From positions 1 through 64,000 of the forward strand of contig NIVC01000275.1 in assembly GCA_002269645.1 (NCBI GenBank): a stretch of 64,000 nt of DNA. The letters are read 5' to 3'. Under the pieces are notes generated by a model. It was not told where the DNA came from. It worked only from the letters and a program-made list of their open reading frames with translations, and did not search any database. Made by a program: the position numbers and the translations under genes. Origin of the DNA: Macrostomum lignano. Taxonomy: Eukaryota. Below are positions 1-64,000 of the stretch, piece by piece (position 1 is the stretch's first letter; every line of letters begins with the position of its first letter).

Positions 1-310
1 GTCTCCAAACTAAGCCTGTCATGTTGTCCAACCTAAATCTGTGGTGTTCTCCAACCTAAACCTGTCATGTTCTCCAAACGAAACCTGTCATGTTCTCCAA
101 ACTAAATCTGTCATGTTCTCCAAACTAAATCTGTCATGTTCTCCAAACTAAATCTGTCATGTTGTCCAAACTAAATCTGTCATGTTCTCCAAACGAAACC
201 TGTCATGTTCTCCAAACTAAATCGGTCATGTTCTCCAAACTAAACCTGTTATATTCTCCAAACTAAACCTGCAATGTTCTCCGATCTAAATGTGATATGA
301 AGTCCAATAT
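1..310. repeat. Tandem minisatellite, ~23-bp unit (aaactaaatctgtcatgttctcc); probably intronic to the RING gene
   Basis: About 12 near-identical units from the window start, degenerating by ~310. Confidence 0.9.
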
Positions 311-432
311 GAATCCGTCAAAATCTGTCAAATACGTATTGCACTTGTGCGCAAACTCGCCATCCCACGAATGAAACGATGCGATTCCATTACCAACGAT
401 GCGATTCCACCACCAATGTCTGTTTCTCCCAG

Positions 433-680
433 ATCGTTGGGTCTCTATGCCTACAGCGGACACCCGAAGCCGCTGCACCGGCAGCAGCGGCAGCAGCGGC
501 AGAAGCAGAATGCTCACCAGAGCAACGCTCTGAGCAGGACACCGACAAGCCAGACTCAAGCGCATGCAGGGCGTGTCAGTCCAACCAGGTGAACAGAGTC
601 TGCCTGCCCTGCAGACACCTGGTGATTTGCTCGCGATGCAGTACGAGTCGGAGTCAATGCCCGAGGTGCGGGAGCAAGTG
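433..680 (+). CDS. C-terminal exon of a RING-HC (IAP/MDM2-like, zf-C3HC4_3 type) E3 ligase; rest of gene lies upstream of the window
   Basis: CRACQSNQVNRVCLPCRHLVICSRCSTSRSQCPRC fits C3HC4 spacing. Candidate acceptors are tttctccccag (432) and ctacag (456). The 3' end is unresolved; a possible last exon follows ctctctcag at ~799. Confidence 0.75.
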
Positions 681-1574
681 TGCTGGCCTTTCTCCCGGCC
701 TTTCTTACCTAACTGATATTTTGTTACTGTTAGTATTTTTTTATTTCTTGTAATACAAAACTTTTAACAAATTTATTGTCTCACTCTTCTCTCTCTCAGT
801 TGAAACCGTCTTGCTAGTGGTGATTGTAAGCTATATTATTGATATTAATACTTTGTTATGATTAAGGTAATAAATAACTTAAAAACGTAATATATTTACT
901 TGCTTGTTTGTTAATTTCTCTAATTCATTCTCTAACGTCGCTAGATATGTATAACTATGTATATAACTATAAGGATACAAATAGATCAATAGTAGCATTA
1001 TTAAATTTGTATTATTAATTAGTTAAACGATAATGCCTTAGACTTATCACATACGCTTATAGGTTTGCTTTATTATGCATTCGCACTGATAACTGAATGC
1101 ACTTTGTATAGCTCACAACTCCTGTACTCATGAGCGGGCCTTCATTGGAGTAGGAAGCTCCAAATTCGTGCAACCACTTTGCGGAGGCACACCCGCATCG
1201 AAGTTGTACTTGGGTTACTTCGACTCCACCACAAGATAGCCTCGATCCTGATTGGCCTACATGTATTTATCAACCATTTACCGGTGCAAAATCGAAATAT
1301 ATTGGCCTTCACTAAGATAAGTAGCCTTAAAAAGTATCTTTTTATGAGCACATAATAACGTTGGTTCTTCTGATCAACTGAAACGAATTCCCATTTGTTG
1401 CAAATTTTATCAACTTTTGTCCCGGCCACAGGTAAACTTAATAAAAACTGGGTATCAGCATTGTCTTCGAAGGTTTTCGGTATATTTTTATCAAGCAGAC
1501 GAAAAAAAGCCTTCTATTACCTCACAAGGTTACTCATATAGATACAATACGCCCGTAGCTCGCATGCTTCTTCC

Positions 1575-1895
1575 TCACGAAGCTGGATCCTCCTGAGACC
1601 CCGACTGCTCAGAAGTTGACTCAATCCTGGAGTAATACTGGCCGTTATATCTCCAGCGGCTCTTGCTCATGGACGCCTGGAACACCTGGGATCCAGGTGG
1701 CACCGGTCGCTTCTTAGCCGCCGTCCGCGGGCTGAGGATCTGATCGCTGCCGTCCTGCAGCGTCGGCTCGACGGTTGACTGGCGGTGCACAAAGGAGAAG
1801 CCGGGCAGGGCCCTCAGGTCCACGGCTGACTGCCCGCTTGCTGGCATCTCCACAGCGTCAGCTGCAGCCTCGTAGCTGCCGCTCTGCGACTCCAT
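1575..1895 (-). CDS. Probable exon of an unidentified minus-strand gene (Ser/Pro-rich, 106-aa ORF)
   Basis: GC-rich coding-like island. Minus-strand donor TC|GTGAGG at 1579/1578 and candidate acceptors near 1920-1945. No recognisable domain. Confidence 0.4.
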   Translation of the reverse strand: MESQSGSYEAAADAVEMPASGQSAVDLRALPGFSFVHRQSTVEPTLQDGSDQILSPRTAAKKRPVPPGSQVFQASMSKSRWRYNGQYYSRIESTSEQSGSQEDPAS

Positions 1896-2340
1896 GCTTC
1901 AACTCCTGCCGACACAGGCTGCAGACTGCATTTGAGATTTTGCTCTCTGAATTTATGCTTTTGTTGTGCGACGAGTCTTTTACAAGGCCTCCCACGGCTC
2001 AATTAATTTGATTGTCTTGGTCATACCCTGTCTGTTGTTTTAACGACCTGGCACAGCTCGCGCTGAGCACGGCTCACAGCCTGCATATTTTTGCAATTGT
2101 TGTATTTTATGCTTTTTTCACTGCGCAACCCAGTTTTACGATCTGCATTTATGGGAGACCTGCCTGGCTGTTTTTTATGGCATGGACGAGACGGAGGGGC
2201 GGATCTGCTCAAGCTCTGTCAGCTTATTACGTCTCCATCAAACTTCTGGTTGTAACAACCAGAGGGTTTGACCGTGCTTTATTTATTGCCTCCGATGCCT
2301 TTGTGTTTTACTCTCACCCCATTCGCCTTCATCTCCAATG

Positions 2341-2580
2341 CAAATATGCTACTCCGTCTCCATGTCACTCTCTCCCTCCGTCTCCCTGTCACTCTCTCCC
2401 TCCGTCTCCCTGTCACTCTTCATCCGTCTCCTTGTCACTCTCCCTCCGTCTCCCTGTTACTCTTCACCCGTCTCCCTGTCACTCGCCCTCCGTCTCCCTG
2501 TTACTCTTCACCCGTCTCCCTGTCACTCTTCATCCGTCTCCATGTCACTCTCCCTCTGTCTCCCCTGTCACTCTTCATTT
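2341..2580. repeat. Degenerate ~22-bp tandem repeat (ccgtctccctgtcactctc)
   Basis: Repeating ctgtcact/ccgtctcc units; the same family recurs at 4590-4720. Confidence 0.85.
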
Positions 2581-3169
2581 TGATGAGGACGCACTTTTTC
2601 CCAAATCCCGCGCTAGCACATGGGCTCTAAACTTACTAGACTACTGACAGCAGGCTAAGGGCATTTTTATTCTTTTTCTGCGAATTGTCATAGAATCTAT
2701 ACTAGATATAATGTTTGGTCATACTAGTAGTCATAATAACATAGGCGCAGCTTTTTGGGTCATAAATCATCGCTTTCGAAGCTGGTCTGACAGCCACCTG
2801 CGCCTCACTCGGTGTTGAGGCTGGCGCCAGATGGTCTGAGAGGATGCGGGCAGCAGGTTTTTTCTCATCATTTTGACAGGCCATCAAGATTTATGAGGTC
2901 AGAGCCTATTGTTCGTGTTCACTCAAGCGTGTGACAGCTTTGACAGCTATGCGTTTTACCCCTAAAAGTACTTTGGGATTAGCGATTAGCGATTTCTCTT
3001 CATTATCTTCAATTTCTATTTAGTAAGAGCTTTCTAATGTATATTTTTTCATTAATTTCTGTCAATCCTACGCGAAAAGTCATAAATCATTTTGTTGCGA
3101 TTTTGATTGATTTATGGCCGCACCTGTCATCTTTTTACGATCCTGTGGGAACTGATAGGATCTCCCGGT

Positions 3170-3300
3170 CACGTGATTCTGGGTAGCAACAAGCTTAGCC
3201 AATCAGAAAATTCGGCGCTCATTTTAACAAAACGGCTCAGCCAATCAGAATCGACGTGTTCCATTATAACAAACTGCGGTCCAGTTGGCGGCTATTTAAA
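3170..3300 (+). promoter_or_regulatory. Pol II promoter-like cluster: E-box, two CCAAT boxes and a TATA-like box
   Basis: CACGTG 3170-3175; agCCAATcagaa at 3199 and 3241; TATTTAAA 3293-3300. Confidence 0.5.
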
Positions 3301-4589
3301 CCGGAGTTTTTGGCCCGCTCGGACTCGAACCTCCGTGGAACCTCCTGGGAACTTGGCCTAGCTTGAGACCTCCCGGAGCCTGACCGTCGTTTCTTGATCC
3401 CCGGATTGCGACTTCCCCCCCCCCCATCATCATCAAGGACGAGTCCCCCGGTCATCAGCAGCGAACATCAAGTGAAGAGCATCACCTGCTAGCTAACAGC
3501 GAAGATTGTGACAGTATCATCCCGAGTCTACAGCTGCAGAGCATCAAGCCGATTCGGTCACTGTGGATTACCTGGTCTCCGGCTGTTGAGTTTCTGATTG
3601 GTTGGGTGAGAGGCTGCCTAGACTTGCTTGATTGGGTGATCCCTCATCTGTCTCCTGTTTCAGTAGCTGGATTAGGCGCACACTTTTGCTCATTTTGTTC
3701 AGTAGTGCTGTAATCGAGGCAGAAGTCATTCAATAATACTGCTAGTAGTCTAAAACTCCAATTCAATCTGAAGTGTGAAGTGATCTAAGGAGGTTAAATC
3801 TAACAGTTATTTTTATCGGTTTTATTTCTTTGTTCGCCGATGGCTCAGATGAGTAGCTAAGCTAGTAGGCGCCGGTCACAGTGGACCAATGGCAAGGCAG
3901 TTCTCAGTCGATCAATCTATCAAATCAGTGAGCAAAGCTGCCAGGAGTGCAGAATCGGCTCCAGAGGTGTACTCTGTGCACTCTAGGTTCGCCAAGCGGC
4001 TCGGGTGATGAATCATGCGGTCTCTGAAGTTCGAGTTAGTCTATCATCAGCGCTAGGAGAGGCTAGTTGGCGCGTTGAAGGCCAAAAGTACAAACCTTCG
4101 TATTTAGCAATGTAATAGTACATGTAGCTACCCCATAGACTCGCCACCGCAAGAATCCCCTGCACAAGTCCCCTCTGTGTACCTGCATGGCCAATGCGAT
4201 CTAGTCCCAGCAGTGTCCCTTATCATCGGCTATGACTTCGAGATTGACAGCAAAAAGACACTAGTTGGCAGGTAAGTGCAAAGCCCCTTCTAGTCGGAAG
4301 CCCGATTTCGAGAGTCCCGGTGTGGTGAGCCAGGGCGCACAGTCTGGTGGCAGCAAGTTAGTTGATCTGCGGATTAGCTAATTTCTACCTTCGAAATTCT
4401 CCCTGCTCGTCTCTCGCTTAGTCCCTCTCTTAGCTATAGGACCTAGACTGCTCGCCACACGATCAAGCTACCATGGGGCTGACCATCTGACAGGAGTGGG
4501 GGGCCAGGTCTCTAATTGATTTATTTCTGAGCCTGAGGCCCGAAGGCTTCCCTAACAAGGAGCCCGAAGGTCGAAACCCATCAATTTCA

Positions 4590-4720
4590 TCCGTCTCCCT
4601 GTTACTTTTCACCTGTCTCCCTGTCACTCGCCTCCGTCTCCCTGTCAATCTGACAACGTCTCTCTGTCGATCATCTTTCGTCACCTAATTATCACTCTCC
4701 TGTCTCGCTGTCACTCTGCC
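4590..4720. repeat. Second block of the ctgtcact/ccgtctcc repeat
   Basis: Same unit as 2341-2580. Confidence 0.75.
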
Positions 4721-6573
4721 CCATCTCCTGATCAAAATTCCGAGCTCTTACAAATGTCTTCCTCCAATGTGTCTTATGATCACAAGCGAAAATTGCTTGT
4801 TTGAGCATTGTTATCGACTAATAGTCATGTCACGTGGTCTTTGCTAATAGTAAAGTAGAATGCACTTCGTTTAAATTTTAATAAGTCTGCATGAATCTTA
4901 GATATATACATGTAATTATTATCGAATGGACCATCTGATTTGCAATAGCCATCTCTAGCTATAAACAGATTATGAACAAGCCAAAACAGCTCTCTTTTTA
5001 AACATGTAGTCAACTCAACTGCCCCGTGATCGATCATCTATTTGATCGCGCCCTGTTGCCATGGTCCGTTCAACATGTTAGCAACCTGACTTTTGAAAAT
5101 GGCTTGGACGCCTGAGTTAAAGCTGAATTAACCGCCTGTGGTTGGTTAGCGGACGTGACACATAAGTGACTGCAGGGAGACGCGGAGGAAGAGTGACGGC
5201 GACGGATGGAGAATGCCCTGCCTAGGAATCTTTTTTAAATTAAAATCGATAAACTCGCAAATAAGCAAATACGAGCGTATCGGCTGTGTTCACTTCACTA
5301 AAATAAAAATTTTTGGTCTGAATATTCAGCGTTGAACAAATTGAAATTTATACCTTCGCTGCTAATTCAACACGATTGAAATTAAAATTGAAGCGATTAA
5401 ATTAAAATTTCGAAATATTTCTCAACAACTAGGGCTTCGCATCACAAGAAGCATAATTTCCAAGAACCAACCTTACATAACATCACCATAAAGCATTTTA
5501 CCAAGGACTACTCAAGTATTCCTTACATTTTACATGTGGAGGTTCCACCTATACATTTAATTACATTACATTAGGTCGCATTATCAGTACAAGTACACTC
5601 TGTGTAATTGTGCATGCGTGGTTCTGTTCTATTATAGATGCTGCTGACGACTGCATGATGATACATTTAGTAGGTAGGGCCGGGCCTAGCAATGCATGGG
5701 CCTAGACGAACATAGCCGTTGAGTTGAGTACAGAAGGTCAGAAACATTTATTTTGTTTTCAAGATGTAGTCCTAAAGAAAAGAAAAGCAGCAATCAACAA
5801 TAGTTTTAGTCATTCTTAATTTAGATCTTTGCTTTTTTGCAATAATTTACAAGTGTGTTTGCTATAGCCTATATTAACATAATAGAAACTGCTAAGTAAC
5901 ACAGTAGGACTAGCAATGCATGCAGTGCCCAATATTGATATAGGCCCCTAATGCTGAATAAATATTATGAAAAAAATTGGACCATCTTCTTAATTCCAAT
6001 GTAGGCCTATGCAAAGCTTGTATGGCCAATGCCTAAGCTAGTATAAACCAACCTGATTTATTTAAATTCATTAGGCCCTAGGCCTATTTATTATTATTTA
6101 ACTTTTGTTTAAAAAAACAAACAAATTGTTTCTTTATTTTTTATTATTAGGACTAACATTATATTAAATTTAGGCTTTTAAAAATAGATTGCCATTATTA
6201 TTTATTACTAGGCCTATATATTAGCCTTAGTAGATTATTATACTTATATGCCTAGTATTAATTATACTATTATGTATTAATATTATTCAGTTATAATTTT
6301 AATATAATAGCTATAATGGCTATATTGGGTCTTAGACTTAGTGCACTTTTAGGCAACATTGTCATGTACTTAGTAAGAGGCATTATTGAATATTGTATAT
6401 TTTGCTTACTCTTCTAAATTGGCATATAAAATAATATATATACATATAAAATGATATAGATATATGATCATGTAAGAATATATAGGCTTATAATATCATC
6501 AAAGTATTAAAATAGAAGAATAAAATAACTTTGTTATTCCATGCAATATATGCATAAGATATTAATCTATATA

Positions 6574-7309
6574 CAAAGGGTGCTAGCTGGGATAGTGATC
6601 ATTTGGGCACTACTTTCTACAATAGCATCTAAATTGCCTAAATGAGTAGGTAGTTTGAAGAAAAACTATTAATGGTCTAGATGAGTGTTGATTTTTTTTC
6701 TCTAGCACTTTTATTAGCTGAGTTATAGCCCATCACGTGGTTATATCTACAGACATAAATTGCAATTTTCACCAGCTGCTAAAAGATAAAAGTCTAAAGC
6801 CACTAGGATTGGAGGGTCAGGGGTCAAACAGGGACACAATCGTTCTTGAAAAATCTTAAGCAAAAGAATCAAATGTCATCACAATCATCGCAATCTTCCT
6901 CTCAGCGATCACCTTTGCCCACTTCTTCGAGAGCTTGTTGATAGCCTGCCAATACATGGAGCAGAATTCCTGCGAGCAAATCAGATGCATCACCTTAGCT
7001 TCCACTTGCACATGGTCGCTGCCAAGCACTCAACCCTGCATGAGCTGCTTAAATGCACCAAATACTCTGTAGTTGCAGGGTGATATACCTGGTGATATGT
7101 CACCCGCAACTAGTGAAATTGCAATTTATGGCCATAGATATCACCACGTGATAGGCCATAACTCAGCTAATAAGTGCTAGAGAAAAAAATCAACACTCAT
7201 CTAGACCATTGATAGTTTTTCTTTAAACTACCTGCTCCTTTAGGCAATTTAGATGCCATTGTAGAAAGTAGCATGCCCAAATGATCACTATCCCAGCTAG
7301 CACCCTTTG
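6574..7309 (-). mobile_element. Non-autonomous Tc1/mariner deletion derivative, 736 bp
   Basis: TIRs of ~205 bp (CAAAGGGTGCTAGC...GCTAGCACCCTTTG) flanked by TA on both sides. An internal minus-strand remnant YWQAINKLSKKWAKVIAE resembles the mariner transposase C-terminus (GIxKLxxRWxKVI). Confidence 0.85.
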
Positions 7310-8441
7310 TATAAGATAGTATAGGCCTACTATTGCTTTAAAGTACAAAAACTTACTATATAACTATATACTATACACTACCATATACTATATACCAGGC
7401 AATTGGCTATAGACTATGGTCAAGACTATGTCATTTAAGAGACTTACTTATTATGGACTAGAAAATTATTTAGTATAGGGGCCTAGTATTGCCATTTAGT
7501 TTTATTTTAAAAGTGTAGTTGATAGCTAAATAAATCATTTTAAAATCATTTTAATAAATCATTTAGTGCATCTACTCAATGATTGCAAAAATAGTTTTTT
7601 GGTTGCCTATAAATTATCTATAAACCCTTGAATTATTAACTCTATAAAAGCCATGACTATTTTTGCTCTATTGCTTAGATTAAAAGTTAGAAAATAAAGT
7701 TGCTTTGCTTTCTTTGTCTTAATGCTTTATGGTATTTGCTTAATAAGCTTTTTTGGATTCTGTAGATAAATAATCACATTAACAATAAGAAAATAATTTA
7801 ATGAATAGTTCTGCAAGATAGTCTTAGATATATACACACTCCATTGTGCCTTGGGATTGGCCTTCAAGAGCATTCTTTAAATCTACAAGATTAAGGGATA
7901 AAATATATAATCTAATTTCTAATGTAGCATTATAGAAATGGTTCTATTTTCTTATATTTTTATCTAGATTCAACTACTTAGAAATATATAGAAATGGCAT
8001 AAATGATTGACAAGCATAAATAGCTCTATAGACATTTAAATAACATGGCAATCAGGTCCTAAAGGATTTGGCCATAAAAGTCTAATAAAAATTGTATTTA
8101 AAAAGACTAAAGGTACTATGCTAATAATGCTTTTTAATTCAATTCAAATTGTCTCAGTTTGACTTAACTCAATTCCAATGATGCTATAGGCTTGGCAGAC
8201 ACCAATATTATACATTTGCAGTCTCCCAAATTTATGCTGGCTATTTGACTTAGTTTTTAACAAAAATACTAATTTAGTTGGCTCCAGTTGCAACTCAGCT
8301 CTAGTTATTTATTTTTTTAGTTAGCCATAATGATTTGATTTTAAATTCATACCTTCACCCTGAAAATGGTTTAAAATAATAATAACTAGGCCTAACCTTT
8401 GAAAATACTGCATGAACTAGAAGTTAACAAGCAAACATTAA

Positions 8442-9897
<1,456 letters not shown>

Positions 9898-9944
9898 AGG
9901 CACTGTCTGATCTAGTCACACTGGGCTTCATTTAGCTTCTTGTT

Positions 9945-10790
9945 ATGGGATTTCAGTTGCTGTGAGATCCGCAACTGAGATCGGGGATTTCAGTTGCTGT
10001 GAGATCCGCAACTGAGATGGGGGATTTCAGTTGCTGTGGGATCCCCTACTGAGATGGGGGATTTCAGTTGCTGTGAGATCCCCAACTGAGATGGGGGATT
10101 TCAGTTGCTGTGAGATCCCCAATCGAGATGGGGGATTTCAGTTGCTGTGAGATCCCCAATTGAGATGGGGGATTTCAGTTGCTGTGAGATCCCCAATTGA
10201 GATGGGGGATTTCAGTTGCTGTGAGATCCCCAATTGAGATGGGGGATTTCAGTTGCTGTGAGATCCCCAATTGAGATGGGGGATTTCAGTTGCTGTGAGA
10301 TCCCCAATCGAGATGGGGGATTTCAGTTGCCTTGAGATCCCCAACTGCCATGGGATTTCAGTTTCTGTGGGATCCCCAATCGAGATGGGGGATTTCAGTT
10401 GCCTTGAGATCCCCAACTGCCATGGGATTTCAGTTGCTGTGAGATCCCCAACTGCCATGGGATTTCAGTTGCTGTGAGATCCCCAATCGAGATGGGGGGT
10501 TTCAGTTGCCTTGAGATCCCCAACTGCCATGGGATTTCAGTTTCTGTGGGATCCCCAATCGAGATGGGGGATTTCAGTTGCCTTGAGATCCCCAACTGCC
10601 ATGGGATTTCAGTTGCTGTGAGATCCCCAACTGCCATGGGATTTCAGTTGCTGTGAGATCCCCAGCTGCCATGGGATTTCAGTTGCTGTGAGATCCCCAA
10701 TCGAGATGGGGGGTTTCAGTTGCCTTGAGATCCCCAACTGAGATGGGATTTCAGTTGCTGTGAGATCCCCAACTGGTTTCTGATTTCAGT
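9945..10790. repeat. Tandem repeat, ~39-bp unit (gggatttcagttgctgtgagatccccaattgagatggg) with shorter variants in the right half
   Basis: Directly visible; starts ~50 bp after the SLC66A2 stop codon. Confidence 0.95.
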
Positions 10791-11319
10791 TGCTATAAGG
10801 CTGTGTTTACAGACTCCATAGAAAAAATGGTACATCAGAAGTTGCACACTTGTCAGTCAGTCTTGCTTATGTCCTCAACAACTAATCTCTTAATCTCTTA
10901 AGGTAAATCTCTTAATGCTCTTTCTGTAATTAACGTTGTTTGAAATTAAATTGAATTTGTTTCAAACAGTAATTATAACTTTGCCAAGAACTCAACATTC
11001 CAGAGAGTTTTAAAGCTGTGAAAAGAAAGAATTCCAACCATTAAATGCGCGTTGCTCTACTTAGTTAGTAGCAATATCTGTAATATCATGCCGTGCTTTT
11101 TTGTCGTTTTTTCGGTTGTTGCTTTTAGTTGCACTTATTGGCGAAATATATGCTGTGCAGAATTTGAATTTGAAAACTTTCCTTGTTGCCGGCTGGCCTC
11201 AAATATTAATCTGAGCTGATGATTTGCATGACCGATTTTAACTGCTAACTGACTACAGCAATCGGATTTTCGACTCGCTTTTATTTACCCACTTTGCCCA
11301 CTGAGAGACCTACTGCTGA

Positions 11320-12845
11320 AGGGGGGGAGCGGTGGGGTGACATGTGACCAGTGAATCACCAGGGACAGGGGGAGAGCGGTGGGGTGACCAGTGAATCACC
11401 GGGGGCATTGGGGGAGAGCGGTGGGGGTGACCAGTGAATCACCGGGGTGAGGGAGAGCGGTGGGGTGACCAGTGAAGGACTGGGGGTAGGGGGTTAGTGG
11501 GGGTGACCAGTGAAGGACCGGGGGTAGGGGGTTAGTGGGGGTGACCAGTGAAGGACCGGGTAGGGGGTTAGTGGGGGTGACCAGTGAAGGACCGGGTAGG
11601 GGGATAGTGGGGTGACCAGTGAATCACCGGGGTAGGGGGTAGTGGGGGTGACCAGTGAATCACCGGGGGTAGGGGGGTAGTGGGGGTGACCAGTGAATCA
11701 CCGGGGGTAGGGGGGTAGTGGGGGTGACCAGTGAATCACCGGGGGTAGGGGGTAGTGGGGGTGACCAGTGAAGGACCGGGTAGGGGGTAGTGGGGGTGAC
11801 CAGTGAAGGACCGGGTAGGGGGTAGTGGGGGTGACCAGTGAAGGACCGGGTAGGGGGTAGTGGGGGTGACCAGTGAAGGACCGGGGGTAGGGGGGTGGTG
11901 GGGGTGACCAGTGAAGGACCGGGGTAGGGTGGTAGTGGGAGTGACCAGTGAAGGACCGGGGGTAGGGGTGGTGGGGTGACCAGTGAAGGACCGGGGGTAG
12001 GGGGTTAGTGGGGGTGACCAGTAAAGGACCGGGTAGGGGGATAGTGGGGGTGACCAGTGAAGGACTGGGGGTAGGGGGGTTAGTGGGGGTGACCAGTGAA
12101 GGACCGGGTAGGGGATAGTGGGGGTGACCAGTGAAGGACTGGGGGTAGGGGGGTTAGTGGGGGTGACCAGTGAAGGACCGGGTAGGGGGGTTAGTGGGGG
12201 TGACCAGTGAAGGACCGGGTAGGGGGATAGTGGGGTGACCAGTGAATCACCGGGGGTAGGGGGTAGTGGGGGTGACCAGTGAAGGAACGGGGGTAGGGGG
12301 GTAGTGGGAGTGACCAGTGAAGGACCGGGGGTAGGGGTGGTGGGAGTGACCAGTGAAGGACCGGGGGTAGGGGGTGGTGGGGGTGACCAGTGAAGGACCG
12401 GGGGTAGGGGGTAGTGGGGGTGACCAGTGAAGGACCGGGGGTAGGGGGGTAGTGGGGGTGACCAGTGAAGGACCGGGGGTAGGGGGGTAGTGGGGGTGAC
12501 CAGTGAAGGACCGGGTAGGGGGTAGTGGGGGTGACCAGTGAAGGACCGGGGGTAGGGGGTGGTGGGGGTGACCAGTGAAGGACCGGGGGTAGGGTGGTAG
12601 TGGGAGTGACCAGTGAAGGACCGGGGGTAGGGGGTGGTGGGGGTGACCAGTGAAGGACCGGGGTAGGGGGTAGTGGGAGTGACCAGTGAAGGACCGGGGG
12701 TAGGGGTGGTGGGGGTGACCAGTGAAGGACCGGGTAGGGGGGTAGTGGGGGTGACCAGTGAAGGACCGGGGGTAGGGGGGTAGTGGGAGTGACCAGTGAA
12801 GGACCGGGGGTAGGGGGGTAGTGGGGGTGACCAGTGAAGGACCGG
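11320..12845. repeat. G-rich tandem repeat, ~36-38-bp unit (gggggtgaccagtgaaggaccgggggtaggggggtagt)
   Basis: About 40 units, each with several G4-G6 runs on the + strand. Confidence 0.95.
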
Positions 12846-13701
12846 GGGGCAGGTTGAAGGATGCGTAGGCAGATGCAGGCAGGCTCTGCACCCGAGGCGC
12901 GGGTGCTAGCGCTGCTGATTAACTAATTGCTTGAATGGTTGCAGATGCGGGTCCCCCAGACTGCTCGGTCCAAGTGGCCTCTTTAAGCTCCCGCAGCTGC
13001 AGCATGGCTCAAATTAATAAGCGAGCGAAAAAAATGTAAACAAGTGTTTGTCGGATGGGATATTCGAATCGAGTTTAAAAATACGTATTGCTATCATTTT
13101 TAGTCGAAAGCAAAGCGTTCGAAACGAACTGAAAGCGTTAGTGGGCCCGGTTCCTCGGGTGTTTTCCGCATCCCTAGCTGCCGCTCCCATGCATGGGAAT
13201 TGGGTGAGGTGCTGGGGGAAAATGTGGTGGTTTGAAACAAATTCTGTGTTTCCGTCAGAGTTCGCAGTGAGAGCCTCGTTCTGGCTCGTTCTGCTTCTCG
13301 AGGGTAAAAGCGGCAAAATCGGCTGTGGGGCTGCGGGGGCCAATCCGGTGGGGTCCCTCGTGAGGGTGTCCCGTGCAGACGTGCTCAGTTTATCAGCTCA
13401 GTGCCTCCCTCCCCCCCCCTGCCAGGCATACAGAGCCATTAAGACAGCCAAATTCGAGTCCTTATCTGCCAGTACAAAGTCTTAATTCGCTGTCTAGGCC
13501 GCGGCCGACTCTGATTGACCTATCTGCGGCTCAATTAACCGCCGCGTACCTGACCCGCCTGTTCCTCTGCTTCTCTCTCTCTCTCTCTCTCCGCAAGAAA
13601 TCCTGCTAGCAGCTTGATAGACGCGAGCGCAGAGTACGCGGCCTTCTGTGCTCCGAAGCGGAGACAAAAGCACCCGACCGAGCGGGCCAGACGAAGGCGG
13701 C

Positions 13702-16700
13702 ATGGGGAACTGCGCGTCGGCCTCTGCCGAGGATATTGAGGATTCTGTGGAGCTGAGGGTGAAGAAGCTGCTGACACCCGGCGGCAAGAGGGGCAAGCGG
13801 AAAAGGTGAGCGCGGGCTCGGGAGTAGCCAGGATTGTGGGCGCCTGCAGCTGTGGGTTGGAGGATGGAAGCAATGGGATAAAGGATGCAAGCAATGGGAT
13901 AAAGGGTGGAAGCAGTGGGTTGGAGGGTGGAAGCAGTGGATTGGAGGGTGGAAGCAATAGGATAAAGGATGGAAGCAGTAGGATAAAGGATGGAAGCAAT
14001 GAGATAAAGGATGGAAGCAGTAGGATAAAGGATGGAAGCAGTAGGATAAAGGATGGAAGCAGTAGGATAAAGGATGGAAGCAGTAGGATAAAGGATGGAA
14101 GCAGTAGGATAAAGGATGGAAGCAGTAGGATAAAGGATGGAAGCAGTAGGATAAAGGATGGAAGCAGTAGGATAAAGGATGGAAGCAGTAGGATAAAGGA
14201 TGGAAGCAGTAGGATAAAGGATGGAAGCAGTAGGATAAAGGATGGAAGCAGTAGGATAAAGGATGGAAGCAGTGGGTTGGAGGCTGGATTAAGCAGTAAG
14301 GAGGAAGTGACGTCCATGAGTAATAAAAATGAGCAAAAATAATCAGACAGTCTTCCAGTCACTCCAGATCAAATTCGTAATGGCTCAAACATGCTCGTAC
14401 AACTCCTAACCCTTAGCCATAGCCCTTAACCCTAACCCTAAGAAGCAGAAATCTCAAGACCTGCTTGCGCTCGCCAGAAGGAATAGGGATGCAATTAAAT
14501 GCGAGCCTCTCTGATGCTTGGAGAAAGAAAAAAGGAATGACTTGTTCGTCTACCGCTAAGCACCGGGGAAGCTGCTTCTGGCAATTAAATTGAGAACACA
14601 ATTAAATTTCTGCTTCAGGAAGGAAATTAGCTGCGATAAGGAAGAAATTTTTTGGCGAATAAAAATATCTGGGGTTTAAACTTGCTCTCGCGTACATGTA
14701 TAGGCTGCAAGCTGCGGGAGAAGGGGGACGCATGGGGGTGGAAATCCTCTTAACTTTGCTAGATCTTGCTCATCCCCACTAGACCTCCCTTTCGGATCCC
14801 ACTAGATCTCCCTCTCAGATCCCACTAAACCTCCATCTCAGATCCCACTAGATCCCCTCTCAGATCCCTCTATATCCCCCTCTCAGATCCCACTAGATCC
14901 CCCTCTCAGATCCCTCTATATCCCCTCTCAGATCCCACTAGATCTCCATCTCAGATCCCCACCAGATCTCCCTTTCAACTCTCCATTAGATCCCGAACTC
15001 TCTTGAAACCCCTCTATAACTCCCCACCCGTCGCGCCTCCGCCAGCCGCACCTCCATCCAGCTCAGCGGATTCGCTGACCACGCCAGACGGCTGCTGCAG
15101 ACGAAGGAGGGAGAGGAGGAGCTGGAAAAGCAGCTGGAGCGGCTGAACCTCATCGGCTCGAACTGCGAGCGCCTCATCTTCAGTGTAGAATGCGGCCAGA
15201 GCCTGCGCAACACCCTGAAGAACCGCTACACCAACGTGCTGCCCTACGACTCGAACCGGGTCAAACTGTCCCTGCCGAAACCCTCGGCCGACATGCCAGA
15301 TTTCGACGAGGATTCTGAGGAAAATCTCGATGAGGCGGACTCCGACGAAGGCGGCGGCTGCGAGGACCCGCTGCTGCGGCTGACCAGAGCCCCGTCCGAC
15401 TACGTCAACGCTAGCCCTCTTCGAGTGTCCAATCGCCGGTACATCGCCTGCCAAGGACCTCTGCAGGAGACGCTCGGCCAACATTGGCAGATGATCTGGG
15501 AGTCCGGGGTTCGCCTAGTTGCCATGGTAACGGACTGCGTTGAACAAGGCCGGAGCGCCTGCGCCAAATACTGGCCGGACGAGACTGGGACCAGCGTCTG
15601 CTACGGCCAGTACACAGTTGCTATGGAAACCGAGGAGACGCTAGACGACGGAAACCTGATCCGCCGTGAGCTGACAGTGTCCGTGACCGGCGACTCCAGC
15701 GAGACCCGCCGGCTTCGCCACCTGCAGTATTTGGGCCTGCCGCTGTCGGCGGACTGGTCCGGCCTAGACCCTGCCGGCTTCTGCCGCTTTGCCGCTGAGG
15801 TAGGCGCCACCGCCAGGCCGGACTGGCCGACCGTCGTCCACTGCGACAGCGGCGTCGGCCGGACCGGCGTCCTGCTCTGCCTGCTGTCCTTCAGCATTGA
15901 CGGAGTGCGCGCCAGCCAGCAAGTGGACGTGCCGGCCGCCGTTGTCGGGCTGAGGCTGAGCCGGCCGGGCATGGTGCACAGCAGAGTACGTAGCCTGGGC
16001 CATAGACAGCTGGCCTTGGCCATAGACAGCTAGCCTTGGCCATAGATAGCTGGCCTTGGCCATAGACAGCTAGCCTTGGCCATAGACAACTGGCCTTGAC
16101 CATAGACAGCTAGCCTTGGCCATAGACAACTGGCCTTGGTCATAGACAACTAGCCTTGGTCATAGACAACTGGCCTTGGTCAAAGACAACTGGCCTTGGC
16201 CATAGACAGCTGGCCTTGACCATAGACAACTAGCCTTGGTCATAGACAGCTGGCCTTGACCATAGACAGCTAGCCTTGGCCATAGACAACTGGCCTTGGT
16301 CATAGACAACTAGCCTTGGTCATAGACAACTGGCCTTGGTCAAAGACAACTAGCCTTGGTCATAGACAACTAGCCTTGGTCATAGACAACTAGCCTTGGT
16401 CATAGACAACTGGCCTTGACCATAGACAGCTAGCCTTGGCCATAGACAACTGGCCTTGGTCAAAGACAACTAGCCTTGGTCATAGACAACTGGCCTTGGC
16501 CATAGTCTACGCAATATTGATTAAATTTGCTCTTTAAAACCTTAACAACAGTTTCAGCCTCTCGCTTTAAAAATCCTGCAAATTTGAACTTGTAAATTCG
16601 TTTGGTTAGGAACATAGGCCATTTTATCGGACTCATACTGCATTGTTTCATACATGAGGCGGCATGTAACACCACTGGGAATCGGGAAGCGGAGACCCCA

Positions 16701-18476
16701 ACCCCCGCCAGGCCCCCATAATTGCCAGCACGAGCTTTCACATCTCTCAGCTCTGGCCTGGCGGGCGGTCCCGCACTTACTGTGTTCGCTTTAGGGAGGC
16801 AGAGATCGAGCGAGCATCGAGAGGAGGCTTTCCTAGTTTTTAGCTATATTTGTTGATCGCTCCCTGCCCTGGATCGCAAAGGCCCTGCGGATGTCCCTAG
16901 CTGACCCCACACTTGATCCTGTGGGGGGGCTTTTTCGGCCCACTTAAAAGAGGACGGTCTACTCACTGCGGATTCAGAGTGGTGCTATTTGTCAATGTTG
17001 CTTTTTAATTCAATGAACATTTCTATAGCGGTTGATTCGTATCATGCTACTTATAGCTACTGTTCGGTAAGTAGGCAGTGTAGGCTTTTTTAGGTTGGAG
17101 CTTTAAAAACTTTCAAAAAGATTTCAAATCCACCTGTAAAAGATTATTTGCAAACCGTGGGTTCACATGATTTATGAATTATGATTTTTACATTTCAATT
17201 TGCTGCGCAGAGCCAGCTCGCCTTCGTGTACAAATGCCTGCTGCACAACCTGGTGAAGGAGAACCTGATTTCCGGGACTGCCGGTGATAGGAATGGCCAG
17301 AAATCTGCCGGCTCACTGCAGCTTGATGTCAACGAGGCAGAGGGTGAGTGAGCGAGTGAGTGAGTGAGTGAGGGAGTGAGTGAGTGAGTGAGGGAGGGAG
17401 GGAGTGAGTGAGTGAGTGAGTGAGAGAGAGTGAGCGAGTGAGTGAGTGAGTGAGTGAGTGAGCGAGTGAGTGAGTGAGTGAGTGAGCGAGTGAGCGAGTG
17501 AGGGAGTGAGTGAGGGAGTGAATGAGTGAGTGAGAGAGAGTGAGCGAGTGAGTGAGTGAGTGAGTGAGTGAGCGAGTGAGTGAGTGAGTGAGTGAGAGAG
17601 AGTGAGTGAGTGAGTGAGTGAGAGAGAGTGAGTGAGTGAGTGAGAGAGAGCGAGTGAGTGAGTGAGTGAGAGAGAGTGTGTGAGTGAGCGAGTGAGAGAG
17701 AGTGAGTGAGTGAGAGAGAGTGAGTGAGTGAGTGAGAGAGAGTGAGTGAGTGAGTGAGTGAGTGAGAGAGAGTGAGTGAGTGAGAGAGAGTGAGTGAGTG
17801 AGTGAGAGAGAGTGAGTGAGTGAGTGAGTGAGTGAGTGAGAGAGAGTGAGTGAGTGAGTGAGTGAGAGAGAGTGAGTGAGTGAGTGAGAGAGAGTGAGTG
17901 AGTGAGTGAGTGAGAGAGAGTGTGTGATTGAGCGAGTGAGAGAGAGTGAGCGAGTGAGAGAGAGTGAGTGAGTGAGAGAGAGTGAGTGAGTGAGTGAGAG
18001 TGAGTGAGTGAGTGAGTGAGAGAGAGTGAGTGAGTGAGTGTGTGAGTGAGCGAGTGAGTGAGTGAGTGAGTGAGTGAGTGAGTGTGTGTGTGAGTGAGCG
18101 AGTGAGTGAGTGAATGAGTGAGTGAGGGAGTGAGTGAGTGAGTGAGATTAGTGAGTGAGTGAGTGAGTGAGTGACTGAGTGAGAGTGAGTGAGTGAGAGT
18201 GAGTGAGTGAGTGGGTGAGTGCAGAGTGAGTGGGTGGGTGAATGAGTGGGTGGGTGGGTGAGTGAATTATTGAGTGGGTGATTGAATGAGTGGGTGAGTG
18301 CGGAGTGAGTGGGTGGGTGAGTGAGTAGTGTTTTCATGATAAATTTTATGAGTTCGTGAGTTCATGAGTTCATGCGTATGTTTGATTTGAGTGCATGAAT
18401 TCTTTCATGAGTGACTGCCTGTCACCGCATTTCAGACTTTGGAGAGGCCGACAGTCCAGCTGTTAACGATGACTGA
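13702..18476 (+). CDS. Non-receptor single-domain protein tyrosine phosphatase with N-terminal MGNC; exons 13702-13805, 15046-15985, 17211-17343, 18436-18476
   Basis: KNRYTNVLPYD, YVNAS, YIACQGPL, WQMIWE, CAKYWP, VVHCDSGVGRTG and RPGMVHSRSQLAFVY motifs. All three introns are GT-AG with matching phases (2, 0, 1). Confidence 0.88.
13860..14275. repeat. Intronic tandem repeat, 21-bp unit (aggataaaggatggaagcagt)
   Basis: PTP intron 1; visible periodicity. Confidence 0.95.
14770..14990. repeat. Intronic ~22-bp repeat (ctcagatcccactagatcccct)
   Basis: PTP intron 1, just upstream of the acceptor at 15045. Confidence 0.85.
15996..16505. repeat. Intronic tandem repeat, 20-bp unit (catagacagctggccttggc)
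   Basis: About 25 units starting 10 bp after the donor at 15986. Confidence 0.95.
17344..18325. repeat. (GAGT)n compound microsatellite filling PTP intron 3
   Basis: Begins at the donor GTGAGT itself; interspersed GAGA/GAGC variants. Confidence 0.95.
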
Positions 18477-18984
18477 CAGACAGCTGGCGGCCCTGACTGA
18501 CCCCGCCGGTTGAACCAATTGAACTGGTCACTTTCTTCACCCTCGCCCCGCTTTCTAAATAGTTGAGCAGGTCATGCTGTACTCGCATGGCTCAGTGCGC
18601 CGCCCCTGTGTGTACAGAGAAGTATCAATATTCCAGAGATCGCTAACTTCGTGCATCTCTCCATAGCTTCAACTTCAAGATAGTTTTTATACATGTACTT
18701 GACCAACTTTAAAATTGAGAGGCGAATAAATTGATCAAGAAATGGAGCTCGGCGTCGATTTGAACTTCTTTCTTCTACCTGTCATTTACTGTTAATGACC
18801 AACATCTGGTGTTTATTTTCAATGCGTTTCAATGCAAAATTTCAACTGACATATTAGCAAGACAGCGCAGACAGTTTAATCAGAAGGGAATGGAAGTCGT
18901 GGCTTATGATACTGTGAAACAAATATAGGTATCCCAAATTTGAGAATTAAATTGAAATTTAATATACATATAGCATTGCTTCCA

Positions 18985-20210
18985 TGGTAACTTGGTTGAG
19001 TTCCAGGGATACTAGCATGGGTTCCATAGTGACTTGATTGGGTTTCATAAAGACACTGGATTGGGTTCCATAAGGACACTTGATTGGGTTCCATAACGAT
19101 ACTTGATTGGGTTCCATAAAGACACTGGATTGGGTTCCATAAAGACACTTGATTGGTTCCATAAGGACACTTGATTGGGTTCCATAAAGATACTTGATTG
19201 GGTTCCATAAAGATACTTGATTGGGTTCCATAAAGACACTTGATTGGGTTCCATAACGATACTTGATTGGGTTCCATAAGGACACTTGATTGGGTTCCAT
19301 AAAGATACTTGATTGGGTTCCATAAAGATACTTGATTGGGTTCCATAAAGACACTTGATTGGTTCCATAAGGACACTTGATTGGGTTCCATAAGGACACT
19401 TGATTGGGTTCCATAACGATACTTGATTGGGTTCCATAAAGACACTGGATTGGGTTCCATAAAGACACTTGATTGGTTCCATAAGGACACTTGATTGGGT
19501 TCCATAAGGACACTTGATTGGGTTCCATAAAGATACTTGATTGGGTTCCATAAAGACACTTGATTGGGTTCCATAAGGACACTTGATTGGGTTCCATAAG
19601 GACACTTGATTGGGTTCCATAAGGACACTTGATTGGGTTCCAACAGGACGCTTGATTGGGTTCCATAAGACACTGGATTGGGTTCCATAAAGACACTTGA
19701 TTGGGTTCCATAAGGACACTTGATTGGGTTCCATAAGGACGCTTGATTGGGTTCCATAAGACACTGGATTGGGTTCCATAAAGACACTGGATTGGGTTCC
19801 ATAGTCACTTTCTTGGGTTCCATAGTGACCTGATTGGGTTCCATAGTGACGTGATTGGGTTCCATAGTGACCTGATTGGGTTCCATAGTGACCTGATTGG
19901 GTTCCATAAGGACACTTGCTTGGGTTCCATAGTGACCTGATTGGGTTCCATAGTGACGTGATTGGGTTCCATAGTGACGTGATTGGGTTCCATAGTGACC
20001 TGATTGGGTTCCATAGTGACCTGATTGGGTTCCATAGTGACCTGATTGGGTTCCATAAGGACACTTGCTTGGGTTCCATAGTGACGTGATTGGGTTCCAT
20101 AGTGACCTGATTGGGTTCCATAAGGACACTTGCTTGGGTTCCATAGTGACGTGATTGGGTTCCATAGTGACCTGATTGGGTTCCATAGTGACGTGATTCG
20201 GTTCCAGGGA
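18985..20210. repeat. Tandem repeat with 23-bp unit (ttgattgggttccataaggacac) switching to a 21-bp variant (atagtgacctgattgggttcc) at ~19800
   Basis: Directly visible. Confidence 0.95.
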
Positions 20211-20252
20211 TGCTAGATTTATTTAAGAATCCTCTGCATCAAAGGACCAGCA

Positions 20253-20804
20253 TCAACCGTTTGACCACTGCCGCTGCTGTTGCTGCTGCTGCTGCTGTTG
20301 CTGCTCCCGGATTAGCGGGATGCAGAAAGTCCTGGGCGGCCGGACCAGCCGAGGGTGGCTGTTGCCGCAGCTCCCAGCGCTGTTGAGTCTCCCATTGGGC
20401 TCTTCCGCTGCCCGCTGGATGTCGGCCTCCCGCTGGGAGCTCGTCTCGCTGCTGCTGCCGTCCGGGCTCGCCCGATTCGACACCGACGTTGGCAGAGTCG
20501 CTGCGGTTGCCATGACAACGATTGCCGGAGTTAGTAGGTCGGGTGGCTGCGGCCGCTGCTGTGGAGGCTGAGCTGGGCAAGAAGACTCGGCCAGGCCGTC
20601 CCGCTCCCAGGCCTCGTACTGCGCCCGGCTTTGGCACCGGGTCAGCTGCCGAATCCTCTGCCTGATGCAGCACGGATTGGCAAAGGCGTCGTGCAGCTGG
20701 GCGCTGCCGGAGACCCGGCGCTCCAGCACCAGCAGCGCCTCCATGGGGCTAAGGACTCCGGCTGGCTGCATGCCAATTAACGAATTAACGAGTGCCAGAG
20801 GCGC
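20253..20804 (-). CDS. Terminal coding exon of uncertain ownership (172 aa from ATG 20771, ending in polyQ)
   Basis: GC-rich ORF. Acceptor TTTTAG|GCG lies 33 nt upstream of the ATG in an open frame. May be a further exon of the E2F-like gene or a separate gene. Confidence 0.5.
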   Translation of the reverse strand, partial: APLALVNSLIGMQPAGVLSPMEALLVLERRVSGSAQLHDAFANPCCIRQRIRQLTRCQSRAQYEAWERDGLAESSCPAQPPQQRPQPPDLLTPAIVVMATAATLPTSVSNRASPDGSSSETSSQREADIQRAAEEPNGRLNSAGSCGNSHPRLVRPPRTFCIPLIREQQQQQQQQQQRQWSNG

Positions 20805-21699
20805 CTAAAAGCAACTGGAGAAACTCGTCTCTCGCCCCAAGCCTGAGCAGCTTCTATATGCTCGCTGCTTGGCCCTGTACACCTGTGTCTCTCTATCCAT
20901 TTTATTCCCTTATCGCTCGATTATCCCTATTTAGCTCTTGTCCAATCATCGGTAGAGTGTTGGCGAGACACGCGCTCTGTCCGTCCCCACGCGCATCCCA
21001 AACTCCAGCTTTCTTTTTATTTTCTAGCTCCTACCAACCCCCGGCTGTTCCACCCAGCAAAGCAGAGGCAGCTGCAGAAACTTCTCTCACTGCCCCCCCC
21101 CAGTCCCTCACTTTCACTTTTGCATATCAGCAGCTCAGCGGGTTGCGGGCGGTGCCGCAATAAGACAATATTTTGATAACCCGCATGCTGGCCTGTAATT
21201 GTTGAGGACCCCCCCCCGGAACTGTCAATCTGCTGAAATTACAAGGAGCCCCTGCCGATTTAATAGTTAGGACTCTCTCGCGCAGGTTAATTAAATGGTT
21301 CAACTGCGAGGCGCTGGGGATATTAAAGGGTACATTGCTAATGGCTTACAAGCTCTCCAATACTGTCCTTGGCAGCTCGCAGCTGTCAATCAAGCCAGCA
21401 GGTGTTGCATTCTCTATTCAGGAGCTTCAGAGAATTGTTGCTTTTTTCATTACAAATCCCCAAATGTCAATGCAGATTCTAAGTACCTAAGTAGAAAAAC
21501 TATTGGCATTTCAGACACTTCAGGCCTTTTGAGTTTGGGATTTGCGGGACTCTTAAAGGGCTCAGGATTCAGTGCCAGGACCCTGTGAGTGTTGTTGAGC
21601 ATGTACGGCTGGTTTTGAATCTCGATAATTCCTATCAGCGATGCAAATCAAGGACATGCTCCCATGCCAGTTCGTGATTAGGGATTAGGAAATGGTCTT

Positions 21700-22030
21700 T
21701 TGGAATCGGGAAATAGACATTGGGGATCGGGAAATGGACATTGCGAATCGGGAAATGGACATTGGGGATCGGGGAATGGACATTGGGGATCGGGAAATGG
21801 ACATTGCGAATCGGGAAATGGACATTGGGGATCGGGAAATGGACATTGGGGATCGGGAAATGGACATTGGGAATTGGGAAATGGCCTTTGGGAATCGGGA
21901 AATGAACATTGGGAATCGGGAAATAGACATTGAGAATCGGGAAATGGACATTGGGGATCGGGAAATGGACATTGGGAATTGGGAAATGGCCTTTGGGAAT
22001 CGGGAAATGGACATTGGGAATTGGGAAATG
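21700..22030. repeat. Tandem repeat, 18-bp unit (ggaaatggacattggggatc-like)
   Basis: Directly visible. Confidence 0.9.
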
Positions 22031-22399
22031 GCTTTTAAAGTAATCACAGAGTTAGGAAGGGGAACTTATTTCACAGAAAGAGACGAGTAAGAATTGAAAG
22101 ACAAAAACTAAAAAAATTTCTACAAAAGCGCCAGCCAGTGCAAAAGAGGATGCAGCAATATTTATTGAACATAAACAATATGTAAAAAAGTTTCCACAAT
22201 GCAATGCAATCATGTATTGTACTCTAGCGTGATGGTATAAAATATTTTAGCGAATAAAAAGCAAAGAAATTCCCCAAACTGCAGGAAACAAATTGTGGAA
22301 ATCTCAATGCTAAGATGCTTTGCTCTGCGATAAAGCAGTTTACAGGAAAGCACTGCGCGACCTGACCTGGCGTTGCTGAGGATCCACCGGGCTGACACC

Positions 22400-23105
22400 G
22401 CAGCTGTCTGACTCTCAACTACTCACCCATGAGTGCTCCCTGACTCTCGCCCACCCCAAACGCTCTCTGACTCTCACCCACGAGCCATGGTGACTCTCAC
22501 CCACCCCCCCAAACGCTCTCTGACTCTCCCCACCACAAACGCTCTCTGACTCTCACCCACTTTAAACACTCTCTGACTCTCCCCCACCCCAAAAACTCTC
22601 TGACTCTCCCCACCCCAAACACTCTCTGACTCTCACCCACCCCAAACACTCTCTGACTCTCCCCCACCCCAACCACTCTCTGACTCTCACCCACCCCAAC
22701 CACTCTCTGACTCTCACCCACCCCAAACACTCTCTGACTCTCCCCACCCCAAACACTCTGACTCTCACCCTTCCCAACCACTCTCTGACTCTCCCCCACC
22801 CCAAACACTCTCTGACTCTCACCCACCCCAACCACTCTCTGACTCTCCCCCACCCCAACCACTCTCTGACTCTCACCCACCCCAACCACTCTGACTCTCC
22901 CCCACCCCAAACACTCTCTGACTCTCCCCACCCCAAACACTCTCTGACTCTCCCCACCCCAAACACTCTCTGACTCTCCCCACCCCAACCACTCTCTGAC
23001 TCTCACCCACCCCAACCACTCTCTGACTCTCACCCACCCCAAACACTCTCTGACTCTCACCCACCCCAACCACTCTTTGACTCTCACCCACCCAGACGCT
23101 CTGAC
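22400..23105. repeat. C-rich tandem repeat, ~26-bp unit (actctctgactctccccaccccaaac)
   Basis: Directly visible. Confidence 0.9.
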
Positions 23106-23204
23106 TATATTGACCCATTGACAAATACTCGTGACGCAGAAAAAATTGCACGATTAGAAAGAAAGAAAGAATGAACTGACAAAAAGGGAATTTCCTGAAA
23201 AACA

Positions 23205-26200
23205 TCAAGCATTCTGATCAACTCTATTAGATCTAGCCAGGGTAGTTACACGTAGCGGAGCCGAAGTCACGAATCTCTGAGAGTTCAATGAGGTCATGGC
23301 TGCTGACGATTGCGCAGGAGGAGGCGGTCTCTGAGGCGGGAGAAGCGTCGAGCGGACGTAATGAACCCGCGAGCCGCCGCCGCCGCCGCCGCTCTGGCCA
23401 GTCAGCACCACCCGAGTGCACGGGCCGACCTTCTCGTGCTGAGTGGCCGCTAGCAGCTCGCTGAATGTGGCGGCGCTGACCGCGGCCCGGCTGTCCAGCA
23501 CGATTCGCTTGGCTGGCGGAGGCTGCGGCGCCGGCGGATCAGCAGAGGAGGCGGGCGCGGAGGCGCCTGGCGGCGATCGCTTCGGCGAGATTCGCAGCGG
23601 CCCGGCAGCCCGGCGAGACTCCCTGGCAGCGGCGGCGGCCGCGGCGTTCTTGGCCTCGATGGCGTGCCGACAGGGCGCCGGCGGTGGCAGCGTCAGGTTG
23701 AGCCGGACGGGAATGCGGGGCAGCTTCGGCACCAGCGGGCGAAGGTCGACGCTGACTGGCTGCTGGTGCTGCTGCTGGGACTGATGATGAAGCTTCAGCT
23801 GATCGATGGAGGCCAATGTGACTGCCGGCGGCCTGGACGGAGCGGACGAGGAGCTGGAGGATGGACAGGAGGTCTGCTGCTGCTGCTGCTGATGCTGGTG
23901 GTGATGGTGCTGTTGAGACCGGACAGCTTTGATGATGTCGGCAAGGCCGCTTGGAGACGAGAGCACCTGAGGGGCAGGGCGTATAAATTATAACATAGAT
24001 GCATTTTAAATAAGTTACTATGGTAACCAAGCGGCTGCTGAGGCGCAACTTTGGCTACTAGGGTGCCATTTTGGCTACTGAGATGCCATTTTGGTTACTA
24101 GGGTGCCATTTTGGCTACTAGGACGCCATTTTGGTTACTAGGGTGCCATTTTGGTTACTAGGGTGCCATTTTGGCTACTAGGACGCCATTTTGGCTACTG
24201 GAGCGCCATTTTGGTTACTAGGGTGCCATTTTAGCTACTGGAGCGCCATTTTGGTTACTAGGGTGCCATTTTGGCTACTAGGACGCCATTTTGGTTACTA
24301 GGGCGCCATTTTGGCTACTGGAGCGCCATTTTGGCTACTGAGATGCCATTTTAGCTACTGAGATGCCATTTTGGTTACTAGGGTGCCATTTTGGCTACTG
24401 GAGCGCCATTTTGGTTACTAGGGTGCCATTTTGGTTACTAGGGTGCCATTTTGGCTACTAGGACGCCATTTTGGCTACTGGAGCGCCATTTTGGTTACTA
24501 GGGTGCCATTTTAGCTACTGGAGCGCCATTTTGGTTACTAGGGTGCCATTTTGGCTACTAGGACGCCATTTTGGTTACTAGGGCGCCATTTTGGCTACTG
24601 GAGCGCCATTTTGGCTACTGAGATGCCATTTTGGCTACTGAGATGCCATTTTGGTTACTAGGGTGCCATTTTGGCTACTGGAGCGCCATTTTGGTTACTA
24701 GGGTGCCATTTTGGTTACTAGGGTGCCATTTTGGCTACTAGGACGCCATTTTGGCTACTGGAGCGCCATTTTGGTTACTAGGGTGCCATTTTAGCTACTG
24801 GAGCGCCATTTTGGTTACTAGGGTGCCATTTTGGCTACTATGACGCCATTTTGGTTACTAGGGCGCCATTTTGGCTACTGGAGCGCCATTTTGGATACTG
24901 AGATGCCATTTTGGCTACTGAGATGCCATTTAGGTTACTAGGGTGCCATTTTGGCTACTGGAGCGCCATTTTGGTTACTAGGGTGCCATTTTGGCTACTG
25001 GAGCGACATTTTGGTTACTAGGGTGCCATTTTGGCTACTGGGACGCCAGTTTGGTTACTAGGGTGCCATTTTGACTACTGGGACACAATTTTGGCTATTG
25101 GGATGCCAGGTTTGTCCTGTACAACAGCAGAGATATGTAGATCTGCTACAAAATCAAGCTACTAGAAGCTGCTACTCACCACAGCAACTCTCTCCGGACC
25201 AAGAGGCGGCTGGTTGTGAGCAGCCAGTCCCTGGTTTGAGTGCTGCAGTGAAACTGGCGTTGCCGTAGCAGCCGTTGTCGTGACTGGCTTGGGCGGGCTT
25301 GACGCCGCCGAGGCCGCCAGCGTGTGCGCCGGCGAAGGATGATGATGAGGCGGCAGCTGAGGCGGCGGCGCGGAGGCCAGGCTGCCAGCGCCAGACAGCT
25401 GAGTGGCGAAGTCCAGCGGGTCTCTGCGGGATGCGGCAGGGGATCTGGGAGATTAGTGAAGCCAGGCTGGGGATCTGGGAGGTTAGTGGGGATCGGGGAG
25501 ATTAGTGAAGCCAGTCTGGGGATCTGGGAGATTAGTGAAGCCAGTCTGGGGACCTGGGAGATTAGTGAAGCCAGGCTGGGGATCTGTGAGATTAGTGAAG
25601 CCAGTCTGGGGATCTGGGAGATTAGTGAAGCCAGGCTGGGGATCTGTGAGATTAGTGAAGCCAGTCTGGGGATCTGGGAGATTAGTGAAGCCAGTCTGGG
25701 GATCTGGGAGATTAGTGAAGCCAGGCTGGGGATCTGTGAGATTAGTGAAGCCAGTCTGGGGATCTGGGAGATTAGTGAAGCCAGGCTGGGGATCTGTGAG
25801 ATTAGTGAAGCCAGTCTGGGGATCTGGGAGATTAGTGAAGCCAGTCTGGGGATCTGGGAGATTAGTGAAGCCAGGCTGGGGATCTGTGAGATTAGTGAAG
25901 CCAGTCTGGGGATCTGGGAGATTAGTGAAGCCAGTCTGGGGATCTGGGAGATTAGTGAAGCCAGGCTGGGGATCTGTGAGATTAGTGAAGCCAGTCTGGG
26001 GATCTGGGAGATTAGTGAAGCCAGTTTGGGGATCTGTGAGATTAGTGAAGCCAGTCTGGGGATCTGGGAGATTAGTGAAGCCAGTCTGGAAATTTGGGAG
26101 ATTAGTGAAGCCAGGCTGGGAATCTGGGAGCACAGTCGGCCTAAAATAAAGACGCTGAATGTCACAATGCCAACCTGGCCGCCGCAGACTGCAGGCTGCT

Positions 26201-28545
26201 ATCTGAGCAGCAGCCCAGCATCTCGGCCAGGGCAGCGTCCAGTCCGCCCGACGATCCCGCAGAGCCGGCGGCGCTGGCTGCGGAGGCGGCGGTGGACGAC
26301 ACGACAGCCGCGGCGGAGGTGCAGCGCCACTGGAGGTCCCGGGCATGAGCAGCTTCCTAGGGGAGGCGGAGAACAGATCCTCCAGATCGATGGGACAGTC
26401 GGACAGGCAGCTGACGTCCTGAGCGTCGGCTTCAGTGAATCCCGGCGGCGGGTTGAGTCGGCGAACAGGTCGGACACGGCCACCACGCTGGAGGACGGAG
26501 GCGTTGACAGCGGCTGGTGCTGCTGCTGCTGCTGCTGATGCGGCGGCGGCGATTGTGCAGCAGAGGCAGCCGGGTTAGATGGCTCTTTCTGTGGCGAGTA
26601 CTGAGTCGAGGCGGACACCTTGGCGACGCCGGAGACGGAGCTAACCAGCTGCAGCACCGTGCCCAGGCTCAGGCGGACCTTGTTGGGTCCCGTGATGGTG
26701 CCCTCCACCTGGAGGCGACGGGTAATTATCATAGTGCACCGCGGATACTGTTATATCCCATCTCAAACATCTTCCACTATCCAAACTCATCCCACATCTC
26801 CCATTATCTCACATCTCCCATTATCCCAACCCATCCCACATCTCCCATTATCTCAACCCATCCCCCATCTCCCATTATCCCAACCCATTCCACATCTGTC
26901 CATTATCCCAATTCCCAGCCCATCTCACATTTCCCATTATCCCAGCCCATCTCACATCTCCCATTATCCCAACCCATCTAACCTCAATATACGGCAGCTG
27001 GGAGTGGCCGGCGGCAGCGCCATCAATGGAAGCTGCGCCAGTTGCAGAGGCCGCTACGGCAGTGTCGGCATCGCTGGCTGCCACCTGCAGCCGGACGGCC
27101 TCTTCCAGTTCAGGATGCAGCTGCAGGCCGCTGCCTCCCCCACCGCCGCCGCCAGGTCGAGCGGGCAGCAGCCGGGCCAGGCCGAAGCCAACAAGAACGC
27201 CAGCTACGTCGCCTATGCGACGCGCCTAAAAAGTAGTAGTAAATAAATAATTAAAGTAATTGCAATTTGCCTACTGATAGTAGAGCAGCTAAAGTATTAG
27301 CATTATAACTACGCTCAATAAATAAATCTTGAAATCTACCTAATAATAGTAGAACAGTTGAAATATTAGCATTAAACCTACGCTAAATAAAAAAACATTG
27401 CAATCTGCCTACTAATAGTAGAACAGCTGAAATATTAGCATTAAACTTACGCAAAATAAATAAAATTTGCATTTTGCCTACTTATAGTAGAACAGCTGAA
27501 ATATTAGCATTGAACCTACGCTAAATAAATAAAGTTTGCATTTCGGCTACTGATAAGTAGAACAGCTGAAATGTTAATATTAATTAAAACTACGCTAAAT
27601 CGATAAAATTTGCACAGGCGCCAGCATACACACGCTCACACAGTGTGTACAGCTGTCCTGAATCGCACCACAGCCTCACAAATGAACGCGGCCACGCACG
27701 GAATCGAACCAGGGACCGTAGCGCTGCTCTGCTCCCCCAGACCCCAAACCCACCTGGCTAGGCTTGGCCAGTCCAGCTCGGACAGCGAAATCGGCCAGCA
27801 AGTCTAACGACAGCTGGTCATCAGGCCGGGCCAGCAGCAGCAGCTTCAGCACCGCCTGGCACAGTCTGTACAGCGCGGTCTCGTGATCGGCGCTGGAGGC
27901 CGGGCCAATACACGGCACCAAGTCGTCCTGGTCGGCCTGGGGATTGAACGTCACGGACGAGGAGCTGATTGGAGAATGAGCCGGCGGTTGCTGCTGCAAC
28001 TGGCGGAGAGCGGCAGCGTAGCCGTCCCGGATGGCGCAGTGGCGCAGGGCGCACAGGCAGGCAGTCAGGTAGCGCCTGCCGTACCACAGGTACTGGCCGC
28101 AGGAGTCATATTTCCTGGCCACCCCCGTGCCGGACAGCACGGAGCAGGCGTCCGCCAGCTGGCGACGGCTCAGACGGCGGGACTCGGCCAGTCCGGGCAC
28201 GGACAGCAGGCGGCTGTCCCGGACACTGCTCCGGTAGGGCAGCGCGTCGCATAATGCTCTGGTCACCTTCATCAGTGGATTGCTCAACGGAGTCCGTTCG
28301 CGACAGACAGTCGGCTGAGTCTGGCCAACAACAGCCGCCGTGTTGACTTGGCCGCAAAGCAGGACATCGTTTGAGCCGGATGATGAAGCCGACTGAAGCT
28401 GGACAGACTGGGAATGCGGCGGTTGAGCTGTCTGGTCACCGTGATGGTGGGCCAGATCGGCGGGGTGCGGGTTGGAGTGCAGCTGCTGGGGCAGGAACCA
28501 GTCGAATCCGGGCAGGGAGCAGTCCGACACGGCCGGGTAGTCCAT
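23205..28545 (-). CDS. Divergent atypical E2F (E2F7/8-like, two winged-helix DNA-binding domains); exons 28545-27754, 27225-26983, 26747-26175, 25423-25180, 23966-23205
   Basis: DBD1 LSVPGLAESRRLSRRQLADACSVLSGTGVARKYDSCGQYLWYGRRYL aligns by eye with E2F7/8 ISLDEVA..ERRRIYDIVNVLESL..V...NQYxWHGR. DBD2 LYRLCQAVLKLLL..LSLDLLA..ARRIGDVAGVL aligns with SLRIMSQKFVMLFL..VRRLYDIANVL. GT-AG phases 0, 0, 2, 0 are consistent if two single-base losses in exon 3 (~26451, ~26340) are errors. Confidence 0.7.
24050..25110. repeat. Intronic 20-bp tandem repeat (gccattttggctactagggt) with 280-bp higher-order structure
   Basis: Diagnostic variants recur at 280-bp spacing: ttagctactg at 24231/24511/24791 and gggcgccatt at 24301/24581/24861. 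Confidence 0.95.
25440..26130. repeat. Intronic 30-bp tandem repeat (attagtgaagccagtctggggatctgggag)
   Basis: About 23 highly homogeneous units. Confidence 0.95.
26770..26980. repeat. Intronic ~22-bp repeat (cccacatctcccattatccca)
   Basis: Between E2F-like exons 2 and 3. Confidence 0.85.
27270..27600. repeat. Degenerate ~75-bp AT-rich tandem repeat (cctactaatagtagaacagctgaaatattagcattaaacctacgct...)
   Basis: 4-5 copies in the first coding intron of the E2F-like gene. Confidence 0.75.
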
Positions 28546-28844
28546 GGCTGGGCTCCGGGCGAAGCTGCTGGATTAGAGGCGTTCAAGTAGGTGGCTGTGG
28601 GGTTTGCAGTTAATTGACTGCTACTCAAGTCTAAGCACTTCAATAGCTGAGTATATCTGTTTCTAGACAAGATTTGCATTTTCATCTCAAATACTGCACT
28701 TGTTTACTACAAATTCAAGCATATCCCATAGGCATAGAAGTATGAAAGAATTATAGCATATCTATTTTTAAGCACATCACTGTTTTAAGCACGTACTTGT
28801 CCAATTCTTATTTTTCTAATTTTCTAAGAGTTTCCTATTGAATA

Positions 28845-29515
28845 GTGCTCTCCCTGCCAACACTCCAGCTCTCCCTGCCAACACTCCAGCTCTCCCTGCC
28901 AACACTCCAGCTCTCCCTGCCAACACTCCAGCTCTTCCAATCACTCCAGCTCTTCCTGCTATCACTCCAGCTCTCCCTGCCAACACTCCAGCTCTTCCTG
29001 CTATCACTCCAGCTCTCCCTGCCATCACTCCAGCTCTTCCTGCTATCACTCCAGCTCTTCCTGCTATCACTCCAGCTCTCCCTGCCATCACTCCAGCTCT
29101 CCCTCCCATCACTCCAGCTCTCCCTGCTATCATTCCAGCTCTCCCTGCCATCACTCCAGCTCTCCCTGCTATCACTCCAGCTCTCCCTGCTATCACTCCA
29201 GCTCTCCCTGCCATCACTCCAGCTCTCCCTGCTATCACTCCAGCTCTCCCTGCTATCATTCCAGCTCTCCCTGCTATCACTCCAGCTCTCCCTGCTATCA
29301 CTCCAGCTCTCCCTGCCATCACTCCAGCTCTCCCTGCTATCATTCCAGCTCTCCCTGCTATCATTCCAGCTCTCCCTGCTATGATTCCAGCTCTCCCTGC
29401 CATCACTCCAGCTCTCCCTGCTATCATTCCAGCTCTCCCTGCCATCACTCCAGCTCTCCCTGCTATCATTCCAGCTCTCCCTGCCATCACTCCAGCTCTC
29501 CCTGCCATCACTCCA
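28845..29515. repeat. 21-bp tandem repeat (actccagctctccctgctatc)
   Basis: About 32 units, ~300 bp upstream of the E2F-like ATG. Confidence 0.95.
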
Positions 29516-29611
29516 GTTCAATTTTGCATATAGGCCATGCACTGCTTCTTCCAGGTTGACTGCATGCTTGGGCGCAACCTTGGGATTCACTCGGCCGCCT
29601 CTACCGGCAAC

Positions 29612-29850
29612 ACACACATGTAAGTCGCTATTGGACAGAATAGTAGTCACGTGACTGCTCTCAGCCAATAGCGACTTACATGTGTGTGCTGCCAATAGAA
29701 ACGGCCGGGTGATTCCCAAAGTTGCGCATGTATGTGACTGCTGGACACACATGTAAGTCGCCATTGGACAGAATAGTTGTCACGTGACTGATCTCAGCCA
29801 ATAGCGACTGACATGTGTGTTGCCAATAGAAACGGCCGGGTGATTCCTAG
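29612..29850. promoter_or_regulatory. Two tandem 133-bp palindromic cassettes, ATTGG-CACGTG-CCAAT plus a third CCAAT
   Basis: Perfect 23-bp inverted arms 29612-29634 and 29665-29687 around agtCACGTGact; second copy with arms 29745-29767 and 29798-29820. Confidence 0.55.
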
Positions 29851-32800
29851 GGTTGCGCCTAAGCATGTAGGTGACACTTTCCTGCTGCCTTTTGACTACT
29901 AGCAGCTAAGTCAAGTGAGTCAAGCCTCTAATCAATACTTTCTATCTCTCAAACTATACCTCCCTAGTCTACTTTCTTTTGTGGTCTATGCTTTCTTCCT
30001 TGGTCTATGCTTTTTCTATTGACATATTTACAATGCAGATAGGATCTTAATAACCTTGGCTTACATAAACCCCCTGATTTACACTGACCATGCAACTTAC
30101 TTTTTGACCAAAAATGCAACTTACCAGTGAAAAAATGCTAAACAATTAATGCAATTTTGGGTAAACTGCAGGAGTAACTGTTGTGTATTGCAAAGGCATG
30201 TAATGCGTAGGGATAGTTCGGGGACAGCGTTTCTAGAAACTTCCACCGCGGACTTGTTTATGCATAGTTCCAGAAGTTTCCTTTCCTGGTCTTTCTAGAA
30301 CTTTCCTTCCCCACATGCATAAATATACGAGCCGCCCTCCTATTGGCCAAGCCTTCTTTTGGTGCCACTGAGCGCCCGGATAATTATCTATCTTATTTCT
30401 GCATTTGTTAATTCAACAACAGAACAGTAACTATGGCTGTATTATTAAGGCTAAATGCCTCGTCATCAAATTAGTACTACATTTGTATTACCTTAGGTAG
30501 GCATTTTTGCAACTTAGACCTAGTTTACCACAATTTATGGTGGCCGGATTGGCCAGGTTGGCCAGTGGTTGCACATGCATGTTGGCTTATTGCTTATAGG
30601 TCAAAAAGTATATACATATACTATATGATATACTATTAACAAAATTTCTATTCTTTTGCTTAGTCTCTTAGACTTAGCATTTATAGTCCAAATCATAGCA
30701 AGCACATGCTAGAATAGAAATTCTCATTTTTAAATTCTATACCAATGTAAAGTTAAAAAAGTATGCCAAGAATAAAGTTGCTTATATAGCAAATATTTTT
30801 TAATATAATCTTTGATTTAAAAATTAAATGCTATTTCATTGGCATTAGTTTCCATTTTTAAAAAGCTTTTAAGAGAGGTTGTTTATTTAGAATCCTTGCC
30901 AATGTCTAAGCAACCAGTTTGCTTTTTCTTGCTAAGTTTTGTTTGAACACACTGCACCTACATTTACCATTCTAATATATTTAAACTATCATTTCTGATA
31001 AGATTAAATAAGCAAGCTTTTGCTAAGCACCTTACTTATTTGCCAAGAACTAAGAGCAAATGATAATTGGCCAAGTGAAAGCCAAACAAGCAGACAAATA
31101 GTCTAAAAGCCAATAGCAGAAAAGCAGAAAAAAAGGCATTATTTGCAAAGACAAAAAAGAGATATATCCCAATATTTTAAAACTTAACCTACCAATAGAA
31201 AGTCATGAATAGACAAAGGCCAATTCAGACAATAAAAGAGAAATTCACTAGGCAACCTCAGTCCATTGGGAATGCCACTGAGGGACTTAATCATGGCTAT
31301 GGGACTTAGCTACATGTTTTAGTATAGAGATTAGCTAAATCAGTGTTTTAACACTCAGGTATTATATGCTAGTAGGACAATCTATTTTTATGAGTCTAGA
31401 ATAATTAAGTTAGGATAAGAAAAGAAACTCTAGGAAAATTAAATATCTATAATAATAAGACATCAAAATAAAAGAATTAGAACTATATATCAACTTAGTA
31501 TTAATAATCAAAATAAAAAAATACAAGGGGCCTATAGTAAAATTTCCCTGCAATAACTTGATGGCATCTATAGGATATTTGAAGTAAATAACCTAAAGTT
31601 CCCCTTAGACACTTTCATTGATCAAAATTTAGCTAGCCTATATATATATATATATATTGGAATAATTATAGGCACAGTGATGGTGTCTATAAGTATAGAG
31701 CTTATAGGCATGGTGGCCATGTCTATAATATTTAACAAGAGTAACACTAAATTTTGAAATGCAACCACAATTAAATATGTAGCTATATCTATAAGTATTC
31801 AAACTTACAGATTATTAGGCCCTACATATTTTATATTATAAGAAGTTTGCTACATTTTTGTTCATGTATGTCTTCAGTTTAAAGTATGACAATAGGTATT
31901 ATGTTTTTATTTTTTATGTATTTAGCCTAAATATTAAGAACTAAGAAGCTTATTGGACCATATTTAGTTTAGTTGTTGTCTTGTTAGGTAAGGAATATTA
32001 TTACAAATGTCATTGGCTTTAGTAAGGCTAGTGGGGGGGGGGGGCTTGCTGCCCCACACCCCATGGCTTTAGTAAGGCTATATAAGGTTTAACTTATGAC
32101 AAAGTGCAGCCAATATGTATCAAAAAAAATCTTTTGAGATTTCTTTTTCAGTAGTTACATATATAATTGTGGCCACACTTTCAGATTTAGTGTTACTCTT
32201 AAAATTTTATTTAGATCCTATTCAATTTAAAAATTTTCAAATTATAAAAAGCTCTAACCACTTGGGATTCAAACCTTTTCACGCAATCACAAGGAAATTA
32301 ACTTATCCACTAAGCTACCATTTGCTTATGAGAGAGCCCTACAGAACACAATTTTATATTGATGATTATATACATGTTGGCCATGCCTAAAAGCTCCAAT
32401 ATTATAGACACAGCCACCCACCATGTCTTTAAGTATGAACCCATTCAATATTAATGACATGGCCACTCACTGACCACTGTGTCTCTAAGTATGAACCTAT
32501 TCAATACTAATGACATAGCCACTATGCAAGTTTCATTGACATAGCCGCCATAATTATAATGCAGAAACAAATTCTGCAGGTGGCCATGTCTATAAGTATA
32601 GACCTAGTCACTATTAAAGACATGGCTGCCGTGTCTCTAGTCTAAGTGTGGCATATAATATATTTGCCAAACCTAAACTTGGCTATTTTTGTATATTAAA
32701 TGATTAATATAGATAGACCAATTTATATATAAAAATTTTATATTCCAGAATATATAAAACTATATCAAAATTAAATAGTAATACATTTATAATTATACTT

Positions 32801-33377
32801 TGTGGCTAGGCCTAGTCAGTACATTTTTTAAATTATATTTTTATATAATTTTAATGAAAATCTGTCAATTATGCCATATGTCTAACATGCTAATTGCAAT
32901 TGACAGGCCTTATCCTATGGAACTATGACTATGCCTATGCCTTATTGACTAGTTATATTTAATTTGGTGGCAAGAAAGACATAGAACATAGGTGCCAAGG
33001 AATTGTTGAGATGTCGACCAAGACCAGGGGAATTGCTATTGCTTGGGTGTCAAGGCGAATAGGATTCATATAAATATTTTTGTCCCTTGCTTGTTGGGCG
33101 CCCAAAAGGGGGCACTAGATTGCTAGTTGGGCCTGATTAGGTATTCACTGTATTGGGTATTCGCTCCTGCTCATAGGAATAATACGAATAGAATCGGATT
33201 TTTTGGTTCCTTGCAATTGTTAATTCCTAGAAATGTTCCCAGACATTCGGTTTAAAACTGCGGCTAAGATTAACAAGGTGAACGAGTAACCCACACGTAA
33301 AATATTTTTACCTTGCTGAGCAGTAATTTTTTTCAATAAAAAACTAAGATACGTTTTCTTTGCGAAATTTTTTTTTC

Positions 33378-33409
33378 GTTACTTAGGAACTTACAGTTGC
33401 TATGATAAA
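33378..33409. promoter_or_regulatory. Two imperfect RFX X-box-like motifs upstream of EFHC1
   Basis: GTTACTTAGGAAC (33378-33390) and GTTGCTATGATAAA (33396-33409), 100-130 bp before the ATG. Motile-cilia genes are known RFX targets. Confidence 0.4.
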
Positions 33410-33507
33410 ATTAAATTGATTTGGATTCTTTACTTCACAACATTTTTGTTTGCAGTCTTCACTTTTACTCTACCTATTTCTGAATCATAAAAGCGTATAA
33501 AGAAGAC

Positions 33508-39966
<6,459 letters not shown>

Positions 39967-41177
39967 ACAGACCGCGGGGGACGCCGCCTGCTTTGGCAGC
40001 CGAGAGGCATCGCTTAATTAATTATTTTGTTTAAAATTGTCTCACCTTGCTGCGACTGAACTTATTCGTACTGATACGGTAGCGAATGCACCTCGCCAAG
40101 CCCGACCCAACCTACTATCGCAAAGATATCTTTTGTTTCCTTCGTCTCGCTATAGAAGTTGCGTTCAGTGCTTGTTTGTGCCTTGAAGCCTAATTTATTT
40201 AATGTAATCATCAGGGGTTTAAATAGCTGAATGCTAAAACGACTAATTTGAGCATCTCTTCAACCAAAGCACTGTTCTTAAATTTCGATAAATGGTTTAA
40301 AAAACTAATTAACTCATAAAGCTGTTAAAACAACTAAATTTAAAGTCGGATATTTAAGAAAGCGCGAAATTTGTTTTTATCGCATGCCGTTAAAATTTCC
40401 GGGTTTATTTTTTCCAAACGTTAATTGTACATTTGTACAATAAGCTCGATAGCTGTCCTCTCTACAGAATCCCAAAATTGTCTTTGACTGCTGCTGAGAT
40501 CCAAGCTGAAAATGCAGACGTCTAGTGGAATTCAGAAAATTTCTCTTAAATGTTTTTGTCTCCGTGACGAAAATACACTATTTGGTTATTGACATATTCG
40601 CTTTCTTATACGAGCATTATCGTGAGTCGACAAGTTTACAAATTAAGTAAATTACATCCTCTTTTATGCATGTAACTGCATTTTCGTGCCATCATGATGA
40701 TACGTACGAAATATTGAAGTGCTGATGCGAAATATTGAAGCAGCATAGAGTGGAATTGACAGCAAACCCTTAAACACAAGGAGGGAGTATTGGACAATAT
40801 ATAATCGATTACACAATATAGATTCTTAGAATCCTTCAGTAAACTGAATGTAGTAACGCCTCATCCTGCAGTTTCTGCAGACAATGACCCTCTCCAAGCG
40901 CTCAAACGGCCGGAGACCTGATAGCCAAAATGGTTGTTGAAAGAAGACAAAAGATCAGGAGAAGAGCAGGCCTATTATGTTAAAAGCAAAACTGTTGATT
41001 TTATCGTCTCAAGCACCAACCATTATTGGCGCGACAGAAGCATCGAATAAAACAAACATTACCGACCAGAAAGTGGGTAGCAGTACAGATAAAAACCCGT
41101 CAGGAAAGTTCTAACAAACGAGAGGTCCACGAATCCGAGACACCGTGCAGGTTGAATCGAAAAGTCAAATGCTGTAA

Positions 41178-41951
41178 ATGCAGCTCTATTGCAATTTCAT
41201 ATTGCTGCTGTGGACTGCCGCCCCCTTGCTTGAGGCAAACAGTTTCTCAGTCGAGCAGTTCTATTCAACTACAGGGCTGGACTGCGTGAGCCCCAGCTTT
41301 ACTAGGACTTTGGAAACATGCAAATTGTTCCACTGCAGTGCCCATTGCGCCAAGATGACCAACTGCCAAGCTTTTACAATGGAGACGAATGGCCACTGCC
41401 TGTGCAAACTGTTCCTGTTCGACGCGTGCAGCCACCGAGTGCAGTCAGTGCCGAACTGCACCAACCAGGTCACCGTGTACGTCAGGTCTCCGCCTGGCGT
41501 GCCTCTGGGCCGCCTGTGCCCGCCCGGCTACCAGTACACTCGATTCGGTACTTCGTACAAGTTTGTCATGGAGGAGCAAGTCAACTGGATCACCGCCAAT
41601 CAAAGATGCAGCGCAGAGGCTGGGCTGTCCAAGTTCGCTGACGCTATCGATGCTGACGAGGCGAGCTACCTGCTGCAGCTGCAGCGCCAGATCGTGCCAG
41701 GCGCTTCGGTGGCCGACTTTTTTCTCGGCGGACGGCAATCAGCCGAGTTCACACCGCGATCTGACGGCTGGTTCTGGTCTGCCTGCAACCGCTCGGTGGA
41801 CTCTGGGATCTGGCACCCTGGCCAACCCGACGGTAAATTCCCTGTAGCCAGCTGCACTGCTCTCTACAGACACTTTCCTTCTGGACTCGATGATTATTTC
41901 TGCAATAAGAACACCTCCTACATCTGCGAGTGCCAGTCTGTGTTTAATTAA
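41178..41951 (+). CDS. Secreted PAN/apple + C-type lectin domain protein, intronless, 257 aa
   Basis: Hydrophobic N-terminal signal-like segment; PAN-like CSAHCAKMTNCQAF; CTLD motifs NWITANQRC, FFLGG, W-x-W, WHPGQPDG, SCTAL, DDYFC and YICEC. Confidence 0.85.
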   Translation: MQLYCNFILLLWTAAPLLEANSFSVEQFYSTTGLDCVSPSFTRTLETCKLFHCSAHCAKMTNCQAFTMETNGHCLCKLFLFDACSHRVQSVPNCTNQVTVYVRSPPGVPLGRLCPPGYQYTRFGTSYKFVMEEQVNWITANQRCSAEAGLSKFADAIDADEASYLLQLQRQIVPGASVADFFLGGRQSAEFTPRSDGWFWSACNRSVDSGIWHPGQPDGKFPVASCTALYRHFPSGLDDYFCNKNTSYICECQSVFN

Positions 41952-42509
41952 GACTGCAGAGAGCAATTTGAGTTCGTTAAAATTTTCAAGCTCCAGCCAG
42001 AAGATTTGAAGATTGATAAATCGCTACCCTCATTAAACCATGAGCACCTGGATGTTGTCAATGCCTATTGAAATTGTTGACTAGATAAATACACATGTAA
42101 TGTACATGTGCAGTTCATGTACAGACGGGTGTATCAAAAAAACTTTCCTCTCACGCGCTCCCACGCGTAGTTGCAGCAACATTGATATTTTCATTTGACA
42201 CAGAGTAAAACAAGAACTTCGCAATGACACTTCATATGTGCTAGGCCTTGCGCAGGTCTCGATATAGACATTGACGTTTCTCCCTGACAAGAAGTCAGAC
42301 AAGAAGAGCAAAACAAGAGTCAATTTAATGAAACGATATATTGTCTCAAAAATACTGTCACGTGCTGCTCAAGTACAATACTTTTGTTGCTTTAACGAAT
42401 CGACTCAGTCTCAATCGTGGACACTTAGTGCGAGCCTTTGCTCTTTTTACCTCTATTCGTCGGTTAACCCGAAGCTCTCAATTCCTTTTCACCTTTTTAT
42501 TTCTCGTCT

Positions 42510-42702
42510 GCTAGCGCCAGCACCAGAGGCGCCAGCACCAGAGGCGCCAGCACCAGAGGCGCCAGCACCAGAGGCGCCAGCACCAGAGGCGCCAGCACCA
42601 GAGGCGCCAGCACCAGAGGCGCCAGCACCAGAGGCGCCAGCACCAGAGGCGCCAGCACCAGAGGCGCCAGCACCAGAGGCGCCAGCACCAGAGGCGCCAG
42701 CA
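42510..42702. repeat. 15-bp tandem repeat (gaggcgccagcacca)
   Basis: About 12 perfect units. Confidence 0.95.
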
Positions 42703-42761
42703 TTTTGTCCTTGTGTCTACGCTCGCGTTCGCTTTGCACAGAAATTGTATACCATAGATAT

Positions 42762-43355
42762 CAGGGGTCGGCGAAATTTTTATCTTAAGGGCCAGATAAA
42801 AAATCCAGCTCATGACCGCGGGCCAGATGAGAGTGCATGGAAAGTAGAGAAAATAGTAAAATATGAGAGAAGAAAGGAAAGGCAAGAGATGGGATAAGAG
42901 AAAAGATAGAAAGATCAAAGAGAAGAGGAGGGAGAGAGAGGGGAGGGGGCGAGGAGAGTTGACAGAATAGGGGAGAGAGGAGAGATGAGAGAAGAGAACG
43001 GAGGAGAGTACAGAGTGGAGAGATAGAGAAAAAAGGAGAGAGGAGAGATAAGAGGGGAGAGAGGAGAGAGAAGATGGAGACAGAGGGGAGGGGGTAAGGA
43101 GGGTCGACAGAATAGGGGAGAGAGGAGAGATGAGATCAGAGAGAAGGGAGAGTGGAGAGGGGAGAGAGATCGAGGGAAAAGGAGAGAGCTGGAGAGAGAA
43201 GAGGGGAGAAAGGAGAGAGAAGAGGGAGAGAAGAGGAATGAGAAGGAAGCAGAGAAGAGCCACACATTAAAAGGGCCGGATTGCTATTGTGAAGTTTCCT
43301 GAGGGCCGGATCTAGAGGCTTGGCGGCTCTCGCATGTCGGAGTTTACCGACCCTG
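42762..43355. mobile_element. hAT/Charlie-like MITE with GA-rich core
   Basis: Ends CAGGGGTCGGCGAA ... GTTTACCGACCCTG resemble MER58-type TIRs, with subterminal gggccgg/gggccag motifs. No clean TSD. Confidence 0.65.
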
Positions 43356-43978
43356 CAATAAATTATAATCATAAATTGCGCTTACAATGTAAAAAACAAT
43401 TCACAAAATCAAACAAAAGTTTAAAATTCTTGGCAGATCCAAAAACTTTAAGACTAGATTTTTTAAATCCCAAAACTGGGCGTTTTTAGAGTTGGTGTAG
43501 CGCGCAACACACCTGCCCATTGCTAATCAACCAGATTGACACACCTGTCGATTGCTAATCAACCAAATTGCAATAACATTTTAGACTCTAGTTGCTTCTC
43601 CTTATTAAAAAGAACGTAAAACAACTTAGTTCATTAATGAAAATACGTTCTAGCTTTTTATACCTTAATGTTTGTTTATTCGCATAGGAACCAAACCAGA
43701 TTTTTTCTAGGAACTCTTCGAAACTGGTTTTTTGAATAAGTGCCAGGCCTGCAGCAGGGGTTCGCCGACTTTGCAGTTCGGAGTTGTCTTACTTTGACAT
43801 CCTTTCTTTAAAGTCGACGCCTCCTATGTGATGTTAGTGGATGAAGTATAATAATATAGTACATTTGACTCTTGCACCCAGTTCTTAGGAATCAACTTCT
43901 TTTTTTTCTAACTTAGATCTGCATCTGAATATTATTTGTATGCGAAGACCCAGACAAGAGCTCTTTTAACGCTTAAAA

Positions 43979-46900
43979 ATGTCATTTCTAGCTTACAATG
44001 ACTATCAGTCCTGTGAAGCTGCACTGGACAAATTGAACGAAGAATTTCAAACACTCAAGGTTTGGAACTTTGTTATCTGCTTTACTTATAATTAAATAGG
44101 CCTCTGCTAGCTCTATATTTAAGATTGACCTTTCTTTATGTAGTATTAATATTATATATTTAACAACTTTATAGTCCTTGAAGATTTGTGTATTTGAATA
44201 TTTGTGGTAGAGATAAGAAAAATTGCTAGTAATTTCCAATTGTTAGTTATGAATAACTTGTATAGCCTAATATAGGCCTATATTATTAATAAATAGACAT
44301 ACTTTTATCAGACAGCTTGCGTGCATGGCAGCTATCCACCCAGTGTTTAAATTGCATGCATGGCAGCTATCCACCTAGTATTTTAGTTGCATGCACAGTA
44401 GCTAGACTAGGGTAATAAGTCAATTTGCCAAAAGTTGATTTGCCAAACATTGATTCACTGAAAGCAGGTTGTTTTGCCGGGTGATGGTCATTTCGTCAAC
44501 TGGCGTTTCGTCAACTCGGTTGACGAAGTGACCAAAGTGTTGGGGCGACTTTACTGGTGGTTGACGAAGTGACCAATGCCTAGGTCCTTCCCATTTGCTT
44601 TTTGATGAAGTGACTAAAAAAATTTCATATGAATGATAGGCCTAACGATTGTAGCTGATACAGCTGCATATCTTGTATAGCTTACAATTATTGTTATATC
44701 GATGACTTGTTTTATTAATTGCCTTATTTAAAAAAGATAAACAATTTTTGCAATTGAAAAATTGCAATGCCAGACTGCATGTCCATTTGGTTAAATGTTT
44801 GGATGCAAATATTCTATGCAAATGCGTCACCCCATGCGCACTCATATCCATATGCGTCTGGGCATTAATGAATACATGGGTATTTCTCCTATCAAAACGC
44901 GTCGAGGACTGCTATAAAGTCTCCTATATATGGAGCCATGAAAATTGGTGGATTGCGTGCGCCTTATTCCCACCCCTCCACCCCACTGTGCATAGTCAAA
45001 CGAAGCCCCCGCAGCGAATCTTGATATCCGGTAATGCTCTTGTTCAGGAGTGTATAATTACGCACAATTCACGTGCGCTCATCGATCGATCATGCCATAC
45101 ATGTATTAAGGTATTGCACTCCCTGTCATGCTTAACACTAAAATGTACAATGCACTGTAAGAAGGCACAAGCAGACACGAGCAGACAGACGCAAAGGCAC
45201 AGGCAGACAAGCAAACTGATCGGCGATATTGGGTGCAGTACCACAGCGGCGTGCTCTTGATTCGTGCATTCCTGCTTATGTACGCTACACAAGACTTGGC
45301 CATGTGCCTTAGAAGCCTAGTGCTTTTACGTGTAGGGTCAGCAAACTTTTTACCTCAAGGGCCAGATTGAGAACCTAGCGCAATGACTGCCCTTCTGGGT
45401 CCGCTTCGCTGGGCCCCTAAGCAAAATGCGCCTAGGAGTCCCTGATGATTGCAAGCCAAAGGAGGGAGAGAGGATAGGGAATAGAGAAGAGAAATACGAG
45501 CTGGCGTACTTGTAGAAGAAAGGATCGAGAGGCGAAGGAATAAGGATAAGAGAGTATACAATTGAGAGGAGAGATGAAATAGGAGAGAAATGATCGAGAG
45601 GAGAGGAGAGATGAAATAGAGAAGAGAGGAGAGGAGAGGAGAGGATTGAGAGAGGAGGGAAGGGAGAAGAGAATGGAGAAGAAAAGGAAAAGGAGAGGAG
45701 AAAGGTGAGAGATGAGAGGAAAGGAGAGAGGAGAGGAGAGGACAGGTGAGAGAGAAGAGAGAGGTGAGAGAAGAGAGCTGAAAAGAGACACAAAATTAAA
45801 ATTGAGCACTCCGGATTTCTATTATGAAGATTCAAAGGATCCGAGGGCCGGATAGAGACTTTGCGGGCCACATGTGGCCCGTGAACTGGAGTTTGACGAC
45901 CCCTGTTTTAGCTATTTAGCCCTTCTCCTTTGGGGCCTCTGATCGAAATTTCGAGTCTGCCGCAATCCCAAGACTTAATTAAACCGCTGCGGGCGCTGCA
46001 ACCAAAATCACTAAAATGCCGTCAGCTAAAAGAATAGATAGCGCCAAGAGATCCAGAAAATTACTGGTCTTGCATGCCCTTGCAATTTTCATTAATTTGA
46101 GATATCTATAACTATATACTAAATAAATTAGTCAATTGGACCACTGAAGTCACTTAAGCACAGTCCTTGAAATGAGTGCAGTACAGTTGCGCAATGTTTG
46201 AATTAGTTGAACATTTGAGCATTTTCAGCTAGACTTTCGGCTACTCCAACACAGAATTGAATATTGGCCTGGTTATGCCATAATGCCACAAACTAACAGC
46301 ACAAGTTTGGGTGCCCTTAGGTTAGAAGAAATTATGAGCAATATGCCCTCCCACCCTATAGGAAAAAGTTGTAAAACCACGGACGGTGTCCGGCGCACTT
46401 TTGAAATTTTTCTAAAGCGCAGCGCGCGCACAGGCGCAGCGCCTGCGCGCGCTGCCCTTTCTTACTGGCTGCTGCTCTAGCAAATACATATACATGGAAA
46501 TGGGTATAATACCTCTGTTGAAGGGGCTTATACACTCGTAATTTATTAAGCTTAGAGATGTTCCGAAAATTCAATTTCAATTTTCCTAAATTTGAAATTT
46601 TTTAGAGCAAATTTCAATTTCGAAATAAAATTTAGAAGTGAAAATTTTGGTAGTGTCTAAAAAGTCGCTAAAAATAAACTACTTTCTACTACATATACAT
46701 GTATTACTTTTTGCTTAAGCAGTAAATTGAAAGTAAAAAAGTGAGTGTTGATCATACTAAACTTTGTTTTCTGAATTATGATTTCGGGAAATTTCAATTT
46801 TGATTTTGGAAAGTTAGCGAATTTTGATTTCAACGAAACTGCAGATCTTTCGGAACATCTCTAATAATCCTAAAGCGCGGTAAAATAGTTTGACTCTTTT

Positions 46901-49900
46901 CTAAAGCGCGTCCGCGGGTTTTTAACATTTATTCCAATAGGGCCCTCCCATCATTAGCCCCCCCACTCTGAAATATGTTCCAACACTATACTGGCTTGAG
47001 CTACAGTACATTTACATGTAGTCTGGGGAGTCCTACAGTCCAAGGCCAGCTTATGTACAGCTGACTGCTAGAGGGCAGCATTGTTCCAGGCGAGGCAGTG
47101 ATCAAGACCGTCCTGCTGTACAACGTCAAGACCTGGACGCTGATGAAGTCGCTCGAGCAATGTTGACGCAGCGCACGCTGGCCTGCTGCGCGCCGCCTTC
47201 AAGATCACCTACGCAAGTGACCATAACACGGCTTTTGTATCACCGCGCTGACCTGTTCCATCCAATTCGACCTGCTGCGCAGTCATACATGACCACATTC
47301 ATGTATGCAATGGCTTGATTTGGAATGCTTTCTATATGTATGTTTTGCGAATTAGAGGACCCGGCCACTTCAAGAGTTATCTTTGGTCCAGGTTCTCCCC
47401 AACTACATGTACTACTTCTTAATTAACTTCTGCATTCAAAATTTAACATACAAATGTGCACACGGGATGTAACCCCGTCGTGCTGCACACGTTTCAAACA
47501 CATGGGCGCATTATATTTTGTTAGCACATGTACAAGCGTATAACAGAGACGCATCGATCGAAAGCCAGCAGATGTTGCAGAGGGTATGAATATTAATTAG
47601 CCTGTCGACTTAGTCATTTCAGGGTTCAGTTTTACTTTTTTGCAGCTGCGGGGGGTAGTTTATTGGCAGTTGACGAAGTGACCAATGTTGGAACACTTCC
47701 TATTGGCCAGTTGACGAAGTGACTGAGGTTTAAGATCGCTTCATTGGCTAGTTGACGAAACGACCAGTGATAAAACCAAGTTGACGAAATGGCCAGTTGA
47801 CGAAACGCCAGTTGACGAAATGACTAGGACCCGTTTTGCCAAAAGTTGTTTTGTTAAACAAATAAACAATAAAAAATTAAATAAGCAAATAAACAGCAAA
47901 CAATGTATATTTATCTAGGGGGCCTAGTGTATATTTATTTTTTGTTTTAAATTGCTGCTTAATGGTCTGGACAGCCTTGCATGCAGCTGGTATTCAATCA
48001 ATCTAGCAATAGGACAATCTAGCAACAGACAATCCTAAACATTCTATTTATTTTAGGATCATTGAATTTTAAAGTTTTCAATGTTTTTAAGCTTTTTTGC
48101 AAAAGTGTCTTTCAGTATATATTGGCTCACCTGCTATATAGTATATAATACTATATACATGGTAGGTTGTTGCAAAAAATATATGTATTGTTCCCATTTT
48201 TACAGTATACAATTTAAAATGGCACTAGCAAAAATAAGTGTTCTGTAATTTTTCATGAATTAAAATATTTATTAGCAATGACAACTAACAAATCAAACTT
48301 AGGACCTTTAGCACATTGCCAATCAAGTTTTTGGCAAATTGACTTTTAGCAAAAAGGTTTTTGGCAAATCATCTAGTATTTGCAGCCAGCAGATAGGCAA
48401 AATAATAAATTGTAAATTGAACCCTTTCCCTCAAATCTGCACATTGCTACTCATTGAACTTATTTAATAATTGATTACTTGTTTTATCCTAGAGGTTGGA
48501 TGAGCATAAAATTTTGGTCAGGCATGAAATTTCGTGAAATTTTCAAAGTCGGGCGTGATCGTGATTGTGATCGTGAATTTAAATAACAAAACAAAACAAA
48601 TAACAAAACAAGAAAAGAAATATTTATAAATTGATAATAGCTACTCGTAATGCTGTCAAGTCAACAAATTTAAAATTTATTACTCTTACACATTTGTGTT
48701 CACATATTTTGGTAAACCAAGTAGAAAAGTTATACTTCTTATAAAAATGTAATAAAGTGGAAATTCATGACTGTCGTGAACGGGTTTCAAGGAAATAACG
48801 ATCGTGAAAAAAATGGTCGTGAATTCACGAAATTGTGATCATGATCGTGATCAAGTCTGAGCCCTATTTTATCCCATATAAAAATTAATCTCAATTCGTA
48901 GCTGTTTTTGTTAATTCAAATTTTATTTTTAATAATTTGAATAGTAGGCCTATATGATATACAATATAATTTAAGTTAAGATGTAGCTGCTATGCACATA
49001 AGCTCTCTGTACTTTTATACATAGATTAAGGCTAAAGATCTAACATAGGCCTAATTAAAGGAAATCTAGGCTTTTAGATACTTATTAATGCTTCAATATA
49101 TATGATTAATAATTTAATAGAGTTTTATTATACTTAAATTTTTTTATATTTATATTAAATATCTATTTTTGTATTACCTTATCTAGACTATAGCTAAAGC
49201 TGATTACTTAAATTTTCTTTTAAATTTTAATGATGCTAAGCCTAAATCTAATGCTAACATTTTTATCATTTACTGTAATTAATTTAGGCCTAATTAAGAA
49301 ATAAAGGATAATAGTAATAGTGTAACTTATTACTCATTAATATTGTCTAATTAATTTATTAAAATAGGCCTAGGTTAATAAAAAGAATGGCTATAACTGC
49401 ATTTATCTTTACTTTAATCATTACTACATCAATTAATACAATGTGTATATAGTATTGAAATTTGCTATTGCTTGGTGTCTAGGTCAAAGATAAAATTTTA
49501 TTGCCTAAATCTCTTACCCCAGAGATATATAACTTCTTTTTGCAAAAGCTTTGAAACTAGCAAAACTTATTCATTTGCACTGTTTTTTTCTTTTCACCCC
49601 ATAAAATAAAGAGCTCTAGTTGTCTTAGGTTTCAGTTATTGAAGTAGCCAATATTACTAGATAAAAAAACTAGATCTAGGAGTTCTGTGTTCCCTTGACA
49701 ATGCTGTTTGTCAATGTTACTCTTTTACATAGACTTCATAGTTAGGATCAAGATTTTAAGCACATCTTTTTTATTAATTTAAAGCTCAGTAACAGCTTGG
49801 CAATTAAACTTACTTGGCAATTTGATTTAAAACAAAGAAGTCATATAAAAAGCACAAATTGTTGCTTGTGTATTTCTTATGAAATTGTATTAAAATTGTA

Positions 49901-52900
49901 TTGATAAATTTTAACTTTAATATAAGTGCCACTTTTTGCCAAAAAAATTGATTCAATATTGTATCTAGAATAACTTACTAACTTTTACAAGCATTATACT
50001 CCCTTGTTACAAAATTTTAGAAAGATCATGAGTTGTACACAGAAAAGGTGGATGAAATGAAAAAGATGCAGACAAAATGCCTTGATGGCATCAAGCATCA
50101 GCGCTACAGGGCTAAGCAGATTCTAAACTCATTAACATCGTAAGTGTCTTGATTCTTACTGACTGACAGCTTTGTCTAGCGCAATTGTTCCACACTCTGC
50201 TGCCAGCACCTCTAACATGAATCCCCTTATTCAGTCTGGAGCGCGTGGCCCAAGGCGATGAGAAGGATAAAGTTGAGAAGCTGATGAAGCGATTGGCTCA
50301 GCGAAAGGCTCTGTTCGCCGATCTTGAGGACACTCTGCCGCATAAGAATGGGCTGTACTTGAATATTGTGCTGGGCCAGGTCAACGTGTCACTGCTCAGC
50401 AAAGTTGACAAGTGAGTTTGCCGGCAATGTAGAAATTATTGACAGGCAGTCGAGGACACCTAAACAGACAAGTCGCTGACATACAGATAAACAGCTGCAG
50501 AAATACAGAGGCGGACACAGACAAATAAGTAGTAGCGGACACAAACAGACAGTAGCGGACACAAACAGACAGTGGCGGACACAAACACATAGTAGCGGAC
50601 ACAAACAGTAACGGACACAGACAGTAGCGGACACAAACAGACAGTAGCAGACACAAACAGACAGTAGCGGATACAAACAGACAGTAGCAGACATTAGCGG
50701 ACACAAACAGACAGTAGCAGACACAAACAGACAGTAGCGGACACAAACAGACAGTAGCGGACACAAACAGACAGTAGCGGACACAAACAGACAGTAGCGG
50801 ACACAAACAGACAGTAGCGGACACAAACAGACAGTAGCGGACACAAACAGACAGTAGCGGACACAAACAGACAGTAGCGGACACAAACAGACAGTAGGAG
50901 ACACAAACAGACAGTAGCGGACACAAACAGACAGTAGCAGACGCAGCAGACAGTAGCGGACACAAACAGTAGCGGACACAAAAAGACAGTAGGGGACACA
51001 AACAGACAGTAGCTGACACAAACAGACAGTAGCAGACATTAGCGGACACAAACAGACAGTAGCAGACACAAACAGACAGTAGCGGACACAAACAGACAGT
51101 AGCGGACACAAACAGACAGTAGCGGACACAAACAGACAGTAGGAGACACAAACAGACAGTAGCGGACACAAACTGTAGCGGACACAAACAGACAGTAGCA
51201 GACGCAGCAGAAAGTAGCGGACACAAACAGACAGTAGGGGACACAAACAGACAGTAGCAGACACAGCAGACAGTAGCGGACACAAACATACAGTAGGGGA
51301 CACAAACAGACAGTAGGGGACACAAACAGACAGTAGCGGACACAAACAGACAGTAGCAGACACAAAAAGACAGTAGCGGACACAGACAGTGGGGGACACA
51401 AACAGACAGTAGCGGACACAAAAACAACAGACAAGCCCTTTCATCCCTCGCAGGTTCGCCTACAAGCAGGACTACGAGGCCTTCAAGCTGGTGCTCACCC
51501 TCATCATCCTGGTGGCTGCCATCTTTCTCTTTCTGTTCCTCGAGCACCGCGTGTTCGACGCCGCGTTCCAGTTCCTGCTGGTGTGGTACTACTGCACCCT
51601 CACGATCCGGGAGAGCATACTCATCGTGAACGGGTCCCGCATCAAGGGCTGGTGGGTGGCCCACCATTTTGTTAGCGTTGTGTGCTCCGGCATCGTGCTA
51701 ACCTGGCCTAGAGAGGTCAGCTACTACCGGTTCCGCAATCAGTTCAACCTGTTCTGCGTGTACGTTGGCATAGTGCAGGTGGTGCAGTACTATTACCAGC
51801 GCGGCTGCCTGTACAAGCTGAGGGCATTGGGCGAGCGGCACTCCATGGACATAACCGTTGGTGAGGCAGTGTGGACTCTGGGGGGTGAAGCGTTCTACAA
51901 GCTCGAAATTGTGCATCGTCAAAAAGTCAAGTTAAGTTTAGGGCTTACGAAGTTTCGAGCTTGAGAAGTTTCGAGCTTGAGAAGTTTCGAGCTTGAGAAG
52001 TTTCGAGCTTTTAAAACCAACCCAAATTCGAGGGTTTGTCATAAAAAAGTCAATTTTATCTTGTCATAAAATCTGCGCTTCTGTTGTCAGTTCGGCGAGG
52101 TCAACATTGATAACGTCACGTGACCAAACCCCATCCACCCCCGCCAGACGGCTTCATGTCGTGGATGTGGCGTCGCCTCGGCTTCGTGCTGCCGTTTCTG
52201 TTTCTCGGCTACGGCTTCCAGCTCTACAATTCCTTTGTGCTCTTCAAACTGTTCTACGAACCCGACTGTCAGGAGTGGCAGGTGTGTGTTGGCCTTGCTG
52301 CAGGTTGCCCTCACCTGACAGTTTCACTCAGTGATGACCTCGAAGTGACAGATTCTATCCATAATGACCCCCATCTGACAGATTCTCCATAATGACACTC
52401 ATCTGACAGTTTCTCTTCATAATGACCCCCCCATCTGAAAGTTTCTCTCCATAATGACCCCCATCTGACATTTTCTTGTCATAATGACCCCCCACCTGAC
52501 AGTTTCTCTCCATAATAACCCCCTTATCTGACAGATTCTCTTCATAATGACCCCCCACCTGACAGTTTCTCTTCATAATGACCACCACCTGACAGTTTCT
52601 CTCCATAATGACCCCCATCTGACAGATTCTCTTCATAATGACCCCCCCACCTGACAGTTTCTCTTCATAATGACCACCACCTGACAGTTTCTCTCCATAA
52701 TGACCCCCACCTGACAGTTTCTCTCCATAATGACCCCCACCTGACAGTTTCTCTCCATAATGACCCACATCTGACAATTTCTCTCCATAATGACCCCCAC
52801 CTGAGAGTTTCTCTCCATAATGACCCCCACCTGACAGTTTCTCTTCATAATGACCCCCACCTGACAGTTTCTCTCCATAATGACCCCCACCTGACAGTTT

Positions 52901-53368
52901 CTCTTCATAATGACCCCCACCTGACAGTTTCTCTTCATAATGACCCCCACCTGACAGTTTCTCTCCATAATGACCCCCACCTGAGAGTTCTCTCCATAAT
53001 GACCCCCACCTGACAGTTTCTCTTCATAATGACCCCCCCATCTGACAGTTTCTCTCCATAATGACCCCCACCTGACACCACTGGCCCCGCGCCGCCGCCA
53101 GGTGATCGCCCTCTCCGGCCTGTTCCTGCTGCTGTTCCTGGGCAACACCACCACCACCCTTGGCGTAGTGAAGCAGAAGATGAAGTCTGAGGGCTACTCG
53201 CTGCGGGAGAAGCTCAAGCGCAAGTACCGATTCAGCGTCATGTCCGCCTACGGCCGGAGCTCCACCTCGTCCGACTCGCCCAGTGGAACCGCCAGCACCG
53301 CCGCCGCCACTGCCGCCTCCGACACCGACAATCTGGCATCGTCCGATGAGCACGATAAGACGAATTGA
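43979..53368 (+). CDS. TMEM120: Transmembrane protein 120 (TMEM120A/B, TACAN family); exons 43979-44059, 50021-50139, 50235-50411, 51454-51860, 52148-52281, 53102-53368
   Basis: [81 protein letters not shown] and FLGNTTTT. Junctions are GT-AG with phases 0, 2, 2, 1, 0. The start ATG is inferred. Confidence 0.93.
45333..45905. mobile_element. Second copy of the hAT-like MITE family with GA-rich core
   Basis: TAGGGTCAGCAAAC ... GTTTGACGACCCCTG; subterminal sequence shared with 42762-43355. Confidence 0.7.
46553..46863. mobile_element. 311-bp MITE with perfect 16-bp TIR
   Basis: TAGAGATGTTCCGAAA ... TTTCGGAACATCTCTA; flanking 8-mers match at only 5/8. Confidence 0.65.
47081..47270 (+). mobile_element. 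Degenerate RTE-clade LINE ORF2 C-terminal fragment
   Basis: VIKTVLLYNVKTWTLMKSLEQ / DAAHAGLLRAAFKITY (frameshifted) matches the post-RT LLYGxETWTL motif of RTE elements. Confidence 0.65.
48490..48865. mobile_element. Possible MITE rich in atcgtga motifs
   Basis: CpG-retaining island with clustered gatcgtga motifs, ending in ctgagcccta. The TIR match is weak. Confidence 0.35.
50500..51430. repeat. Intronic 20-bp repeat (cagtagcggacacaaacaga)
   Basis: TMEM120 intron 3. Confidence 0.95.
51950..52010. repeat. Short 16-bp repeat (agtttcgagcttgaga) x4
   Basis: TMEM120 intron 4. Confidence 0.85.
52350..53078. repeat. Intronic 30-bp repeat (cacctgacagtttctctccataatgacccc)
   Basis: TMEM120 intron 5. 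Confidence 0.95.
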
Positions 53369-54024
53369 GTAGACTGAAATTAGTAATGCTTAAAATAATT
53401 ATTAATGGCATTATTAACTATCATATTGTATTAGGATCTAGCTAACAATTTGTGCGTAGCTCCCATTCCAATTGGTGAAGAAATCATTTTTACATAAAAA
53501 TTAAATTTACTTTTATTTTAGTAGTACATGTAGCTCTCTAGTGCTTTGTGTCCGCATTGGTCCAATTTTCTGAAATAACTGCTTGACCACTTATTTCCTG
53601 CTTTTGTAGTCTGTTTGTAGGCTAGAGATTAGATGGCTTAATCTAGATACGAGACTTTCTGAATATCTAGACTTTATAGCAGTTCAACTCAACAACCTTT
53701 AAACGCCAGCTCTATTACTTACAGTAACGAGTAGTCAGTTTTTTCTGCACGAATAAAAGATAATTGCTTGGTAGTTTCAAATTTAAAATCGAATCATTAA
53801 TTACCTGTTGTTGACGCGAATCAATCGGCTCCTTCCTCCACACCCGTAATTGTAAATCGATAAATTTCCCAAGACGCATAATACACGCGATCATGTGGGC
53901 GATAGCAGCAATTCGTTCTCTGATTTTCAAGGCTGTAGCCACTTATTCGAATAAGCTGTTCGTTCTTTGCACTCTTGTGCGTTTCTGCTTTCACTGTCTA
54001 GGGAAATTTGAGGACCTTTGTTAG

Positions 54025-54355
54025 TAGCTCCTGACTCAGTTTGCATGGGGATCTTTGAGATTAAGTAGCTCCTGACTCACTTTGCATGAGGATCTTTGAG
54101 AGTAAGTAGCTCCTGACTCAGTTTGCATGGGGATCTTTGAGAGTAAGTAGCTCCTGACTCAGTTTGCATGAGGATCTTTAAGAGTAGCTCCTGACTCACT
54201 TTGGATGAGGATCTTTGAGAGTAAGTAGCTCCTGACTCAGTTTGCATGAGGATCTTTAAGAGTAGCTCCTGACTCACTTTGCATGAGGATCTTTGAGAGT
54301 AAGTAGCTCCTGACTCACTTTGCATGAGGATCTTTAAGAGTAGCTCCTGACTCAA
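54025..54355. repeat. ~38-42-bp tandem repeat (gtagctcctgactcagtttgcatgaggatctttgagagtaa)
   Basis: About 8 units. Confidence 0.9.
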
Positions 54356-55059
54356 GCTGAGGATCCTTGAGCAGCAGCGTGGTGAGACAAAAGCAGGATT
54401 AGTACATCTGATTGAAATCGAAACGGGAATCTCTGTATTTTTTGGCTTAGGTTAAGAAGAGCAAATCAAAACGTCAGTGTTGTAATTCTGACAAACTTCT
54501 GGCACAAAAAATCACAGAAAAGTAATAATGCTGTACTTTAGGGCAGTGAACTGTTGAGGCATAATAATGAATGCATTATTGATGATAAAATCAATTTTTT
54601 TTTTTCAATTATATTTAAAAAGTTAAATATATTAAAGCTGAATAATTTGCACAATTATTGTCAGATAGTTTATACAATTTTTTTACGATAGGAAATAGAG
54701 GAAGAAAGGAATTCATAGCAGTAATAAGATCGATACAATTCTAATACATAATGTAATAATACGCATTCTCACCGAATGCGAAATGACTAATGAACTTGTT
54801 GGCAGCAACTTGTCAATGTGTTAAATTATTAATGTAACACGCATTTTCGATACTTAATAAACATAGTGACTACGCTTATTAATGGAATGATTATGAACAT
54901 GATAGCAATGAAATGATAGTGAAAATACCCAAGAAAAAGTACTTACTTGTCCGCGTCCTGCCTGCTTTGATTCCAGTTAATAAATTGATTTGATATGGAT
55001 GTGGATATGAATATGGATTTAATATGGTTGGATTCTAGTCAGGATTCGTTTTTTACTGT

Positions 55060-55300
55060 CCATGTGTACATTGGGGAAAGGGTGGGTTAAAGGCAGTTGG
55101 TTGGGCGTGTGTATGTACATTGGGGGAAGAGGTTGGAGGCAGTTGGTTGGGCGTGTGTATGTACATTGGGGAAGAGGTTGGAGGCGCCTGGTTGGACATG
55201 CGTATGTACATTGGAGGAAGAGATTGGAGGCAGTTGGTTGGGCGTGTGTATGTACATTGGGGAAGAGGTTTGAGGCGCCTGGTTGGACGTGTGCCTGTAC
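55060..55300. repeat. ~45-bp tandem repeat (gtacattggggaagaggttggaggcagttggttgggcgtgtgtat)
   Basis: About 5 units. Confidence 0.85.
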
Positions 55301-55729
55301 AATAGGGGAAGGAGGTGACTGTTAGACATGACAAGCGTCCCACGCCATTTTTGGGTTAGAATCCAATGCGAATACACCCGGAATTTTGTCAAGTGCAGGA
55401 ATTTTTTAACGCAGTCAAGAATTAAAGTTAGCGACGCCAAAGAGGTAAACAATTAAGACATACAAGGATTACGCAATAAAAGTTTAGTGCAATTCGGTTT
55501 GGCCAACAAAGGCCTGATATGTGGCTTCAGCTATCAAAACCAAGCTCGCTAAAATTAACAGCACGAATTAACAAGTTAATTTAATAATTCAGTCGGGAGA
55601 GAATCTCATTGGGGCTTTCGCTATTTATTATTGAGCTATATACGAATATACGCTATATACGATTAGTGTCTTTGATTGGCAAAGACAGGATTAGATCGAG
55701 TTTCAGCAGAAGCACAGGCACAGACTGAA

Positions 55730-57099
55730 CTAGTCCTTCGGCTGGCTGCCCGAGGTTATAGGTTCGAGTCCGGCCAGCTCCAGCTGCAGTTCCCGCTCCC
55801 AATCATTGTAAACAATTTCAACGACATCATCACCGACCTCGGCCTCAAGAGCCTCTCTGGACGGCACTCGCTCAAAGCTATCGCTGCTGCAGGCTGACGA
55901 GCATTCAGAGGCCTCGGCAGGCGAATGCGCTCTCGCGTCCCTAGCAACAGTTGCTAGGGCTGGAGTGGATACTGAGAGCTGCGCGGAGCGGCGGATCACG
56001 CTAACCTGAGGTTGGGAAATGTCAACATTGTATCCAAATAAGGCTGGCCTAGCAGGGGACTCTGGGGGCTAGCAGGGGAAACTGGGGGCTAGCAAGGGAC
56101 TCTGGGGGCTAGCAAGGGACTCTGGGGGCTAGCAGGGGACACTGGGGGCTAGCAGGGGACACTGGGGGCTAGCAGGGGACACTGGGGGCTAGCAGGGGAC
56201 ACTATGGTGACTATCAGGGGACACTGGGGGCTAGCAGGGGACACTGGGGGCTAGCAGGGGACACTGGGGGCTAGCAGGGGACACTATGGTGACTATCAGG
56301 GGACACTGGGGGCTAGCAGGGGACACTGGGGGCTAGCAGGGGACACTGGGGGCTAGCAGGGGACACTGGGGGCTAGCAGGGGACACTGGGGGCTAGCAGG
56401 GGACACTATGGTGACTATCAGGGGACACTGGGGGCTAGCAGGGGACACTGGGGGCTAGCAGGGGACACTATGGTGACTATCAGGGGACACTGGGGGCTAG
56501 CAGGGGACACTGGGGGCTAGCAGGGGACACTGGGGGCTAGCAGGGCACATTGGGGGCTAGCAGGAGACATGGGTAGTGGGTAGCTACAGCATCACTTAAC
56601 AGGCATGAAAGAGGCACAGCCAGCCAGCAGCCAAGACTCAGCTCCATACCCTATAGAAATAATTCCTCCAGAACTGCTCCTCGGCCAGCCGCCTCGGCAC
56701 CAGCCTGAATCGCATCTGCCTGAGCGCCGGGTCGGCCTCCAGCGCGGCCATAGCCGATAGCAGTACCGGCTCCAAGCAGAACTCGAAGCCGCAGCTGGCA
56801 GGCGGTGGGCGGAGAAAATTGCGAGGATCCTCAGCCAGCGATAAAATCTGATTGCGCGGACCCGGCTCCAGGCCAGACCAGGGCGGCTCTGCAGCGGCCG
56901 AGGAGGCCAGAGAAGCTTGCTGTTGCTGCTGCTGCCCAGAGTCGGTGACGGCCATGGCAGCAGCGGCAGCGGCAGCCGCAGTAGAAGCCACAGCGTTGGT
57001 GGCCCGCCGGCCCAGACAGTAGAGTGTGGCGCCCCAGCTCTTGGCAGCACTGCCTAGACTGGCTTGGCGTGGACTATGCGCTGATGCGTCAGCTAGCAT
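55730..57099 (-). CDS. SYAP1: Synapse-associated protein 1 (BSD domain), copy 1; exons ~57099-56650 and 56005-55730
   Basis: EPPW..QILSLAEDPRNFLRPPP..MRFRLVPRRLAEEQFWRNYFYR|VSVIRRSAQL and C-terminal DWERELQLEL. Phase-0 GT-AG intron. Start codon uncertain; an upstream exon is possible. Confidence 0.85.
56040..56570. repeat. Intronic 20-bp repeat (ctagcaggggacactggggg)
   Basis: SYAP1 copy 1 intron. Confidence 0.95.
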
Positions 57100-59277
57100 G
57101 GCCAGAGTTGGCGTCTGGAAGAGCTCTGACTGAGTGATCAACAATTGAAAGTAGAGTTCCACTGTAACCAAAAATTTCCCATAATTTATCCATAGCTAAA
57201 TAATTATTTATTGTACAAAAATGGCTGGGACTGCATTTATCTTAACTTGAGTCACCAACCACCCCAACCACACAATTCACATGTGGCATTGAAAATCTGT
57301 TGCCTAAGTCCTCAACTTTTAGGACAAGAGAAGAGTTCATCTCATAAAAAGCTTTGAAACTTGCAAAGCATTTAGGTAAAGATGATATTTACTTGTCTAT
57401 TACACCTAAGATTTAGGATGCAATTGACCTTAACCTCTTTAAGGCAGTGAAGATATTTGTCACTTTGTTTCAGTTGGATAGGTCAAATTTAGGTCAATAG
57501 ACACTTTCTTTCTATTCAACCCTATATCGCTATTCTAGTTATAAAGACTATAGAGTGAAAGATTTTATACATACATGTATGTCAATGTCCTCTATTAGTT
57601 TAGAAGTGTTGGTGACAGACAAAAAAACACTTTTCTCTCTATGAAATAATCTGCAAAATTCCTAAGTTTTCTAAATGTCATGGGTTTCAGAAGACCTTAT
57701 CTAAATAAACTTTATTCATTGCAAGATTCAGATATGGTCTTGATTCCAAACTGTTAAGTCTAAACAAGTCTAACTTGGACTCCAAGGATAAGGCCAATTT
57801 CGAAGAAGAAAAAATTAAATTATAGAACAATAAGAAGCCTAGAATATTATATTTGAATATGATAACAATCAACTACATCCATGTATTAAATTTCTAGGAA
57901 CAAATGGTTGCAATTCATCCTGGAATCTACCAGATCAAGCTAATAAAAATGCATCTTTTATTGAGAAGTTCTTGACAGGCAACAATTTTTAGCGTATTTT
58001 GGACTACAAAAATGCGAGAGCTTGGAAAGAGCTTATGAATGTTTAAGAGCCAGATATGTTACCCAAGATAGTTTAATAGAAGGACTGTAGCCCAAATTAA
58101 ATTTGAAAATCTGTGGGTTTTTGTGCCTGCACAATATATAAGGCTAAATAAGAAGCCTAAATTGAATATTTACTAGTCAATTTTTTTCAATCACTTCTCA
58201 TATTTAAGCCAACCTTCCTGCCTTTTTTATAATTAGTTTAAAAATATCATAGGCTTTATATGATTCTATAATTGCAATGCCAAGAACCTAGATAATGCAA
58301 TTTATAAAAATTAACCTTTTTGCTTGTGCTTGAGGCTTAAAACCTTTGTCAAACCAACTACATACTTTGCTATCAAGTATCAACATTGGCAAAAGACTAA
58401 TACTATATAAAGGCAGTCAGATTTTAAGTAATATATCTTAAAATGGAGTAGATATTAAGGTATTAAGCTTTACTGCTTTTGTAAATCCAATAGTGGCTAT
58501 CTATAGAACCTAGCTATGTATTTTGTATATTAGTTGTCAAAAGAAAACTTAGAAGATTGGTATCAACCTCAATTGCAATGAGGTTATTATTGAGCTATCT
58601 CAAAACTTGCTCAACTTAGGCTATTATACCCTTTTAAATAGCTAGTTTGGCTCAAATTGCTTAGCCACTAGAGTAGGCCCTAGCATTTTGATAATAGCAT
58701 GACATATAAAGAAAGCATTAACAAGAATATATACTCAATAGCATAAAAGGTTGTCACTTTACCTTTGTATGTCTAATTATTTCTAGCTTAGCATTGACTT
58801 TGAATGATAAAACTTGTACCACATGACAGAGTTGGGCTAAATAAGAAAAAATTGAAGAGTAGATAGCAAAGATTAGATATATGGATTAAAGATTCTTTCT
58901 AGGCCTAGTTTTTATTTTTTAATCATTAATATAAAAAAAGAATGACTAGGTGTTAGACTCTAGTTGAAGGATATTAGGGCAAAGGATAGCAACTTTTTAA
59001 TATTATTGAGTATATTCACTTGGCTACATTCTCAGTTAAGAAGAGCCCCACCTGCCTAGGCAGTGAATGAATAGTTGCTAAGTAATATATTGCTAGTTTT
59101 TTTTCAACAAATATTATTATTAGCTTATAAAGGCGTAAAGATAAAGGAAATTGCTGAGAAAAGCAAAGATCATTCTAGCTAAGTTGATAATAAAGACTTG
59201 ATCATTTAAAGTAGGCTTAGCACTCATCAAATAGTCTCCAAGATATAAAAGCATTTTGATAGTAAGGCAAAGGCAAA

Positions 59278-59774
59278 TAGGGATTGCAATCCTGGGATTC
59301 CAAAATCCTAGGATTGGGCCCAAATCCCAGGATTTCCAGTCCTAGGATTTGGGGTGTGAAATCCCAGGACTAATTTTTGTTATTGTTTTTATAAAAAGTG
59401 CTATAATATGAACATAATTGGGCCCACAACTAGTTTATTATACTGCACTAATTTCCATTAATTGCCTCATGTCGCATAGCACCTTTTTTAAACCCCGCAT
59501 TATAGATTTAAATGTGAAATTTATTCCTATATAAATTTTGATATATGATTTGCTTCTTTACTACTATTTAGTACTTTTACTTACTTAAATACATCACAAG
59601 ATAATGCTGTTTTTCATTTACAAAAAGATCATTATCTCTAGTACAATCAAAAATGGAAGCAAAAATATATTTAGTGCATATTTTGCCTTGTAATTTCAAC
59701 CCAAAAGCTTAAAAATCTGTATTTTTTCAGATCCTAATCCTAGGATCACAAAAAACTGGTATTTTGCAATCCCA
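59278..59774. mobile_element. hAT-type MITE, ~497 bp, with subterminal atcctaggat/atcccaggat motifs
   Basis: TIR TAGGGATTGCAA / TTGCAATCCC(-)A; 8-bp TSD AAGGCAAA at 59270-59277 and 59775-59782. Confidence 0.75.
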
Positions 59775-59924
59775 AAGGCAAATATAGGCCTAAGCTAAGG
59801 CCTAATCAAGAGAACATCAATAAGAAAGAAAAATAGAAAGTACATAAAGAATATAAGGAACAATCAAATTGATATAACATGGAACTGGAAGCATACATAT
59901 AAGATGCTTACTATCAGTAGCGCA

Positions 59925-62566
59925 CTGGGTTTTTTTTTCGCCAGAGACAAGGTGCAAAATTGCACCTTGTGCCAAATTTCAAGGTGCGATTTTAAGGCTC
60001 AGAGTGCAATTTCTCTTGAGTCTTGTTTCAGACAACTGGGAATGTATAGATATGTCTTATGTCTATACATCTTTGTACAAAGAATGCCTTGACCTCTTGT
60101 CTGTTATCTCGTCTTCAGATCGCTGCTTTGATAAATAGTAACATGATGAAAAATACTATAACAAAGAAGTTGCTACTTTGTATCAATTCTCCCATTTTTT
60201 CATTTCAGAATAAGCCTTCAGCTTGGAAAGCTTCGTGTTCAAGAGTTCTGGAGACAGGCTTCAACAGGCTGGCTTACCTACATCCATTCCTCTTGGATAA
60301 CATGGAAGTGGGCCTGGTGGGACCAGAATTGGATTCAGCATAGCATAGATAAACAGCATATCATTATCAATTGGATTGACACAGCTCAAGCTGACTGAGT
60401 GGCAGATCTACTGTTACATTTTACACGCAATGCTGTGTTGCACAGTGCACTATTGAAAATATACTCTTACGCATTAAAAGAATGTTTTCCAGCTACATTT
60501 GCAATGGAAAAGAAATAAAAAATGTAGAATTTACCATCTAACAATTTTAACAGTCAATATTTTTCCTGCTATTCTGCCTTTTTATTTACCTAATGGATGT
60601 TGAATTTAATAAAAATTCTACTATACGTCTATGCGGTTTAAGGCGCTAGTAAATTATGTACGCAGCAAAACTCTAGCTAGCTATAGAGTAAATTCTAATC
60701 GAACAGTGCAAGTTCGAACAAAATTGGTCCAGCCATTTTTTCTCTAATCGATCACATAGATAGATAGATAGATAGACACAGACAGACCATTTTTAGTATA
60801 TAGGATATGTAGTCGTGGATGATAGATAGTTCCAATCCAACTACCAACACTGTGACAACTAGACTAAAAATGAAAGTTAAAGGTAAAAAGTCAAAGCATT
60901 GAAGAGATGGATGATGCTTTAATTTGCAAACCTTGAGTTGGAGTTAGAACTCCTGAAGATAATCGAAGAAATTGAAGCAAAAAGACTACTTTTCAAGGAA
61001 TACATGATCATTGAGCAGAGTCACTGACTCACTGTGTAGACAATTAGGGAGACACTAGCAATCTAGTGCCCACTTCGGTGCACCCAATAAGTAAGGGACA
61101 AAATTATTTATGTAAATCCTATTTGCCTTGACTCCGATGCAATTCTCCCCGAAAGCCTTGACATAGCCTTGACTTGCTTTTGCTGAATACTAATTTAGCT
61201 TTTGTATTATTGTTTTTGTTTGCATTTAAATAAACATATATATTGGGTATGTATTATATATTATGTGAATTATTGATTACATATTAAATATCACTTAAAA
61301 AACAATCTAAAAATAAAAATAAAAATATTATAGACTAAACAAGGCTATATGTATATCAAATCTGGCATTAAAACAATTAAAGACATTATTATTAATACAT
61401 AAAGACATTCTATGTCTAGTTTAATAAAAGGTTTTTAGATTATAACAATATAAGATAGATTAGTTTGTAGTTGATTTGTTATATTATTATTATTATATTA
61501 AAATATACTAAAAATACTAATACTTTTTTGTCCAAGTCTAGGGCCCACTTTAATTTACTATAAGCCATAGCCCATAACTATACTATATACATACTCAAAG
61601 TATATAATATATAATAATCTATCTATTAGTATAAATATTAGTATGTATGTATACTATTAGTATTATAATATTATTGTACATACATAGGCCTAGCATAGAC
61701 ATAATATAGTACAGTTAAATAGTTATTTAAATATATTTTTTTAATTTTACTGTTACAATTATTTTACAATAATTTTATATAATATAATTGTAAATAATTA
61801 CTTATACTAAAAAAAAAAATAAAGTAAATGTAATTTGGCCCTATTGCCTACTCAAACATTTTTGCAATAGAAGCTCACTCGCCTTACTGATTATGTTATC
61901 TAGACTCTAACAGCCTTTTTGACTTATAATTTATCATTGATAACTTTTTAACTTATAACTACCTACTACACAAACAATAGAAATTGGCATTAGTCCTTAT
62001 AGATGGTCTATATCTATTGATTTTATATATCTATTCTAGGCCTATTGATTATCTATGAGTCTATGACTATGATTTAATTGTATATATAAGCCTTAGGCTA
62101 TTAGATTATGAATATGATAAATTTTATGAACTTGAATTTAATACTTTACTTCAGTAGAGCTTATGATTAGATAGACCTTTAGATTCTTATAATTTGCATT
62201 TGTATTATATCTATAGATTATATATACAAGTACAACTAAATAAACACAAGGCTACCGCTTAACTCATACTTAACATTCTAAGAAAGAGTGAAGACTCTGA
62301 AGAGTCAAGAGTGAAGATGTCAAAATAAAAAAGTTGAAGTTTAATGTTTATACTAATATACTAGATAAATTAAAATTATCATCATTCATCATTGATTAAA
62401 AAGGCCAAATTTAATGTGATCAAAGATCAAATGATTTTTATATAACTTTTCATATATTATAATATCTTACAGACCGCACCTAAACCGCACCTACTTTTTT
62501 AATTTCAGGGTGCGATTTTAAAATTTAGGGTGCATACGCACACTCTGCGCACAAAAAAAAACCCTG
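59925..62566. mobile_element. 2642-bp non-autonomous hAT-type element
   Basis: Perfect 8-bp TSD GTAGCGCA at 59917-59924 and 62567-62574. TIR CTGGGTTTTTTTT / AAAAAAAACCCTG and subterminal ggtgcg motifs. No transposase ORF. Confidence 0.85.
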
Positions 62567-62863
62567 GTAGCGCAACCATAAATTTTTTGAGGGGGGGGGG
62601 CAGATTCTGGAGGGTAAAGTCCCAGGAGGGGAGGCAAAAAGGTGGCTTTGTTTTTGGCAAAAAATTGCTTGGCCTATCTATTTTTTGGGTCTTTGCCTAA
62701 GGGGGGGACTGCCATTTAGTAGTAGTAGTAAGAGAATTTGGCTCAGGCTTTTGGCTTTCGCTATTTATTATTGAGCTATATACGAAAAAAAAATTATTAG
62801 TGTCTTTGATTGGCAAAGACAGGATTAGATCGAGTTTCAGCAGAAGCACAGGCACAGACTGAA

Positions 62864-64000
62864 CTAGTCCTTCGGCTGGCTGCCCAAGGTTATAGGTTCG
62901 AGTCCGGCCAGCTCCAGCTGCAGTTCCCGCTCCCAATCATTGTAAACAATTTCAACGACATCATCACCGACCTCGGCCTCAAGAGCCTCTCTGGACGGCA
63001 CTCGCTCAAAGCTATCGCTGCTGCAGGCTGACGAGCATTCAGAGGCCTCGGCAGGCGAATGCGCTCTCGCTTCCCTAGCAACAGTTGCTAGGGCTGGAGT
63101 GGATACTGAGAGCTGCGCGGAGCGGCGGATCACGCTAACCTGAGGTTGGGAAATGTTAACATTGTTTCCAAATACGGCTGGCCTAGCAGGGGACTCTGGG
63201 GAGCTAGCAGGGGACACTGGGGGCTAGCAGGGGACACTGGGGGGCTAGCAGGGGACTCTGGGGGCTAGCAGGGGACTCTGGGGGCTAGCAGGGGACTCTG
63301 GGGGCTAGCAGGGGACTCTGGGGGGCTAGCAGGAGACTCTGGGGGCTAGCAGGGGACTCTGGGGGCTAGCAGGGGACTCTGGGGGCTAGCAGGGAACACT
63401 GGGGGGCTAGCAGGGGACTCTTGGGGCTAGCAGGGGACACTGGGGGGCTAGCAGGGGACACTGGGGGCTAGCAGGGACACTGGGGGGCTAGCAGGGGACA
63501 CTATGGCGGCTAGCAGGGGACACTTTGGCGACTAGCAGGGGACTCTGGGGGCTAGCAGGGCACATTGGGGGCTAGCAGGAGACATGGGTAGTGGGTAGCT
63601 ACAGCATCACTTAACAGGCATGAAAGAGGCACAGCCAGCCAGCAGCCAAGACTCAGCTCCATACCCTATAGAAATAATTCCTCCAGAACTGCTCCTCGGC
63701 CAGCCGCCTCGGCACCAGCCTGAATCGCATCTGCCTGAGCGCCGGGTCGGCCTCCAGCGCGGCCATAGCCGATGGCAGTACCGGCTCCAAGCAGAACTCG
63801 AAGCCGCAGCTGGCAGGCGGTGGGCGGAGAAAATTGCGAGGATCCTCAGCCAGCGATAAAATCTGATTGCGCGGACCCGGCTCCAGGCCAGACCAGGGCG
63901 GCTCTGCAGCGGCCGAGGAGGCCAGAGAAGCTTGCTGTTGCTGCTGCTGCTGCCCAGAGTCGGTGACGGCCATGGCAGCAGCGGCAGCGGCAGCCGCAGT
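62864..64000 (-). CDS. SYAP1: SYAP1 copy 2 (5' end outside the window); exons >64000-63665 and 63139-62864
   Basis: Near-identical to copy 1 with the same intron position. Confidence 0.85.
63180..63585. repeat. Intronic 20-21-bp repeat (ctagcaggggactctgggggg)
   Basis: SYAP1 copy 2 intron; the variant mix differs from copy 1. Confidence 0.95.

Follow-up and report, generated by a model that had tools for sequence, protein, structure and literature searches.

A probable atypical E2F homologue with altered recognition helices in Macrostomum lignano

Atypical E2Fs, represented by E2F7/E2F8 in animals and DEL/E2Fe-f in plants, carry two E2F/DP-type winged helices in one polypeptide that jointly mimic an E2F-DP heterodimer. 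They hold S-phase genes in check and, in animals as well as plants, govern endocycles and polyploidisation. Members of the family bind TTTSSCGC/TGGCGGGA sites specifically and independently of DP, and repress E2F targets. A sequence-only reading of 64,000 nucleotides from Macrostomum lignano (contig NIVC01000275.1, positions 1 to 64,000; here called the window) had proposed an E2F7/8-like protein in which both DNA-binding domains (DBD1 and DBD2) have lost the RRxYD signature. Is this locus a true member of the atypical E2F lineage, and what has become of its DNA binding?

The gene lies on the minus strand, and the interval 28545-26983 corresponds exactly to its exons 1 and 2. Exon 1 (27754-28545, 264 codons) starts with the ATG at 28545, ends at the donor CAG/GTGGGT and encodes an N-terminal stretch of 87 residues, DBD1, a linker and the first half of DBD2. 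DBD1, an E2F-like winged helix (28036-28284, residues 88-170), contains the recognition helix RRQLADACSVL at 28135-28167 and the beta-hairpin QYLWYGR at 28075-28095. The first half of DBD2 (27754-27894, residues 218-264) shows two helices, ALYRLCQAVLKLLLLA, which aligns with SLxxMSQKFVMLFLVS, and LSLDLLADFAV, which aligns with VSLDxAAKIL. Both domains were delimited by the hhalign and MAFFT register. Intron 1 (27226-27753, 36% GC) interrupts DBD2 immediately ahead of its recognition helix and largely consists of a 69-bp tandem repeat (27244-27614). Exon 2 (26983-27225, 81 codons, acceptor TTTTTAG/GCG, donor GAG/GTTAGA) continues with the DBD2 recognition helix RRIGDVAGVL (27193-27222), the wing with a run of seven glycines (Gly7, 27133-27153) and an Ala/Gly-rich tail. 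It is followed by intron 2 (26709-26982), which is filled by 27/44/62-bp repeats. The two helix strings and QYLWYGR were all found on the minus strand where the sequence-only reading had placed them, and its clean splicing was borne out, both introns being canonical GT-AG introns in phase 0.

The gene runs on downstream of 26983, again on the minus strand. Exon 3 (26619-26708, 30 codons, VEGTITGPNK...VSGVAK) uses a junction that is also used by the M. lignano models P0001 and P0124, which match exon 1 at about 99%. Exons 4 (26175-26418) and 5 (25180-25423, DPLDFATQ...PERVAV, donor GTG/GTGAGT) are tentative. Further 3' exons are possible in the region 20487-23816, where the model P0003 joins 23816-23247 and 20804-20487 to the gene; these candidate exons are of low complexity and gave no domain match. 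Four TTTSSCGC sites were counted in the whole window, where about six are expected, and none was near the gene, with the 5' end checked.

For the homology analysis the family was collected with the human E2F8 DBD (4YO2 chain A) as the query. When the M. lignano protein was compared by hhalign with 14 E2F7/8/DEL proteins, a probability of 94% and an E value of 1.3e-7 were obtained over 175 columns spanning both domains. The score was 58, compared to a maximum of 22.8 among 60 shuffles. MAFFT independently recovered the same register, which holds over two domains and an intron. Domain-specific HMMs scored 16.3 bits for DBD1 and 11.2 bits for DBD2, compared to at most 5.7 and 4.8 among 2000 shuffles, and were significant in the cognate order only, DBD1 to DBD1 and DBD2 to DBD2. 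In a tblastn search with canonical E2F7/8 proteins as the query, this locus was the only match, at DBD1, with a best E of 1.5e-8. The tandem layout of the domains was thus confirmed by several methods that agree and is not due to chance. The identity to the canonical E2F7/8/DEL members is about 20%.

The Pfam search that had been suggested as a check gave a weak result. E2F_TDP (PF02319) matched DBD2 at residues 222-280 with 21.7 and 19.4 bits, below the gathering cut-off of 25.7, and no match to DBD1 was obtained even when this domain was searched alone. Neither domain therefore reaches the score expected of an atypical E2F, and an intact RRxYD motif is present in neither. The two winged helices in one chain are present, and a leucine zipper, marked box or pocket-protein-binding transactivation domain was not seen. 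The Pfam searches behind this covered exons 1-5 and the candidate exons further downstream, in a gene model whose 3' end is uncertain. A typical E2F (E2F1-6) or DP protein has a single DBD with a coiled-coil/marked-box (CC-MB), whereas two DBDs and no CC-MB are found here. We conclude from the hhalign, MAFFT and residue comparisons that the locus is very probably an atypical E2F homologue with residues replaced in both recognition helices, as had been proposed. As judged from its sequence, this protein-coding gene is descended from the atypical E2F lineage.

The conserved columns of the alignment did not behave alike. Hydrophobic columns stayed hydrophobic in 31 of 38 cases, whereas only 12 of the 28 polar or charged columns kept their class (Fisher p = 0.0016). 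The residues that determine the fold, the DBD1-linker-DBD2 order and the reading frame are kept, whereas many of the conserved polar residues that face the DNA are replaced. The replaced ones are the N-terminal Arg-Lys arm, K175 and N176, two residues of RRxYD in DBD1 (second Arg and Tyr) and one in DBD2 (Tyr), the helix Asn of either domain, and the KPAF wing of DBD2, now a Gly7 loop. A structure prediction, also proposed as a check, gave with AF2 and the family MSA a pLDDT of 84, above 90 in DBD1. The sole Foldseek match of this model below 1e-3 was E2F8 4YO2 (TM 0.74), a result with some circularity, as E2F7/8 proteins made up the MSA. Here the Gly7 run forms a loop joining two strands; in other atypical E2Fs this part of the DBD2 wing is the conserved RGRKPAFKW hairpin. 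The model calculated from the single sequence had a pLDDT of 40 and was uninformative.

The recognition helices were then read in gap-free register. In DBD1, aligned to RRRIYDIVNVL, the residues R127, R128, Q129, A131, D132 and S135 correspond to R154, R155, R156, Y158, D159 and N162 of human E2F8. The equivalent of RRxYD is R128-Q129-L130-A131-D132, which lacks the second Arg as well as the Tyr. In DBD2, aligned to RRLYDIANVL, R266, R267, G269, D270 and G273 correspond to R313, R314, Y316, D317 and N320, and in the motif equivalent R266-R267-I268-G269-D270 the Tyr alone is lost. The helix Asn has given way to S135 in DBD1 and to G273 in DBD2. The proposed replacement of the Tyr and the Asn in both domains is confirmed, with three of the four motif Arg and both Asp kept. 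The QYxWxGR turn is retained as described, with Y152, W154, G156 and R157 at the places of E2F8 Y178, W180, G182 and R183.

To judge these replacements we used 85 E2F7/8/DEL proteins from plants, protists and animals. R186, Y188, Y337 and N341 (mouse E2F7 numbering) are invariant in this sample, which under-represents divergent lineages because it was drawn from the best matches to human E2F8, and all four are replaced here. N192, nearly invariant (at least 90% of the 85), is replaced as well, and the first motif Arg of DBD1, conserved to the same degree, is kept. In the E2F8-DNA structure Arg313/314 contact bases, Tyr316 of DBD2 and Arg154/172 contact the backbone, and the minor groove is occupied by Arg113/Lys114/Ser117/Lys175 (PMC4686757). 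The assumption that a base contact is lost with the Tyr was not borne out, since in E2F8 it is Arg that reaches the bases. R185A and R334A are standard DNA-binding-dead alleles of E2F7 (PMC5951837), and the equivalents of both residues are kept (R128 and R266). The net charge of DBD1 is strongly basic (+10), and that of DBD2 is +2 compared to +6 in E2F8. Given the backbone role of the Tyr, the retained R128 and R266 and the basic DBD1, loss of DNA binding is not established; weakened binding, or the re-specified binding that had also been offered, is equally possible.

Our preferred reading, which remains tentative and is built on sequence comparison, is that the gene is maintained and that its product binds DNA more weakly or with another specificity. 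The protein would still fold as a tandem winged helix and would approach the DNA via the retained R127, R128, R266 and R267 and the very basic DBD1. Because fewer backbone and minor-groove anchors are present, its affinity for the classical TTTSSCGC/TGGCGGGA site would be reduced or its preference shifted. As a repressor of the E2F type it would then be weak or re-targeted, and competition with canonical E2F complexes is possible. A site for comparing the predicted binding of residues 81-305 with that of the human E2F8 DBD is TTTTGGCGGGAAA. A bolder version, that the protein gave up classical E2F-site recognition and became a dominant-negative or re-targeted partner in the E2F network of neoblasts and germline, appears improbable.

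The protein could instead be a decoy that does not bind DNA but other proteins, for example forming a dimer with canonical E2F7/8 or another E2F/DP partner and thereby titrating it. Consistent with this, residues of the recognition helices and the wing that are invariant from plants to vertebrates are replaced, neither the minor-groove arm (R113/K114/S117) nor K175 is retained (roles in PMC4686757), and the positive charge of DBD2 is small. Also, the proposed E2F8 dimer interface on helix alpha-1 is partly kept (equivalents of L121, C122 and R128), and a DNA-binding-defective inhibitor restricted to one lineage has a precedent in the E2F/DP superfamily with TFDP3 (PMC8564135). However, R267, both Asp and the equivalents of E2F7 R185 and R334 are retained, DBD1 is very basic, and one of the two lost Tyr, that of DBD2, would contact the backbone and not a base. 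The decoy also presupposes a canonical E2F7/8 partner in M. lignano. We regard it as rather unlikely.

Decay after the recent M. lignano genome duplication was considered next. Constraint would have been relaxed on this copy, or on the small family as a whole, which would be turning into a pseudogene, with the degenerate motifs as a plain result of the decay. Family-invariant residues are gone from both domains, and the protein contains Gly7, poly-Q and Ala/Ser low-complexity runs. Near 26320, in exon 4, the window lacks 1 nt relative to the DNA underlying P0001/P0124 (GCA-CC versus GCA-ACC), which shifts the frame past ...GTSSGAA; P0003 implies the same state. If this discrepancy is real, it scrambles the C-terminal part of the window's copy. 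Many frame changes are found in the models P0002 and P0003, which come from other assemblies or copies. A word-indexed search with the 430-residue product as the query and an exhaustive phmmer search against 1.84 billion representatives found no orthologue outside M. lignano, and a metagenome scan detected no relative. The database relatives are M. lignano models only (83-99% identity). Their automatic names (SEC7, kinase, kinesin) have nothing to do with E2F and their records list no Pfam domain, so the E2F ancestry of the gene appears to be unrecorded. We found nothing relevant in the literature on E2F7/8 in flatworms or in the supplementary tables of M. lignano neoblast and germline transcriptomes.

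Against decay, the frame is open for 375 codons over three exons, whereas the other five frames carry 5-13 stops; the chance of such an open frame is 5e-5 to 3e-4. With an identity of about 20% to the canonical members, a long neutral drift would have closed it. The open frame and the selectively kept hydrophobic core point to a protein that has been maintained, and a long-dead pseudogene is rejected. The splice sites are intact, and the DBD frame is complete in at least three copies or alleles, between which there are just four amino acid substitutions. The frame hops in P0002 and P0003 look like indel errors of early long-read assemblies because they are absent from the window. Decay is therefore doubtful.

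The amino acid composition is strongly GC-biased (GARP 0.38, FYMINK 0.09), which together with the low-complexity insertions also fits relaxed constraint. The coding GC and GC3 match the exon of the neighbouring bona fide PTP gene (GC 0.65, GC3 0.79), and many of the replacements lead to GC-rich codons (Y to A/G, N to S/G, K to R). This would suit an ordinary M. lignano E2F7/8 orthologue on the long flatworm branch, fully functional on classical sites through compensating contacts, and the key Arg are indeed kept. However, under the same composition the PTP domain still scores strongly in Pfam (4e-46), while our protein fails E2F_TDP. In addition, the replaced positions are invariant among the sampled proteins and the DBD2 wing is restructured, which makes a fully ordinary orthologue quite unlikely. 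Finally, a chance resemblance of an unrelated open reading frame, to which the sub-threshold Pfam score, the phmmer search of 1.84 billion representatives with no E2F among its matches and the best PDB phmmer hit of only E = 1.1 to E2F8 might point, is effectively refuted by the profile-profile E of about 1e-7 with far lower shuffles, the in-register alignment, the domain-specific HMMs and tblastn, and is hardly conceivable.

Both recognition helices are essentially invariant in every member sampled, from plants to vertebrates. A maintained homologue with both altered would, if true, be a natural experiment on the contacts that set E2F-site specificity, and on whether evolution can turn the tandem winged-helix scaffold to a different target or into an inhibitor. 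If recognition of the classical site has been given up, this would be the first such case among the tandem-DBD E2Fs. M. lignano can be made transgenic and its stem cells are the only dividing somatic cells, so the question is directly testable. The case comes from one species and is an interesting, so far purely sequence-based lead.

Compared with animal E2F7/E2F8, as seen in human E2F8 on DNA (PDB 4YO2), the M. lignano protein has the same order and spacing of two winged helices in one chain. It shares the core equivalents of E2F8 C122, V163-L164, Y178-x-W180-x-G182-R183, L266, Q271, L276, L287 and A291, and keeps R154, R155 and D159 in DBD1 and R313, R314 and D317 in DBD2. Like E2F7/8, it has no detected coiled-coil/marked-box or pocket-binding domain. 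Unlike them, it reads RQLAD and RRIGD in place of RRxYD, and where they have the helix Asn it carries Ser (DBD1) or Gly (DBD2). It also lacks K175/N176, the N-terminal Arg-Lys arm of the minor groove and the basic residues (RKDKS) with which DBD2 starts; the wing RGRKPAFKW has become ARPGGGGGGGSGLQL, and EPWTPTANLK, an N-terminal motif of many animal E2F7/8 proteins, is not seen.

Plant DEL/E2Fe-f proteins have the same tandem-DBD architecture and are part of the profile that detects the M. lignano protein. In contrast to it, all those sampled keep RRRIYD and RRLYDIAN intact, and they are no closer to it than the animal members (17-25% identity). TFDP3 (DP-4) is a primate-restricted DP paralogue in which a few DBD substitutions yield complexes that hardly bind DNA or fail to do so, and which inhibits E2F activity (PMC8564135). 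Towards E2F1 it acts similarly to the decoy discussed above. As a lineage-restricted member of the E2F/DP superfamily it provides a functional precedent for that possibility. It is, however, a single-DBD protein with an intact heterodimerisation domain and RRTYD still present, whereas the M. lignano protein is of the tandem-DBD type without a DP-style dimerisation domain.

The window comes from a eukaryote, the flatworm Macrostomum lignano, and carries the E2F-like gene on its minus strand. Exon 1 (28545-27754) begins with an ATG at 28545, has 264 codons and ends with the donor CAG/GTGGGT at 27754. It is followed by an AT-rich intron of 528 bp between 27754 and 27225, which is mostly a 69-bp tandem repeat, and by exon 2 (27225-26983) with the acceptor TTTTTAG/GCG and the donor GAG/GTTAGA. 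Exon 3 is located at 26708-26619, and introns 1 and 2 are both in phase 0. Since the exon borders are at 28545, 27754, 27225 and 26983, the interval 26983-28545 of the sequence-only reading corresponds exactly to exons 1 and 2. Exon 4 (26418-26175) and exon 5 (25423-25180) were placed with the help of other M. lignano models, from which later exons on the same strand are probably located near 23816-23247 and 20804-20487; beyond exon 3 the gene model runs through low-complexity sequence and its frame is uncertain. The region 26425-26618, an intron in the public protein models P0001 and P0124, can be read through in frame and gives a poly-Q/Ser-Pro segment. The model P0002 keeps it as coding, which may reflect intron retention or an alternative isoform.

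The database relatives of the predicted product were M. lignano models only: P0001 (99% identity), P0003 (83%) and P0002 (75% overall, 91% across the matched stretch), with P0124 in one 90% cluster with P0001. Apart from an indel in exon 4, the amino-acid differences among the copies were H35R, T140A, N201S and A254T only. At the indel, near 26320 (minus), the window lacks 1 nt relative to the sequence that P0001 and P0124 imply (GCA-CC vs GCA-ACC), which shifts the frame past ...LLMPGTSSGAA; the state implied by P0003 is that of the window. The cause may be an indel introduced in assembly or a true frameshift lesion of the window's copy. In UniRef, the four models have automatic names (SEC7-, protein-kinase- or kinesin-domain-containing protein) that are unrelated to the E2F-like content, and the models carry no domain annotation. 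P0124 fuses the gene to about 1200 residues from elsewhere on the minus strand (56005 to 34134, repeat arrays included). Its residues 1-91 match both 55733-56005 and 62867-63139 with 98.9% identity each, about 7.1 kb apart, so the window contains a duplicated segment.

Between 20000 and 29516, each intron and flank of the gene has its own long minisatellite: 28847-29516 (21 bp x 32), 27244-27614 in intron 1 (69 bp x 5), 26767-26979 (27/44/62 bp), 25487-26130 (30 bp x 21), 24033-25108 (40 bp x 27), 22436-23093 (27 bp x 25) and 21688-22031 (21 bp x 16). These arrays give long spurious ORFs on both strands. An exon-sized protein-tyrosine-phosphatase ORF at 15236-16033 (plus; Pfam Y_phosphatase, E 4e-46; active-site loop VHCDSGVGRTG) has a GC of 0.65 and a GC3 of 0.79, equal to the E2F-like gene. 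Further ORFs are at 56638-57171 (minus), with a terminal BSD domain (E 5e-12), and at 41178-41951 (plus), Cys-rich and secreted-looking, whose C-type lectin match stays below threshold (E 0.0085, 17.3 bits vs a cut-off of 22.6).

The homology to atypical E2Fs was analysed with several profile methods. Pfam E2F_TDP matched the second predicted winged helix, DBD2, with 21.7 and 19.4 bits, below the gathering score of 25.7, and did not match the first, DBD1. With phmmer against the PDB, E2F8 was matched at E = 1.1, and an exhaustive phmmer search with the predicted product found no E2F. However, when residues 81-316 were compared by hhalign with an alignment of 14 diverse members of the collected atypical family, they matched with a probability of 94% (E 1.3e-7, 175 columns), in register through DBD1, linker and DBD2. 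The score was 58.3 vs a maximum of 22.8 among 60 shuffles, and MAFFT independently yielded the same register. Separate HMMs were built for DBD1 and DBD2 from the corresponding columns of 85 family members. Each recognised its cognate domain (16.3 bits vs a shuffle maximum of 5.7 for DBD1, 11.2 vs 4.8 for DBD2; 0 of 2000 shuffles reached the real score), whereas the crossed comparisons were not significant; the two domains therefore pair one-to-one with those of E2F7/8. When canonical E2F7/8 proteins were searched against the window by tblastn, they matched at 28185-27781 only (best E 1.5e-8). The proposed tandem layout thus stands, and the resemblance to E2F is real; hhalign, the shuffles, the domain HMMs and tblastn rule out chance.

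The strings RRQLADACSVL, RRIGDVAGVL and QYLWYGR are all found in the product. In a gap-free register anchored on the Asp and the following V-L, and with human E2F8 numbering checked for its offset against PMC4686757, R154 R155 R156 I157 Y158 D159 of the DBD1 helix correspond to R127 R128 Q129 L130 A131 D132, and N162 to S135. In DBD2, R313 R314 L315 Y316 D317 correspond to R266 R267 I268 G269 D270, and N320 to G273. The claim that RRxYD is lost in both domains is refined by this register: Tyr and the helix Asn are replaced in both, and the second motif Arg is also gone from DBD1, but in DBD2 the motif lacks only its Tyr. R156, Y158, D159, R313, R314, Y316, D317 and N320 are invariant, and N162 at least 90% conserved, among the 85 members from animals, plants and protists, a sample biased to conservative members because it consists of the best matches to human E2F8. 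The QYLWYGR hairpin keeps Y178, W180, G182 and R183. Outside the helices, the N-terminal minor-groove arm (R113, K114, S117), K175 and N176, the basic start of DBD2 and its RGRKPAFKW wing are replaced, the wing having a Gly7 run in the flatworm protein. In total, the protein is identical to the family in 28 of 73 strongly conserved columns.

In the E2F8-DNA structure, Arg313 and Arg314 contact bases, Tyr316 contacts the backbone, Arg154 and Arg172 touch the backbone, and Arg113, Lys114, Ser117 and Lys175 read narrowed minor grooves (PMC4686757). In human E2F7, R185A and R334A serve as the standard DNA-binding-dead alleles (PMC5951837), and the equivalents of both residues are retained (R128, R266). 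DBD1 is very basic with a net charge of +10; that of DBD2 is +2 vs +6 in E2F8. Given these contact roles, the two arginines and the charge of DBD1, the pattern is one in which many auxiliary and some primary contacts are gone, but the DNA-reading arginines are not lost wholesale. We tentatively favour a derived atypical E2F whose fold would be a tandem winged helix and which would engage DNA through the retained arginines and the basic DBD1. With the backbone anchors provided by the tyrosines gone, as well as one arginine that contacts bases, the minor-groove arm and the canonical wing of DBD2, its affinity for the classical E2F site would probably be reduced or its preference shifted. The non-DNA-binding decoy put forward by the sequence-only reading has a precedent in TFDP3 (PMC8564135); with R128 and R266 in place, we consider it unlikely.

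AlphaFold with the family MSA predicted two winged helices (pLDDT 84, pTM 0.83), and in a Foldseek search of the PDB the sole match below 1e-3 was E2F8, 4YO2 (TM 0.74 on target). The prediction agrees with the homology to E2F7/8, but the agreement is partly circular because the MSA is made up of E2F7/8 proteins, and the single-sequence model was uninformative.

Whether the gene is maintained was analysed from its reading frame. Exons 1-3 have 375 codons without a stop, whereas each of the other five frames has 5-13 stops and composition-matched shuffles have a mean of 8.2, with a fraction of 5e-5 open (analytic estimate 2.6e-4). At about 20% identity to its relatives, the sequence would have acquired stops under neutral drift. 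Conserved hydrophobic columns are still hydrophobic in 31 of 38 cases and conserved polar or charged columns keep their class in 12 of 28 (Fisher p = 0.0016), which is supportive but not decisive because the alignment itself favours hydrophobic matches. These results favour a product that can still fold and whose existence has been under selection. Extreme composition (GARP 0.38, family 0.15-0.33; FYMINK 0.09, family 0.20-0.39), low-complexity runs and the 1-nt frame difference in exon 4 point away from maintenance, and a duplicate under relaxed constraint is an unlikely alternative to the derived atypical E2F. With invariant helix residues replaced in both domains, an ordinary orthologue with compositional oddities is the least probable of these alternatives.

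A literature search on atypical E2Fs in flatworms found no paper. Replacements at positions otherwise invariant in the sampled family are unusual, here in the sequence of one species. The flatworm protein descends from the E2F7/E2F8/DEL proteins and probably works like them. However, it stays below the Pfam threshold and departs from RRxYD in both domains, two defining tests of the family, and is therefore set apart from its regular members.
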